This document shows positions 1 to 64,000 of a stretch of DNA of 64,000 nt, piece after piece (the first letter of the stretch is position 1; the number at the start of each line of letters is the position of its first letter). The translations under genes were made by a program, and so were the position numbers. The stretch is from Burkholderiales bacterium (lineage in GTDB: Bacteria; Pseudomonadota; Gammaproteobacteria; Burkholderiales; Usitatibacteraceae): positions 11,385-75,384 of the forward strand of contig JBBREI010000001.1 in NCBI GenBank assembly GCA_038203035.1, written 5' to 3'. Under the pieces are notes generated by a model. It saw nothing but the letters and a program-made list of their open reading frames with translations, had not been told where the DNA came from and ran no database searches.

Positions 1-176
1 CCCGGCATGACGACATCCATCAGGATAAGGTCCGGCAGCTCCGTCTTTGCGCGCTCGATCGCGGCTTCGCCGCTGTCGACTACGATCACCTCGTAGCCTC
101 GCTTCTTCAGCAGCCCTTCCATGAATGCGCGCTCGGTGGGCGAATCGTCCACCACCATGATTTTCTTGATGGTCAT
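1..176 (-). CDS. pilH: Twitching-motility response regulator PilH (partial, runs off the window edge)
   Basis: Manual translation from the ATG at 176: MTIKKIMVVDDSPTERAFMEGLLKKRGYEVIVVDSGEAAIERAKTELPDLILMDVVMPG, a CheY-like receiver directly downstream of pilG. Confidence 0.85.
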   Translation of the reverse strand, partial: MTIKKIMVVDDSPTERAFMEGLLKKRGYEVIVVDSGEAAIERAKTELPDLILMDVVMP

Positions 177-229
177 TTTTCAGGTCACTCCGTCTGCTTT
201 CTGTGTCGATTCGGCGATTGCCAGGTGCT

Positions 230-631
230 TCAGGCGGGACTGCCCTGGGACAGATGGGATTCCACTGCCCGCAGCAGGGTCTCCTTCGTGAAAGGCTTGG
301 TCAGGTATTCGTCGGAGCCCACCATGCGGCCGCGCGCGCGGTCGAAGAGGCTGTCCTTGGACGAAAGCATGATGACCGGCGTCGACTGGTGCTTGCTGCT
401 CTTCTTGATCAGCGCGCACGTCTGGTAGCCATCGAGTCGCGGCATCATGATGTCCACGAAGATAAGGTCGGGTTCGTGGTCGGCGATCTTGGCGAGGGCA
501 TCGAAGCCGTTGTCCGCCAGGATCACCTGGCAGCCCGCCTGCATGAGGAAGATCTCCGCGCTTCGCCGGATGGTATTGCTGTCGTCGATGACCATCACGC
601 GCACGCCGGCGAGATTCTTGGTGTCCGCCAC
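230..631 (-). CDS. pilG: Twitching-motility response regulator PilG
   Basis: Receiver domain with PilG-typical VMVIDDSNTIRRSAEIFL, DIMMPRLDGYQTCALIKK and YLTKPF; GTG start. Confidence 0.92.
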   Translation of the reverse strand: MADTKNLAGVRVMVIDDSNTIRRSAEIFLMQAGCQVILADNGFDALAKIADHEPDLIFVDIMMPRLDGYQTCALIKKSSKHQSTPVIMLSSKDSLFDRARGRMVGSDEYLTKPFTKETLLRAVESHLSQGSPA

Positions 632-846
632 TAGGCCCTCTGTATCCGCGGCGCTCGTACCGGTTGGAACCCGCCGCCAAAAGATGGCGGGAGCCCCCGG
701 GACTGCGATCGACTCCCTGAAAAGCCGTCGCCGCCGCCAGTTATTGGAAACTCAGATTATTCCTTTTATTCTGCTAAAACAACCGCTAACTGCACCATCC
801 TCATCCCATTTGGGAGGTATGGACAGGGCCGGCGAAGACGAGACCG

Positions 847-1041
847 TTAAAACTCCACCATCTCGAAATCGTCCTTGCGTGCGCCGCATTCCGGGCAGCA
901 CCAGCCTGCCGGAATATCTTCCCAGCGCGTGCCCGGAGGGATTCCATCCTCCGACCATCCTTCGGCCTCGTCGTAGATGTAACCGCAGGCGAGGCAGCGC
1001 CAGGTTTTATAGGGTTGTACAGCAGGCGCGCTCGAGGGCAT
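847..1041 (-). CDS. Rubredoxin
   Basis: [13 protein letters not shown]...[17 protein letters not shown], two CxxCG iron-binding motifs. Confidence 0.92.
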
Positions 1042-1188
1042 AGGCGAAACCGGATGCGATTGTTAGAATCTTCGAAGAGCGCGCGCTTGCTAATGGATGT
1101 TAATGAGGCACGGTTCGCGCACGCAACCGAAGTCGGATTTCAAGTGTAACCCTCGCCCCGCCTCCCCCCCTCGCTTCGCCCCCCCGAA

Positions 1189-2022
1189 ATGAACGACAAC
1201 CCCCGATCCCTGCCAGCCGTCCTCACGTTTGCCGCAACCGATCCAACCAGTGGCGCGGGCCTGCAGGCGGACCTGCTGGCGCTGGCGAGCATGGGCTGCT
1301 ATCCGTTGTCGGTGGTCACCGCGCTCACGGTGCAGGACACCGCCGGCGTCGAGTCCTTTCTCGCCATCGATCCCGACTGGGTCGCCGACCAGGCGCGCTG
1401 CATCCTCGAGGACATGCCGGTGGCCGCGTTCAAGATGGGCATGCTGGGCTCCACGGAGATCGTGACGGTGGTGGCCGAGGTGGTCTCCGACTATCCCGAC
1501 GTGCCGCTGGTGCTCGATCCGGTATTTGCCTCCGGGCGCGGGGACGAATTCGCCGGCGACGACATGATCGCCGCCATCCGCGAGCTGCTGGTGCCGCAGA
1601 GCACCGTCGTCACCCCCAACATCGCCGAGCTGCGCCGACTGGCCGACGAGGACGAAAACGACGACGCCAACCTGGCCGAATGTGCGCAGCGCCTTCTCGA
1701 TACCGGCTGCGAATACGTGCTGGTGACCGGCACGCACCACAACACGCCCGACGTCGTGAATACCCTATATCACCGCGGCGGCATCCTGCGCGCCGATTCC
1801 TGGCAACGGCTGCCCGGCAGCTATCACGGCTCGGGCTGCACGCTCGCCTCGGCGCTGGCGGCAAACCTCGCCCGCGGCCTCGATATCGGTGACGCGGTGT
1901 ACGAGGCCCAGGACTACACCTGGCAGGCCCTCGCGCACGCCTTCCGGCCCGGCATGGGGCAGTTCCTTCCCGACCGCCTGTTCTGGGCGCGCGAGGCCGA
2001 CGGTGACGACGATGGCAAGTGA
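1189..2022 (+). CDS. thiD: Hydroxymethylpyrimidine/phosphomethylpyrimidine kinase
   Basis: DPTSGAGLQAD, VTALTVQDT, TPNIAEL, HGSGCTLASA ribokinase-family motifs. Confidence 0.9.
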   Translation: MNDNPRSLPAVLTFAATDPTSGAGLQADLLALASMGCYPLSVVTALTVQDTAGVESFLAIDPDWVADQARCILEDMPVAAFKMGMLGSTEIVTVVAEVVSDYPDVPLVLDPVFASGRGDEFAGDDMIAAIRELLVPQSTVVTPNIAELRRLADEDENDDANLAECAQRLLDTGCEYVLVTGTHHNTPDVVNTLYHRGGILRADSWQRLPGSYHGSGCTLASALAANLARGLDIGDAVYEAQDYTWQALAHAFRPGMGQFLPDRLFWAREADGDDDGK

Positions 2023-2689
2023 GGGCGCGCGCGCCTTGCGCGGCCTCTATGCCATCACCCCGGAGCTTTCCGATACCGCCGAGCTGGTGCGGCGCGTGGG
2101 CGCCGCAATCGACGGGGGCGCCGCGCTGGTCCAGTACCGTGCCAAACACGCGACGGCGGGCCTGCGCATCGTCCAGGCCGGGGCGCTGGCGGCACTCTGC
2201 CGCGCGCGCGGCGTGCCGCTGATCGTCAACGACTCCGTAGAGCTGGCCCTGGCGGTGGGGGCCGACGGCGTTCACGTCGGCCGCGACGATGGCGATGCGA
2301 CGGCCGCGCGGCGCGCAATGCCCCGCGGCATCATCGGCGTCTCCTGCTACGGCGAGCTCGCGCGCGTGCGCGATGCGGCCCTCGCGGGCGCCGACTACGT
2401 GGGGATCGGCAGCGTGTACCCGTCGTCGACCAAATCCGCGGCATCGGCGGCCCCGCTCGAACTCATTTCGAGCGCGCGCGCGGCGGGCAGCCTTCCCGTC
2501 GCCGCCATCGGCGGCATCACACCCTCGAATGCGGCGCCGGTTGTTGCCGCCGGCGCGGACATGCTGGCCGTGATCAGCGCGCTTTTTGGTGCCGATGACG
2601 TATCCTCGGCGGCGCGCGGCTTCGCGCGCCTGTTCGAAACCCCAACTTCCGGAATTCCCGATGTACGAACGCAGCCGCGACCTGTTTGA
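2012..2689 (+). CDS. thiE: Thiamine-phosphate synthase
   Basis: [49 protein letters not shown]; ATG 2012 overlaps the thiD end. Confidence 0.92.
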
Positions 2690-3950
2690 ACGTTCCCGCC
2701 AACTGATCCCCGGCGGGGTCAACTCGCCCGTGCGCGCCTTCGGTGGCGTGGGTGGCACACCGATTTTCTTCCGCGAGGGCCGCGGCGCGCACCTCACGGA
2801 CGAAGACGGCCGCCGGTACATCGACTATGTCGGCTCCTGGGGCCCACTGATCCTGGGCCATGCCGATGCCGACGTGCTGGCGGCGCTCACGCAGGCGGCG
2901 GCGCGTGGCCTTTCGTTCGGCGCACCCACCGCCCTCGAGCTCGAGATGGCCGAAGTCCTCACCACCGCCCTGCCGTCGATGGAGCAGGTGCGCCTCGTCA
3001 GCTCGGGCACCGAGGCCGTGATGAGCGCGTTGCGGCTGGCGCGCGGATTCACCAACCGCAGGGTGGTCGTGAAGTTCGAAGGCTGCTACCACGGCCACAG
3101 CGACTTCCTGCTGGTGAAGGCGGGTTCGGGCGCGCTCACCTTCGGCAATCCCACCTCGGCGGGTGTGCCGGCGGAATTCACCGCGCACACGCTGGTCCTG
3201 GACTACAACGATCCGCAGCAGGCGACCGATGCATTCGCGCGTTTTGGCGGCGACATCGCGGCGGTGGTGCTCGAGCCGATCGCCGGCAACATGAACTTCA
3301 TCCGGCCGACGCAGGAATTCGTCGACACCCTGCGCGCTCTTTGCACCACACACGGCGCGTTGCTGATGTTCGACGAGGTGATGACCGGATTCCGCGTCGG
3401 CCCACAGGGCGCCCAGGGAATCTTCGGCGTCACGCCGGACCTCACCACCCTGGGCAAGGTGATCGGCGGCGGCATGCCGGTAGGCGCCTTCGGTGGGCGG
3501 CGCGATGTCATGGCGAAGCTCGCCCCGCTCGGCCCGGTCTACCAGGCCGGCACGCTTTCGGGCAACCCGGTTGCGGTCAGCGCGGGTCTGGCCACCCTGC
3601 GAAAGGTCCTCGCGCCGGGATTCTTCGACCGCTTGTCGCAGGTCACGCGCGCCCTGTGCGACGGCCTGGCGCGCGAAGCAAAGGCCGCGGGCGTGGACGT
3701 CAGCACCGCAAGCGCGGGCGGGATGTTCGGCCTTTTCTTCCGCGAATCCGCGCCACGGACGTTCGCCGAGGTGATGCAGTGCGACAAGGCCGCCTTCAAT
3801 CGATTCTTCCACGCGATGCTCGAACGCGGCGTCTACCTCGCGCCTTCGGCGTACGAGGCGGGCTTCGTGTCTTCGGTCCACGGCAGCGCGGAGGTCGAGG
3901 CAACCCTCACCGCCGCGCGCGCGTCCTTCGCGCTGTCAAAGACGGCCTGA
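2661..3950 (+). CDS. hemL: Glutamate-1-semialdehyde 2,1-aminomutase
   Basis: [47 protein letters not shown] (PLP lysine); start taken at ATG 2661. Confidence 0.96.
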
Positions 3951-3959
3951 ACCGCGCGC

Positions 3960-5111
3960 ATGCTGCCGTCGGCTGAGCGCCTTGCGGGCAGCGGCCTCGC
4001 GATCGCGGCGCTGACGATCGTCGCGCTGGCCGGTCTCGCGATGATCGAGCTGGACCGCGAGGCCTCGCTGCATCGCGAGCTCATCGCGAGCCTGCAGGTC
4101 AAGGACAGCCTGGAGAGCTTGCGCGTCGAGGTGACCGATCTCGCCGAGTCGGCGCGCCTCGTCTCCCTCACGAATGCCCGCGCCGCGGCCCAGGCCATCG
4201 AGCGCCGCGTGGTGGAGATCGACGCCGAACTCGACTATCTATCCCAGAACCCGGCGCGCGTGAACCGCCCGGTCTTCGGCGAGCTCGCGCGCTCGGCGCG
4301 GTTGCTGGGCGTGCAGGCTCGATCGGTCGTCACCGCGCACGCCACGCGTGGGCCGGAAGCGGCGAAGGTCGCGGCGCTGGAGGCCCAGCAGGTCGCGGCC
4401 GATGTGGCTTCCGCCCTGCAGGGCATGCTCGCGGCGCAGCGCGCGGCCATCAACGACCGGATGCTGGCGCAACTGCGCGTGGCTGAAAACCTGCGCACGT
4501 ATGTTTCCTGGCTCCTTGCCGGGTCGTTGCTGGTGCTGGTCGGGCTGTTCGGCTTCTACCGATGGGCGAAGGCGCGCGAGCGGGCGGCGACCCGCCGCAT
4601 CGAGCACCTGGCCCACTACGACATGCTGACCGGGCTGCCCAATCGCGCGCTGCTGAACGACCTGCTCGAGCGCGAGGTGACGCGCGCCCTGCGCGCCGAG
4701 CGGGGTTTCGCGCTGCTGCTGTTCGACCTCGACGGGTTCAAACATGTAAACGACACGTGGGGCCACGCGGCCGGCGACAGGTTGCTGGCGCTGGTGGCCG
4801 AGCGTGCCCGCGGCTGCATGCGTGCCTCGGATACCGTGGGGCGCTGGGGCGGCGACGAGTTCCTGGCGATCCTGCCGGAGACGACAAGCGAAGGGGCGCT
4901 GCTGGTGGCCGAGAAACTTCGCGAGGCGATGTTGGCGCCGTTCCCGCTGGGCAAACACGTCGCGACGCTGGGGGCGAGTGTTGGCGTGAGTCACTTCGGG
5001 GAACACGGCAACGATGCGCAGTCGCTGCAACGCAGCGCCGACGCAGCCCTCTACGAAGCCAAGCGCCTCGGCAAGAACCGCGTGTTCAAGGCGCGTGCGC
5101 CAGCGGCCTAG
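3960..5111 (+). CDS. Membrane-bound diguanylate cyclase (2 TM, periplasmic helical sensor, GGDEF)
   Basis: Two hydrophobic segments flank about 150 aa; then HYDMLTGLPNR, DLDGFKHVNDTWGHAAGD, I-site RASD and intact GGDEF. Confidence 0.9.
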   Translation: MLPSAERLAGSGLAIAALTIVALAGLAMIELDREASLHRELIASLQVKDSLESLRVEVTDLAESARLVSLTNARAAAQAIERRVVEIDAELDYLSQNPARVNRPVFGELARSARLLGVQARSVVTAHATRGPEAAKVAALEAQQVAADVASALQGMLAAQRAAINDRMLAQLRVAENLRTYVSWLLAGSLLVLVGLFGFYRWAKARERAATRRIEHLAHYDMLTGLPNRALLNDLLEREVTRALRAERGFALLLFDLDGFKHVNDTWGHAAGDRLLALVAERARGCMRASDTVGRWGGDEFLAILPETTSEGALLVAEKLREAMLAPFPLGKHVATLGASVGVSHFGEHGNDAQSLQRSADAALYEAKRLGKNRVFKARAPAA

Positions 5112-5725
5112 CGCAACCCGGCCGCGTATTCCGATACCGCCTTCATGTCGCCGTCGCCGAGTTTGGCGGCGATCAGGCCCATGACCGCGTGGGGCCGTGC
5201 ACCCGACGAGTAGGCCTTGAGCCAGCCCAGGGTCAGGTCCGCGTATTGGCCGGCCAGGCGGGGGTACTGCGCGGGGATTCCGTGCCCGCCGGCGCCGTGG
5301 CAACCCGCACACGCCGGGACACCATTGGCCTTGATGCCCGAGCGCCAGATCGTCTGGCCGCGGGTGACGGCGGCCTTGTCGCGCGCCAGTTGTCCGGCCG
5401 GCTTCTGCTGCTCGAAATAGGCACCCACGTTGCGCATGTCCTCGGGCGTGAGCGCCGCGGCCATGCCCTGCATGATCGGGCTGGGACGCGCGCCGGACTT
5501 GAACGCGGCCAGCTGCAGCGCGATGTAATCGCCGTGTTGCCCGGCCAGCATGGGGTTGGCGGGAATGGTGCTGTTGCCATCGGCTCCGTGGCAGGCGGCG
5601 CACACGGTGCCCGCGATCTGCTTGCCTCGCGCCACATCAGGGGAGGCGGCAGCCGGCGCCGCAGCGGGGGCGATGGTTGCGTAGACTAGCGCCATGAGCC
5701 CGGCAAAACCCGTGAGGACGCGCAT
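5108..5725 (-). CDS. Diheme cytochrome c4
   Basis: Signal peptide, two heme motifs CAACH and CAGCH, YPRLAGQ; SD-like GAGG upstream of the ATG at 5725. Confidence 0.92.
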
Positions 5726-6420
5726 TCAGAAACCTCGCGAAGACAAGAAGAAAGATGAAAAGGGGAAATCGAAGCCCGGGAATTTTACCGTAGCCGGGAG
5801 CCCAGCGCCCACCGGCAGGTCGTCGGAATCGCGCTTTCCCCTCGCGAAAGCCGCCTATTCGATGTCGGTGCACGATCCCAACCTGCTCCCGCCCCCCGGT
5901 GCGCCCGAAATCGCATTCGCGGGACGCTCGAATGCGGGCAAGTCCAGCGCGATCAATACCCTTGCGGGCCAGCGGCGCCTCGCGTTCGTGAGCAAGACGC
6001 CTGGAAGGACCCAGCTCATCAATTTCTTCACGCTTGGCAAAAACGCCTTCCTGGTCGACCTGCCGGGGTACGGCTATGCCGGGGTGCCGGGTGAGGTGCG
6101 GCGCCATTGGCAGACGCTGGTGGGTACCTACATATCGGAGCGCGCCTCGCTGGCCGCGGTGGTTGTGGTCATGGATTCCCGCCACCCGATGAAGGAGCTC
6201 GACCTCACGCTGCTGCAATGGCTGAAGACCGCGGGGCGGCACGCACACGTGCTGCTCACCAAGTCGGACAAGTTGTCCAAGCAGGCCGCCCAGCGCACGC
6301 TGGCCGCGGTTCGCAGGGAGCTCGCCGGCGTATATCCGGGCGCGAGCGTGCAGCTTTTCTCCAGCCTCAAGAGTGAGGGGATCGAGGAAGCCGCGAGGGT
6401 GTTATCACGCCTGGCGAGCA

Positions 6421-6443
<23 letters not shown>
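5694..6443 (+). CDS. engB: Ribosome-biogenesis GTPase EngB/YihA/YsxC (start uncertain: 5694, 5712 or 5862)
   Basis: [14 protein letters not shown] (G1), [19 protein letters not shown] (G3), LLTKSDKL (G4). Confidence 0.93.
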
Positions 6444-8193
<1,750 letters not shown>

Positions 8194-8200
8194 CGCTCGC

Positions 8201-10522
8201 CTAGAAGATCTGGTTCCTGACTTCCTCCGGCGGACGGGCTGCGTCACGCGCGAAGGACCCTTCGTCACCCACCGGGGGCTGCGACTCCTGGTAGAAAAAC
8301 TCCGTGGTCTTGCTGGCGCCGCCTGGCTCGCGCAATCCGGTGGCCGGATTGATGTTGACCGCAACAATGCCCGACGGTGGGGCGAATTCGGTTTCCGGGA
8401 CACCCTTCAGGACCTTCGCGGCGTAATACATCCAGATCGGCAATGCCGCCGCGCCGCCGGTCTCGTTTGTGCCCAGGTTCGTGGGTGTATCGAAGCCGAT
8501 CCACGCCACCGCGGCCAGGCGGCCCATGTAGCCGGTGAACCAGGCATCGATGTGGTCATTGGTGGTCCCGGTCTTGCCCGCCAGGTCCTGGCGTCCGAGT
8601 GACATGGCCTTGGCCGCAGTCCCGTAGCGAACCACATCGCGCATCATTGTCGTCATGAGGAAGGCGTTGCGTTCATCGAGCACACGCTCGGCGTCGACCC
8701 CCGCGGTTTCGGGTTTCGCGGCGTACAGGGTCTGCCCGCGATTGTCCTCGACACGCGATATGAACCAGGGCTTGACCCGGTAGCCCCCGTTGGCGAAGAC
8801 CGCGTAGGCCGATGCCATCTGCAGCGGCGTGGCCGAGCCGGCGCCCAGCGCCATCGTGAGGTAGGCCGGGTGCATCTTGGGATCGAAGCCGAAGCGCTGG
8901 ATGTAGTCCTGGGCATAGTGCGGTCCGATCGCCTGCAGCAGGCGGATGGAAACCATGTTCTTGGACTTGGCCAGCGCCGTGCGCAGCCGCATGGGGCCTT
9001 CGTATTTGGCGTCGTAGTTCTTCGGCTCCCAGAGCTGGCCGCCCGTTTTCGCCGCCTCGATGACAAACGGCGCGTCGTTCAGCACCGTGGCCGGGGTGAA
9101 TCCCTTTTCCAGAGCGGCGGAATAAATGAAGGGCTTGAAGCTCGAGCCGGGCTGGCGCCACGCCTGGGTCGCATGGTTGAACTTGTTGGCGCTGAAATCG
9201 AACCCGCCGGAAAGGCTGAGGATCGCGCCATTCGCGGGGTCGATCGCGACCAGCGCGGCCTCGACTCTGGGAAGCTGCGCGATGCTCCAGCCGCCCTTTT
9301 CCCCAGGCAGCAGGCGAATGATCGACCCGCGCCGGATCGCGCGGTCCGGGTTGCGCTCCACCAGGGCGCGGGCGACGAACTTCAGGCCATCGCCCGTCAC
9401 CGAAACTTCCTCACCGCGCCGCAGAGCCGCCTTGACCTCCCTGGCGCTCGACTCGAGGACCACGGCAGGCACCAAGTCGCCCAGGACCTCGCGATCCTGG
9501 AGAGCCTCGTCCACCGCCTCGTCGACCTCGCCGGCCCCCGACGGCAGGTTCACCTGTCCCTCGGGCCCGCGGTAACCATGGCGGCGGTCGTATTCGAAAA
9601 TGCCCTGGCGCAACCCGCTGTTGGACGCTTCCTGGTCCTTGCGCCGAACGGTGGTGTAGACCCTCAGGCCGCTCACGTACGCCGGGTCGCCGTATTGCTC
9701 GACAATCGCCGCGCGCGCCATTTCGGCCACGTAATCGGCGCGGAATGCGAAGGTTTCGCTCCGGTTGGGGTTGAGCCGCAACGGTTCGGCGACCGCCTTC
9801 TTATATAGGTCGGGCGCCAGCCAGCCGACCTCCTGCATGCGGCGCAACACGTATTGCTGGCGCTCCTGCGCGCGCTTGGCGTTCACGAACGGGTTCTGGC
9901 GGGAGGGCGCCTGCGGCAAGCCCGCAAGCATCGCCGCTTCTGCGGGCGTCAGGTCGGCCAGGTTCTTGCCGAAGTACACGTTTGCAGCGGATTGGAACCC
10001 ATATGCGCGCTGGCCCAGGAAGATCTGGTTGATATAAAGCTCGAGGATCTGGTCCTTGCTCAGATTCGCCTCGATCTTGAATGCGAGCAGGACTTCCGAA
10101 AGCTTGCGGGCGAGGGTCTTTTCGCGCGTCAGGAAAAACGTCCGGGCGACCTGCATCGTGATGGTGCTGGCGCCCTCGCGACGACCCTGCAGGTTGGCCA
10201 CCGCCGCGCGGGCGACACCGGCGTAGTCCACCCCGCCGTGCTGGTAGAAGCGATCATCCTCCGCCGCGAGGATGGCGGCCTTCATCACCTGGGGCACGTC
10301 CTGGATCTTGACGACGGCGCGCTTCTCTTCGCCGAATTCGCCGATCAGCTCACCCTCGGCACTGTAGATCCGCAGCGGAATCTTGGGCCGGTAGTCAGTA
10401 AGGACTTCCAGGCTCGGCAGATTCGGCCACAACAGGACCACAGTCAGCGCAGCCACCCCTGCGGCCACGAGGACCAGAGAGACGGCTATGAGGCCGGGAT
10501 AGAACCACCATCGGGAGGTCAT
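8201..10522 (-). CDS. mrcA: Penicillin-binding protein 1A
   Basis: N-terminal TM; transglycosylase EDDRFYQH and GASTITMQVAR; transpeptidase QPGSSFKPF, SKN and KTGTTN. Confidence 0.96.
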   Translation of the reverse strand: MTSRWWFYPGLIAVSLVLVAAGVAALTVVLLWPNLPSLEVLTDYRPKIPLRIYSAEGELIGEFGEEKRAVVKIQDVPQVMKAAILAAEDDRFYQHGGVDYAGVARAAVANLQGRREGASTITMQVARTFFLTREKTLARKLSEVLLAFKIEANLSKDQILELYINQIFLGQRAYGFQSAANVYFGKNLADLTPAEAAMLAGLPQAPSRQNPFVNAKRAQERQQYVLRRMQEVGWLAPDLYKKAVAEPLRLNPNRSETFAFRADYVAEMARAAIVEQYGDPAYVSGLRVYTTVRRKDQEASNSGLRQGIFEYDRRHGYRGPEGQVNLPSGAGEVDEAVDEALQDREVLGDLVPAVVLESSAREVKAALRRGEEVSVTGDGLKFVARALVERNPDRAIRRGSIIRLLPGEKGGWSIAQLPRVEAALVAIDPANGAILSLSGGFDFSANKFNHATQAWRQPGSSFKPFIYSAALEKGFTPATVLNDAPFVIEAAKTGGQLWEPKNYDAKYEGPMRLRTALAKSKNMVSIRLLQAIGPHYAQDYIQRFGFDPKMHPAYLTMALGAGSATPLQMASAYAVFANGGYRVKPWFISRVEDNRGQTLYAAKPETAGVDAERVLDERNAFLMTTMMRDVVRYGTAAKAMSLGRQDLAGKTGTTNDHIDAWFTGYMGRLAAVAWIGFDTPTNLGTNETGGAAALPIWMYYAAKVLKGVPETEFAPPSGIVAVNINPATGLREPGGASKTTEFFYQESQPPVGDEGSFARDAARPPEEVRNQIF

Positions 10523-10703
10523 CGGAAAGATTGGGCGACCATGTTCGGCTCGTGAGGCCGCGCCGCCATGCGCAGGTTCAATTTACCGCCGTCATTATAG
10601 TCGGATGGTCACTGTAGGGCCTTGCCTACAAAATGCTTTACAGGCCTAGGACTTGTTGCTAGCATCTAAAGTAGATTCTCCGTTTGGGTGCTAAACCTCC
10701 ACC

Positions 10704-11801
10704 ATGCTTAAAGAAAAATTAGCCGCCCAGTTCGACTTCCTGAAAGCGAAAGCGCCGCCCCTGGTGGGTTGCGACATCAGCTCGTCTTCGGTCAAGCTGG
10801 TGGAAATCGCGGAAGCGGGCCGTAACGTTTACCGCGTCGAGCGGTACGCGATCGAGCCGCTTCCCAAGGACACCGTGGTCGACGGGAACATCGCCAACAT
10901 CGAAGCGGCCGGGGAAGCGCTGAAGCGCGCCCACAAGGCCCTCGGTTCCCGCATCCGGAACATCGCCCTCGCCCTGCCGGCCGCCGCGGTCATCACCAAG
11001 AAGGTGATCCTGCCCGGCAACCAGCGTGAAGAGGACATGGAAGTCCAGGTCCAGGGCGAGGCCAACCAATACATTCCTTTCTCCCTGGACGAGGTCAACC
11101 TCGACTTCCAGGTGCTCGGCCCCGCCCCGTCCGGCGAAGATGAGGTCGAGGTGCTGATCGCCGCATCCCGCAAGGAAAAGATCGAGGACCGCGTCGCCGC
11201 CGCGGAAGCCGCCGGACTGAAGACCGTGGTGATGGACGTGGAGTCCTACGCCTCCCAGACGGCCTTCGAGCTCATCTGCGGGGGCAGCTCCGGAATCTCC
11301 GAAGGCGACGTCACCGTGATCGTCGACATCGGCGCCACCGTCACCCGCGTGACCGTGGTCCACAACGGACAGACCGTATATACGCGTGAGCAGCAGATCG
11401 GCGGCAACCTGCTGACCCAGGACATCGCGCGCCAGTTCGACATGCCCCCCGAAGAGGCCGAAGCGGCCAAGCGCGTCGGCAACCTGCCGGAAAACTTCGG
11501 CCCTGACGTCCTGCAGCCCTTCAACGAGAAGATCGTGCTGGAAATCCAGCGCGCCCTGCAGTTCTTCTTCACCTCCACCCAGTTCAACAAGGTGGACCAC
11601 ATCCTCCTGACCGGGGGCTGCGCGATGCTCGACGGCCTCGAGGAAATGGTGGCCCAGCGCACCCAGGTGCACACCGTGGTCGCGAACCCGTTCGCGAACA
11701 TGGCCTTGTCCTCCAAGATCAAGCCGCGCCAGTTGACCATCGACGCACCTTCGCTGATGGTCGCCTGCGGTCTGGCGATGCGGAGGTTCGACCCGTCATG
11801 A
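10704..11801 (+). CDS. pilM: Type IV pilus assembly protein PilM
   Basis: Actin-like fold: GCDISSSSVKLVE, VQGEANQYIPF, VDIGATVT, LTGGCA. Confidence 0.95.
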   Translation: MLKEKLAAQFDFLKAKAPPLVGCDISSSSVKLVEIAEAGRNVYRVERYAIEPLPKDTVVDGNIANIEAAGEALKRAHKALGSRIRNIALALPAAAVITKKVILPGNQREEDMEVQVQGEANQYIPFSLDEVNLDFQVLGPAPSGEDEVEVLIAASRKEKIEDRVAAAEAAGLKTVVMDVESYASQTAFELICGGSSGISEGDVTVIVDIGATVTRVTVVHNGQTVYTREQQIGGNLLTQDIARQFDMPPEEAEAAKRVGNLPENFGPDVLQPFNEKIVLEIQRALQFFFTSTQFNKVDHILLTGGCAMLDGLEEMVAQRTQVHTVVANPFANMALSSKIKPRQLTIDAPSLMVACGLAMRRFDPS

Positions 11802-12400
11802 TCCGCGTCAACCTACTTCCTCACCGCGAGGAAGCTCGCAAGCGCCGCCAGCAGCAATTCGGCGTCCTGGCGGGCATCTCGCTGGTGATCGCGCTGCTCG
11901 TCGCGGGCGCGGTATGGCTTTTCCTCGACCAGCAGGTCACCCAGCAGCAGGCGAACGTCGCCTACATGAAGGGCGAAATCGCCAAGCTGGACACCCAGAT
12001 CGAGGAGATCCGCAAGATCCGCGAGGAAACCGCCTCGCTGCTGGCGAAGAAACAGGTCGTCGAAGGCCTCCAGAGCAACCGCTCGGAGCCGGTCCAGCTC
12101 CTCGACCAGCTGCTGCGCCAGCTGCCCGAAGGCGTCTACCTGAAGGGGATTCGCCAGCAGGGTCCGAAGGTCAACGTCACCGGCTATGCCCAGTCGAACG
12201 CGCGGGTCTCCACGCTCATGCGCAACCTCGGGGCTTCGCCTTATCTTGAAAACCCGGAGCTGGTCGAGATCAAGGCCGTACCCTCCCCCGACAAGTCGGG
12301 CAACCGGGTCAACGAGTTCAACATGAACATCTCGATCAAGCGGGCCGCGCCCGAAGACACGAGCGCCAAGGCGGCGCCCAAGGCAGCGGGGGTCAAATGA
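11798..12400 (+). CDS. pilN: Type IV pilus assembly protein PilN
   Basis: N-terminal INLLPHRE motif, TM, GYAQSNARVSTLMRNL. Confidence 0.95.
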   Translation: MIRVNLLPHREEARKRRQQQFGVLAGISLVIALLVAGAVWLFLDQQVTQQQANVAYMKGEIAKLDTQIEEIRKIREETASLLAKKQVVEGLQSNRSEPVQLLDQLLRQLPEGVYLKGIRQQGPKVNVTGYAQSNARVSTLMRNLGASPYLENPELVEIKAVPSPDKSGNRVNEFNMNISIKRAAPEDTSAKAAPKAAGVK

Positions 12401-13044
12401 GCCTGATCGAAGATCTCAAGACGCTCGACCCCAAGCAGCCCGGCAACTGGCCCTGGCTCATCAAGGTGGGCGCTTTCCTGCTCATCTTCATCGTGATCCA
12501 GGTCGGGGCATACCTGCTGCTGTGGCAGGCCCAGGCCGAAGACATCGAGAAGGGCCGCGGCGACGTGGCCAAGCAGAAGGAAACGTTCCTCGAGAAGAAG
12601 CGCCTGGCGGTGAACCTCGAAGCCTACAAGCAGCAACGCGCCGAGATCGAGCAGTCGTTCGGGGCGCTGCTCAAGCAGCTGCCCAACAAGAGCGAGATGG
12701 ACGCGCTGCTGATCGACATCAACCAGGCCGGCCTGGGCCGCGGCCTGGCGTTCGACCTGTTCAAGCCCTCGGAGAAGGAGAACTTCACCGAGTTCTACGC
12801 CGAGCTTCCGGTCAACATCAAGGTCACCGGCAACTACCACGACCTCGGAGCCTTCGCAAGCGACGTGGCGAAGATGCCGCGCATCGTGCTGCTCACCGAC
12901 CTCAAGCTCGATCCACCCAAGGATGGCGTGCTGTCCATGGAAGCCGTGGCGAAGACCTACCGCTACCTGGATGAAGAAGAGGTCAACAAGCAGCGCAAGA
13001 CCGCCAAGGACAAGGCCACCAAGGGCAAGGCCGGAGGCAAGTGA
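12397..13044 (+). CDS. pilO: Type IV pilus assembly protein PilO
   Basis: WPWLIK, TM, LLKQLPNKSEMDALL, FYAELPVNIKVTGNYHDLGAF. Confidence 0.95.
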   Translation: MSLIEDLKTLDPKQPGNWPWLIKVGAFLLIFIVIQVGAYLLLWQAQAEDIEKGRGDVAKQKETFLEKKRLAVNLEAYKQQRAEIEQSFGALLKQLPNKSEMDALLIDINQAGLGRGLAFDLFKPSEKENFTEFYAELPVNIKVTGNYHDLGAFASDVAKMPRIVLLTDLKLDPPKDGVLSMEAVAKTYRYLDEEEVNKQRKTAKDKATKGKAGGK

Positions 13045-13568
13045 TGAAGCGTCTTCTACTTCCCCTCGCGGTCGCTGCGGTGCTGGCGGGCTGCAGCTCC
13101 GAAATCGACGATCTCAAGTCCTTCGTGCGTGATTCCGAGAAGGGCCTGCCGCGACGCATCGATCCGCTGCCCGCGGTCAAGCCGTTCGAGCCGTTCGCCT
13201 ACGAAGGCTTCGACCTTCCGGATCCGTTCAAGCCGCGCAAGCTCTCCGCGCCCAAGGAAGGAGCCGGCGGCCTCGCCCCGGACCTGAACCGGCGCAAGGA
13301 GCCGCTGGAAGCCTTCCCGCTCGAGCAGCTGAAGATGGTGGGCACGCTTTCGCAGGGCAAGGACACGTTCGCCATCGTGCGTGCCGACAAGACGCTCTAT
13401 CGCGTCAAGAAGGGCAACTACATGGGCCAGAACTTCGGCCTCATCACGGATGTGACCGAGGGCGACATCAAGCTCAAGGAAATCGTTCAAGACAGCGCCG
13501 GCGATTGGGCCGAGCGGCAGAGTGTTCTGCCGCTTCTGGAGGAAGCCGGCAAAGGGGACAAAAAGTGA
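13044..13568 (+). CDS. pilP: Type IV pilus lipoprotein PilP
   Basis: Lipobox VLAGC, RRKEPLEAFPLEQLKMVGTL, GNYMGQNFG. Confidence 0.95.
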   Translation: MKRLLLPLAVAAVLAGCSSEIDDLKSFVRDSEKGLPRRIDPLPAVKPFEPFAYEGFDLPDPFKPRKLSAPKEGAGGLAPDLNRRKEPLEAFPLEQLKMVGTLSQGKDTFAIVRADKTLYRVKKGNYMGQNFGLITDVTEGDIKLKEIVQDSAGDWAERQSVLPLLEEAGKGDKK

Positions 13569-15772
13569 CAACGACGCTCCGCATCCCAACCCCCAAGTTC
13601 GGGGCCGCACTCGCCGCGTTCGTGCTCGCGCTCGCCGCGCCGCTCGCATGGGCGCAGGGCGCCGCGAAGAACGCCGTAGAGTCGGTGAACTTCTCCTCGG
13701 TCCAGGGCGGCAAGATCCTGGTCAAGATCGGGTTGAAGGAGCCTCTGACGGTCGCCCCCCAGGGGTTCGCCGTCACCAATCCCCCGCGGATCGCCATCGA
13801 CCTGCCCGATACCGTCAACGCCACCGGCCGCACCCAGATCGAGGCCGGCGAAGGCGACCTGCGCAGCGTCTCCATCGTCCAGACCGCCAATCGCACGCGC
13901 CTGGTGATGAACCTCACGCGCAACCTGACCTACACGCAGTCCACCGACGGCACGCAACTCATCGTTTCCATCGATGCTTCCCAGGCCGCCACCACCACGG
14001 CCGCCGTCTCCACGTCGCCCAGCGCCGCGCCCACCGTGTTCGCCGAAGCCGGCGCGCCCAGCACCGTCCGCTACAACCTGCGCGACGTCGACTTCCGCCG
14101 CGGCAACACGGCCGAAGGCCGCATCGTGGTCGACCTCTCGTCGGCGAACATCGGCATCGACATCCGCCAGCAGGGCCGCCAACTGGTCGTGGACTTCATC
14201 AACACCAACGTGCCTCGCAACCTGGTGCGCCGCCTCGATGTGGGCGACTTCGGCACCCCGGTCCGGTTCGTCGACACCTTCGAGCAGAGCGGCAACGCCC
14301 GCATCGTGGTCGAGCCGCGCGGCCTCTGGGAATATTCGGCCTACCAGACCGACACCCAGTTCATCGTCGAGGTCAAGCCGGTCAAGGAAGACCCGAACCG
14401 CCTGCTGCAGAGCTCGACCCCGGGCTACGCCGGCGAGAAGCTCTCGCTCAATTTCCAGAACGTCGAAGTGCGCGCGGTGCTGCAGGTGATCGCCGACTTC
14501 ACCGGCCTGAACATCATCACCAGCGACACGGTGGGCGGCAACCTCACGCTGCGCCTGAAGGACGTGCCCTGGGACCAGGCGCTCGACATCATCCTGCAGG
14601 CCAAGGGCCTGTCGAAGCGCAAGAACGGCAACGTGGTGCTGATCGCCCCGACCGACGAGCTCGCCGCCAAGGAAAAACTCGCGCTCGAAGCACAAGCCGC
14701 CGTCACCGACCTGGAGCCGGTGCGCACGGAATCGTTCGCGCTTTCCTACGCCAAGGCCGAGGACCTGCAGAAGCTGCTCTCCAACAAGGACCAGCGCATC
14801 CTCTCCAAGCGAGGAGCCGCCAGCATCGACGAGCGCACCAACACGCTGTTTGTGCAGGACTCGGGAGGGCGCCTTGAAGAAGCCCGCCGCCTGATCCAGC
14901 AGCTCGACGTGCCGGTGCGCCAGGTGCTGATCGAGGCACGCATCGTGATCGCCGACGACAAGTGGGGCCGCCAGCTGGGCGCCCGCTTCGGCACGCAGTC
15001 GGCCTTCAACTCGCGCAATTACAACTTCGGCGTGTCCGGGACGCAGTTCGACACCTCGCAGCCCCTGGGCAACAACCCGGTGTCGCGCGGTTCGGCTTCG
15101 CTGGTCTACCCGGGCGGCAACTCGCAGGACCTCTTCGCGGTCTCAACCGGCGTCGGCACGATCCCGCTCGGCGCCCAGCCGGAGCAGCTGAACGTGAACC
15201 TGCCGGTGGTTGGCGCGGCCGGCTCCCTGGCGCTGTCGATCCTCAACCTCGGCAGCGGCAACCTGGTCAACGTCGAGCTCTCGGCCCTCGAAGCGGACAA
15301 CCGCGGCAAGGTGGTTTCCAGCCCGCGCGTGATCACCGCCGACAAGAAAAAGGCCGTGATCTCGCAGGGTACGGAAATTCCCTACCTCACGGCCTCGGCG
15401 TCGGGCGCCACCACGGTGTCATTCAAGCCCGCGGTGCTCGAACTTGCGGTGACCCCGCGGATCACCCCGGACGATCGCATCATCATGGACCTTGAGGTGA
15501 AGAAAGACTCCGTGGGCGTGATCTTCGCCAACATCCCGTCGATCGACACCAAGAAAGTGTCCACCCAGGTGCTGGTTGACAACGGCGACACGATCGTCCT
15601 CGGCGGCATCTTCGAGCAGACCACGCGCACCACGGTGGACAAGGTCCCGTTCCTCGGCGACCTGCCGTTCGTGGGCAACCTCTTCAAGCGCACCGTGAAG
15701 CAGGACGACAAGACCGAGCTGCTGATCTTCGTGACCCCGAAGATCGTCAAGGACACTCTCACCATCCGGTGA
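13565..15772 (+). CDS. pilQ: Type IV pilus secretin PilQ
   Basis: GTG start overlapping the pilP stop; AMIN-like N-terminus, SLNFQNVEVRAVLQVIADF, DVPWDQAL, QVLIEARIV, VPFLGDLPFVGNLFK. Confidence 0.95.
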   Translation: MTTTLRIPTPKFGAALAAFVLALAAPLAWAQGAAKNAVESVNFSSVQGGKILVKIGLKEPLTVAPQGFAVTNPPRIAIDLPDTVNATGRTQIEAGEGDLRSVSIVQTANRTRLVMNLTRNLTYTQSTDGTQLIVSIDASQAATTTAAVSTSPSAAPTVFAEAGAPSTVRYNLRDVDFRRGNTAEGRIVVDLSSANIGIDIRQQGRQLVVDFINTNVPRNLVRRLDVGDFGTPVRFVDTFEQSGNARIVVEPRGLWEYSAYQTDTQFIVEVKPVKEDPNRLLQSSTPGYAGEKLSLNFQNVEVRAVLQVIADFTGLNIITSDTVGGNLTLRLKDVPWDQALDIILQAKGLSKRKNGNVVLIAPTDELAAKEKLALEAQAAVTDLEPVRTESFALSYAKAEDLQKLLSNKDQRILSKRGAASIDERTNTLFVQDSGGRLEEARRLIQQLDVPVRQVLIEARIVIADDKWGRQLGARFGTQSAFNSRNYNFGVSGTQFDTSQPLGNNPVSRGSASLVYPGGNSQDLFAVSTGVGTIPLGAQPEQLNVNLPVVGAAGSLALSILNLGSGNLVNVELSALEADNRGKVVSSPRVITADKKKAVISQGTEIPYLTASASGATTVSFKPAVLELAVTPRITPDDRIIMDLEVKKDSVGVIFANIPSIDTKKVSTQVLVDNGDTIVLGGIFEQTTRTTVDKVPFLGDLPFVGNLFKRTVKQDDKTELLIFVTPKIVKDTLTIR

Positions 15773-15787
15773 GCGCAACGCGCCCCG

Positions 15788-15816
15788 AAAAGCCCCGGTC
15801 CGCCGGGGCTTTTTTT
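15788..15816 (+). terminator. Intrinsic terminator after pilQ
   Basis: AAAAGCCCCGG-TCCG-CCGGGGC followed by a T run. Confidence 0.85.
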
Positions 15817-15853
15817 CGTCCACGCTCGCGAGGCGTAGTAATCTGGACCGGAC

Positions 15854-16387
15854 ATGGACGCTGGCAACATTTTCCTGGTGGGCATGATGGGAGCGGGCAA
15901 GACGACGCTGGGCAAGGTGCTTGCCCAGCGATTGGGCATGGAGTTCATCGACACCGATCGCATCCTGGTGGAGCGCACGGGGGTTCCGGTCGCGACGATA
16001 TTCGAGATCGAGGGAGAAGCGGGTTTCCGCAAGCGCGAGGCGGGCGCGATCGCCGAGTTGTGCCAGCGCGAAGGCTGCGTGGTCGCAACCGGAGGCGGGG
16101 CCATTCTCGCCGAGGACAATCGCATCGCGATGCGCGCCCATGGAACCGTTATCTACCTGCGGGCGCGGCTGGAAAACCTCTGGGAACGGACACGCCACGA
16201 TACCAGCCGTCCGCTGCTGGCCACTCCCGATCCCCGCGCCACCCTCGCCGAGCTGCTGGAAAAACGCGACCCCCTTTACCGCGAGGCCGCGCACCTGGTC
16301 GTGGACACCGGGACCCAAAGCGCCTCGACCCTCGTCACGCGCGTCGTGGCGGCGCTGCGTGAGCAAAGCCCCGGAGCGCGAGCATGA
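15854..16387 (+). CDS. aroK: Shikimate kinase
   Basis: [10 protein letters not shown]-loop, [22 protein letters not shown]. Confidence 0.96.
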
Positions 16388-17469
16388 GCCGGGCCATCCT
16401 CAGGGTGGAGCTGGGCGAGCGCAGCTACCCGATCCATATCGGCGCCGGCCTGATCGACGAGGCAGCCATCTACGCGCCGCACGTGAAAGGCAGGACCGTC
16501 GCCATCGTCAGCAACGACGTCGTGGCGCCGCTTTATGCCGGGCGCGTCGAGGCTGCCCTGGCCAGGTCGGGCGCGTCCCGGACGCTGCGCATCGTCCTGC
16601 CCGATGGCGAGGCGCACAAGGATTGGCAGACCCTCGACCGGATATTCGCCGCGCTGCTGGAAGCGCAGGCGGACCGGGCCACGGTCATCGTTGCGCTTGG
16701 TGGTGGCGTCGTGGGGGACATGTCGGGTTTCGCCGCATCCGCCTACCAGCGCGGGATCGCGCACATCCAGGTGCCGACGACTTTGCTGTCCCAGGTGGAT
16801 TCGTCGGTCGGCGGCAAGACCGCCATCAACCATCCGCTGGGCAAGAACATGATCGGTGCGTTCCACCAGCCGGCGGTCGTGATCGCCGACACCTCCACGC
16901 TGGGCAGCCTGCCGACGCGCGAATACGCCTCGGGCCTGGCCGAGATCGTGAAATACGGCGCGATCCGCGACCTCGAATTCCTGGCCTGGCTCGAAAGCCA
17001 GGCCAATGCGCTGTTGCGCCGTGATCCGGTGGCGCTCGCACGCGCCATCCACCGATCCTGCGAACTCAAGGCCGAGATCGTGGCCGCCGACGAGCGCGAA
17101 GGTGGCGTGCGCGCGCTGCTCAACTTCGGCCACACCTTCGGCCACGCCATCGAATCGGCAGCGGGATACGGCAACTGGCTGCACGGCGAGGCCGTGGCGG
17201 CGGGGATGGCGCTGGCCGCGCGATTTTCCGCGAAGCATGGGCGCATCCCGATCGAGCAGGTGCACCGCCTCGAGGCGCTGCTGAAACGCTTCGGGCTGCC
17301 CGTGAAGGCGCCCGACTATCCGTCCGATACCTGGCTCGAATACATGGGCCGCGACAAGAAAAACGAAGGCGGGCGGGTCACCCTGATCCTGCTCGAGCGC
17401 CTGGGCAGCGCCGTGGTGGTAAAGGACACGCCCGATTGCGCCCTGCGCGAGTTTCTCGCCGCCGCCTAG
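16384..17469 (+). CDS. aroB: 3-dehydroquinate synthase
   Basis: [47 protein letters not shown]. Confidence 0.97.
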
Positions 17470-17798
17470 GTGTCCGGCGTTTCCGCCGGCTTGTCCAGCC
17501 GCCGCAGGAACACCGTCATTTCCTTCGCCGCCTGCTTGTCGCCCTTGCGTCCGGCCGCCTCGATGCCATTGCGATATGCATTGCGCGCATCGTCGACGGC
17601 GCCGGTCTCGGCGAGTGCACGCCCCAGGAGCTTCCAGGCGGCGGAGTAGTCCGGGTCCTGCACCACGGCGGCGCGCAGGTGCGTCGCGGCCCGGGCGGCT
17701 TCCCCCCCATTGAGGTAACTCAGGCCCAGGCTGAAGCGCAGCAACGCCGTGTCCTTGCCCGCTGCCAGCAGGGCCTCGAATCGTTCGGCGGGATTCAT
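17466..17798 (-). CDS. Small tetratricopeptide-repeat protein (110 aa)
   Basis: ATG 17798; LRFSLG..YL, A...[15 protein letters not shown]...[12 protein letters not shown], a TPR pattern. Confidence 0.8.
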
Positions 17799-17850
17799 CG
17801 TCGCAGGTCCTTCACGGTATGATCGTCGCACAACACTGGGAGAGACAACC

Positions 17851-19437
17851 ATGATGCTGCGCATGTTCAAGCTTGCCGCGGCCGCCGCCGCAATCGCCGC
17901 CGCCCCGATGACCGCCCACGCCCAGAAGGAACGCGAGGTCAACATCGGCCTGCAGGCGGCGCTCACCTCGATCGACCCGCACTATCACAACCTTTCGCCC
18001 AACAACGGCATGCTGCAGCACATCTTCGAGCCGTTGATCAGGCGCGACGCGAACATGAAATTCGTGCCGGCGCTGGCGGTTTCGTGGAAAGCGATCGACG
18101 ACCTCACGTGGGAGTTCAAGCTGCGCAAGGGCGTCAGGTTCCACGACGGCACGCCCTTCAGCGCAGAGGACGTGGTGGCAACATACAAGCGCGTGCCCAA
18201 CGTGCCCAACAGCCCCTCGTCGTTCGCGACTTTCACCAAGCCGATCGTCGACGTGAAGGTGGTGGACCCGTTGACCATCATCTTCAAGACCGCCTCGCCG
18301 CACGTGCTGCTGCCGAGCGACCTCGCCGCAGTCTACATCCTTCCCAAGCCGGTGGCGGAGAAGGCGACGACGGATGATTTCAACTCCGGCAAGGCCGCCA
18401 TCGGCACTGGCCCCTACAAGTTCGCCGAATACATTCCCAACCAGCGGGTCGTGCTCAAGGCCAACTACGGCTACTGGGGCGGCGAGGAGCCCTGGGACAA
18501 GGTCGTCTTCAAAATCCTGTCGAACCCGGCCGCGCGGGTGGCGGCGCTGCTCTCGGGCGACGTCCAGATGATCGAGACGGTGCCCACCTCGGACATCGCC
18601 AGGCTCGCCTCGGACAAGAGATACGCGCTCTCCGACAAGGTCTCCAACCGCGTGATCTACGTCCACCTGAACCAGCGCAACGACAAGACCGTTCCCTTCG
18701 TCACCGCCAGGGACGGCAAGCCGCTCGACAAGAACCCGTTCAAGGACGCGCGCGTGCGCAAGGCGCTCTCCATGGCCATCAACCGCGATGCCATCGCCGA
18801 CCGCGTCATGGAGAAGAAGGCGGTCCCGGCGGCGCAGCTGCTGGCGGATTCCTTCTACGGCACCAGCAAGAAGCTCAAGCCGGTGAAGTATGACCCGGAA
18901 GGCGCGAAGAAGCTGCTGGCCGAGGCCGGTTATCCGAACGGCTTCACGCTGACCATTCATGGCCCCAACAACCGCTACATCAACGACGACAAGGTGGCGC
19001 AGGCGATCGCTCAGTTCTATTCGCGCGCCGGCATCGAGGCGAAGGTGGAGACGATGCCCTCGAGCGTGTATTTCACCCGCGCCACCAAGGGCGAATTCGG
19101 CTACATGCTGCTGGGCTGGGGGACGGAATCGGGCGAGCAGGGCTCAAGCCTGCGCTCGCTGCTGGCCACGCACGATCCGGCCAAGGGCATGGGCGTCAAC
19201 AATCGCGGGCGCTATTCCAATGCCGTGTTCGACAAGCAGGTCTCGGACGCGCTCGTGGTCGTCGACGACAGGAAGCGCGAGCCCCTGATCCAGCTGGCCG
19301 CCGAGACCGCGATGAACGACACCGCGCTCATTCCCGTGCATTTCGAGGTCAGCACCTGGGCCACGCTCAAGGGATTCAAATACAACGCGAGGGTCGACCA
19401 ATACACGCTGGCGATGGAGCTGAAGCCCGCGAAATGA
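17851..19437 (+). CDS. Peptide/nickel-type ABC transporter substrate-binding protein (family 5)
   Basis: Signal peptide ending AHA; SIDPHY, WEFKLRKGVRFHDG, IGTGPYKF; SD-like GGAGAG upstream. Confidence 0.93.
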   Translation: MMLRMFKLAAAAAAIAAAPMTAHAQKEREVNIGLQAALTSIDPHYHNLSPNNGMLQHIFEPLIRRDANMKFVPALAVSWKAIDDLTWEFKLRKGVRFHDGTPFSAEDVVATYKRVPNVPNSPSSFATFTKPIVDVKVVDPLTIIFKTASPHVLLPSDLAAVYILPKPVAEKATTDDFNSGKAAIGTGPYKFAEYIPNQRVVLKANYGYWGGEEPWDKVVFKILSNPAARVAALLSGDVQMIETVPTSDIARLASDKRYALSDKVSNRVIYVHLNQRNDKTVPFVTARDGKPLDKNPFKDARVRKALSMAINRDAIADRVMEKKAVPAAQLLADSFYGTSKKLKPVKYDPEGAKKLLAEAGYPNGFTLTIHGPNNRYINDDKVAQAIAQFYSRAGIEAKVETMPSSVYFTRATKGEFGYMLLGWGTESGEQGSSLRSLLATHDPAKGMGVNNRGRYSNAVFDKQVSDALVVVDDRKREPLIQLAAETAMNDTALIPVHFEVSTWATLKGFKYNARVDQYTLAMELKPAK

Positions 19438-19455
19438 CGCGGTAGGCACCGCCCG

Positions 19456-19480
19456 AAAGCCCCGCTGCGGCGGGGTTTTT
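19456..19480 (+). terminator. Intercistronic stem-loop/terminator after the SBP gene
   Basis: AAAGCCCCGC-TGCG-GCGGGG followed by TTTTT. Confidence 0.75.
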
Positions 19481-19519
19481 CGCTCTCGGGAGGCCGCTCA
19501 CCCTGTGCGACAATCCACC

Positions 19520-20503
19520 ATGCTCGCCTTCGCCATCCGCCGGTTCGGACAGAGCCTTTTCGTGCTCGTGGTGATGTCGTTCCTGGTGTTCCTCGGCGTT
19601 TATGCAATCGGCAACCCGATCGAGCTGCTGGTCAATCCGCAGGCCGATGAGGCGGAGCGGGTCCGCGCCACGGCGGCGTTGGGCCTCGACAAGCCGATGC
19701 TGGAGCAATACGCCACCTTCCTGGTGCGCGGCGTCCAGGGAGACCTTGGTCGCTCGTTCGTTTTCAACGTGCCGGCGATCCAGCTGATCCTCGCGAAGCT
19801 GCCCGCCACGCTCGAGCTCGCCCTGGCGGCCATGGTCATCGCGATCGCGCTCGGTATCCCCCTGGGGCTCATCGCCGGGCTGCGCCCGGATTCCTTCGTC
19901 GGCCGCACCATCATGGCCGGCTCCATCCTCGGCTTCAGCCTGCCGACCTTCTGGGTGGGCCTGGTGCTCATCATGCTGTTCTCCGTTCACCTCGGCTGGT
20001 TGCCGCCGAACGGCCGCGGGCAGACCGTGATGCTGCTGGGCATTCCGGTGAGCTTCCTCACCTGGGACGGCCTGCAGCACCTGGCGATGCCCGCGCTCAA
20101 CCTCGCGCTCTTCAAACTCTCGTTGCTGATCCGCCTCACGCGCGCGAGCACGCGCGAGGCCGTGCTCCAGGACTACGTGAAGTTCGCACGCGCCAAGGGG
20201 CTGGGCCCGGGCCGCGTGATCGGCGTGCACGTGCTGAAGAACATCCTGATCCCGATCGTCACCGTGATTGGCCTTGAGCTCGGCTCCGTCATCGCGTTCG
20301 CGATCATCACGGAATCGATCTTCGCCTGGCCCGGCACCGGCAAGCTGCTGATCGATTCGATCAACCAGCTCGACCGGCCGGTGATCGTGGCCTACCTGCT
20401 GGTGATTGTCGCCATCTTCATCACCATCAACTTCGTGGTCGACGTGCTCTATTCGGTGCTCGATCCGCGCGTGCGCCTCGGCGCGACGGCCGGGGCCCAC
20501 TGA
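19520..20503 (+). CDS. ABC transporter permease (DppB/OppB family)
   Basis: LGRSF, LPATLEL, SLPTFW, QDYVKFARAKGL (EAA-like loop), ITESIFAWPGTG. Confidence 0.93.
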   Translation: MLAFAIRRFGQSLFVLVVMSFLVFLGVYAIGNPIELLVNPQADEAERVRATAALGLDKPMLEQYATFLVRGVQGDLGRSFVFNVPAIQLILAKLPATLELALAAMVIAIALGIPLGLIAGLRPDSFVGRTIMAGSILGFSLPTFWVGLVLIMLFSVHLGWLPPNGRGQTVMLLGIPVSFLTWDGLQHLAMPALNLALFKLSLLIRLTRASTREAVLQDYVKFARAKGLGPGRVIGVHVLKNILIPIVTVIGLELGSVIAFAIITESIFAWPGTGKLLIDSINQLDRPVIVAYLLVIVAIFITINFVVDVLYSVLDPRVRLGATAGAH

Positions 20504-20504
20504 A

Positions 20505-21431
20505 GTGGGCATCATCACCGGCGACGCGCCCACGCGACCGCAGCCCGCGCCGGCCGCCGAGTCGCCTTGGCGGCGGTTCGCCTCCGAATTCGCCGAAAGC
20601 CGGCTCGCGCTGCTCGGGCTCGCGATGCTGGTGGTGATTGTCGGGCTGGCCCTCGCCGCGCCGCTGGTTTCGCCTCAGAATCCGTACGACCTGGCGCAGC
20701 TCGACATCATGGACTCGAAGTTGCCCCCCGGCGAACATTCGGCGGCCACCGGCAAGTCCTACCTGCTGGGCACCGACGACCAGGGCCGCGACATGTTGTC
20801 GGGGATCTTCTACGGCATTCGCATCTCGCTTTTCGTGGGCGTGACCAGCACCGTCATCGCGCTGAGCCTGGGCCTCGCGCTCGGACTGGCCGCGGCCTAC
20901 TTCGGCGGGCGGATCGACGCCCTCATCATGCGCATCGCCGACATCCAGCTTTCGTTCCCGGCGATCCTGATCGCGCTGGTGCTGCTCGCGGTGCTGGGCC
21001 AGGGGGTCGACAAGATCATCGTGGCCCTTGTCACCGTGCAGTGGGCGTATTACGCGCGCACCGTACGATCCTCGGCGCTGGTCGAGCGGCAGAAGGAATA
21101 CATGGAAGCGGCCCAGGTGCTGGCGCTGTCGCGCCCGCGCATCGTGTTTCGCCACCTCCTTCCCAATTGCCTGCCGCCACTCATTGTTGTCGCAACCGTG
21201 CAGGTCGCGCACGCGATCCAGCTCGAAGCCGCGCTTTCCTTCCTGGGCCTCGGCCTGCCCATCACCGAGCCCTCGATCGGGCTGCTGATCTCCAACGGCT
21301 TCCAGTACCTGCTGTCCGGCAAGTACTGGATCAGCTTCTACCCCGGGCTCGCGCTGTTGCTCACCATCGTTGCGATCAACCTCGTCGCCGACCAGTTGCG
21401 CGACGTGCTCAACCCGAGGCTGAAGAAGTGA
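20505..21431 (+). CDS. ABC transporter permease (DppC/OppC family)
   Basis: GTG start; LLGTDDQGRD, RISLFVG, EYMEAAQVLA, RHLLPN, LSFLGLG. Confidence 0.93.
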   Translation: MGIITGDAPTRPQPAPAAESPWRRFASEFAESRLALLGLAMLVVIVGLALAAPLVSPQNPYDLAQLDIMDSKLPPGEHSAATGKSYLLGTDDQGRDMLSGIFYGIRISLFVGVTSTVIALSLGLALGLAAAYFGGRIDALIMRIADIQLSFPAILIALVLLAVLGQGVDKIIVALVTVQWAYYARTVRSSALVERQKEYMEAAQVLALSRPRIVFRHLLPNCLPPLIVVATVQVAHAIQLEAALSFLGLGLPITEPSIGLLISNGFQYLLSGKYWISFYPGLALLLTIVAINLVADQLRDVLNPRLKK

Positions 21432-22402
21432 CCGATGCCGGCGCCCCCCTGCTCGAAGTCGAGGGGCTGCGCATGCATTTTTTCACCAAGGCGGGGGTCG
21501 TCAAGGCGGTCGACGAGGTGAGCTTGCGCCTGGAGCGCGGAAGGATACTCGGCATCGTGGGCGAATCGGGATCGGGCAAGTCGATGACCGGCTACTCGAT
21601 CCTGGGGCTGGTGGACGCGCCGGGGCGAATCGTCGCCGGGCGAATCGCGCTCAACGGCCAGGACCTCACCCGCCTGGACGAGGCGGCCTGGCGCAAGTTG
21701 CGCGGCAACCGCATCGCAATGATTTTCCAGGACCCGATGATGACGCTCAACCCGGTCCTGAGAATCGATACCCAGATGGTCGAGGCGGTGCTCGCCCACC
21801 ACGCCATGTCGAAGGAGAGCGCGCTTGCGCGATGCCGCGAGGCCCTCACGCAAGTCGGCATCGCCTCTCCCGACGAACGCCTGCGCGCCTATCCGCACCA
21901 GTTCTCCGGCGGGATGCGCCAGCGTGTCGCGATAGCAATCGCCCTGCTCAACAAGCCGGACCTCATCATCGCCGACGAGCCCACGACGGCGCTCGACGTG
22001 ACCATCCAGGGGCAGATCCTGTTCGAGATGCAGAAGCTCTGCCGCGAAAGCGGCACGGGCCTGATCTGGATCACACATGACCTGTCGGTCATCTCCGGCC
22101 TGGCCGACGACGTGTGCGTGATGTACGCGGGGCGCATCGTCGAATCCGGCACCGTGGACGATGTGCTGGAACATCCCATGCATCCGTACACGCGTGGCCT
22201 GCTCGATTCGGTGCCGAGCCGCAATGTGCCCGGGCGCCCGCTGGCACAGATCCCGGGCATGACGCCTTCCCTGCTGCACCTGGGTGCCGCTTGTGCGTTT
22301 CGCGAACGGTGCCCGCGCGCGGTGGAGCCCTGCTCGGTCGCCCCTGCCCTGCGAGCGATCGGCGCCGCGCGCAGCCTGCGATGTGTCAACCCGATCACAT
22401 GA
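21428..22402 (+). CDS. ABC transporter ATP-binding protein (DppD family)
   Basis: [41 protein letters not shown]-terminal Cys cluster. Confidence 0.94.
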
Positions 22403-23412
22403 CGACCGCCGCCACCCCGTTGCTCGAGATCCGCGGCGTCTCCAAACGCTTCGTGAAGGGGATAGACCTGGCCGGGCGGATCGCGCGCCGGCTTGGCGCG
22501 CGCGTTTCCGAAACGTCGGTTCATGCGCTCGACCGGGTGGACCTCGCGATCCGCGAGGGAGAGGTGGTTGGCCTGGTCGGCGAATCGGGATGCGGGAAGT
22601 CGACGCTGGGAAGGATCGTGTCGCGCATCCTCGCGCCCACCGAGGGCGAGCGCTTCTGGAAGGGACGCCCGTACGCGCAGTACGAGGCACCCGGCGATCG
22701 CGCGGAGCGGCTTGCGGTGCAGATGATCTTCCAGGACCCGTATGCGTCTCTCAACCCGCGCATGCGCATCCTCGACATCATCGGTGAAGCGCCGGTCGTG
22801 CACGGGCTCGTGAATGCGGCTCAGCGCCGGGACTACGTCGCGGACATGTTGCAGCGTGTCGGCATGGATGCGAGCCTGATGCGCCGCTTCCCCCACCAGT
22901 TTTCGGGAGGACAGCGCAGCCGCATCGGCATCGCGCGCGCGTTGGCGGTCAAGCCGCGCTTCCTGGTTTGCGACGAGGCGGTTGCGGCCCTGGACGTGTC
23001 GATCCAGGCGCAGGTCCTGAACCTGTTCGTGCGCCTGCGCGAAGAGTTCGCGCTCACCTACCTCTTCATCAGCCACGACCTGGGGGTGATCCGCCACGTG
23101 TCCGATCGCGTGGTGGTGATGTACCTTGGGCGCGTGGTCGAGTCCGCACCAACCAGCGAGATCTACGCGCAGCCGAACCACCCCTACACCCAGGCGCTTG
23201 TGGCCGAGGTGCCGCGAGTTGATGCCAAGCGCCGCCAATACATCCCGGTGAAGGGGGAAATCCCGTCGCCGCTCGCCCCGCCACCGGGCTGCCATTTCCA
23301 TCCGCGTTGCCCGAGGGCCTTTGCGCGCTGCCGCGAGGACGCTCCCGCGCTGCGCGAGATCGGGCCCGGGCACCTCTCCGCCTGCCACCTCAACGACATT
23401 GGAAGCCGATGA
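22399..23412 (+). CDS. ABC transporter ATP-binding protein (DppF family)
   Basis: [47 protein letters not shown]. Confidence 0.94.
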
Positions 23413-24356
23413 ACGACCAACCCTTCGAACTGCATCCGCCGCGGGCAGGCCATTCGCCGCTGGTCCTGGACTCGCCGCACAGCGGGACGCACTACCCCGG
23501 TGATTTTGGCGCGTCCGTCGCGCTCGAGCAACTCCGGCAGGCCGAGGACAGTTATGTCGATGAGCTCTATGCCGTCGGCCCCGACCTCGGCGCCACACTC
23601 ATCGCGGCGCGCTTCCCGCGCAGCTACATCGATCCCAACCGATCGCTGCTCGACATCGATGCGTCGCTGCTCGCCACGCCGTGGCCGGGTCCCGCGGTCC
23701 CCGGCGCCAAGACGCAGAAGGGCATCGGCCTCATCTGGCGCGTGCTCGATACCGGCGAAGCGATCTATTCGCGCAAACTTTCCGTCGACGAGGTGAAGCG
23801 GCGAATCGTTCGTTACCACCAACCGTACCAGCGCGCGGTCAAGGATGCCCTCGACGCCGTGCACGACCACTTCGGCGGTGTCTGGCACCTGAACCTGCAT
23901 TCGATGCCCGCGGTCAGCAGCGCCGTCTCCGAGGAAGGTCCCGGAAAGCCCCGCGCCGATTTCGTGCTCGGGGACCGCGACGGGACGACCTGCGAGCCTG
24001 AATTCACCGCGAAGGTTGCCGAGGCACTGCGCGCGATGGGTTACGACGTCAAGGTGAACGATCCTTACAAGGGAGTCGAGCTGGTGCGGGCCTTCTCCGA
24101 CCCGAAGGCGCGGCGTCACAGCCTTCAGATCGAGGTCAACCGCAAGCTCTACATGGACGAGCGCACCCGGGGGAAAAACGCCGGTTTCGACGAGCTTAAG
24201 GGCAACCTGGGCAAGCTCCTCGTGGCCGTTTCCGAATACGCCGCCGCGCGCTGCGAAGAGGTCGCGGGCGGGCACCACCATCATCACCACGGCCACGATC
24301 ACCACCATCATGGGCACGACCATCACCACGACCACGACCACAAACACGACCACTGA
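23409..24356 (+). CDS. N-formylglutamate amidohydrolase (FGase) family protein with a His-rich C-terminal tail
   Basis: [44 protein letters not shown]; ends [27 protein letters not shown]. Confidence 0.9.
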
Positions 24357-24357
24357 C

Positions 24358-25305
24358 ATGTCCATCGCCGTCGAGCTGCAAGCCCCCGACATCACTGCCC
24401 ACCGCGCGTCGAACACCGGGACCGAGTTCGTCCACACCTTCGACAGCGGCATCGCGGGGCCACACGCCATGGTCAACGCGTTGACCCATGGAAACGAGAT
24501 CTGCGGCGCGATTGTCGTCGATCGCCTGCTGCGCCAGGGCCTGCGCCCCGCGCGCGGCAAGCTCACTCTCTCGTTTGCAAACGTCGAGGCGTTCTCCCGC
24601 TTCGATCCGCGCAACCCGTACGCAACACGATTCGTCGACGAGGATTTCAACCGCGTGTGGAATCCCGCCACCCTCGACGGCAAGGGCTCGACGGGGGAGC
24701 TGCGCCGCGCCCGCGAGCTGCGCCCGTTCGTCGACCAGGCCGAATACCTGCTCGACATCCATTCGATGCTTGAACCCAGCCCGCCCGTGATGATCTGCGG
24801 CCCGCTCGAGAAGGGCATCCGGTTCGCGTTCGAAGTCGGCGTGCCGCGCGATATCGTGAGTGACACGGGACACGCCAACGGCACGCGCATGCGCGATTAC
24901 GGCGGGTTCGGCGATCCCGCGAGCACCCGCAACGCGCTGCTGGTCGAATGCGGGCAACACTGGGAACGCGCCGCGGAACTCGTGGCCTGGCAGACCGCGT
25001 GGCGGTTCCTCGACCGCCTCGGCATCGTCGATCCGCAACTCGCCGCGCGCGAGATCGGACAGGCGGTGACACCGCAGCGGCTGATCCGGGTGACGGACGC
25101 GGTGGTCGCCAGCTCGCCGGCGTTTCGCTTCGTCCGGCCGTTCGCGGGACTCGAGGTGGTCGAGCGCGAAGGCGAGGTGATCGCCTGGGACGGCGACCAA
25201 CCGGTGAAGGCTCCCTACGCCAATTGCGTGCTGGTGATGCCCGTGCCCAACAACGTGAAGGCGGGGCTTACCGCGGTGCGCCTGGGACGGATCGAGGCGC
25301 GCTAG
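24358..25305 (+). CDS. Succinylglutamate desuccinylase/aspartoacylase (AstE/AspA, M14-like) zinc hydrolase
   Basis: HGNE (HxxE Zn ligands), DFNR and LLDIHS motifs; ATG 1 bp after the upstream stop. Confidence 0.88.
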   Translation: MSIAVELQAPDITAHRASNTGTEFVHTFDSGIAGPHAMVNALTHGNEICGAIVVDRLLRQGLRPARGKLTLSFANVEAFSRFDPRNPYATRFVDEDFNRVWNPATLDGKGSTGELRRARELRPFVDQAEYLLDIHSMLEPSPPVMICGPLEKGIRFAFEVGVPRDIVSDTGHANGTRMRDYGGFGDPASTRNALLVECGQHWERAAELVAWQTAWRFLDRLGIVDPQLAAREIGQAVTPQRLIRVTDAVVASSPAFRFVRPFAGLEVVEREGEVIAWDGDQPVKAPYANCVLVMPVPNNVKAGLTAVRLGRIEAR

Positions 25306-26588
25306 TTGCCGGCGGCATCCTCGCCCTTGCTCGAGGGGCGGATGCCAAGCTGCTTGAGCTTGCGGTAAAGGTGGGTGCGCTCGAGCCCCACGCGGTCGGC
25401 AACACGCGACATGTTGCCTTCCTCCCGGCGGATGTGGTGCAGGAAATACTGCTTCTCGAATTGCTCGCGCGCATCGCGCAGCGGCAGGTCGAGCGAGACA
25501 CCCACCTCTGTCGTGGCCTGCTCGCGCGGTCCGAGGTTGAATTCGCGCGCCACGCGGTTCACGTCGTCGCCGCCGATGTCGTTGGTGAGCGTCGTCAAGG
25601 CAAGCGTCTTGACCACGTTCTGCAGCACCGGCAGGTTTCCGGGCCAGTCCAGGTTGCGCATCACGTTGAGGGCGCCAACCGTCAGCGTGCGCAGCGGCAC
25701 TTCGTTTGCATCAATGAGCTGCGTGAGCAGGGTCGCGGCGACATCGGGGATGTCCTCGGCGTGGTCGGCCAGCGCCGGCACCCTGATCGTGAGGCCCGAC
25801 AGCTGGTGGTAGAGCGCGGGGTCGAAGCGACCGTCGTCCACCATGGCCGGAAGGGGTCCGGTGGCCGCGCAGATGAGGCGCACGTTGAATTTCTCGAGCT
25901 TGCCCAGCAACTGGACCAGGCCTTTTTGCTCGGCCTTGCCGAGCAACGCGATCTCCGGAAGGAAAAGTGTGCCGTCACGGGCCTCGTTGAGGGGCTCGAA
26001 CGGATTGGTGGCGAGCCATTCGCATTCGTCCAGGGCGACCCAGGGCGTATTGGCCAGGTGCAGGTGGCGGGCACACAGCTCGAAGCCACATCCGGGCTCG
26101 CCGATCAGCAGCACCGGGGTGCGCATTCTTCCGACCTGGTCGAGGCGCTGGCGCAGTTCCTGGATCACGCGCGCGCGGCCCAGGTTCACGAGCGCGAGCC
26201 CGGTCTTGGGCAGCGCCTTTCCGCCGGCCAGCGCCTTGCTGACGGTGGCCAGCAGCTTGGGCAGGCTGATCGGCTTTTCCAGGAAATCGAACGCGCCGAT
26301 GCGCGTCGCCTCGACGGCGGAGTCGATCGTGCCGTGGCCCGACATCATCACCACCGGCATCGTGAGCAGGCCGCTTCCCGCCCACTCCTTGAGCAGGGTG
26401 ATCCCGTCGGTGTCGGGCATCCAGATGTCGAGCAGCACGAGGTCCGGGCGCATCTCCTTTCGCGCGGATCGGGCGGTCTGTGCATTTTCCGCCAGCCGCA
26501 CCCCGTATCCCTCGTCACGAAGGATCTCGAAAAGCAGTTCGCGGATGCCGACTTCGTCGTCGACGACGAGGATCTGGTTCGCAGGCAT
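25302..26588 (-). CDS. ntrX: NtrX-like response regulator (REC, degenerate AAA+, Fis-type HTH)
   Basis: LLDIWMPD receiver, MMSGHG, C-terminal GLERTHLYRKLKQLG; downstream of an NtrY-like kinase. Confidence 0.85.
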   Translation of the reverse strand: MPANQILVVDDEVGIRELLFEILRDEGYGVRLAENAQTARSARKEMRPDLVLLDIWMPDTDGITLLKEWAGSGLLTMPVVMMSGHGTIDSAVEATRIGAFDFLEKPISLPKLLATVSKALAGGKALPKTGLALVNLGRARVIQELRQRLDQVGRMRTPVLLIGEPGCGFELCARHLHLANTPWVALDECEWLATNPFEPLNEARDGTLFLPEIALLGKAEQKGLVQLLGKLEKFNVRLICAATGPLPAMVDDGRFDPALYHQLSGLTIRVPALADHAEDIPDVAATLLTQLIDANEVPLRTLTVGALNVMRNLDWPGNLPVLQNVVKTLALTTLTNDIGGDDVNRVAREFNLGPREQATTEVGVSLDLPLRDAREQFEKQYFLHHIRREEGNMSRVADRVGLERTHLYRKLKQLGIRPSSKGEDAAGN

Positions 26589-26605
26589 CTGTATGGGTGT
26601 TTGGG

Positions 26606-28726
26606 TTAGGCCGCAGCCTTGAACGGCAGGACGATGCTCACCGTGGCTCCATGGGGTTTCACATTCTCCACCAGAATGCGCCCGTGGTGCTCGTCGACGA
26701 TTTTCTTGACAATCGCCAGGCCCAACCCGGTTCCCTTCGGCTTGGTGGTCACGTAGGGCTCGAAGATCCGGCCCATGACGCCTTCGGCGATGCCGGTGCC
26801 GTTATCGCGGACGGTAAGCAGCACGCCGCCCGTGCCCAGGCTGGTCGACACCAGGATCCTGGGGTTCTCCACGCCGGTGAGCGCGTCGATGGCGTTCTGG
26901 AAAAGGTTGTGGAGGACCTGGCGCAACATCGCCGGATCGGCGTAGATCTGGGGCAGCTCCTCCGAAAGCCGCGGCTCTATGGAGACGCCCATCGCCTCGT
27001 AGAGGACCAGGACTTCCCGCACCAGGTCGTTCAGGGTCACCGCCTTGGCGTTCATGCGCGAGGAGTGGGCGTATTGCGTGAAGTCGTCAACCATCCCCTT
27101 CAGCGCCGCCACGTGGCTCACGATGGTGCCGGTTGCGCGCGTAAGCAGGTCCGCTTCGGCCGCAGGCAGCTTGTCCTTGAGCTTGTGCTGCAGCCGCTCG
27201 GCCGAAAGCTGGATCGGGGTGAGAGGGTTCTTGATCTCGTGGGCCAGGCGGCGCGCGACCTCGCCCCAGGCGGCGTCGCGCTGCGCCTGGATCAGGTGCG
27301 TGATGTCGTCGAACACAACCACGAAGCCGTTTTCGCCGCGCTGGGCGAGCCGCGTGCCGCGCAGCAGCAGGATGCGCTGGCCGTCGGCGCGGCGGTACTC
27401 CATCTGCTCTTCCCATTGCCGCATGCTCGAAGAGGCGAAGTGGCGTAGGGCGATTTCGGCGAAGGGCGCAACCGACTGCATGTGGCGCGGCCACTCCGAA
27501 AGCTTCAGGCCGTGGAACGCCCCGGCGGGCACCGCGAGGATCTCGTTCGCGGACGCGTTCATCGTCTTGACGTAGAGGCGCTCGTCAAAGGTGAGCACGC
27601 CGGAGGTCAGGTTCGACAGGATGCTTTCTAGATAGGTTTTCGCGTCTTCCAGCTGCTGCTGGTTGCGCTCCATCGTTTCGGTGGCATCGGCGATCTGGCG
27701 CGTCATCGTGTTGAACGATTGCGTGAGCACGCCGAACTCGTCGCGGCTCTTCACCGGGTTCAGCTTGGAGTAGTCGCCCTTTGCGATCGCGCGAGTGGCC
27801 TCTGCAAGCGCCGAAAGGGGGGCGGACAGCCGCTCGGACAGGACAAACGCGAGCGCAAGCGCGGAGAAAAGCGTCAGCAGCATCGCGAGCGTGAGGGTCA
27901 GGCTGAAGATGTCCTTAAGCCCCTCGCGCGCCAGCAGCAGCTCGGCATAGTCCTTGTCGCCGGCCTCGACCAGCGCCGCGTCCTCCGCAATCGCGCGCGG
28001 AACGCGTTGCAGCACCTGGAGCACCCGTATGTCGTCCGCGATGGTGAGCACGTTCACCGGAACGATCACCCGAAGGTACAGACCGCGCCCCGGGATGTCC
28101 TCGATGGAGCGCACGCTCTGCTGCGAACGCACCTGGCGCAGCACGTTGGGCGGGGGCAGATCCGGCAACAGCGCCACCGGCTCCGAGCCGGCCTGGGCGA
28201 TCACGCGGCCACGCGCGGTGAGCAGCGTCGCTTCCTCGATCGAATGCTGCTCGCGAAGGCGGTTGAGCGTGGTGGCCTCGACCGCCTGCGTCGAGGCCAG
28301 GGAGATCGACATCGATTCCGCCTTGAGCGCCAGCTCCTTGAGGGAGTTCTCCATCGCGCTGCGCGCCAGCCGCAGGCCGCCCTTCAACGATTCGTCGACG
28401 CGGACGTCGAACCAGGATTCGATCGAGCGCTGCAGGAACTGGAACGAGATCGCGTACACCAGGCCGCCCGGGATCAGCGCCATGAGCGCAAACACCACCA
28501 TGAGGCGAAGGGTGAGCTTGGAGCCGAAGACGCGCGCGCGCAGCTTGCGGCGCAGAAGCATCAACTGGTAGCCGATGAGCCCCATGAGCCCGAGGGCGAG
28601 GCCGCCGCCGAGGTAGAGGAGAAGCTGGTAGTTCTTGGCGAACAGCGTCGTGTTCGCCGAGGCCTCTGACATCAGGTACACCAGCGCGGCGCCGGCGACC
28701 ACACAGAGGAATATCAGGGGCTTCAC
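26606..28726 (-). CDS. ntrY: NtrY-like sensor histidine kinase (TMs, HAMP, PAS, HisKA, HATPase)
   Basis: GTG start overlapping the DUF4390 stop; SIESWFD, HAMP, AHEIKNPLTPIQLSAERL, DNGTG, GTGLGLAIV. Confidence 0.88.
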   Translation of the reverse strand: MKPLIFLCVVAGAALVYLMSEASANTTLFAKNYQLLLYLGGGLALGLMGLIGYQLMLLRRKLRARVFGSKLTLRLMVVFALMALIPGGLVYAISFQFLQRSIESWFDVRVDESLKGGLRLARSAMENSLKELALKAESMSISLASTQAVEATTLNRLREQHSIEEATLLTARGRVIAQAGSEPVALLPDLPPPNVLRQVRSQQSVRSIEDIPGRGLYLRVIVPVNVLTIADDIRVLQVLQRVPRAIAEDAALVEAGDKDYAELLLAREGLKDIFSLTLTLAMLLTLFSALALAFVLSERLSAPLSALAEATRAIAKGDYSKLNPVKSRDEFGVLTQSFNTMTRQIADATETMERNQQQLEDAKTYLESILSNLTSGVLTFDERLYVKTMNASANEILAVPAGAFHGLKLSEWPRHMQSVAPFAEIALRHFASSSMRQWEEQMEYRRADGQRILLLRGTRLAQRGENGFVVVFDDITHLIQAQRDAAWGEVARRLAHEIKNPLTPIQLSAERLQHKLKDKLPAAEADLLTRATGTIVSHVAALKGMVDDFTQYAHSSRMNAKAVTLNDLVREVLVLYEAMGVSIEPRLSEELPQIYADPAMLRQVLHNLFQNAIDALTGVENPRILVSTSLGTGGVLLTVRDNGTGIAEGVMGRIFEPYVTTKPKGTGLGLAIVKKIVDEHHGRILVENVKPHGATVSIVLPFKAAA

Positions 28727-29319
28727 GGAATGATCGTCCAGCGATGCCAATCGGAAGCTAGCGTCCAGTCACGCGATGCAATCGCGTTGAGCTGGAACGG
28801 CTTTGGCAGCTGGGCGGTATCGAGGCGCATGCGCACTGCCGCCTGATAGACCTGATCCTTTTTGAGCGCGCCCTTGTCGGCGACATGCCACCCGCGCTGG
28901 CGCGAAAGTACGCGGGTTACCTCTTCGAACCTGGTGAAGTTCTGGTATTCGTTGCCGATGGTCAGGCGGTATTGCCGCAACAGCGGCGTGTACGTGATCT
29001 TGAAGGTCCTCGAGAGCTCGATCGGCTTTTCGTCGAACCAGTACCAGCGGGGCCGCGACAGCTCGAAGTCCACGACGAAGTAGAGCGGGATGCCGCGATT
29101 GACCGCTTCTTCGAGGCGCGCGTTGAACTGCACGTCGAATGCGGCTTCCAGCTCCCAGCCGTCAGAGGCGGGTTCCACCGTGACTGAACGCACCTCGATC
29201 CCGTCCGCAAGCGCGCAGGGCGCGACGAACACCAGCGCCAACGCAAAGGCCAGCGCACGAGCGTGCAGCAGCACGGCCGTGAGTTTGCGAAGCGAATGGT
29301 GGAGCGTCGAAGTTTTCAT
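28723..29319 (-). CDS. DUF4390-type exported protein
   Basis: Signal peptide; LEEAVNRGIPLYF, RPRWYWFDE, LDTAQLPKPFQ; sits in its usual position upstream of ntrY. Confidence 0.85.
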   Translation of the reverse strand: MKTSTLHHSLRKLTAVLLHARALAFALALVFVAPCALADGIEVRSVTVEPASDGWELEAAFDVQFNARLEEAVNRGIPLYFVVDFELSRPRWYWFDEKPIELSRTFKITYTPLLRQYRLTIGNEYQNFTRFEEVTRVLSRQRGWHVADKGALKKDQVYQAAVRMRLDTAQLPKPFQLNAIASRDWTLASDWHRWTIIP

Positions 29320-29483
29320 CGATGCGAGCGGACCTGGAGTGCCTGTTCGATGGAAAGTGTGGTATCCGCGATACAGGTGAGGCTACGAAAGTCAATTTAC
29401 CACTAATCTCAAGGACTTGCCAGCGTCACCCACGTTCGGTTGCCCACACAAAACACTCTTAAATCAATCGGTTGGGATTTACA

Positions 29484-30404
29484 TCAAAATTTAGGTTGCG
29501 GGGTATTTCGGGGATTGCCCCGCACGAAGTCGGCCGCATCCATCCTGCGCCCCCCGGGACGCTGCAGGACCTTGAGGCGCAGGCCGCCCTCACCACATGC
29601 CACCAGCAATTCCGCCCCGTCGCCCTCCAGCACGCTGCCCGGAAGGCCCTGGGCCTGAGCGACGGGTTCGGCATCCCAGATCTTTACGGTTTCGCCCGCC
29701 ACCACCGCTTCCGCGCCCGGCGCCGGGTTGAACGCTCGCACCCTCCGGTCGATTTGCGCGCTAGACAGGGACCAGTCGATTTTTGCCTCGTTCTTGACGA
29801 CCTTGGCGGCGTAGGTGGCCTGGTCGCCGTCCTGCACCCTGGGCTCCAGCGATTGAAGCCTGGCCAGCGCTTCGACGATGGATTGGGCACCCAGCGCCGC
29901 CAGCTTCTCCGTGAGTGTGCCCGTGGTCTCCCGCGGATCGATCGGCAACGGCGTGTCGAGAAGAACCGGGCCGGTGTCGAGGCCTTCGTCCATCCGCATG
30001 ATGCTGATTCCGGTGCGCGTGTCGCCGGCGAGGATGGCGCGCTGGACCGGCGCCGCGCCGCGCCATCGGGGCAGCAGGGAGGCGTGGATATTCAGGCAAC
30101 CGAGCCGGGGAATCTCGAGCACGCTGCGGGGCAGGATCAGGCCGTAGGCCGCCACAACAATGACGTCGGCGTGCAGGCCCCGAAGCCGCTGCTGGGCTTG
30201 CGGAGCCTTCAGGGTCGGAAATTTCTCGACCGGAATCGCGCGCTGACCGGCGGCGAGGGCCACCGCGCTGGCAGAGAGTTTGAGGCCGCGCCCGGACGGG
30301 CGATCGGGCTGGGTGAGCACCAGCACGACCTCATGCCCGGCGTCGACCAGCGCGGCGAGGGCTCGGGCCGCGAAAGGTGGTGTGCCTGCGAAGACGACGC
30401 GCAA
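29484..30404 (-). CDS. fmt: Methionyl-tRNA formyltransferase
   Basis: VVFAGTPPFA, TQPDRPSGRG, NIHASLLPRWRGAAP, MDEGLDTG; TTG start. Confidence 0.96.
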   Translation of the reverse strand: MRVVFAGTPPFAARALAALVDAGHEVVLVLTQPDRPSGRGLKLSASAVALAAGQRAIPVEKFPTLKAPQAQQRLRGLHADVIVVAAYGLILPRSVLEIPRLGCLNIHASLLPRWRGAAPVQRAILAGDTRTGISIMRMDEGLDTGPVLLDTPLPIDPRETTGTLTEKLAALGAQSIVEALARLQSLEPRVQDGDQATYAAKVVKNEAKIDWSLSSAQIDRRVRAFNPAPGAEAVVAGETVKIWDAEPVAQAQGLPGSVLEGDGAELLVACGEGGLRLKVLQRPGGRRMDAADFVRGNPRNTPQPKF

Positions 30405-30418
30405 GGGCGCGGCCGGGC

Positions 30419-30922
30419 TCAGGCCGCCTTGCGTTGGCGTTTCTTGAGCTTCGCCCGGATGCGGTTCTGCTTGAGGTCGGACAACAGCTCGACGAAGACC
30501 TTGCCTTCCAGATGGTCCATCTCATGCTGGATGCAGGTTGCGAGCATGCCGGAGGCGTTGAGGGTGAAGCGGGCGCCATTGCGGTCGAGGGCGGTGACGG
30601 TGACACTTTCCGCCCGCTCCACGTTGTCGTAGATGCCGGCGACGGAAAGGCAGCCCTCCTGGTTGGTGGCGACCCCTTCCCTGCGGGTGATCTCGGGATT
30701 GATGAAGACACGCGGGTCGCTGCGATCCTCGCTGACATCCATCACGATGATGTGTTTATGCACGTCGACCTGGGTTGCGGCCAGGCCGATTCCAGGGGCG
30801 GCGTACATGGTTTCGATCATGTCATCGATGAGCTTGCGGGTCGCCGCGTCGATTTTTTCAACGCGCTGCGCCGGCTCAAAGAGCCTCGGATCGGGGTATT
30901 GGAGTATCTCGAGAATGGCCAT
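30419..30922 (-). CDS. def: Peptide deformylase
   Basis: [20 protein letters not shown]. Confidence 0.97.
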
Positions 30923-31038
30923 AAATGCTTGCTAATTGAAGAAATTATGTGCAGAATTTACCGCACTACATGAGAAAAGGGGCGTAACCCTTTTCTGAAT
31001 ATGGGTCCCGAGCGCCATATCCACAAGTGAGTGCCGCC

Positions 31039-32310
31039 ATGCGAAAGACAATTATAACTTTAGTCGTCGCCCTGGCCAGTTTGGTTCCGGGCGGGGCGTT
31101 TGCCGATGGCATGCCAGCCTCGTCGGAAAAAACGGCCGCAAAGGGAGGCGACGCTTCCACCAGGTTGACCCAGGCGGATCTTGCCGCCGATGCGCCGTCC
31201 GAATACACGGTGGTCAAGGGTGACACTTTGTGGGGAATTTCCGGCCGATTCCTGAAGGATCCCTGGAAATGGCCGCAGATCTGGCAGATGAACCAGGACC
31301 AGATCAAGAACCCGCACCTGATCTATCCCGGTGACGTCGTTCGCCTCGACCGGGACGCCATGCGCCTGTCGCTCGGCGGAGGCGCGGCGGGTGGTGGTTC
31401 GGCCCGGCCCAGCGGCGGCACCAGCGCGGATGCCGCGGGCAACGTCGTTCGCCTCGACCCCCGGGTACGAATCGAGACCCTGCAATCCGCCGTGCCCAGC
31501 ATTCCCGGGACCGCCATCGGCCCGTTCCTGAGCCAGCCCCTGATCATCGAATCCACCGGCCTGGATACCGCGCCGGCCATCCTGGCCACCGAGGAAAGCC
31601 GCGTGATCGTCGGCGCGGGCGATGTGGCGTACGCGGATCGGATCGGCAGTGGCGACAGCGTCAACTGGCAGATCTACCGGCCGGGGGTCGCACTGAAGGA
31701 TCCCGAATCCGGCGAAATACTGGGCTACGAGGCCAAATACGTGGGTGACGCACGGGTGCGCCGCTACGGCAACCCGACAACCCTCGAAATCATCAAGACC
31801 CGCCAGGAAGTTAATCGCGGCGATCGCCTGGCGCCGGCCCGCGAAAGCGCCTTCCCCACTTACGTGCCCCGCGCTCCCGACAAGGCGATCAAGGGTTCGA
31901 TCATGTCCGTGGATGGCGGCGTCTCGGAGTTCGGCCAGTACCAGATCATCACCATCAATCGCGGCGCGCGCGACGGTGTCGAAGTGGGCCACGTGCTCGC
32001 GACGTACCGCAAAGGGGCGGTGATCAATGCCGGCGGCCGCTCGATGGACCTCCTGGGCGGCTCTTCGAAGCTGTTCGATGGGATGCGCATGACCCCGGTG
32101 CCGGTTGTTGCGGATCCTCCGCGCCCGCCCCCGCCGCCGGTGGAGCCGGGCAAGGTGGCGCCGGTAGCCCAGGCCGAAGGCCCGCTCAAGCTGCCCGACG
32201 AGCGCAACGGCCTGATCTTCGTGTTCCGCGTGTTCGACAAGCTTTCCTACGCGCTGGTGATGCGTTCGACCCGCCCGATCTACATTGGCGACGTGATCCA
32301 GACACCGTAA
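31039..32310 (+). CDS. LysM peptidoglycan-binding protein, TsaP-like (secretin-associated)
   Basis: Signal peptide; LysM YTVVKGDTLWGISGRFLKDPWKWPQIW..N..IKNPHLIYPG; located between def and dprA. Confidence 0.85.
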   Translation: MRKTIITLVVALASLVPGGAFADGMPASSEKTAAKGGDASTRLTQADLAADAPSEYTVVKGDTLWGISGRFLKDPWKWPQIWQMNQDQIKNPHLIYPGDVVRLDRDAMRLSLGGGAAGGGSARPSGGTSADAAGNVVRLDPRVRIETLQSAVPSIPGTAIGPFLSQPLIIESTGLDTAPAILATEESRVIVGAGDVAYADRIGSGDSVNWQIYRPGVALKDPESGEILGYEAKYVGDARVRRYGNPTTLEIIKTRQEVNRGDRLAPARESAFPTYVPRAPDKAIKGSIMSVDGGVSEFGQYQIITINRGARDGVEVGHVLATYRKGAVINAGGRSMDLLGGSSKLFDGMRMTPVPVVADPPRPPPPPVEPGKVAPVAQAEGPLKLPDERNGLIFVFRVFDKLSYALVMRSTRPIYIGDVIQTP

Positions 32311-32333
32311 AGCCCGGCCCCGGCAGGCAAGGG

Positions 32334-32360
32334 AAAAGGGGCTTCGGCCCTTTTTCTTTT
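32334..32360 (+). terminator. Intrinsic terminator after the LysM gene
   Basis: AAAAGGGGC-TTCG-GCCCTTTTT, a UUCG tetraloop with a T-rich tail. Confidence 0.8.
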
Positions 32361-32427
32361 CGCCGGCGGGTCAGCCAAGCGTGACCTGCCGTCGTTTATC
32401 GGGCATCCTCCCGATCCCTCCACCGCC

Positions 32428-33594
32428 GTGGCCGACCCCGATCAGCTCCACACCCTCCGTTGCGATGCCGAAGCGTGGCTGCGCCTCACATTGGTCCCGG
32501 GCGTATCCCAGGCCCTGCAACGCGTCCTGCTCCGCGCCCTGGGCAGTCCGGCGCAGGTGCTTTCTTCCTCTCCATCGAGAATCACGCAGGCCTGTGGAAA
32601 ACCCGATGTCGCGGGGCTCCTCGCCGGCGGCCCGGACCGGGCGCTGCTCGAATCCACGTTGCGATGGCTCGAGGGCGACGGGCGCCACCTCCTCACGCTG
32701 GGCGACGCGTCCTACCCGCCCCAGCTCCTGGAGATACCCGATCCGCCCAACGTCCTGTATGCAATCGGGCGGCTCGAATTGCTCACGTCCCCCTGTTTCG
32801 CCGTTGTCGGAAGCAGGAACTGCACGCCGCAGGGGGGTCGGGACGCGCGCAGCATTTCGCAGGAGTTGTCGGACCAAGGCCTGTGCATCGTGAGCGGGCT
32901 GGCGCTCGGCATCGATACCAACGCCCATTGCGGCGGGCTCGCCGGCGGGGGGTCGAGCATCGCGGTGATGGGAACCGGGCCCAACCTCATCTATCCCCTC
33001 GGCAACCGCGGCCTTGCCCACCGCCTGGCCCGGGAAGGCTGCCTGATTTCGGACTTTCCCCTCGGCACGCCGTCGCTGCCGCGGAACTTCCCCCTGCGAA
33101 ACCGTCTGATAAGTGGCCTTTCTCGTGGTGTGCTGGTCATGGAGGCCGCCGAACGAAGCGGCTCCCTGGTCACCGCGCGGCTGGCCAACGAGCAGGGCCG
33201 CGACGTTTTCGCGGTGCCGGGGTCGATACACTCTCCCCACGCAAAGGGCTGCCACCGGCTGATAAAGGATGGCGCCAAGCTGGTGGAAAGCGCACAGGAC
33301 GTCCTTGTTGAACTGGGCCTCGCGCGCGCCACCGCGCAGGAAGGAAGCAGGTCAAGCGCCCTCGACAAAAGGGATGGGCGCCCCAACGTGGTCCTGAACG
33401 CGATCGGATTCGCGCCACTTACCGTCGATCAGATCGCCGGACTCACCGAAAAATCGCCGGGCGTGGTTGCTGCCGAACTCTCCCTGCTCGAAGTGGAAGG
33501 CCGGGTCGACGCAATGCCGGGCGGCCGGTTCCTGAAAAGACACGCCACGCCCTCGGCGCCGGAAATGCCCGCGCCGGGCCACGTTATAGAATGA
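32428..33594 (+). CDS. dprA: DNA-processing protein DprA/Smf
   Basis: AVVGSRNCT, VSGLALGID, FPLRNRLISGLS, EAAERSGSLVTA, VFAVPGSI, GCHRLIKDGAKLV. Confidence 0.96.
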   Translation: MADPDQLHTLRCDAEAWLRLTLVPGVSQALQRVLLRALGSPAQVLSSSPSRITQACGKPDVAGLLAGGPDRALLESTLRWLEGDGRHLLTLGDASYPPQLLEIPDPPNVLYAIGRLELLTSPCFAVVGSRNCTPQGGRDARSISQELSDQGLCIVSGLALGIDTNAHCGGLAGGGSSIAVMGTGPNLIYPLGNRGLAHRLAREGCLISDFPLGTPSLPRNFPLRNRLISGLSRGVLVMEAAERSGSLVTARLANEQGRDVFAVPGSIHSPHAKGCHRLIKDGAKLVESAQDVLVELGLARATAQEGSRSSALDKRDGRPNVVLNAIGFAPLTVDQIAGLTEKSPGVVAAELSLLEVEGRVDAMPGGRFLKRHATPSAPEMPAPGHVIE

Positions 33595-33619
33595 AGAAGA
33601 AAAGCACCGACTGAAATCA

Positions 33620-36139
33620 ATGGCCTCGCACCTGCTCATCGTCGAATCGCCGTCCAAGGCGAAGACCCTCAAGAAGTACCTCGGCAAGGATTTCGAGATC
33701 CTCGCGTCGTACGGCCATGTCCGCGACCTCGTGCCGAAGACCGGCGCGGTGGATCCCGACGACAACTTCAGGATGAAATACGAGCTGATCGAGCGCAACA
33801 CCAAACACGTCGACGCCATCGCCAGGGCGGTGAAGGACGCCGACACCATCCTGCTGGCAACCGACCCGGACAGGGAGGGTGAGGCCATTGCGTGGCACCT
33901 GTCCGAAATCCTCAAGTCGCGCAAGGCCCTCAAGGACAAGACGATCAAGCGCGTCGTGTTCTACGAAATCACCGAGGGCGCCGTGAAGGAGGCGGTGAAG
34001 AACCCGCGCGCGATATCCATGGATCTGGTGAACGCACAACAGGCGCGCAGGGCGCTCGACTACCTGGTGGGCTTCAACCTTTCACCGCTGCTGTGGAAGA
34101 AGATCCGGCGCGGCCTTTCGGCCGGCCGCGTGCAAAGCCCGGCGCTGCGGCTGATCGTGGAGCGCGAGCTCGAGATCGAGAAGTTCAAGACTCAGGAATA
34201 CTGGTCGATCCACTTCGACAGTTCCAAGAACAAGGTCGCGTTCAGCGCGAAGCTCACGCATTTCAAGGGCGACAAGCTCGACCAGTTTGCCGTCGGCAGC
34301 GCCGAGCGCGAAGCCGAAGTCCGCGCATTCCTGGAGGAGAACGGCAAGGGCAACGCGAAGGTCAAGGAAGTCGAACGCAAGAGCAAGACGCGTTCACCCG
34401 CCGCGCCCTTCACGACGTCGACCCTGCAGCAGGAGGCCGTGCGCAAGCTGGGCTTCTCCACCGACCGCGCCATGAAGGTCGCGCAGAGCCTTTATGAAGG
34501 GGTCAACGTCGGAAAGGTCGAAACCGGCTTGATCACCTACATGCGCACCGACTCCGTCACTCTTTCGAAGGAAGCCGTGGCGGAAATGCGCGGCTACATC
34601 ACCAAGAATTACGGCCCGGACTACCTGCCGAAGGCTCCCATCGTCTACCGCAGCACGTCGAAAAACGCACAGGAAGCACACGAGGCCATCCGCCCGACCT
34701 CGATCGCCCGCACCCCGGAATCGGTCTTTCCCTACCTGAACGACGAGCAGCGCAAGCTCTACGAGATGATCTGGAAGCGAGCGATCGCCTCGCAGATGAC
34801 GCCGGCCAGGTTCGATACGGTGGCGGTCGATTTCGCGGTGGGCGCAGCGGGCAACATCTTTCGTGCCACCGGCCAGACGATGGTGTTTGCCGGCTTCTAC
34901 GCGGTCTACCACGAGGACCAGGACGACGCCGTGGAAGAAGAAGACAAGCGCCTGCCGGCATTTGAAACGGGCGACGCGGTGAAGATCGAGAAGCTCTACG
35001 GCGAGCAGCACTTCACGCAGCCGCCCCCGCGTTATTCCGAGGCCAGCCTCGTGAAGGCGCTCGAACATTACGGCATCGGGCGCCCGTCGACCTATGCGTC
35101 GATCATCTCGACGCTGCAGAATCGCGAATACGTCCTCCTCGACAAGAAGCGTTTCACGCCGACCGACGTCGGCCGGGTCGTGAACAAGTTCCTCACCGAC
35201 CACTTCGCCCATTGGGTCGACTACGAGTTCACCGCCAAGCTCGAAGACGAGCTCGACGACATCTCGAACGGCAAGGAGGAATGGCTCCCGGTCCTCGAGA
35301 AGTTCTGGAAGGGTTTCTCGGCGCAGATCATCGAAAAGGAATCGGTCTCCCGCAAGGACGTCACCCAGGAGCAGATGGACGAGACCTGCCCCAAGTGCGG
35401 CAACCACAAGCTCGCGATCCGCCTGGGGCGCCGCGGGCGCTTCATCGGCTGCGCCGGCTTCCCGGATTGCGACTACACGCGCAACCTCGACGGCGCGGAG
35501 GGCACGGAAGCGGTCAAGCGCGAGCTGGGTACCGATCCGGAAAGCGGCAAGCTGATACAGCTGCTGCAGGGTCCGTTCGGGCCGTACATCCAGCTGGGCG
35601 AGATGGAGGGCGACAAGAAGCCCAAGCGCGTCTCCGTGCCGAAGAACATCGCCCCCGATGCGGTCACCATCGAGACGGGGCTGAAGCTGCTTGCGCTTCC
35701 CCGCGACCTCGGTCCACATCCCGAAGGTGGCAAGAAGGTGGTGGCGGCGATCGGGCGATTCGGTCCCTACGTGAGCCACGACGGCCAGTTCAAGTCGATC
35801 CCGAAGGAAGAAAGCGTGTTCGAAATCGCCCTCGACCGTGCCGTCGCCCTGCTTGCCGAACCGAAGGTGTTCGGTGGTCGCGGCGCCCTCAAGGTCCTTG
35901 GCAAGCACCCCGACGACGGCCAGGCGGTGGCTCTCTATTCAGGGCGCTACGGGCCCTACGTGAAACACGGCAAGGTCAACGCCACGCTTCCGGACGAAGG
36001 CATGATCGCCACCGTTACGCTCGACGAGGCCGTCGAATTGCTGGCGGCAAAGTCGGGCAAGGGTGGAAAGGCGAAAAAAGCCGCGGCAAAACCCAAGGCA
36101 AAGGCGAAGGCCCCCGCCAAGGTAAAAAAGGCCGCGTAG
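33620..36139 (+). CDS. topA: DNA topoisomerase I
   Basis: LIVESPSKAKT, ATDPDREGEAI, SAGRVQSPAL, ITYMRTDS (catalytic Tyr), AHEAIRPT. Confidence 0.97.
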   Translation: MASHLLIVESPSKAKTLKKYLGKDFEILASYGHVRDLVPKTGAVDPDDNFRMKYELIERNTKHVDAIARAVKDADTILLATDPDREGEAIAWHLSEILKSRKALKDKTIKRVVFYEITEGAVKEAVKNPRAISMDLVNAQQARRALDYLVGFNLSPLLWKKIRRGLSAGRVQSPALRLIVERELEIEKFKTQEYWSIHFDSSKNKVAFSAKLTHFKGDKLDQFAVGSAEREAEVRAFLEENGKGNAKVKEVERKSKTRSPAAPFTTSTLQQEAVRKLGFSTDRAMKVAQSLYEGVNVGKVETGLITYMRTDSVTLSKEAVAEMRGYITKNYGPDYLPKAPIVYRSTSKNAQEAHEAIRPTSIARTPESVFPYLNDEQRKLYEMIWKRAIASQMTPARFDTVAVDFAVGAAGNIFRATGQTMVFAGFYAVYHEDQDDAVEEEDKRLPAFETGDAVKIEKLYGEQHFTQPPPRYSEASLVKALEHYGIGRPSTYASIISTLQNREYVLLDKKRFTPTDVGRVVNKFLTDHFAHWVDYEFTAKLEDELDDISNGKEEWLPVLEKFWKGFSAQIIEKESVSRKDVTQEQMDETCPKCGNHKLAIRLGRRGRFIGCAGFPDCDYTRNLDGAEGTEAVKRELGTDPESGKLIQLLQGPFGPYIQLGEMEGDKKPKRVSVPKNIAPDAVTIETGLKLLALPRDLGPHPEGGKKVVAAIGRFGPYVSHDGQFKSIPKEESVFEIALDRAVALLAEPKVFGGRGALKVLGKHPDDGQAVALYSGRYGPYVKHGKVNATLPDEGMIATVTLDEAVELLAAKSGKGGKAKKAAAKPKAKAKAPAKVKKAA

Positions 36140-36152
36140 AATCGGCCTTTTT

Positions 36153-36154
<2 letters not shown>
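36124..36154. terminator. Bidirectional terminator shared by topA and gyrB
   Basis: AAAAAAGGCCG-CGTAGAAT-CGGCCTTTTTTT, spanning the topA stop and touching the gyrB stop. Confidence 0.85.
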
Positions 36155-39708
<3,554 letters not shown>

Positions 39709-39914
39709 TGTATTTATAGAAGTTAGATTAGTTAATAGCTAATAGGAGACCGCCGGGAGCGGGATAACTTCAAAATGCCCAGATGGATCAAAGCGTTGAC
39801 CATGATTTTAAATGGGGACTGAATGGCCTGAACTCAATGAACATCTGTGGATAACAAGACCTTTCACGGCCAAGGTTGAATTCATCCACAGGTTCTTCAT
39901 GGGTTCTTCGCACT
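39709..39914. other. Probable oriC core: AT-rich unwinding element, IHF-like site and DnaA boxes
   Basis: 39709-39745 is 8/37 G+C; perfect box TGTGGATAA 39846-39854; 1-mismatch box TCATCCACA 39882-39890; weak box 39759-39767; GATCAAAGCGTTG at 39786-39798 matches WATCAANNNNTTR except the first base. Confidence 0.75.
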
Positions 39915-41243
39915 TCATCCCAGCAATATCTGCTGCAGCTGCGCATAGTCGCGAGCGAACTCCTGGTCGTTATCGCGCAGTTCAACGGTCTTGCGGCACG
40001 CATGAAGGACGGTGGTGTGGTCGCGGCCTCCGAACGCTTCGCCGATTTCGGGCAGGCTCTGCTGGGTGAGTTCCTTTGCCAGCGCCATCGCCACCTGCCG
40101 CGGACGGGCGACGGAGCGGAAACGCTTCTTTGAGTACATGTCCGAGACCTTGATCTTGAAATAGTCCGCGACCGTTTTCTGGATGTTCTCTATCGACACC
40201 TGGCGATTGAGCACCGCGAGCAGGTCCTTCAGTGCCTCGCGGGCCGTGGTCACGTTGACCGTGGTGTTGTTGAAACGGCAGTAGGCGAGCACACGCTTGA
40301 GCGCGCCTTCGAGTTCGCGCACGTTGGAACGGATGTGTTTGGCGATGAAGAAGGCGACGTTTTCATCGAGCCGGACACCATCGTTCTCGGCCTTCTTGAG
40401 CAGGATCGCCACGCGCATTTCCAGTTCCGGCGGTTCCACCGCGACGGTCAGGCCCCAGCCGAAGCGCGAGATCAGGCGCTCCTCTATCCCGGTCATTTCC
40501 TTGGGAAAGCAGTCGCTGGTGATGGCCACCTGCTTGTGTGCTTCGAAGAGCGCATTGAAGGTGTAGAAGAACTCCTCCTGGGAGCGTGACTTGCCGACGA
40601 AGAACTGCACATCGTCGATAAGGAAGAGGTCCAGGGAGCGGTAGTAGCGCTTCAGGGAGTCGAAACTCTTGTGCTGGTAGGCGCGCACGACATCGGCGAC
40701 AAACTGTTCTGCGTGGCTGTAGCGCACCTTGGCCTTGGGATTGCGCTTGAGCACCTCGTTGCCGATCGCCTGCAGCAGGTGGGTCTTGCCCAGGCCGGTG
40801 CCGCCGTAGATGAAGAGCGGGTTGTATGCGGTACCGGGGTTTTCCGCGATCTGGATGGCCGCCGCGCGCGCGATCTGGTTGGCCTTGCCGTTGACGAAAT
40901 TGGTGAAGGTGAAGCCCGGGTTCAGGCGGTGCTCGTCACGACCGTTGCGCTCCGCGGGCACGGGCACCGGGATCGGTTCGGGGACGATGATCACGTTGTC
41001 GGAACGGGTTTCGTCGAGGACCAGGTTGACGATGAGGGGGGTCCCGGCCACGCGTTCGATCCGCGACTCGATGCGGTTCAGCAGGTTCGATCGAACCCAC
41101 TTGAGCACGTGGTGGTTCGGGGCTACCAGCACCAGTTGTTCGCCCTGCCGTTCGGCGCGCAGGGGTTTGATCCACGTGTCGAACTGCTGGGCCGGCAATT
41201 CCTTCTTGAACTCAGCGGCGAGCGATGGCCAAAGCGAATCCAT
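39915..41243 (-). CDS. dnaA: Chromosomal replication initiator DnaA
   Basis: FDTWIKPL, YNPLFIYGGTGLGKTHLL, LIDDVQF, NVRELEGAL, GGRDHTTVLHA; ATG 41243 preferred over TTG 41252. Confidence 0.98.
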   Translation of the reverse strand: MDSLWPSLAAEFKKELPAQQFDTWIKPLRAERQGEQLVLVAPNHHVLKWVRSNLLNRIESRIERVAGTPLIVNLVLDETRSDNVIIVPEPIPVPVPAERNGRDEHRLNPGFTFTNFVNGKANQIARAAAIQIAENPGTAYNPLFIYGGTGLGKTHLLQAIGNEVLKRNPKAKVRYSHAEQFVADVVRAYQHKSFDSLKRYYRSLDLFLIDDVQFFVGKSRSQEEFFYTFNALFEAHKQVAITSDCFPKEMTGIEERLISRFGWGLTVAVEPPELEMRVAILLKKAENDGVRLDENVAFFIAKHIRSNVRELEGALKRVLAYCRFNNTTVNVTTAREALKDLLAVLNRQVSIENIQKTVADYFKIKVSDMYSKKRFRSVARPRQVAMALAKELTQQSLPEIGEAFGGRDHTTVLHACRKTVELRDNDQEFARDYAQLQQILLG

Positions 41244-41319
41244 GGATGGCAAGCGGGGGATCTTCCGAGGGGTTGAAAAGCGGTAGAACGATGTGAAATT
41301 TTACTTGGATCGGAGGCAC

Positions 41320-41328
41320 TTATCCACA
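41320..41328 (+). promoter_or_regulatory. DnaA box upstream of dnaA
   Basis: Perfect TTATCCACA in the dnaA-rpmH intergenic region. Confidence 0.8.
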
Positions 41329-41446
41329 GCTCTGGAACCCCTTGAAAACATGGGCTGCCTGGCGCCCTTTCGCGGCCGCTAACACAAACCGCGCGACGGC
41401 TGGTGCCGGCCGGAGGGGCGCAATGGCGCCTTGGCCGTGAATCCGC

Positions 41447-41452
41447 TATAAT
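41447..41452 (+). promoter_or_regulatory. Sigma70 -10 element of the rpmH promoter
   Basis: TATAAT about 50 bp upstream of rpmH; no clear -35. Confidence 0.55.
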
Positions 41453-41502
41453 TTCATGCTTTTCCTGCCGCTTTCCTGGGCGGATACTCAAGGTAAACCG
41501 AT

Positions 41503-41637
41503 ATGAAACGCACCTTCCAGCCGTCGACGGCCCACCGCAAGAAGACCCACGGCTTCCGTGTGCGCATGAAAACGGCCGCCGGGCGGGCGGTGATCAACGC
41601 CCGTCGCGCCAAGGGCCGCAAGCGCGTAGCGGTCTGA
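41503..41637 (+). CDS. rpmH: 50S ribosomal protein L34
   Basis: Manual translation [44 protein letters not shown] (not in the ORF track). Confidence 0.97.
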
Positions 41638-41645
41638 CGTCACTC

Positions 41646-42011
41646 ATGCCGCGGAACGCCCGGAAGGAAGGGTATTCCCGGCGTCACCGCTTCTCTGAGC
41701 GGGGCTCGTTTGGCCCCGTCCTTCGCGCCCCGCGCAAGCTTCGCAGCCGATTGGTTGTTGTCCACGTGATGCCGGGCGTTGGGCCGCAATCGCGCTTCGG
41801 GCTCGCGTTCACGCGCCGCCTGGTCCCTTCAGCCGTCGACCGCAATACCGTCAAGCGCATGCTTCGCGAGACCTTCCGGCGACACGGCATGAAGCACTCG
41901 GGCCTCGATTGCGTCGTGACCATGCGAGAGCGCTTCCAGCCCGGGCAGGCCCCGGAAATCGCGGCCGAGGTGGCCCGGATGCTGGATCGCCTCCTGCCGG
42001 CGGCGGCATGA
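41646..42011 (+). CDS. rnpA: Ribonuclease P protein component
   Basis: [16 protein letters not shown] (RNR-type motif); between rpmH and yidD. Confidence 0.9.
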
Positions 42012-42217
42012 AAAGGGCCCTGCTGGCCCTCATTCGGATTTATCGCCTGGTGCTGAGCCCCTGGTGGGGCCGTCAGTGCCGCTACACCCCCTCGTGCTCG
42101 GAATACGCTGCGGAAGCGATCGAGCGCCACGGCTCGGCTCGTGGCGCCTGGATGGCGCTGCGCCGCATCGGGCGCTGCCATCCGTGGCACGAGGGCGGCT
42201 TCGACCCGGTTCCCTGA
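42008..42217 (+). CDS. yidD: Membrane protein insertion efficiency factor YidD
   Basis: [25 protein letters not shown]. Confidence 0.95.
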
Positions 42218-42228
42218 GATTCCCGCAA

Positions 42229-43914
42229 ATGATGGACACGCAACGAATCATCGCCTTCGTCGTTTTCTCCTTTTCCTCGCTCCTGCTCTGGGATGCCTGG
42301 CAGAAGCACAATGCGCCGAAGCCGCCACCCGCCCCGACGGCCACCCGCGTGCCCGCCGGCGCGCCGCAGCCGACCACCAATCTTGCGGGCGCGCCCGCGG
42401 TGGGTGGCACCACGCCCTCCGCTCCGGTGGCGCCTTCCGCCAGCCCCGTCGTCACGGGCGGCGAGCTGATTGCCATCAAGACCGACCTCTTCGACCTTGA
42501 ACTGAGCACCGTGGGCGCGGACATCCGGCGCCTGACGTTCCGCGAGGTCCATTCGGCTCTCGACCGCAACAAGCCGCTCACTTTGATGGAGCCGAGCTCG
42601 AAGCACTATTTCGGCGTGCAGACGGGCCTGCTGGGCGAGGGGTTGCCCTCGCACAAGGCGCGTTACGCGACCGACGCTAAGAGCTACGAACTCGCTCGCG
42701 GCCAGGACCTGCTGGAAGTCACCTTCCGCGCGCAGGACACGGGCGGCGCCGAGGTGTTGAAGAAGTACCGCTTCCATCGCGGCAGCTATGTGATCGACGT
42801 GTCCTTCGAGGTCGTGAACAAGACCGACACCCCGATCACGCCACACGCGTATTACCAGTTCCTCAGGGACGCCAATGCGCCCAGCGAAGAGGCCGCCCAG
42901 ACCAGCGCCTTCGCGGGCGTGACGACCTTCACCGGGCCCGCGATCTATACCGAGGAATCGAAGTTCGTGAAGGTCGATTTCAGCGACATCGCGAAGGGCA
43001 AGGCGGTACACGTGAAGAAGGCCAGGGACGGCTGGATCGGAATGATCCAGCACTACTTCGTCTCGGCGTGGCTGCCCAGGCCGGGCATGGAGCGCGAGTA
43101 CTTCACGAACAAGGTTTCCGACACGCTGTATACCGCGGGCGTAGTGGTGTCGTTAGGCACGCTTGCCCCCGGGGCCAGCGCCTCCGTCGACATTCCCGCG
43201 TACGTCGGCCCGCAGGAAACCGAGAAACTCGAGAAGGTGGCGCCCGGGCTCAACCTGGTGGTCGACTACGGCTGGCTCTACATCCTCGCCGCGCCGCTTT
43301 TCTGGCTGCTCAAGGCGATTCACGGCTTCGTGGGCAACTGGGGCTGGTCGATCGTGATCCTGACCATCCTCATCAAGCTGGTCTTCTATCCGCTCAACGC
43401 CAAGGCCGGCCGCTCCATGGCCCAGATGAAGGTGCTGGGGCCGAAGATGGAGAAGCTCAAGCAGCTCTACGGAGACGATCGCGCCAAGCTCAACCAGGCG
43501 ATGATGGAGATGTACAAGACCGAGAAGATCAACCCGCTCGGCGGATGCCTGCCGATCGGTGTGCAGATCCCGGTGTTCATCGCGCTTTATTGGGTGCTGC
43601 TCGCCTCGATCGAATTGCGCCACGCGCCCTGGGTGGGCTGGATCAAGGACCTTTCCGCGCCCGATCCCTATTTCATCCTTCCCGTCGTCTACGCCATCTC
43701 GATGTACGTGACGACGCGGTTGAACCCGCAGCCAGCCGACCCGGTGCAGGCGCGGATCATGCTGATCATGCCGATCATGTTCAGCGTGTTTTTCCTGTTC
43801 TTCCCCGCGGGACTGGTGCTCTACTGGGTCGCCCAGAACCTGCTGTCCATCCTGCAGCAGTGGCACATCAACCGCACGCTCGCGGCCGAAGCGAAGGCGA
43901 AAGCCCGGCGCTGA
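42229..43914 (+). CDS. yidC: Membrane protein insertase YidC
   Basis: MDTQR, VVDYGWL, GNWGWSI, PLGGCLP, QIPVFIALY, PAGLVLYW. Confidence 0.97.
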   Translation: MMDTQRIIAFVVFSFSSLLLWDAWQKHNAPKPPPAPTATRVPAGAPQPTTNLAGAPAVGGTTPSAPVAPSASPVVTGGELIAIKTDLFDLELSTVGADIRRLTFREVHSALDRNKPLTLMEPSSKHYFGVQTGLLGEGLPSHKARYATDAKSYELARGQDLLEVTFRAQDTGGAEVLKKYRFHRGSYVIDVSFEVVNKTDTPITPHAYYQFLRDANAPSEEAAQTSAFAGVTTFTGPAIYTEESKFVKVDFSDIAKGKAVHVKKARDGWIGMIQHYFVSAWLPRPGMEREYFTNKVSDTLYTAGVVVSLGTLAPGASASVDIPAYVGPQETEKLEKVAPGLNLVVDYGWLYILAAPLFWLLKAIHGFVGNWGWSIVILTILIKLVFYPLNAKAGRSMAQMKVLGPKMEKLKQLYGDDRAKLNQAMMEMYKTEKINPLGGCLPIGVQIPVFIALYWVLLASIELRHAPWVGWIKDLSAPDPYFILPVVYAISMYVTTRLNPQPADPVQARIMLIMPIMFSVFFLFFPAGLVLYWVAQNLLSILQQWHINRTLAAEAKAKARR

Positions 43915-45248
43915 CCGGCGGCGAAACCATCGCCGCCATCGCCACCCCCGCGGGACGGGGGGGTATCGGCGTTGTTCGCGTTTCCGGGGCCCTTGTCCCC
44001 CTGGTGGCCCGGGAAATCCTCGGCGCCCTCCCCGAGCCGCGGCATGCCACGCTCGCGAGCTTTCGGGCCGCCGGGGCGCAGGTGATCGACCAGGGAATCG
44101 CACTCTATTTTCCCGCGCCCCATTCGTACACGGGAGAAGACGTGCTCGAGCTGCAGGGCCATGGCGGTCCGATGGTGATGCAGCAACTGCTTCGCCGTTG
44201 CCTCGATCTGGGCGCGCGCGTCGCCCAGCCCGGTGAGTTCACCCGCCGCGCATTCCTGAACGATCGGGTGGACCTGGCCCTGGCCGAAAGCGTGGCGTTT
44301 CTCATCGACGCCTCCAGCGTAGCGGCGGCGCGACGCGCCGCCCGCTCCCTCGCCGGCGAATTTTCCGCGCGCATCCATCGGATCGTCGGGGGCCTCGTCG
44401 ATCTGAGAGTGCATGTCGAGGCCTGCATCGACTTTCCGGAAGAAGAGATCGATCCCGCCGATCGCCGCTGGCAGCAGGAGAAAGTGTCTGCGTTGCGCGT
44501 CGAGCTCGATGTCCTGTTCACGCAGGCACAGCAAGGCGCCGTGCTCCGGGAGGGGCTCACGGTGGCCCTGGTCGGCAGGCCGAACGTCGGCAAGTCGAGC
44601 CTGCTCAATCGGCTGGCCGGCGGCGAGGTGGCCATCGTGACGCCGATCGCCGGCACGACCCGCGATTACGTGCGGGCAACCATCAGCATCGAGGGTGTCC
44701 CGATCCACTTGATAGATACCGCGGGCCTTCGCGAGGCCGACGACGAGATCGAACGCATCGGCATAGAGCGAACCTGGCGTGCGCTGGAAAGCGCAGGCGC
44801 CGCGGTTTTCATCGAGGCCGGGGTCGCTGAAGCCGACGAGGACACCGCGTTGCGCGCCCGCCTGCCGCAGGGGCTCGCCACGGCGCGGGTCACCAACAAG
44901 ATCGACTTGACCGGGGAGCCCGTCGGACGTGTTCCGGACGGACACGACGTGCGAATTCGCTTGTCCGCAAAGACCGGGGCCGGCGTCGAGCTTCTCAGGG
45001 ATTGGCTTTTGGAAGTTGCGGGCTGGCGCCCGCACGGCGAGGGCCTGTTCATGGCCCGCGAACGCCACCTGGCCGCGCTCCGGGAGGCGGCAGACGCACT
45101 CCAGCGAGCCGCAGATACGACACAAGCCTTTGAATTAAAAGCGGAAGAGCTTCGCCTTGCCCAGGTGGCCCTGGGTCAGATCACGGGCGAGGTCAATGCC
45201 GACGCCTTGCTGGGGGAGATTTTCAGCCGGTTCTGCATCGGGAAGTGA
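43911..45248 (+). CDS. mnmE: tRNA modification GTPase MnmE/TrmE (start uncertain, CTG 43911 or GTG 43860)
   Basis: TIAAIATPAGRGGIGVVRVSG, GRPNVGKSSLLN, GTTRD, DTAGLR, C-terminal FCIGK. Confidence 0.95.
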   Translation: MTGGETIAAIATPAGRGGIGVVRVSGALVPLVAREILGALPEPRHATLASFRAAGAQVIDQGIALYFPAPHSYTGEDVLELQGHGGPMVMQQLLRRCLDLGARVAQPGEFTRRAFLNDRVDLALAESVAFLIDASSVAAARRAARSLAGEFSARIHRIVGGLVDLRVHVEACIDFPEEEIDPADRRWQQEKVSALRVELDVLFTQAQQGAVLREGLTVALVGRPNVGKSSLLNRLAGGEVAIVTPIAGTTRDYVRATISIEGVPIHLIDTAGLREADDEIERIGIERTWRALESAGAAVFIEAGVAEADEDTALRARLPQGLATARVTNKIDLTGEPVGRVPDGHDVRIRLSAKTGAGVELLRDWLLEVAGWRPHGEGLFMARERHLAALREAADALQRAADTTQAFELKAEELRLAQVALGQITGEVNADALLGEIFSRFCIGK

Positions 45249-45249
45249 C

Positions 45250-45263
45250 GTTCCACGTGGAAC
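45250..45263. other. parS centromere site 1
   Basis: Perfect palindrome GTTCCACGTGGAAC, matching the chromosomal parS consensus core. Confidence 0.88.
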
Positions 45264-45286
45264 CCACGATGGCCGTTTGCTTCCAG

Positions 45287-45300
45287 GTTCCACGTGGAAC
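45287..45300. other. parS centromere site 2
   Basis: Identical GTTCCACGTGGAAC, 37 bp downstream of site 1. Confidence 0.88.
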
Positions 45301-45386
45301 GTCGCTGGGGTCCCACAGCCGATTCCCGTAGAATCCAGCTTCGCCCCGCCCGTGCAGGCCGGGCGTTTTCAATCCAGCCAGAAACT

Positions 45387-47282
45387 ATGAAATTCCCCCG
45401 GCGATTCGATGTGATCGTGGTTGGTGGCGGCCATGCCGGCACCGAGGCCGCGCTTGCCTCCGCCCGTGCGGGCGCCCGCACCCTGCTGCTGACCCATTCC
45501 ATGGAGACCCTGGGTCAGATGTCCTGCAACCCCTCCATCGGCGGCATTGGCAAGGGCCACCTCGTGAAGGAAGTGGACGCTCTCGGCGGTGCCATGGCCA
45601 TTGCCACGGACGAGGCGGGGATCCAATTCCGCACCCTCAACGCCAGCAAGGGCCCGGCCGTGCGTGCCACGCGGGCGCAGGCCGATCGCGTCCTTTATCG
45701 AGCGGCCATCCGGAAGCGACTGGAGGGGCAACCCAACCTCTGGCTGTTCCAGCAGGCTGTCGACGACCTGATTGTGGAAGGTGATCACATCGCGGGCGCC
45801 GTCACCGCCATTGGCGTGCGCTTCGAGGCCCCGGCGGTGGTGCTCACGGCGGGGACATTCCTTGGGGGCCTGGTCCACGTGGGCATGGCGCGATACCAGG
45901 CCGGGCGCGCGGGAGACCCGCCGTCGCTTTCCCTTGCTTCCCGGTTGCGCGAACTTGCCCTGCCCGTCGGGCGCCTGAAAACCGGCACGCCGCCGCGCAT
46001 CGACGGGCGAAGCATCGATTTCTCCCGGCTGGCCGAACAACCGGGCGACCGTCCCGAGCCGGCGTTTTCCTTCCTCGGCAGTCGCGGCATGCATCCGCGC
46101 CAGGTCAGTTGCTGGATCACGCATACCAATGGTCGCACCCACGACATCATCCGTGGCGGGCTGGACCGCTCGCCGATGTTCACCGGCGCGATCGAAGGGG
46201 TTGGCCCCCGGTATTGCCCCTCGATCGAGGACAAGATCCACCGTTTTGCCGGCAAGGACAGCCACCAGATATTCCTCGAGCCGGAGGGGCTGACCACACA
46301 CGAGTTCTATCCGAACGGCATCTCAACCAGCCTGCCTTTCGACGTACAACTGGAGCTCGTCCACTCGATCCCGGGGCTCGAAAGCGCCCACATCCTGCGT
46401 CCGGGTTATGCAATTGAATACGACTACTTCGATCCGCGCGGCCTCAAGAACACGCTCGAGACCAAGGCGATCCAGGGCCTCTTCTTCGCGGGCCAGATCA
46501 ACGGCACCACCGGATATGAAGAGGCGGCCGCCCAGGGGTTGCTGGCCGGCCTGAATGCGGCATTGCAGGTTCGCGGCGAGCCCGGATGGTGTCCACGCCG
46601 GGACGAAGCCTACCTGGGCGTGCTGGTTGACGACTTGATCACCCAGGGTGTTTCCGAGCCCTACCGGATGTTTACGAGTCGGGCCGAATACCGCCTGCAG
46701 CTGCGCGAGGACAACGCCGACCTTCGCCTGACGGAGATCGGGCGCAAGTTCGGGATCGTCGACAACAAGCAATGGCAGGTGTATTCGGCCAAACGGGATG
46801 GCATCGAGCGAGAATTGTTCCGCTGGAAATCGGCTTGGGCACGACCTCAGGATATTCCCATTGAAAATCAAATAGATGTGTTAGGCGCCCCGCTCGACCG
46901 TGAGCACTCGCTCTTCGATTTGCTGCGGCGGCCCAACATCCACTACGGCGCGCTCAAGGCGTGGTTGCCGTCGCAGGAGGTGGTGGACCCCGCGGTGACG
47001 GAGCAGCTAGAGATCTCGGCAAAGTACGCGGGATACATCGACCGGCAGAAAGTGGAAGTCGAAAGGCAGCTTGCGCAACAGGGCGCGCGCATCCCGGCCG
47101 GGATCGATTACGCCTCGGTGCGCGGGCTCTCGACGGAGGTACAGCAGAAATTGACGCATCAGCGCCCTCAGACCGTGGGCCAGGCAGCCCGCATCCAGGG
47201 CATGACGCCGGCTGCCATCTCGCTGCTGCTGGTGCACCTGAAGCGCCACGCGGTCGCGCAGCAGGTGGAGAAAAGCGCGTGA
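45387..47282 (+). CDS. mnmG: tRNA uridine-5-carboxymethylaminomethyl modification enzyme MnmG/GidA
   Basis: [56 protein letters not shown]. Confidence 0.98.
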
Positions 47283-47905
47283 GCGTGGCCGAACGGATTC
47301 GCGAGGGCCTGGCGGCGATGGGTGTGTCCGTGCCCGATGCGGCGAGCCACCGCATGCAAGCGCACCTCGACCTGATCGCGAAATGGAACCGCGTGCACAA
47401 CCTCACCGCGGTGCGTGAAACGGAGCAGATGGTGGTGCTGCACCTGCTCGACAGCCTTTCGCTGCTGCCGCACCTGGGCGCGGCAAGAAGCGTCATCGAC
47501 GTGGGCAGCGGCCCGGGATTTCCCGGCGTGCCCATTGCTATTGCACGACCCGACCTCGAGGTGACCTTGCTCGACTCCAGCCACAAGAAATGCACGTTCC
47601 TGGAGCAGGCGAAAGCCGAGCTTCGGCTTGCCAATGTCTCGGTGGCCTGTGAGCGCGTGGAGCAATGGAAGCCGCCGCGCCGTTTCGACGCGGTGGTCTC
47701 GCGGGCATTCGCCGACCTTTCGGACTTCATCACGCAATCGCAGCACCTCGTTGCGCCGGGCGGGCGGTTCCTCGCGATGAAGGGCGTCTATCCGTTCGAG
47801 GAGATTGCCCGCGTGCCCGCGTCACACCGCGTGGCCCAGGTGGTCGAGCTTGCGGTGCCGACGCTCGACGCCAAGCGCCATCTCGTATTGCTGGAGGCCG
47901 CTTGA
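47279..47905 (+). CDS. rsmG: 16S rRNA m7G527 methyltransferase RsmG/GidB
   Basis: [35 protein letters not shown]; GTG start. Confidence 0.96.
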
Positions 47906-48687
47906 TGGCGCGCATCTTTGTCGTTGCGAACCAGAAGGGCGGGGTGGGAAAGACTTCCGTCGCGGTAAACCTGTCGGCGAGCATGGCGCATTACGGCCGG
48001 CGCGTGCTTCTGGTCGACCTCGACCCGCAGGGCAACGCCACCACCGGCAGCGGCGTCGACAAGTCCGAGTGCGAGAAAACCGTCTACGGCATGTTGATCG
48101 GCGAACACCCCGCATCCGAGGCGGTTCGCAGGTGCGAGGGCGGCTACGACCTGCTTCCGTCGAACCGCGACCTCGCAGGCGCGGAAGTCGAGCTCATCAC
48201 CATCGACAATCGCGAATTCCGGCTGCGCGACGCGCTGGCCCCGATCGCGGAGCAATACGATTTCGTTGTCATCGACTGCCCCCCTGCCCTGAACATGCTC
48301 ACGGTGAACGGGTTCACCGCGGCCGATGCGGTCATCATCCCGATGCAATGCGAGTACTACGCGCTCGAGGGCCTGTCCGACCTCGTAGGGACGCTGCGCA
48401 GGGTCAAGCAGAACCTCAATCCCCGCATCGAGATCGAGGCGCTGGTGCGCACCATGTACGACCCGCGCAGCACGCTGACCGTGCAGGTCTCCGACGAACT
48501 GAAGAAACACTACGGCGACAAGGTCTTCGACACCGTGATCCCACGCAACATCCGCATCGCCGAGGCGCCGTCCTTCGGCAAGCCCGTCCTGCTGCACGAC
48601 CCCGCTTCCAAGGGCGCGACCGCCCATCTGCAATTCGCCCGCGAACTGCTTTCGCGCAATGGCTTCGTGGTCAAGGAGGCTGCCTGA
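47905..48687 (+). CDS. parA: Chromosome partitioning ATPase ParA/Soj
   Basis: NQKGGVGKT, DLDPQGNAT, IDCPPAL, IPRNIRIAEAPSFG. Confidence 0.97.
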   Translation: MARIFVVANQKGGVGKTSVAVNLSASMAHYGRRVLLVDLDPQGNATTGSGVDKSECEKTVYGMLIGEHPASEAVRRCEGGYDLLPSNRDLAGAEVELITIDNREFRLRDALAPIAEQYDFVVIDCPPALNMLTVNGFTAADAVIIPMQCEYYALEGLSDLVGTLRRVKQNLNPRIEIEALVRTMYDPRSTLTVQVSDELKKHYGDKVFDTVIPRNIRIAEAPSFGKPVLLHDPASKGATAHLQFARELLSRNGFVVKEAA

Positions 48688-49550
48688 TGGCGGCGAAACA
48701 CAAGGGGCTGGGCCGCGGCCTCGACGCGCTGCTGGGCGGCAACACCAGGAGGCCACCGGCCGAAGAGGAACTCGCGCAGTTGCCGATCGATGTGCTCAAG
48801 CCCGGCAAGTACCAACCGCGCACGCGCATGGACGAGACATCGCTGTCGGAGCTGGCGGCTTCGATCCGGGCGCGCGGGGTGATCCAGCCGATCGTCGTGC
48901 GGCCGGTAGGCGGTTCGCAATACGAGATCCTCGCCGGCGAACGCCGCTGGCGCGCCGCGCGGATGGCGGGACTCGAGCAGGTCCCGGCAGTCGTGCGCGA
49001 GGTGCCCGACGAAGCCGCGCTCGGCATCGGCCTGATCGAAAACATCCAGCGTGAGGACCTGAACCCGCTGGAGGAGGCCAATGGCCTGAAGCGCCTGATC
49101 GACGAATTCAAGCTCACGCACGAGGAGGTCGCCGGGGCGGTGGGGCGTTCACGCGCGGGCGTGACGAACCTGCTTCGCCTGCTCGACCTCGCTCCCGCCG
49201 TGCAATCGATGCTGCTCGACGGCAAGATCGACATGGGCCACGCGCGCGCCTTGCTGGCGCTGTCGAAACCCCGCCAGGTGGAGCTCGCCGAGCAAGTTGC
49301 CGCTGCAGGACTGTCGGTGCGCGAGACCGAACGCCTGGTCCAGCAGGCAACCGTCGCGCCGGCTGCCATTGCCCGGCGCGCGGCACCGGCGCTGGACGCC
49401 GACAGTCGCCGGCTGCAGGACGAGTTGTCCGAATCGCTTGGTTCCAACGTCACGCTGAAGCTGCGGGTCGGGGGCAAGGGCTCGGTGGTGATCGACTATT
49501 CGAGCCTCGACGAACTCTCCGGAATCGTCAAGCGGATCAAGCGCAACTGA
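48687..49550 (+). CDS. parB: Chromosome partitioning protein ParB/Spo0J
   Basis: KGLGRGLDALL, YQPR, IIQP-like VIQPIVVR, AGERRWRAA, ENIQREDLNPLEEA. Confidence 0.97.
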   Translation: MAAKHKGLGRGLDALLGGNTRRPPAEEELAQLPIDVLKPGKYQPRTRMDETSLSELAASIRARGVIQPIVVRPVGGSQYEILAGERRWRAARMAGLEQVPAVVREVPDEAALGIGLIENIQREDLNPLEEANGLKRLIDEFKLTHEEVAGAVGRSRAGVTNLLRLLDLAPAVQSMLLDGKIDMGHARALLALSKPRQVELAEQVAAAGLSVRETERLVQQATVAPAAIARRAAPALDADSRRLQDELSESLGSNVTLKLRVGGKGSVVIDYSSLDELSGIVKRIKRN

Positions 49551-49582
49551 AGGCGCGGGCCCATGCTGCAGCGCAGGAACTT

Positions 49583-49612
49583 TTGACGCTCGACCCCGCC
49601 CGCCGCTATAAT
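49583..49612 (+). promoter_or_regulatory. Sigma70 promoter of the atp operon
   Basis: TTGACG (49583-49588), 18-bp spacer, TATAAT (49607-49612). Confidence 0.8.
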
Positions 49613-49639
49613 TCAACGGTTTCGCTTCGCGGGCCCCAA

Positions 49640-51186
<1,547 letters not shown>

Positions 51187-51216
51187 CGACGTTCCAACTC
51201 CCGACAGGGACGCCTC

Positions 51217-51687
51217 ATGAATCTCAACCTGACGTTGTTCGCCCAGGCGGCCACGTTCGCCCTCTTCATCTGGTTCACGGTGAAGTTCGTGTGGCCGCCG
51301 TTGCTGCGCGCCATCGAGGCGCGCCAGAAGACAATCGCCGACGGCCTGGCCGAAGCGGAGCGTGGCCGCTCGTCGCTCGCCGACGCCCAGAAGCAGACCG
51401 ACTCGATCCTCAAGGATGCGCGCGCGCGCGCCCATGAGATCGTGGCGGCCGCGGACAAGACCGCCAGCCGGCGCATAGAAGAGTCGAAGCTCCAGGCCAA
51501 GACCGAGGGCGAGCGGCTGGTGGCAGCAGCCCATTCGCAGATCCAGCAGGAAGTCCAATCGGCCAAGCAGCAGCTGCGCGAGCAGGTCGCGCAGCTCGCC
51601 GTCACCGGCGCCGAAAAGATCCTGCGCCGCGAGGTCGATGCCAAGGCGCACGCCGACATGCTCAACCAGCTCAAGGCGCAACTCTAG
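51217..51687 (+). CDS. atpF: ATP synthase F0 subunit b
   Basis: NLNLTLFAQ, KFVWPPL, RQKTIADGL. Confidence 0.97.
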   Translation: MNLNLTLFAQAATFALFIWFTVKFVWPPLLRAIEARQKTIADGLAEAERGRSSLADAQKQTDSILKDARARAHEIVAAADKTASRRIEESKLQAKTEGERLVAAAHSQIQQEVQSAKQQLREQVAQLAVTGAEKILRREVDAKAHADMLNQLKAQL

Positions 51688-51691
51688 AGCC

Positions 51692-52228
51692 ATGGCCGAA
51701 ATCGCAACCGTCGCCCGCCCCTACGCGGAAGCCGCGTTCAGGGCGGCGCTCGAGTCGAAATCTCTGGGTGCCGACGCGGACGCCATCGCGCTTTCCGCCG
51801 CCATCGCACGCGATGACAACATGCGCTCGACGCTTTCGGACCCGCGCGTGAGCGCCCAGCAGAAGAAAGACCTGTTCGCGTCGGTGGGGGGCGATCGCCT
51901 CACCGGCCCGGTGAAGAACCTCCTGGCAATGCTTGTCGACGGCCACCGCACCGTGCTGATCGGCTCCATCGCGGAACAGTTCGACGACCTCAAACGCGAC
52001 CACGAGCGCGTCGTGCGCGCGCGCGTCACCAGCGCCCAGCCGCTGACGGACGCGCAGCGCGCGGACATCGTCGCGGCGCTCGAAAAACGTTACGGCAAGA
52101 AAGTCGAGGCCGAGGTGGACGTCGATGCCCAGCTGTTGGGCGGGGCGCGCGTCCAGGTCGGCGACCAGGTCATCCACGCCTCGGTGCGTGACGCGCTCGG
52201 CCAGATGGCCGCCGCGCTCACCCGCTAG
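51692..52228 (+). CDS. atpH: ATP synthase F1 subunit delta
   Basis: [23 protein letters not shown]. Confidence 0.96.
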
Positions 52229-52254
52229 GCCCCCGCTTCACTCAAGGAAACGTC

Positions 52255-53796
<1,542 letters not shown>

Positions 53797-53805
53797 TAGC
53801 GGGAA

Positions 53806-53842
53806 CGGCGTTGGAGCGGTCGTTCACCGCCGCTCAACGCCG
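53806..53842 (+). other. Intercistronic stem-loop between atpA and atpG
   Basis: CGGCGTTGGAGCGG pairs with CCGCTCAACGCCG with one bulged G. Confidence 0.5.
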
Positions 53843-53859
53843 CCAAACGGAAAGCACTT

Positions 53860-54735
53860 ATGGCTGGCAGCAGAGAAATCCGGACCAAGATCAAGAGCGT
53901 GCAGAACACGCGCAAGATCACCAAGGCCATGGAGATGGTCGCCGCCTCGAAGATGAGGAAGGCGCAGGAGCGCATGCGCCACGCGCGCCCGTACGGCGAC
54001 AAGATCCGCACCATCGCCTCGCACCTCGCGCACGCGAACACCGAATACCGCCACCCGTTCCTCGTGAAGCGCGAAGGCGTTAAAGACGTCGGCGTGATCG
54101 TCGTGACTTCCGACAAGGGACTGTGCGGCGGCCTCAACTCCAACGTGCTGCGCCTGATGCTCGTCAAGGTGAAGGAATTCCAGGCGGAAGGCCGGGCGGT
54201 CCAGCTGACCGCCATCGGCAACAAGGGCTTCGGATTCATGCAGCGCGTGGGTGGCAACGTCGTCTCGCACCTCACCGGCCTGGGTGACACGCCGCATCTC
54301 GAAAAGCTGGTCGGACCGATGAAGGTCCAGATCGACGCGTATACCGAGGGCAAGATCGGCGCGCTCTACATCGTCTACACGCGCTTCATCAACACGATGA
54401 AGCAGGAGCCCGTGGTCGAGCAGCTGCTGCCGCTGCCCGCCGACCGCCTCAAGGCGGACGAGCGCGCGTCGCGCAAGAACTGGGACTACCTGTACGAACC
54501 CGATGCGCGCGCCGTGCTCGAGCAGCTGCTGACGCGTTATGTCGAACAGATCATCTACCAGTCGGTCGCCGAAAACATCGCCAGCGAGCAGTCGGCGCGC
54601 ATGGTGGCGATGAAAAGCGCGAGCGACAACGCATCGAGCGTGATCGACGACCTCACCCTGGTCTACAACAAGTCGCGCCAGGCGGCGATCACCAAGGAAT
54701 TGTCCGAAATCGTCGGCGGCGCTGCGGCCGTCTAA
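53860..54735 (+). CDS. atpG: ATP synthase F1 subunit gamma
   Basis: [46 protein letters not shown]. Confidence 0.99.
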
Positions 54736-54738
54736 TAA

Positions 54739-56205
<1,467 letters not shown>

Positions 56206-56230
56206 TCGTGACAACGCTTCACGCCGTTGC

Positions 56231-56265
56231 GCCCTCTCCCCTGGGAGAGGGTTGGGGAGAGGGTC
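56231..56265. repeat. Pyrimidine/purine-tract palindromic element (BoxC-like)
   Basis: CCCTCTCCC-CT-GGGAGAGGG-TT-GGGGAGAGGG. Confidence 0.6.
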
Positions 56266-56270
56266 AATAG

Positions 56271-56693
56271 ATGGCCAAGACATTCCACGTCGACATCGTC
56301 AGCGCCGAGCAGTCGATCTACTCCGGCGAGGCCTCCATGGTGGTGGCCCCGGGCGAAGCTGGCGAGCTCGGCATCCTGCCCGAGCACATACCCCTGCTCA
56401 CCCGCATCAAGCCGGGCACCATTCTCATCAAGGCCGCCAACGGGACCGATGAGGAATTCATCTACGTCTCCGGCGGCATGATGGAAGTCCAGCCGGACCG
56501 CGTGACGGTGCTTGCCGATACATCGGTGCGCGCCCACGATCTCGACGAGGCCAAGGCCCTCGAGGCCGAACGCCTCGCCAAGGAAGCAATTGCCAACCGC
56601 GCCGGGTCGATGGAAATCGCCAAGGCCCAGGCCGAACTCGCGGAAGCGGTGGCGCAGCTCGCCGCCATTCGCAAGCTGCGCTCGCGCCGTTGA
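56271..56693 (+). CDS. atpC: ATP synthase F1 subunit epsilon
   Basis: [31 protein letters not shown]. Confidence 0.97.
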
Positions 56694-56758
56694 GGGTGTA
56701 AAATCCGCTCCATCAGGGGGGATCAGAGAAACTCCTAGTACAGAGGCGCAACACATCC

Positions 56759-56785
56759 GGGCAGGGCTCACCCCCTGCCCTTTTT
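56759..56785 (+). terminator. Intrinsic terminator of the atp operon
   Basis: GGGCAGGG-CTCACC-CCCTGCCC-TTTTT. Confidence 0.85.
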
Positions 56786-56810
56786 CTTGCCCTCCCAACA
56801 AATGATCCCG

Positions 56811-58181
56811 ATGCCGTCCTCAGCAGCACTCCAAGTTGTGATCCTGGCCGCGGGCCAGGGCAAGCGCATGCGTTCGGGCCTGCCCAAGGTGCTGCACCCC
56901 ATCGCCGGGCGCCCGCTGATCAATCACGTGATCGATACCGCGCGCTTGTTAGCGCCCACTCGCTTATGCGTCGTCATCGGTCACGGCGGCGACCAGGTCC
57001 GCGCGGCCCTGGCCGATGTGGACGTGGCCTGGGCAACCCAGGATCGACAACTCGGTACCGGGCACGCCGTGATGCAAGCGCTTCCTTACCTGGACGAGGC
57101 GGGGACGGTACTGATCCTCTACGGCGACGTGCCGCTGATCGCCTCCGGCACGTTGCGATCCCTGGTTGATGCGGCATCGGCGGGGCACGTGGCGCTACTC
57201 ACCCAGAGCCTCGAGCAGCCAAAGGGATACGGTCGCATCGTGCGAAACGGTGCCGGACGGGTGGTCCGCATCGTGGAAGAAAAAGACGCATCCGAAGCGC
57301 AGCGCGGCATCCGCGAGGTCAACACCGGCATCATGGCGCTTCCCCGCGCCAGCCTCGCCCGGTGGCTGGGCCAGCTGAAAAATGAAAACGCCCAGGGCGA
57401 GTACTATCTGACCGACGTCATCGCGGCGGCCGTGGCCGACGGCGTTGCCGTCGAAGTGCGCCATCCCGCGGCGGCGCACGAAAGCCTCGGCGTCAACAGC
57501 AAGTCGGAGCTCGCGACCCTCGAACGCCACTACCAGATGAATCGCGCCAACCAGCTCATGCAGCAGGGCGTCACCCTGGCCGATCCCGCGCGCATCGACG
57601 TGCGCGGCGATCTGAATTGCGGGCGTGACGTCGCCATCGACGTGAATTGCATTTTCGAGGGCACCGTTACCCTCGGCGACGGCGTCAAGGTCGGCGCCAA
57701 CTGCATCCTTCGCGACGTCAGCATCGGGGCCGGCACCGAGATCAAGCCCTTCACCCTCATCGAGGAAGGCGTCATCGGCGCCAACGCGCGTATCGGCCCG
57801 TACGCGCGGATCCGCCCCGGGACGCAACTCGCCGACGACGTGCACGTCGGCAATTTCGTCGAGGTGAAAGCAAGTTCCTTCGGCCGTGGCAGCAAGGCGA
57901 ACCACCTCGCCTACGTTGGGGATACGACGGTGGGCAGCGGCGTGAACATCGGCGCGGGAACCATCACCTGCAACTACGATGGGGCGAACAAGCACCGCAC
58001 GGTGATCGAAGACGACGTGCACATCGGCAGCGACGTGCAACTGGTCGCGCCGGTCACCGTGGGCAAGGGCGCGACGATCGGCGCGGGCGCGACCATCAGC
58101 AAGGACGTGCCGCCCGGCGGCCTCACGCTCACCGAGAAGAAGCAGGTCACCAAGCCGGACTGGAAGCGCCCCCGCAAATAA
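56811..58181 (+). CDS. glmU: Bifunctional UDP-GlcNAc pyrophosphorylase/glucosamine-1-phosphate acetyltransferase
   Basis: [30 protein letters not shown], hexapeptide repeats, HLAYVGD; start 56802 or 56811. Confidence 0.97.
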
Positions 58182-58193
58182 TCAGGGATGCAA

Positions 58194-59822
58194 TCAGAAG
58201 GTCAGCTCGGTCTTGACCAGGAACTGCACCGCCTTGATGCCCGGTGCGCGGCTCAGCGGCACGGCGACGTCGAGGTGAAGGACATTCGCGAACGCCGTGC
58301 GGTCGAGCGAAAGGCGCAATCCCACGCCCGCATCCGCCAGCCAGCCGCCATTCACGGTGTTCTGGTTCGCACCGCCCCACGCGCGCCCGATGTCGAGGAA
58401 GGCGGCCCCGCCGACGCGCACCAGGTGCAATGGATACCAGTCGGAGTAGCGGCGCTGCTCGAGTGTCGCCACCACCCGGTTCTCGCCCGCCTGGTAGCGC
58501 GATGGGTAGCCACGCATGCCCTCGAGACCTCCCAGGAGCAACAGGTCCGCGATGCCACCCCCGCGAACCTTCTCCCCGACGAGCGACGCGAAGTAGAGCG
58601 AATCGCGGCTTCTCGGCGCGTAGAACTGCAAGCCGGCGCCGCCCTGCGTCATCGGCGTGGCGAGGCTCGACACGCGGCGTTCGACTTTCGCCTGCGCGAA
58701 CAGGCGATGGCCCGAGGCGAGCGTGGTGCCGTCGCCGGCCTCCAGTGCGTACAACCAATCCGACCGCGTCGAGCCGAGGCCACGCAACGCGCGCGCGACC
58801 TGCGCCCGCAGGTGGAATCCGAGGCCGAAGAATTCCGTGCGCGCGATGTTGTTGTAGTTCACGACCTTGATGAAGTCGTCCTCGATCAGCTCGTAGCGCA
58901 GGAACGGCGCGCGCACGCGGTGGGTCACGGGCAGGGGCACGACGAGGTCGCGTCCCGGTTCGGCCCGGTAGGCGTCGTCGTTCGCGTAGACCCCCCCCGA
59001 ATAGCGCGACGTCCAGCCGTCCACGAGCCCGGGCGACCATCCGACTGCGAGCTCCGCAGCCTTCTCCCGATGGCGATACTCGCTCATCTTGTCGCCCGAG
59101 TTGTAGATCGAATCGATGCGGTCGTTGTCGCTCCAGGCGCCGCGCGCGGCGTAGCGCGTATCGAGCGAGTAGAAGGGGCGATCGACGGCCACCGCGGTTC
59201 GCCGGCCGTCGCTGAACTGGCCGCGGCTGAAGGCGAGCTGGGTCCAGCCGTCGAAGGCCTGGTTGTAGCTGGCCTCGAGCTCGGTGCCGTTGCGGTCGTT
59301 GTCGGAGGTCCGCGCGAAGCCCACGTTGAGCCCGGTGCCCAGCACGTTGCGCTCGCGCGCACCGAACGACGACTTGTTGTTGCCGCCGCTGCGGGAGAAG
59401 CTGCCGGTGAGGTCGAGCGACCAGGTGTCGCGGGTGAGAACTTCGATGTCCACCTTGCCATCCCGGTATTCGCCCGGCCGGATCTCGACGTCGTGGACGA
59501 TCCGCAGCGCCAGCAGGACGCGCTCGGTCTCCTCGATCTTCTGCACCAAGACCTTGTCGCCGCTCTTGAAGAGCAGCACGCGCGCGACCACCTGGGGGCG
59601 GGTCACGAAGTGCAGGCGGTTCGCCAGCCGGTAGAAGAGGCCGCTTTCGGCCGGGTCACCCGTGTCGAAGATGTTGCGCGCCTCGACGCGCACCTCGCCG
59701 ATCACCGCGCCCGCCTTTTCCAGGTCGCGGAATTCCGGTGGCAAGGCGGGTTGGGCGCCGAGCATCGTCGCAGCCGACAACAACACGCCCGCAAGCGGGC
59801 CCCGGCGAAGCCAACGACGCAT
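58194..59822 (-). CDS. Omp85-superfamily (BamA/TamA-like) outer-membrane beta-barrel with a single POTRA-like domain
   Basis: Signal peptide; LLFKSGD...EETERVL POTRA-like segment; ERNVLGTG, MRGYP (loop-6 motif), FLDIGRAW, DAGVGLR; terminal Phe. Confidence 0.8.
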   Translation of the reverse strand: MRRWLRRGPLAGVLLSAATMLGAQPALPPEFRDLEKAGAVIGEVRVEARNIFDTGDPAESGLFYRLANRLHFVTRPQVVARVLLFKSGDKVLVQKIEETERVLLALRIVHDVEIRPGEYRDGKVDIEVLTRDTWSLDLTGSFSRSGGNNKSSFGARERNVLGTGLNVGFARTSDNDRNGTELEASYNQAFDGWTQLAFSRGQFSDGRRTAVAVDRPFYSLDTRYAARGAWSDNDRIDSIYNSGDKMSEYRHREKAAELAVGWSPGLVDGWTSRYSGGVYANDDAYRAEPGRDLVVPLPVTHRVRAPFLRYELIEDDFIKVVNYNNIARTEFFGLGFHLRAQVARALRGLGSTRSDWLYALEAGDGTTLASGHRLFAQAKVERRVSSLATPMTQGGAGLQFYAPRSRDSLYFASLVGEKVRGGGIADLLLLGGLEGMRGYPSRYQAGENRVVATLEQRRYSDWYPLHLVRVGGAAFLDIGRAWGGANQNTVNGGWLADAGVGLRLSLDRTAFANVLHLDVAVPLSRAPGIKAVQFLVKTELTF

Positions 59823-59844
59823 TACCAGCGGCGCGCGGGCGAGA

Positions 59845-60495
59845 TCACCACCGGGCGGGCGGCTTCTTGTTGATCGTGATGTAGCGGTTCTCGACGGTGA
59901 TGTAACCACCTGAGGTGAGGTCGCGGAAAATGCGGCTCACCATGTCTCGTGACGCCCCCACCCGTTCCGCGATTTCCTGTTGCGTGAGCTTTTCGGGAAT
60001 GACCAGCTTGCCGTCCTTCTCGACGCCCATGTTGAGCAGCAGGCGAGCCACCCTGCCGTAAACATCGAGCAGGGCCAGGTCCTTGATGCTATTCGTCGCG
60101 AGCCGCGCGCGGTCGATGATCTTGGAGATCATGTCGAGCGCGAAGTCGGGATCCCTGCGGATCGCTTCGCGGATCGGCTCGCGCGCCACGACGGCGAAAG
60201 TGCTTGGCTCCAGCGTCATCACCGAAGCCGACCGCGGCTTTCCGTCAAGCGCCATTTCGCCGACGTATTCGCCCGGCCCCTGGGTGTCCAGGATCATCTC
60301 GTGGCCCTCGGTATCCGAGATGAACACCTTGACGCGGCCCGTGAGCACCACAAACACCGAGTCGCTCGAATCACCCTCGGTGATGAACACGGTGTTCTTC
60401 GGGTAGGTGCGCAGCCGTCCCAGCGCAGCGAGTTGCCTCACGAAGGGGTCGGTGATTGCCTCGAGCTGCGCGGCGCTCGGCGTATCCCCCGTCAT
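59845..60495 (-). CDS. Crp/Fnr-family transcriptional regulator
   Basis: cNMP-binding GEYVGEMAL-DGKPRSASV and C-terminal HTH LTQQEIAERVGASRDMVSRI; no Fnr Cys cluster. Confidence 0.92.
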   Translation of the reverse strand: MTGDTPSAAQLEAITDPFVRQLAALGRLRTYPKNTVFITEGDSSDSVFVVLTGRVKVFISDTEGHEMILDTQGPGEYVGEMALDGKPRSASVMTLEPSTFAVVAREPIREAIRRDPDFALDMISKIIDRARLATNSIKDLALLDVYGRVARLLLNMGVEKDGKLVIPEKLTQQEIAERVGASRDMVSRIFRDLTSGGYITVENRYITINKKPPARW

Positions 60496-60572
60496 TTTTT
60501 CTTTCTTGGGATGGCGCTGATTGAAGTGGTCCAGTCTAGCATCCGGCAGGGGCCACGTTAAGATAGCTGCCC

Positions 60573-61688
60573 ATGGAATCCCTCGACGACGACGGCGGGC
60601 GCTCCGCGATGCGCGCCATGGCGGTTGCGGCACTGGCGCTCTGCGGTTTCCTCCTCTCCCTGCTGCCTTTCACCGCCGCGCTCGACCTCGCGCTGCTCGA
60701 TGCGCAGTGGCAGGTGCTGCGACGTTTTGACTGGCGGCAGGCCACCGATGAAATTGTCCTGGTGGGCGTCGACGAGGCCACGGTGCGATCGATCGCCGAA
60801 CCCCCGGGCCTGTGGCATGTCCCCCTCGGGCAGGCGCTGGCGCGCCTGGCCTCGGCCAGGCCGCGCGCCATCGGCCTGGAGCTCGCGCTCCCGGAGCGCT
60901 CGTTCGACGCGGTGAAGCCGGGGCTCGATCGCGCGTTATTCGATGGCCTCGCCGCCGCGGTGGAAAACGGCCCCTTCGTCGCCACGCTCAGCATCGACCC
61001 GCGCACCCGTGCGGCGCGCAACATCCACAAGCCGTTCCTCGCCCTGCTCGGCGAGTCGCGACTCGGCCTCAACCTCGTGGCGCGTGATGCGGACGGGCGG
61101 TCGCGGCGCTTCTCGCTGGTTGTGCCGACCGAAGACGGGGGCTTCCCGACACTCGAGGGCCGCCTGTGCCGCGCGATGAACCGCGCCTGCACCGACGGCC
61201 TGATCCACTATTCGCTGGGCAGGCCCTTCACCTATGTGCCGCTCAAGAATGTGTTGTCGATGGGCGACGCCACCCTGTTCAACAACCTTTTTCGCGACCG
61301 CATCGTCCTGGTCGGAGAGGCGCTGCCTTACACCGACCGCATCGACGTCCCGGTCAATTTCGCCGGCTGGGAGGCGGGCGGGCACGATTCCCCCGCCCTG
61401 GTGGTGCACGCGCAGACGCTGCGCACGGCCATCAACGGCAACGCGCCCCAGGAGGCCTCACGTCCCCTGGGCCTGCTGCTGGTGTCAATCGCGGCGCTGG
61501 CGTTCCTGGTTCGCGACCCGCGCCTGGCCGCCCTGCTCGCGGGTTTGCTGGCGCTGGGGGCCTTCGCCCTTGCCACGTTCGCCCTGCGAGGCGGCCTGCA
61601 GGTGCCCATAGCGCCATTGCTCGCCACCCTGGCCCTTGCGCTCGCCGCCCGGGTGGCCCTGACCCTGAAAGCGCGAAAAAAAGCCTAG
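60573..61688 (+). CDS. Stand-alone CHASE2 sensor with three C-terminal TM helices and no cytoplasmic output domain
   Basis: EIVLVGVDEAT, RAIGLE, FRDRIVLVG, VHAQTL CHASE2-like motifs; three hydrophobic helices, then KARKKA-stop. Confidence 0.8.
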   Translation: MESLDDDGGRSAMRAMAVAALALCGFLLSLLPFTAALDLALLDAQWQVLRRFDWRQATDEIVLVGVDEATVRSIAEPPGLWHVPLGQALARLASARPRAIGLELALPERSFDAVKPGLDRALFDGLAAAVENGPFVATLSIDPRTRAARNIHKPFLALLGESRLGLNLVARDADGRSRRFSLVVPTEDGGFPTLEGRLCRAMNRACTDGLIHYSLGRPFTYVPLKNVLSMGDATLFNNLFRDRIVLVGEALPYTDRIDVPVNFAGWEAGGHDSPALVVHAQTLRTAINGNAPQEASRPLGLLLVSIAALAFLVRDPRLAALLAGLLALGAFALATFALRGGLQVPIAPLLATLALALAARVALTLKARKKA

Positions 61689-61837
61689 TCGACCTGCAGG
61701 ATATTCAGCATCCGCGGTGCTGCCTATCCCACCGCGCGCGAAGCGCCCCATGGCCGATGATGGAATCAGGTCGTGAGGTTCCTCCTCCCACGGCTTGCAG
61801 GGCGACGTGAGGCCAAGAGCATGCCGCCTTTCTTGAT

Positions 61838-61873
61838 TCTCCCCGGCCCCCAGGCCGGGGAGACCTTTCTTTT
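61838..61873 (+). terminator. Terminator-like hairpin about 40 nt upstream of glmS
   Basis: 11-bp perfect stem TCTCCCCGGCC/GGCCGGGGAGA followed by CCTTTCTTTT. Confidence 0.55.
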
Positions 61874-61905
61874 CCCCCTGTAGCGCCGTGAGAGAATGAC
61901 CGCCT

Positions 61906-63735
61906 ATGTGCGGAATCGTCGGCGCCATCGCCAGTCGCAACGTCGTACCCATCCTGACCGAGGGCCTGAAGCGCCTCGAATACCGCGGCTACGACTCCGC
62001 GGGCATCGCCGTGCTCAATGGCGGCATTCGCCGGGTTCGCCGGGTGGGCCGTGTCGCGGAGATGGAAAGCGCCGCGCGAGCCGAGAAGCTGGAAGGCATC
62101 GTCGGCATCGCCCACACGCGCTGGGCCACCCACGGCGGCGTTACCGAACCCAATGCGCATCCCCATGTGTCCATGGAAGAGATCGCCGTGGTCCACAACG
62201 GCATCATCGAAAACCACGAGGAGCAGCGCGCCCGCCTGAAGGCGCTGGGTTACCCGTTCGAGTCGCAAACCGACACCGAGGTCATCGCGCACCTGGTGCA
62301 CCACTACTACAAGGCGGGCGGCGGCCTCTTCGAAGCCACGCGCCTCGCGGTGGCCGACCTGCAGGGCGCCTACGCGATCGGCGTGGTGGCCCTGGCCGCC
62401 CCGGAAATCATCACCGGCGCGCGCATGGGCTGCCCGCTGGTTGTGGGCCTGGGCGAGGGTGAGAATTTCCTCGCCTCCGATTTCTCCGCGCTGATCTCCG
62501 AGACCCGGCGCGTGATGTACCTGGAAGACGGCGACGTCGTTGCGCTGGAGCGCGGGGGCGTGCGCGTGGTCGACCGGGACGGCCGGGCGGTGGAGCGCGC
62601 GGTGCACCTGTCCGACCTGTCGGCCGATGCGGTCGACCTCGGCCCCTACCGGCACTACATGCAGAAGGAGATCCACGAGCAGCCGCGCGCCGTCTCCGAC
62701 ACCATCGAGGGCGTGATCGACGGCGGCGTGGACGTCGAGGGCCTCTACGGAGCGGGCGCCCTCGCCACCTTCCGCGACATCGATTCGGTCCTGATCCTCG
62801 CCTCCGGCACCAGCTACTACGCGGGTCTTGTGGCGCGCTACTGGATCGAGGGCCTGACCCGCGTGCCCTGCAACGTGGAGCTGGGCCACGAATATCGCTA
62901 CCGCGATTCCATCCCCAATCCGCGCCAGCTCGTGGTCACCATCTCGCAATCGGGCGAGACGCTCGACACGATGGAAGCCCTCAAGCGCGCCAGGCAGCTG
63001 GGACAGGCGCACACGCTTTCGATCTGCAACGTGCGCGAAAGCGCCATACCACGCGCCTCCCGCTTCGCCTTCTATACCCGCGCGGGCGCGGAAATCGGTG
63101 TCGCCTCCACCAAGGCCTTCACCACGCAGCTTGCGGCGTTGTTCACGCTCACCCTCGCCATCGGCAAGGCGAAGGACCGCATCACGCCGCAGCTCGAGGC
63201 CGAGGCGATCGAACAGCTGCGATTCGTGCCGGGAAGCATCCAGCACGCGCTCAACCTCGAGCCGCAGATCCAGGCCTGGGCCGAGCGCTTCACGCTCCAC
63301 GAACACGCACTTTTCCTCGGTCGCGGCATCCACTACCCGGTGGCCCTCGAGGGGGCGCTCAAGCTCAAGGAGATCTCCTACATCCACGCCGAGGCCTACC
63401 CGGCCGGCGAGCTCAAGCACGGTCCGCTCGCCCTGGTGGATTCCTCGATGCCGGTGGTTGTGATCGCGCCCAACGACGCGCTGCTCGAGAAGGTGAAGTC
63501 GAACATGCAGGAAGTGCGCGCGCGCGGCGGCGAGCTCTACGTGTTCGCCGACCTCGACAGCCACTTTGCCGAAAGCGAAGGGGTGCACGTCATTCGCACC
63601 CCGCGCCACGCCGGTTGGTTATCACCGATCGTGCACGCCATCCCGGTCCAGCTGCTCGCCTATCACACGGCGCTGAAGAGGGGCACCGACGTCGACAAGC
63701 CTCGCAACCTCGCGAAGGCTGTCACTGTCGAATAG
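61906..63735 (+). CDS. glmS: Glutamine--fructose-6-phosphate aminotransferase
   Basis: [59 protein letters not shown]. Confidence 0.98.
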
Positions 63736-63764
63736 GTGACTGCCCGCATCGGGCGGGCCGGGCC

Positions 63765-63962
63765 TCAAAGCGGTTCGAGCCCGGGAAGATCGGTGGTTGG
63801 CGGCGGCGTCCCCGCGGCGTTCATCATCAGGCACCACCGCCTCGTCCGCGGCCATGGCGGCAGGCGCGCGGGCATCGTGTTGTTGTAGCGCAGGTAACAA
63901 GTGCCGCCGCACCCTTGCGCCGCCCACGGCGTTTCGGCGAGGGGCGGCATGCGGTCCTTCAT
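63765..63962 (-). CDS. Hypothetical 65-aa Pro/Trp/Cys-containing small protein
   Basis: GGAGGA 4 nt before the ATG; 55 of 65 codons end in G/C; the ATG overlaps a TGA closing a frame open from the window edge. Confidence 0.6.
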   Translation of the reverse strand: MKDRMPPLAETPWAAQGCGGTCYLRYNNTMPARLPPWPRTRRWCLMMNAAGTPPPTTDLPGLEPL

Positions 63963-64000
63963 TCAATCCTCCGGAGTCCTACGTTCGAATCGGAGCCCGC

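Follow-up and report, generated by a model that had tools for sequence, protein, structure and literature searches.

Seven co-oriented genes occupy positions 17851–25305 on the + strand of the window, by which we mean the whole 64,000-nucleotide stretch of DNA analysed. They encode, in order, a substrate-binding protein (SBP), two permeases, two ATPases, an FGase-family protein and an AstE/AspA-family protein (Table 1). The host of the operon is a soil betaproteobacterium. From the first permease gene to the last hydrolase gene, every junction is a GTGA or ATGA overlap or a 1-bp gap, confirming the gene set, the order and the close spacing from dppB onwards that had been given in a preliminary description of this locus. 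The translational coupling is thus seen directly in the DNA, and it is solely from the overlaps that we infer co-transcription. The upstream flank consists of pilMNOPQ-aroK-aroB and a small TPR gene, and the downstream flank of a convergent ntrX-ntrY pair; as described previously, no hut or ast genes were found in these flanks, and the operon contains no local regulator gene.

Table 1. Features of the operon and of the region immediately upstream (positions are those of the window)
Feature	Position	Strand	Basis
Small TPR protein gene	17471..17812	-	Read from the sequence; divergent from the operon
Conserved GGTATNATC element, candidate -10 box of the operon promoter	17822..17834	+	Recurrence in related loci
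SBP, family 5, Dpp/Opp/Nik type	17851..19437	+	PF00496 (SBP_bac_5), 315 bits; Sec signal peptide
GC-rich hairpin then UUUUU, between the SBP and permease B genes	19445..19482	+	Folding and sequence
Permease B, DppB/NikB-like	19505..20503 (start GTG 19505 or ATG 19520)	+	PF00528 and PF19300
Permease C, DppC/OppC-like	20505..21431	+	PF00528 and OppC_N; GTG start, 1 bp past the preceding stop
ATPase D, DppD/OppD-like	21428..22402	+	ABC_tran and oligo_HPY; GTGA overlap
ATPase F, DppF/OppF-like	22399..23412	+	ABC_tran and oligo_HPY; ATGA overlap
FGase-like zinc amidohydrolase	23409..24356	+	PF05013, 230 bits (gathering 28.9), 219/219 profile positions covered; ATGA overlap
AstE/AspA-like (M14-like) zinc amidohydrolase	24358..25305	+	PF24827, 38.9 bits (cut-off 25); 1-bp gap

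Two of the gene starts could be compared with those of relatives. The permease B orthologue in locus L008 is 327 aa long, in agreement with the downstream ATG, and the relatives of the AstE/AspA-like protein are mostly 315–316 aa, in agreement with the start listed. A longer, 331-aa ORF opening at 24310 is probably an artefact, since its first 16 codons are the His-tail repeat of the preceding gene read in another frame. The small TPR gene lies outside the pathway, and the promoter region of the operon abuts or overlaps its start; the same 109-aa TPR gene is found at this position in loci L008 and L011.

The SBP start is preceded, at a distance of approximately 20 nt, by the sequence CACGGTATGATCG, and in five related loci (L008, L013, L014, L016 and L017) the region 5' of the first gene carries the corresponding motif GGTAT(C/T/G)AT(C/G/T). 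A weaker version, CTATTATC, is present in L029, and the element is absent from L021. A GGTAT-type element is also found in L011, where the FGase-like gene is the first gene. Since a consensus scan called no full sigma-70 site in the operon upstream region, we regard GGTATNATC as a likely rather than an established -10 box of the operon promoter. The sole real gap within the operon, 67–82 nt after the SBP gene, holds the GC-rich hairpin, with an MFE of -26.6 kcal/mol over 50 nt (z = -2.56), which is likely a partial terminator setting the ratio of the SBP to the membrane components.

The transporter is an ABC importer of the Dpp/Opp/Nik (PepT) type, composed of a family-5 SBP, two BPD_transp_1 permeases, one of them with OppC_N, and two oligo_HPY ATPases, every domain scoring above its own Pfam cut-off. 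Its binding protein did not reach the cut-off of any named NCBIfam equivalog: the best score was obtained with NikA (171 bits, cut-off 393), followed by GsiB (167 bits, cut-off 594), DppA (147 bits, cut-off 1005), OppA (141 bits, cut-off 947) and CntA (124 bits, cut-off 800). Among solved structures in the PDB the closest was 5U4O (217 bits), with DppA at 146 bits and MppA at 100 bits. In E. coli DppA the free N-terminal amine of the peptide is bound by an Asp (D408 of the mature protein). The SBP of the window has Glu at this position and its 31 orthologues have Gly, Glu or Asp, in a loop where the alignment is uncertain; an invariant Glu lies three residues further on in this SBP group. As this Asp, the anchor of the peptide N-terminus in DppA, appears not to be conserved, the SBP may not bind a normal peptide with a free amino group; a blocked or iso-linked ligand would fit this pattern, which proves nothing by itself.

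The FGase-like protein scored 101.5 bits against the HutG model TIGR02017, far under the cut-off of 278.75. The preliminary description had left room for it being the only HutG of the genome, and this is not so: a true hutG (331.4 bits with the same model) lies on contig C60, adjoining hutU, hutI and hutF. The two proteins share 28% identity, the same Pfam family and fold, and the core residues H24, D47, R71, D75, N77, R78, H164, H237 and E242. Unlike hutG, the gene in the window has no hut neighbours, and the charged residues D82, D84, K101, R122, D189 and R190 are invariant only in its own subfamily. Judged by these sequence comparisons, it is a HutG paralogue rather than HutG. The closest structure, 2Q7S (303 bits), is a structural-genomics entry without an assigned function.

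The FGase-like protein ends in a His-rich tail encoded at 24273–24353, with 19 His in the last 27 residues. The tail and the ranking of NikA as best NCBIfam match of the SBP, together with the high places of nickel and opine-metal permease families in the lists for the transporter, would be expected if the system imported Ni, Co or Zn with a small organic ligand that the hydrolases then destroy, the tail taking up the metal. We consider this alternative, already named in the preliminary description, very unlikely and found little support for it. The nickel and opine-metal models score far under their cut-offs, with DppA, GsiB and OppA about equal for the SBP, and no Zur or NikR-type site was seen by eye in the short upstream region. 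Moreover, the tail is confined to a single clade (L012–L029): among the FGase-like proteins of the AstE-centred loci that were read to the C-terminus, the other 25 lack it, and it is kept in two loci, likewise read to the C-terminus, that have no transporter (L022 and L026).

The second hydrolase did not correspond to any characterized enzyme of its family either. It scored 24.1 bits with the NCBIfam model for AstE (cut-off 170) and 28.7 bits with that for aspartoacylase (NF002601, cut-off 180), and the PDB match to ASPA (E = 0.05) covered residues 41–124 only. An AF2 model with a pLDDT of 96.7 retrieved AstE, DoeB/EutE, ASPA and CphZ with Foldseek, all with probability 1.00, at TM scores of 0.56–0.68 and no more than 20% identity. 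With these enzymes it shares a two-domain fold, the HxxE...H zinc ligands and a catalytic Glu. H44, E47, R91, N98-R99, H135 and E197 show no or almost no variation among 61 family members; the zinc motif is present as HGNE...H, and the Arg and the Asn-Arg pair align with the motifs TRY and LNR of ASPA. By alignment, the zinc site of this remote AstE/AspA subfamily is intact, and the catalytic residues are present. Identity to CphZ is 14–16% (TM 0.56–0.60), and the genome yielded no cyanophycinase; identity to DoeB/EutE (6TWM) is 16–18%, and there are no doe, eut or ectoine genes in the flanks. The NCBI name for these proteins is only 'M14 family metallopeptidase', and on the scores above they form a separate, uncharacterized subfamily.

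That the two enzymes are the HutG and AstE of histidine and arginine catabolism is suggested by their family names only, and this reading is effectively refuted, as the preliminary description had supposed: both proteins score far under the equivalog cut-offs, the FGase-like protein is distant from the HutG of the same genome, the real hut cluster is elsewhere, and a search of the genome, which is 90% complete, revealed no AstA (PF04958).

We used the AstE-like protein to collect 80 loci; the transporters counted in them are orthologous to that of the window (44–86% identity). Transporter, FGase-like and AstE-like genes occurred together in 31/80 loci; the AstE-like gene was accompanied by the transporter without the FGase-like gene in 10 and by the FGase-like gene without the transporter in seven. 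The linked loci belong to Burkholderiales, Alphaproteobacteria, one Nitrospiraceae MAG and one Acidiferrobacterales MAG, and their gene orders are shuffled, with both co-linear and divergent arrangements. Because the gene set recurs in 31 of the 80 related loci, its arrangement is not due to chance. The alternative that the hydrolases are not conserved with the transporter was therefore not borne out, the orthologous transporter being linked over large phylogenetic distances and in varied orders. When the search was started from the FGase side, an AstE-like gene was directly adjacent in 9 of the 17 orthologue-bearing genomes of the order, and in a tree of AstE-like proteins the linked and unlinked members fell into separate clades.

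Of all the parts of the system, the two hydrolase genes are the most tightly linked. In a 99% complete congener (G002, locus L011) both genes occupy the same site between aroB-TPR and ntrX, behind the same GGTATCAT element, with no transporter, and four further loci (L022, L026, L035 and L057) carry the pair with no transporter within 10 kb. It follows that the substrate of the hydrolases need not enter via the pump. These loci, and the lack of a local regulator in the operon, would agree with a housekeeping pair acting in turnover or repair on an endogenous cytoplasmic metabolite such as an N-acyl or gamma-glutamyl amino acid, the ABC genes being an independent peptide importer that happens to share the promoter of the pair in some lineages. 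We judge this unlikely, given that 41/80 loci have the orthologous transporter linked to at least one of the hydrolases, among them divergent arrangements in distant classes, for which a shared promoter would hardly be a sufficient explanation. The transporter also occurs with the FGase-like gene only (L096) and with the AstE-like gene only (L090). Among 71 neighbour proteins, M81/MlrC (10) and M20 peptidases (4) were the commonest extra neighbours, which supports the peptide character of the substrate. The system is thus not as strictly self-contained as the preliminary description proposed: in some congeners the pair persists without the transporter, and in other lineages M81 and M20 peptidases are added.

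Importers of the Dpp/Opp type paired with a dedicated hydrolase are known in E. coli: ddpX-ddpABCDF for D-Ala-D-Ala, iaaA-gsiABCD for isoaspartyl peptides or glutathione, and mppA with mpaA for murein tripeptide. The operon of the window resembles these systems in its family-5 SBP, its two permeases and two oligo_HPY ATPases, and the co-encoded cytoplasmic enzymes for linkages which general peptidases leave uncut. It differs from them in having two hydrolases, drawn from the FGase and AstE/AspA families and with translational coupling to the gene of the last ATPase, and an SBP that stays under the DppA, GsiB and OppA equivalog cut-offs.

Taken together, these results suggest that the operon is probably a catabolic unit that takes up and cleaves a small peptide-like compound of non-standard structure. 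In the periplasm this compound would be captured by the SBP for import by the ABC transporter, after which the two cytoplasmic zinc amidohydrolases, both with carboxypeptidase-related folds, would cut it in turn. Each would release an amino acid whose alpha-carboxylate is free from an unusual acyl partner, of a gamma-glutamyl, beta-aspartyl or N-acyl kind that ordinary peptidases handle poorly; free amino acids, Glu or Asp probably among them, would be the end products. Which way the transporter works, which enzyme cuts first and to which chemical class the substrate belongs are what we infer here, and the class is best read as a gamma-Glu, beta-Asp or N-acyl linked peptide or an acyl-amino-acid conjugate. 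The earlier proposal of uptake and hydrolysis of an acylated or iso-linked amino acid or peptide thus stands as the best reading and is partly supported.

Relatives of both enzymes that act on unusual amide bonds provide a family precedent for the proposed cleavage. Among the AstE/AspA relatives of known structure are CphZ, which hydrolyses beta-Asp-Arg, and DoeB, which deacetylates N-acetyl-diaminobutyrate. FGase-family (PF05013) members, SCO1615 and a Chromohalobacter salexigens enzyme, have been assigned as gamma-glutamyl-glycine amidohydrolase in a gamma-glutamylation route for ethanolamine; according to that source, the description of the step is based on bioinformatic and transcriptional analysis, and in C. 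salexigens the step has the status of a proposal (PMC9397018). Compared by description and not by sequence, this enzyme is likewise of the FGase family and its assigned amide is not N-formyl-Glu, making it a precedent for reading the FGase-like enzyme as a gamma-Glu-X hydrolase; it differs in sitting with a GS-like ligase and dehydrogenases, where the FGase-like gene of the window sits with an ABC peptide importer. In addition, the FGase fold is close to that of poly-gamma-glutamate hydrolases (PMC6506827). The 'deblocking' of N-formyl or N-acyl groups in the preliminary description is only one option, next to the gamma-glutamyl amidase activity also assigned in this family. In the literature searched, we found no experiment on any member of the FGase-like or AstE-like subfamilies.

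A specific version of the favoured uptake-and-cleavage reading is the scavenging of peptidoglycan stem peptides (L-Ala-gamma-D-Glu-mDAP), one enzyme cutting gamma-D-Glu-mDAP as MpaA, an M14 enzyme, does and the other freeing D-Glu from L-Ala. Both proteins have M14-related, carboxypeptidase-like folds; a supply both external and from turnover of the cell's own wall would explain the persistence of the pair without a pump; and the up to four different amidases clustered in other lineages match a peptide with several unusual bonds. Nevertheless, we rate this version as quite unlikely, since Mpl (680 bits), two LdcA-type S66 genes and classic M14 genes are already present in the genome, the SBP is closer to DppA than to MppA in the PDB comparison, and no D-amino-acid enzymes recur among the neighbour proteins.

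The system is of an ordinary kind, made of two uncharacterized enzyme subfamilies. More tentatively than for the uptake-and-cleavage unit itself, we propose that it may represent a dedicated two-step 'iso-peptidase' route of soil and freshwater Proteobacteria, in which gamma-glutamyl, beta-aspartyl or peptidoglycan stem peptides from microbial necromass would undergo sequential C-terminal trimming. If this is true, it would provide the first functions for two large orphan enzyme subfamilies and for an orphan branch of family-5 SBPs, and would mean that abundant Proteobacteria live on a single, widespread class of small peptides that resist proteases.

The row of seven genes claimed in the preliminary description, leading from an ABC importer to two hydrolases, was borne out by Pfam searches and by reading of the junctions, with all genes on the forward strand (see table). 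Third-position GC was high in all seven. The sole real gap of the operon lay 3′ of the SBP gene, where folding gave a GC hairpin followed by a U-run (−26.6 kcal/mol, z = −2.56); such a hairpin is the usual device for making the SBP in excess of the membrane parts, a role that it may also have here. When the AstE-like ORF was read from 24310, its first codons fell in the His-tail repeat of the preceding gene, in another frame, and since the relatives of this protein are mostly 315–316 aa long, translation likely starts at 24358. The 3′ end of the operon met the convergent ntrX gene stop-to-stop, with ntrX-ntrY-DUF4390-fmt downstream. On the upstream side lay pilMNOPQ-aroK-aroB and a small TPR gene in divergent orientation, and neither hut nor ast genes were present among the flanking genes inspected.

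Positions of the operon, its parts and related features (window coordinates unless a contig, genome or fetched locus is named; domains from Pfam, junctions read from the sequence)
Feature	Position	Content	Junction with preceding gene
Conserved GGTATNATC element	17822-17834	just 5′ of the first gene, abutting the start of the divergent TPR gene	
Operon	17851-25305 (+)	seven genes	
SBP gene		SBP_bac_5, 315 bits	
Permease B gene		BPD_transp_1	
Permease C gene		BPD_transp_1, OppC_N	1 bp between stop and GTG start of C
ATPase D gene		ABC_tran, oligo_HPY	GTGA overlap
ATPase F gene		ABC_tran, oligo_HPY	ATGA overlap
FGase-like gene	23409-24356	FGase (PF05013), 230 bits	ATGA overlap
His-rich tail of FGase-like protein	24273-24353	19 His in last 27 residues	
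AstE-like gene	24358-25305	AstE_AspA_cat (PF24827), 38.9 bits, cut-off 25	1 bp, then ATG at 24358
hut cluster, same genome (contig C60)	L006:2192-8655	hutF (formimidoylglutamate deiminase), hutI, hutG, hutU	
Second AstE/AspA-family gene, same genome (contig C51)	L007:4743-5726	adjoins PA0069-family radical SAM gene	
Family-5 SBP paralogue (contig C51)	L007: about 6999-8459	~1.3 kb from the second AstE/AspA-family gene	
M81/MlrC-type peptidase gene, same genome	C219:3694-4551	311 bits; short contig, gene cut by contig end	
AstE-like gene, congener G012	G012:C2:296834-297771	three frame-shifted pieces	
SBP gene, congener G004 (locus L012)	G004:C2:339910-341441	two pieces with in-frame TGA	
Row ending in AstE-like paralogue, Caballeronia	L085:4287-12566	2-hydroxyacid dehydrogenase, omega-aminotransferase, AsnC regulator, tartrate dehydrogenase, SSADH-like aldehyde dehydrogenase, then PotD-like SBP	

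In a comparison of related loci, GGTATNATC preceded the first gene in five (L008, L013, L014, L016 and L017), a weaker form did so in a sixth (L029), and the element was also present in L011. It probably serves as the −10 box of the operon promoter. The intergenic space upstream of the SBP gene is only 38 bp, so the −35 region would fall within the TPR coding sequence. A scan for consensus promoters and terminators called neither this −10-like element nor the post-SBP hairpin, both of which came from reading, folding and locus comparison.

The automatic labels of the two hydrolases, 'N-formylglutamate amidohydrolase' and 'succinylglutamate desuccinylase / M14 metallopeptidase', would wrongly point to the breakdown of histidine and arginine. 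On the equivalog model for HutG, which has a cut-off of 278.75, the FGase-like protein reached 101.5 bits, and it was not the only candidate in the genome: contig C60 carries another FGase-family gene, 28% identical in product, which is HutG (331 bits). There hutG adjoins the urocanase gene within a complete cluster for the five-step histidine pathway via N-formylglutamate. The AstE-like protein reached 24–29 bits with the models for AstE and aspartoacylase (cut-offs 170–180), and AstA was not found in the genome, which is 90% complete. With equivalog scores so far short, a true hut cluster elsewhere and no AstA found, the claim that the operon does not serve histidine or arginine catabolism held, and we rejected as extremely improbable the assignment of the two enzymes as HutG and AstE proper. 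Nor did the genome, at 90% completeness, yield a cyanophycinase.

The FGase-like protein is close to PDB 2Q7S (303 bits), a structural-genomics entry with no assigned substrate. Core residues common to HutG (H24, D47, R71, D75, N77, R78, H164, H237 and E242) were kept across 46 orthologues, in which a further set (D21, D82, D84, W92, K101, R122, H160, D189 and R190) was invariant in this subfamily only, suggesting a different, larger binding pocket. Gamma-glutamyl-glycine amidohydrolase activity has been ascribed to members of the FGase family from bioinformatics and transcription data (PMC9397018), and the fold lies near that of PghP and PghL, two hydrolases of poly-gamma-glutamate (PMC6506827).

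The FGase-like protein ends in a His-rich tail, which was found only in one clade of loci (L012-L029) made up of Burkholderiales-type relatives, Usitatibacter and MAGs with shared ntrX synteny. Its length varied there from 7 to 26 His in the last 45 residues, mostly with one conserved Cys (GSHAC or HHDCGH); it was kept in the transporter-less loci read to the C-terminus (L022 and L026) and absent from the other 25 FGase-like proteins of AstE-centred loci that were read to the C-terminus. Import of a metal chelate, to which such a tail might seem suited, is very unlikely, since the tail is restricted to one clade and does not track the transporter, and nickel models scored no higher than peptide models on the SBP.

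The structure model of the AstE-like protein (pLDDT 96.7, with a 61-sequence alignment as input) matched AstE, DoeB/EutE, aspartoacylase, aminoacylase 3 and CphZ with TM scores of 0.56–0.68 at no more than 20% identity. In the same alignment H44, E47, R91, N98-R99, H135 and E197 were invariant or nearly so, and HMMER aligned HGNE onto HGNE of rat aspartoacylase, R91 onto the Arg of TRY and N98-R99 onto the Asn-Arg of LNR, residues that we take to be the zinc ligands, catalytic Arg and alpha-carboxylate clamp of that enzyme. Their conservation predicts an active-looking zinc amidase that would release an amino acid whose carboxylate is free. The subfamily comprised 273 clusters at 50% identity (E below 1e-30), with relatives numbering in the thousands in metagenomes of soil and freshwater, named by their sources just 'M14 family metallopeptidase' or 'predicted deacylase'; it has no characterised member, and a protein-atlas search gave nothing beyond the family name. 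Elsewhere in the window's genome, the AstE/AspA-family protein encoded on contig C51 is unrelated (24% identical), and about four Dpp/Opp-type systems (C1, C6, C72 and C120) occur together with orphan SBPs.

By source names, the nearest AstE-like relatives belong to Usitatibacter. Within the genus, the AstE-like gene was present in 22 of 24 other genomes, and an SBP orthologue lay ~6 kb from it on the same contig in at least 13 of the 22 tested; these tallies take in one unpublished genome (G001), on which the conclusion does not depend. Two broken genes were seen in congeners, the AstE-like gene of G012 and the SBP gene of G004, each the result either of decay or of an error in long-read assembly. 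The linkage of transporter and hydrolases recurs within the genus, but the congener G002 (locus L011, 99% complete) retains the hydrolase pair without the transporter, at the same site between the TPR gene and ntrX and right behind the same GGTATCAT element. Such congeners favour a function of the hydrolases independent of the transporter, which we nevertheless regard as unlikely because the linkage is also found in divergent gene arrangements.

These arrangements emerged from 80 loci fetched with the AstE-like profile (narrowed alignment), onto which the window's proteins were mapped and whose labels were reused in the tree. An orthologous transporter (44–86% identity) and an FGase-like gene lay beside the AstE-like gene in 31 loci, the transporter only in 10, the FGase-like gene only in 7 and neither in 22 (loci of at least 17 kb), and 11 loci were too short to judge; the sum is 81 as the window itself is also counted in the first class. 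The Burkholderiales arrangement was co-linear, like that of the window, and many Alphaproteobacteria had FGase-ATPases-permeases-SBP on one strand and a divergent AstE-like gene on the other. The full set was also present in a Nitrospiraceae MAG (L037) and an Acidiferrobacterales MAG (L041). Cultivable bacteria that have it include Betaproteobacteria bacterium GR16-43 (CP019169.1, locus L014). The hydrolases are therefore conserved with the transporter, as a three-part module kept across classes in different gene orders. Of all the computational evidence, this survival of the linkage despite rearrangement points most strongly to a common function.

In an unbiased check from the side of the other hydrolase, an FGase-like orthologue (at least 49% identity) was present in 17 of 250 genomes of the order, with the AstE-like gene adjacent on the same strand in 9; among the closer orthologues (E ≤ 1e-92) the AstE-like gene was adjacent in 9 of 10. 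More distant FGase-like orthologues sat by LysR regulators and TctC-type receptors. A 300-genome draw across the whole class gave only the window's own genome, so the group is patchy, and the draw from the order was the more telling of the two.

The 22 unlinked AstE-like proteins came from Cupriavidus, Ralstonia, Paraburkholderia and relatives, with TctC, MFS or an omega-transaminase / SSADH / tartrate-dehydrogenase / PotD-like set as neighbours, and 18 of them formed a separate clade in a quick tree (SH-aLRT support only). Given these neighbours and this clade, the transporter-linked proteins are a coherent group, and the unlinked ones probably have a different specificity, for small carboxylates. 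In Paraburkholderia and Caballeronia (L085, L051, L052 and L081) the AstE-like paralogue was last in a co-oriented row (see table), which resembles an uncharacterised pathway for some acylated omega-amino compound. Among 71 other neighbour proteins of the transporter-linked loci, the commonest families were M81/MlrC (10) and M20 peptidases (4); AbrB-type membrane proteins were also common, and no recurring D-amino-acid enzymes, ligases or regulators were found. An M81/MlrC-type gene also occurs in the window's genome, on contig C219.

All the characterised activities that we found in the two hydrolase families share one geometry, in which an amino acid whose carboxylate stays free loses an acyl group (formyl, succinyl, acetyl, gamma-glutamyl or beta-aspartyl) from its alpha-amine. 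As two such enzymes lie behind a peptide-type importer, with M81 and M20 peptidases in other lineages, we consider it reasonably probable that the operon serves uptake and stepwise trimming of a small peptide-like compound with unusual bonds. The di-/oligopeptide-type importer would bring the compound in, and the two amidases, joined elsewhere by the M81 and M20 peptidases, would trim it from the C-terminus at bonds that ordinary peptidases refuse. The SBP itself added little on the ligand: the closest structure to it, 5U4O, has no assigned function, and at the position of the residue that anchors the peptide N-terminus in DppA it carries Glu, in a loop where the alignment is uncertain. Murein stem peptides, an attractive candidate, are quite unlikely to be the specific substrate, as Mpl, LdcA-like and M14 genes are already present in the genome, although this recycling inventory (Mpl, S66 and M14 all present) would fit with or without such a substrate.

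Uptake coupled to stepwise trimming would make this an ordinary type of system, a substrate-specific ABC importer with its own catabolic hydrolases. Its architecture is like that of ddpX-ddp, iaaA-gsi and mppA/mpaA of E. coli, in which an importer of the Dpp/Opp type is combined with an enzyme acting on an unusual bond. Novelty here is confined to the two orphan subfamilies of enzymes and to the ligand; a literature search on the gene combination and its families found no study of this cluster, with useful precedents at the family level only. Once found, the ligand would allow functions to be assigned to one orphan transporter and both orphan subfamilies of enzymes, and would probably reveal a nitrogen or carbon source contested among common soil bacteria.

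What the first reader, a model, noticed from the sequence alone, without database searches (positions are those of the whole stretch)
58194..61688. Candidate trans-envelope signalling module between glmU and glmS: Omp85 barrel, Crp regulator and output-less CHASE2 sensor
Seen: three genes separate glmU and glmS. crp and omp85 form an apparent operon (22-bp gap), and the CHASE2 gene is divergent across a 77-bp spacer, giving one outer-membrane, one inner-membrane/periplasmic and one cytoplasmic DNA-binding component. No cyclase, kinase, integrase or transposase is present. Known: glmU-glmS are often adjacent; CHASE2-3TM normally feeds an adenylate cyclase, kinase or GGDEF domain; in Sinorhizobium CHASE2 cyclases, a Crp-like regulator and an outer-membrane barrel form one cascade. 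Inference: a compact and possibly undescribed cNMP-linked envelope signalling system whose cyclase is supplied in trans or bypassed. This is the strongest system-level lead in the window.
Basis: partly seen in the sequence, partly recalled or inferred. Interest (0 to 1): 0.7.

Follow-up and report, generated by a model that had tools for sequence, protein, structure and literature searches.

The report
Cyclase-less CHASE2 sensor beside Crp
The three genes between glmU and glmS are not one signalling machine: a conserved cAMP-type regulator (Crp) sits beside a membrane sensor that lost its adenylate-cyclase half but is still kept by selection, and the Omp85 outer-membrane gene is a recent add-on found in only a few relatives.

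Summary
The genes, the 22-bp and 77-bp gaps, and the lack of any output domain are all real. The three-part trans-envelope module is not supported.

In 46 genomes of the genus (Usitatibacter), Crp at this site is near-universal (43/46, 82-95% identity). The CHASE2 neighbour has four states:
- Full CHASE2 + class III cyclase, followed by an unknown gene and a TPR-CHAT gene: 3 single-contig genomes and a deeper metagenomic relative.
- CHASE2 with a degenerate cyclase: 1 genome.
- Cyclase-less CHASE2, as in the window: 26 genomes.
- No CHASE2 gene at all: at least 8 genomes, from at least 5 independent losses.

Gene trees with cyclase-bearing outgroups show that the short form is derived. It is under purifying selection (dN/dS 0.11-0.24; periplasmic domain 0.07-0.17).

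The Omp85 gene is a real single-POTRA Omp85 barrel. It lies at this locus in only 3 of the genus genomes examined, lies elsewhere in 5, and has no conserved neighbours. It sits in a 2.2-kb tract that recently recombined between two species. It is unrelated to S. meliloti NsrA.

Best reading: this is a reduced clr-cyaD1-like locus. Its receptor-only CHASE2 protein probably still binds a periplasmic signal and tunes cAMP/Crp signalling through other cyclases. That last step is inferred.

The parts
56787..58181 (+). glmU, the fixed left border of the locus in all relatives
   Evidence: Pfam NTP_transferase + Hexapep. Synteny.
57750..60000 (.). Tract of about 2.2 kb recently exchanged by recombination: the 3' end of glmU, all of omp85 and the 3' end of crp
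   Evidence: DNA identity to genome G017 is 91-98% across the tract against 64-88% in the adjoining glmU-to-glmS sequence. dS for omp85 is 0.10 against 0.5-1.1 for the neighbouring genes.
58194..59822 (-). Single-POTRA Omp85-superfamily outer-membrane barrel, an accessory gene at this locus
   Evidence: AF2 model with pLDDT 80, and Foldseek matches to BamA/TamA at probability 1.0. RGY motif R437-G438-Y439 is invariant. Weak NCBIfam hits. Present at this site only in G000, G017, G016 and two metagenome contigs.
59845..60495 (-). CRP-type cNMP-binding transcription factor, the core gene of the locus
   Evidence: cNMP_binding + HTH_Crp_2. Closest solved structures are E. coli CRP, M. tuberculosis Crp and Vfr. 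Found in 43/46 genus genomes at 82-95% identity. dN/dS 0.035-0.11.
60496..60572 (.). 77-bp divergent spacer with two invariant blocks: AGTCTAGCATC (60533-60543) and CGTTAAGAT (60556-60564)
   Evidence: Alignment of 28 orthologous spacers. The spacing between the hexamers is fixed at 17 bp. Read towards crp this gives -35 TTAACG and -10 TAGACT. Read towards CHASE2 it gives CTAGCA and TAAGAT, with the ATG only 8-14 nt further on. No CRP-box-like dyad was seen on reading the alignment (no formal motif scan).
60573..61688 (+). Cyclase-less CHASE2 membrane protein: TM1, a periplasmic alpha/beta domain, three TM helices, then a tail of about 6 residues
   Evidence: PF05226 only. AF2 pLDDT 86, pTM 0.84, and no PDB fold match. 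Orthologues are 359-382 aa in 26 species. Derived from CHASE2-cyclases. dN/dS 0.11-0.24.
61767..61873 (+). Conserved sRNA-like element of three hairpins. The first loop is C/U-rich (anti-SD-like), and the last hairpin is an intrinsic terminator (61838-61863 plus a U-run).
   Evidence: Conserved in 31 genus genomes, including the crp-only ones. Compensatory pairs occur in the first and terminator stems. The terminator scan finds it. The only Rfam hit is sub-threshold, to ar14.
61906..63735 (+). glmS, the fixed right border of the locus
   Evidence: GATase + SIS domains. Synteny.

Best explanation
The stretch is a reduced version of an ancestral gene cluster wedged between glmU and glmS: crp, divergent from a CHASE2 adenylate cyclase, followed by an unknown gene and a TPR-CHAT gene.

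Shown:
- In the lineage leading to this genome the two downstream genes were lost. One species shows the cyclase domain inactivated but still present, and 26 species lack it altogether. What remains is a 371-aa membrane-anchored periplasmic CHASE2 domain with no cytoplasmic output.
- crp stayed as a highly conserved core regulator with an intact cyclic-nucleotide phosphate/ribose pocket.
- The receptor-only protein is not a dead relic. It is intact in 26 species and under purifying selection that is strongest in the periplasmic domain.
- The Omp85 gene is an independent accessory gene. It entered downstream of crp in one subclade and was recently moved between species by homologous recombination. 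It may be read through from the crp promoter, but it is not a required partner.

Inferred: the receptor-only protein still binds the periplasmic signal or partner of its cyclase-bearing ancestors. It would act as a non-catalytic co-receptor or decoy that tunes cAMP production by the genome's other membrane cyclases, which feed the same Crp.
For: Anatomy.

Four locus states across 46 genus genomes.
- The full state is also present in a deeper relative, in the order atp-glmU-crp-CHASE2/cyclase-unknown-TPR/CHAT-glmS.
- In the CHASE2 tree all outgroups are cyclase-bearing, and the three full-length genomes are sister to the 27-member clade holding all the short forms.
- G018 keeps a cyclase domain in which a metal-binding Asp is Gly and the transition-state Asn is Arg. 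The full-length proteins keep Asp, Asp, Asn and Arg.

Selection:
- dN/dS for the short CHASE2 is 0.11-0.24 in 9 close species pairs.
- By region it is 0.07-0.17 in the periplasmic domain and 0.18-0.58 in TM2-4. That is at least as tight as in the full-length cyclases, at 0.20-0.27.

Crp:
- 82-95% identical in 43/46 genomes.
- The CRP contacts G71/E72 and R82/S83 are conserved.

Cyclases in trans: 6 class III domains in this genome, two of them on CHASE2 proteins.

Orphan loss is concentrated in lineages that also lack the 624-aa CHASE2-cyclase paralogue (raw Fisher p 0.005-0.01).

Omp85 is accessory.
Against: - No expression or interaction data could be obtained.
- On reading the 28-spacer alignment I saw no CRP-box-like dyad in the 77-bp spacer (no motif scan was run), so Crp control of the CHASE2 gene is not shown.
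- The gene has been lost completely at least 5 times, so its function is conditional at best.
- The link with the CHASE2-cyclase paralogue vanishes under phylogenetically independent contrasts.
- G047 and G054 keep a selected orphan (dN/dS 0.14) without that paralogue. No specific partner is therefore identified.
- The cytoplasmic tails are short and not conserved between clades, so any signalling must run through periplasmic or membrane contacts. That has no described precedent for CHASE2.
Confidence: 0.5

Rival explanations
1. First reader's model. Omp85 (outer membrane), CHASE2 (inner membrane/periplasm) and Crp (cytoplasm) form one dedicated trans-envelope signalling cascade, analogous to NsrA-CyaK/CyaD-Clr, with the cyclase supplied in trans.
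For: The three genes are adjacent, with crp and omp85 only 22 bp apart. The same gene order recurs in G017, G016 and two metagenome contigs. CHASE2 descends from a cyclase paired with crp. The S. meliloti precedent for outer-membrane protein + CHASE2 cyclase + Crp-like regulator is real (PMC13001267, PMC7529298).
Against: Omp85 is absent from this locus in 35 of 38 genus loci examined. Elsewhere it occurs alone, with no conserved neighbour, and it also occurs in families that lack the orphan CHASE2. It lies in a freshly recombined tract. It is not related to NsrA, which is a 1219-aa FecR+TPR+barrel protein: BLASTP E is 0.16 and there is no tblastn hit on pSymB.
Confidence: 0.08
2. The short CHASE2 gene is a functionless relic of the decayed cyclase gene, drifting towards loss.
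For: The states form a graded series across the genus: full, pseudo-cyclase, truncated, absent. There are at least 5 independent complete losses. No output domain or conserved cytoplasmic tail remains.
Against: The reading frames are intact at 359-382 aa in 26 species, even though these have diverged to 49-81% identity. dN/dS is 0.11-0.24 overall and 0.07-0.17 in the periplasmic domain, as low as for glmU. Many periplasmic residues are invariant, including a Cys pair.
Confidence: 0.12
3. The short CHASE2 protein has taken on an envelope role unrelated to cyclic nucleotides, such as a binding, scaffolding or enzymatic role of the periplasmic domain. Its position next to crp would then be only inherited synteny.
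For: Selection is concentrated on the periplasmic domain. The orphan persists under selection in genomes that lack the closest CHASE2-cyclase paralogue. I saw no CRP-box-like dyad in the spacer alignment. The CHASE2 fold has no solved relative that could limit its possible activities. Other CHASE2-only proteins of about 370 aa exist in unrelated contexts, for example P0270 beside a DUF928-like gene.
Against: All output-bearing relatives scanned, and every outgroup in the tree, are adenylate cyclases. The divergent pairing with crp is kept in every genome that retains the gene, with a fixed 60-78-bp spacer and invariant promoter-like blocks. No catalytic motif is known for CHASE2.
Confidence: 0.3

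Closest known systems
Sinorhizobium meliloti Clr / CyaD1-CyaD2-CyaK / NsrA cAMP cascade (clr-cyaD1-smc02177-smc02178 and nsrA-cyaK loci)
   Same: A Crp-family regulator gene lies next to a CHASE2 receptor gene. In the full-state relatives of this locus the CHASE2 protein is a class III cyclase and is followed by a TPR-containing protein gene. In S. meliloti, clr (SMc02175) and cyaD1 (SMc02176) have consecutive locus tags, with smc02178 located near them. Among the Clr targets SMc02177, SMc02178 and SMb20495, one carries TPR motifs and one a FecR domain (PMC5498481). In both organisms many cyclases feed one Crp-like regulator.
   Different: The window's CHASE2 protein has no cyclase domain. The TPR protein of the full-state relatives carries a CHAT domain. 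The outer-membrane partner NsrA is a 1219-aa FecR+TPR+barrel protein encoded directly upstream of cyaK, and it shows no similarity to the 542-aa single-POTRA Omp85 here. Homology of the accessory genes was not tested, because the S. meliloti chromosome is not in the collections.
Omp85 superfamily (BamA, TamA, TpsB transporters)
   Same: Signal peptide, a POTRA-like unit, a C-terminal barrel, the L6-loop RGY motif and a C-terminal Phe. Foldseek probability is 1.0 to BamA and TamA.
   Different: There is only one POTRA. Identity to solved members is 12-15%. This sequence has no Pfam hit. There is no TpsA-type or TamB-type partner gene and no conserved neighbourhood. In two distant contigs the homologue sits in the order DUF5343, Peptidase_C13, small ORF, Omp85, luciferase-like monooxygenase.
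CRP-type cAMP receptor proteins (E. coli CRP, P. aeruginosa Vfr, M. tuberculosis Crp)
   Same: The domain pair is cNMP_binding + HTH_Crp_2. The G71/E72 and R82/S83 equivalents are conserved, and so are R180 and R185 of the recognition helix.
   Different: The base-contact positions T127/S128 are Ala/Thr, and E181 is Asp. The NCBIfam CRP equivalog score is 118 bits against a cut-off of 266. The genome also has a second paralogue at 44% identity.
Canonical CHASE2 receptors (CHASE2 fused to a cyclase, kinase or GGDEF domain)
   Same: The PF05226 domain is flanked by one N-terminal and three C-terminal membrane helices.
   Different: The protein stops about 6 residues after the last helix. No paper found by the two CHASE2 searches I made of the held library characterises such a stand-alone CHASE2 protein, judging by titles and abstracts.

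Membership tests
Omp85 superfamily | C-terminal 16-stranded beta-barrel of the BamA/TamA/FhaC type | tested here: met
   The AF2 model (pLDDT 80) has a long run of antiparallel strands from about residue 109 to the C-terminus. Foldseek matches BamA and TamA with E 6e-13 to 1e-9 and probability 1.0.
Omp85 superfamily | At least one periplasmic POTRA domain N-terminal to the barrel | tested here: met
   The model has one strand-helix-helix(-helix)-strand unit at residues about 40-120. The NCBIfam BamA hit aligns residues 103-221 to the POTRA5/barrel junction of the model. The count of one POTRA rests on the model only.
Omp85 superfamily | Conserved L6-loop (V/I)RG(Y/F) motif | tested here: met
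   The motif is M-R-G-Y at 436-439. R437, G438 and Y439 are invariant in 34 homologues.
Omp85 superfamily | Match to the curated Pfam model PF01103 | tested here: not met
   This sequence has no Pfam hit even at E 10. About a third of its homologues carry a precomputed PF01103 hit.
CRP-type cAMP receptor (CRP/FNR superfamily) | N-terminal cNMP-binding beta-roll plus C-terminal Crp-type helix-turn-helix | tested here: met
   PF00027 with E 6e-21 and PF13545 with E 1e-13.
CRP-type cAMP receptor (CRP/FNR superfamily) | Residues that hold the cyclic phosphate and ribose (E. coli G71, E72, R82, S83) | tested here: met
   The alignment to E. coli CRP chains shows GE and RS conserved.
CRP-type cAMP receptor (CRP/FNR superfamily) | Adenine contacts T127/S128, and actual cAMP-dependent DNA binding | tested here: inconclusive
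   The aligned residues are Ala and Thr. The NCBIfam CRP equivalog score is below its cut-off. Ligand binding cannot be tested in silico.
CHASE2 transmembrane receptors | CHASE2 extracytoplasmic domain between membrane helices | tested here: met
   PF05226 scores 88.7 bits against a cut-off of 26.3. The model has helix 5-29, a periplasmic alpha/beta domain at 61-290, and helices 297-312, 316-339 and 347-370.
CHASE2 transmembrane receptors | Cytoplasmic output domain (cyclase, kinase or GGDEF) after the last helix | tested here: not met
   The protein ends at residue 371. The downstream 217 bp hold an sRNA-like element and no coding remnant. Orthologues in G019, G041 and G042 do carry Guanylate_cyc.
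NsrA-CyaK/CyaD-Clr type cascade (S. meliloti) | NsrA-type outer-membrane protein (FecR + TPR + C-terminal barrel) | tested here: not met
   The pSymB ORF upstream of cyaK is 1219 aa with FecR and TPR domains. BLASTP against the window's Omp85 gives E 0.16. tblastn of the Omp85 against all plasmids, pSymB included, finds no Sinorhizobium hit.
NsrA-CyaK/CyaD-Clr type cascade (S. meliloti) | Catalytically competent CHASE2 cyclase encoded beside the Crp-like regulator | tested here: not met
   Not met in the window. It is met in the full-state relatives, where the metal Asp residues, Asn and Arg are present.

The most novel reading that the evidence does not exclude
The cyclase-less CHASE2 protein is a genuine signalling component of a kind not yet described for bacterial cyclase receptors. 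It would be a receptor-only subunit, retained for millions of years, that pairs in the membrane or periplasm with other CHASE2 enzymes, or sequesters their ligand, and so sets the gain of cAMP-Crp signalling. In the subclade that carries it, the crp-linked Omp85 would supply an outer-membrane entry point for the signal.
Probability: 0.15. Interest if true: 0.6.

Novelty: new variant of a known kind. Interest (0 to 1): 0.35.

Why it matters
The finding removes a tempting false lead. Adjacency of an outer-membrane, an inner-membrane and a cytoplasmic gene does not make them a system.

It replaces that lead with a well-resolved natural series in one genus, at one fixed chromosomal site: full CHASE2 cyclase, pseudo-cyclase, receptor-only protein, no gene.

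The receptor-only stage is intact in 26 species and under purifying selection focused on the sensor domain. It is therefore a good test case for whether bacterial sensor domains can keep a job after losing their enzyme, as decoys or co-receptors. It is also a convenient handle on the ligand of CHASE2, a widespread domain with no solved structure and few known signals.

Tried and rejected
1. My first synteny run used crp coordinates one base off (60496). It gave a spurious 52-61% Crp identity. After correction, Crp is 82-95% identical.
2. I looked for a cyclase remnant downstream of the CHASE2 stop codon and found none. The space holds an sRNA-like element.
3. I looked for a CRP-box-like dyad by reading the 28-spacer alignment and saw none (no motif scan was run). 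The sigma-70 consensus scan also found no promoter at its 9/12 threshold.
4. I tested whether the Omp85 is NsrA-like. It is not.
5. I looked for a conserved partner gene of the Omp85 family in seven loci and found none shared. cNMP-binding genes lie near it in two distant contigs, but they are unrelated paralogues at 30% identity or less.
6. A fold search of the CHASE2 model against the PDB found nothing below E 0.08.
7. I tested co-distribution of the orphan with the 624-aa CHASE2-cyclase paralogue. A raw association exists, but independent contrasts give it no support.
9. Garnerone et al. 2018 (PMC5952392) is not held in the library.
10. Literature searches for stand-alone CHASE2 proteins returned nothing relevant.


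Full report
**1. Observation**

The ORF list and raw sequence show five genes in this order:
- glmU, 56787-58181 (+)
- a 542-aa secreted protein, 58194-59822 (-)
- crp, 59845-60495 (-), 216 aa
- a 371-aa CHASE2 protein, 60573-61688 (+)
- glmS, 61906-63735 (+)

Pfam finds cNMP_binding + HTH_Crp_2 in Crp and CHASE2 alone in the 371-aa protein.

The putative Omp85 has no Pfam hit even at E 10 and only weak NCBIfam BamA/Omp85 hits. An alignment-based AF2 model (pLDDT 80) shows one POTRA-like unit and a barrel, and it matches BamA and TamA with Foldseek probability 1.0. The L6-loop RGY motif is invariant in 34 homologues.

One correction to my own work: my first synteny run took crp one base out of frame and gave a false low identity. 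This was fixed.

**2. The genome and the cyclase question**

Source names on homologues place the window in Usitatibacter, a betaproteobacterial genus. The assembly is 3.68 Mb in 279 contigs. It holds five CHASE2 proteins and six class III cyclase domains, and two proteins carry both.

**3.

I examined the locus in 38 genomes of the genus.
- Crp at this site is almost universal: 43 of 46 genomes, 82-95% identity, dN/dS 0.035-0.11.
- The Omp85 gene is at this site only in the window genome, G017 and G016, plus two metagenome contigs.
- Five other genus genomes carry the Omp85 homologue elsewhere, at 45-53% identity. Three genomes from other families of the order have it without any orphan CHASE2.
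- Seven loci holding the homologue share no neighbour gene. In two distant contigs it follows DUF5343 and a Peptidase_C13 gene and precedes a luciferase-like gene.
- Between the window and G017, a tract from about 57750 to 60000 is 91-98% identical at the DNA level, against 64-88% in the adjoining glmU-to-glmS sequence. The tract covers the end of glmU, all of omp85 and the end of crp. dS for omp85 is 0.10 against 0.5-1.1 for the neighbouring genes. This is the mark of a recent recombinational import.

Omp85 is therefore an accessory passenger, not a fixed member of a module.

**4. What the CHASE2 gene is**

Thirty of the 46 genus genomes have the orthologue. It is always divergent from crp wherever the contig allows this to be seen.
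- Twenty-six orthologues are 359-382 aa.
- Three single-contig genomes (G019, G041, G042) instead encode 572-577-aa CHASE2 + Guanylate_cyc proteins at the same place. Each is followed by an unknown gene of 250-400 aa and a TPR-CHAT gene of about 1000-1100 aa before glmS.
- A more distant metagenomic relative (P0242, 49% identity) has the same full arrangement, embedded in atp-glmU ... glmS.
- G018 encodes a 585-aa protein whose cyclase domain has lost a metal-binding Asp (now Gly) and the transition-state Asn (now Arg). The full-length proteins keep Asp, Asp, Asn and Arg.
- In a library of 1.84 billion representative proteins, the four output-bearing relatives I scanned (about 590-630 aa, 38-49% identity) are all CHASE2 + class III cyclases.
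- A maximum-likelihood tree rooted on such cyclases puts P0242 first, then the three full-length genomes, as sister to a well-supported clade (98/99) that contains all 26 short forms plus G018.

The cyclase-less form is therefore derived, through one to three truncation events.

At least eight genomes have no CHASE2 gene at all, only glmU-crp-glmS. On a tree built from the flanking genes these are scattered, which implies at least five independent losses.

**5. Is the short form alive?**

dN/dS in nine close species pairs is 0.11-0.24. That is comparable to glmU (0.11-0.26) and to the CHASE2 part of the full-length proteins (0.25).

By region, the periplasmic domain is the most constrained, at 0.07-0.17. 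TM2-4 gives 0.18-0.58. In the full-length cyclases the periplasmic domain gives 0.20-0.27.

The AF2 model is confident (pLDDT 86, pTM 0.84). It shows TM1, an alpha/beta periplasmic domain and three C-terminal helices, with only about 6 cytoplasmic residues at the end. No solved structure resembles it.

The C-terminal tails differ between clades. The 'NI(Q/R)HS' tail seen in one clade overlaps a DNA block that in the window lies after the stop codon, so it is probably a nucleic-acid signal and not a protein motif.

The gene is thus functional, and its function resides in the periplasmic domain.

**6. Regulation**

An alignment of 28 orthologous spacers shows two invariant blocks, AGTCTAGCAyC and CGTTAAGAT, with fixed spacing.
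- Read towards crp they give -35 TTAACG, a 17-nt spacer, and -10 TAGACT.
- Read towards CHASE2 they give CTAGCA, 17 nt, and TAAGAT, with the start codon 8-14 nt beyond. That would mean a leaderless or near-leaderless mRNA.

These assignments are inference.

**7. Crp**

The closest solved structures are E. coli CRP, M. tuberculosis Crp and Vfr. The phosphate/ribose contacts (G71, E72, R82, S83) and the recognition-helix arginines are conserved. T127/S128 are Ala/Thr and E181 is Asp. A second paralogue at 44% identity lies elsewhere in the genome.

**8. Comparison with S. meliloti**

The literature confirms the following:
- The CHASE2 cyclases CyaD1, CyaD2 and CyaK, the Crp-like regulator Clr and the outer-membrane protein NsrA form one cascade.
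- clr (SMc02175) and cyaD1 (SMc02176) have consecutive locus tags, and smc02178 lies near them.
- Removing the CHASE2 domain of CyaD1 makes cAMP synthesis constitutive (PMC5498481, PMC13001267, PMC7529298).

The full-state Usitatibacter locus resembles clr-cyaD1-smc02177-smc02178 in its organisation.

NsrA is a different matter. Read here from pSymB, it is a 1219-aa FecR + TPR + barrel protein encoded directly upstream of cyaK. It has no detectable similarity to the window's Omp85.

**9. Mechanism**

Shown: descent from a Crp-paired CHASE2 adenylate cyclase, loss of the output domain, continued selection on the sensor domain, and other cyclases present in the genome.

Inferred: the receptor-only protein still binds the ancestral periplasmic signal or partner, and modulates cAMP input to Crp as a decoy or co-receptor.

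A search for a specific partner was inconclusive. The closest CHASE2-cyclase paralogue (624 aa) is present in 28 of 46 genomes. Loss of the orphan is enriched where that paralogue is absent (Fisher p 0.005-0.01). However, sister-pair contrasts show no signal, and G047/G054 keep a selected orphan without the paralogue.

The rival readings remain open: an envelope role unrelated to cNMP, or slow decay.

**10. Verdict**

The sequence facts are right. The system-level interpretation is mostly wrong. What is present is a reduced variant of a known kind of locus plus an unrelated accessory Omp85 gene.

The long-lived, selected, output-less CHASE2 protein is a modestly interesting new variant. A conserved sRNA-like element upstream of glmS is a separate lead.

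Noticed in passing
window 61767-61873 (+): A conserved sRNA-like element lies between the CHASE2 stop codon and glmS. Hairpin 1 has a C/U-rich, anti-SD-like loop (UUCCCUCCUCUCC in most species). Hairpin 2 is GGCGACGUG...CAUGCCGCC. Hairpin 3 is an intrinsic terminator. It is present in 31 genus genomes, including those with no CHASE2 gene, with compensatory base changes in the first and terminator stems. In G041 it directly follows the CHASE2-cyclase gene. The only Rfam hit is sub-threshold, to ar14 (23.8 bits, E 0.3). It could be a trans-acting sRNA or a glmS leader/attenuator.
   Followed up: partly
window 57750-60000: A recombination tract is shared with genome G017 at 91-98% DNA identity, against 64-88% in the adjoining glmU-to-glmS sequence. 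It carries omp85 with the ends of glmU and crp as homology arms.
   Followed up: yes
window 61702-61713: The block GATATTCAGCAT lies just after the CHASE2 stop codon. In other species the same block is inside the reading frame and encodes the 'NI(Q/R)HS' C-terminal tail. Its conservation in both settings suggests a DNA/RNA signal, possibly the promoter region of the downstream sRNA-like element.
   Followed up: partly
L047:5393-7150 (-) (genome G018): This 585-aa CHASE2 protein has a cyclase domain that is retained but degenerate: a metal-binding Asp is Gly and the transition-state Asn is Arg. It is an intermediate between the full-length and truncated states.
   Followed up: yes
L037, L063, L064, L086 (full-state loci): In the full-length CHASE2 cyclases of this lineage the substrate-specifying Lys is Asn (motif DN[IF]RGDG), and GFT is GST in three of them. 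Nucleotide specificity (cAMP or cGMP) is therefore uncertain.
   Followed up: no
L037:871-4170 (-), L063:2905-5901 (-), L064:10902-14159 (+), L086:9101-11968 (+): A TPR-CHAT (caspase-like) protein of about 1000 aa and an unknown protein of 250-400 aa with no Pfam hit follow the CHASE2 cyclase in every full-state locus. Both genes are absent wherever the cyclase domain is degenerate or lost.
   Followed up: partly
L048 and L096 (metagenome contigs with Omp85 homologues at 58-61% identity): A shared context for the Omp85 family exists away from the glm locus: DUF5343, Peptidase_C13, a 60-aa ORF, Omp85, then a luciferase-like monooxygenase. Unrelated Crp/Fnr-family or cNMP-binding genes lie within one or two genes in L049 and L096.
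   Followed up: partly
L088:3-119 (-) and L088:193-1320 (+): A CHASE2-only protein just 36% identical to the window's (P0266, 375 aa) is also divergent from a Crp whose first 39 residues closely match the window's Crp. The sensor evidently diverges very fast while its Crp neighbour stays fixed.
   Followed up: partly
G000 contig C19:14122-14688 (-): A second CRP-type paralogue, 44% identical to the window's Crp, exists in the same genome.
   Followed up: no
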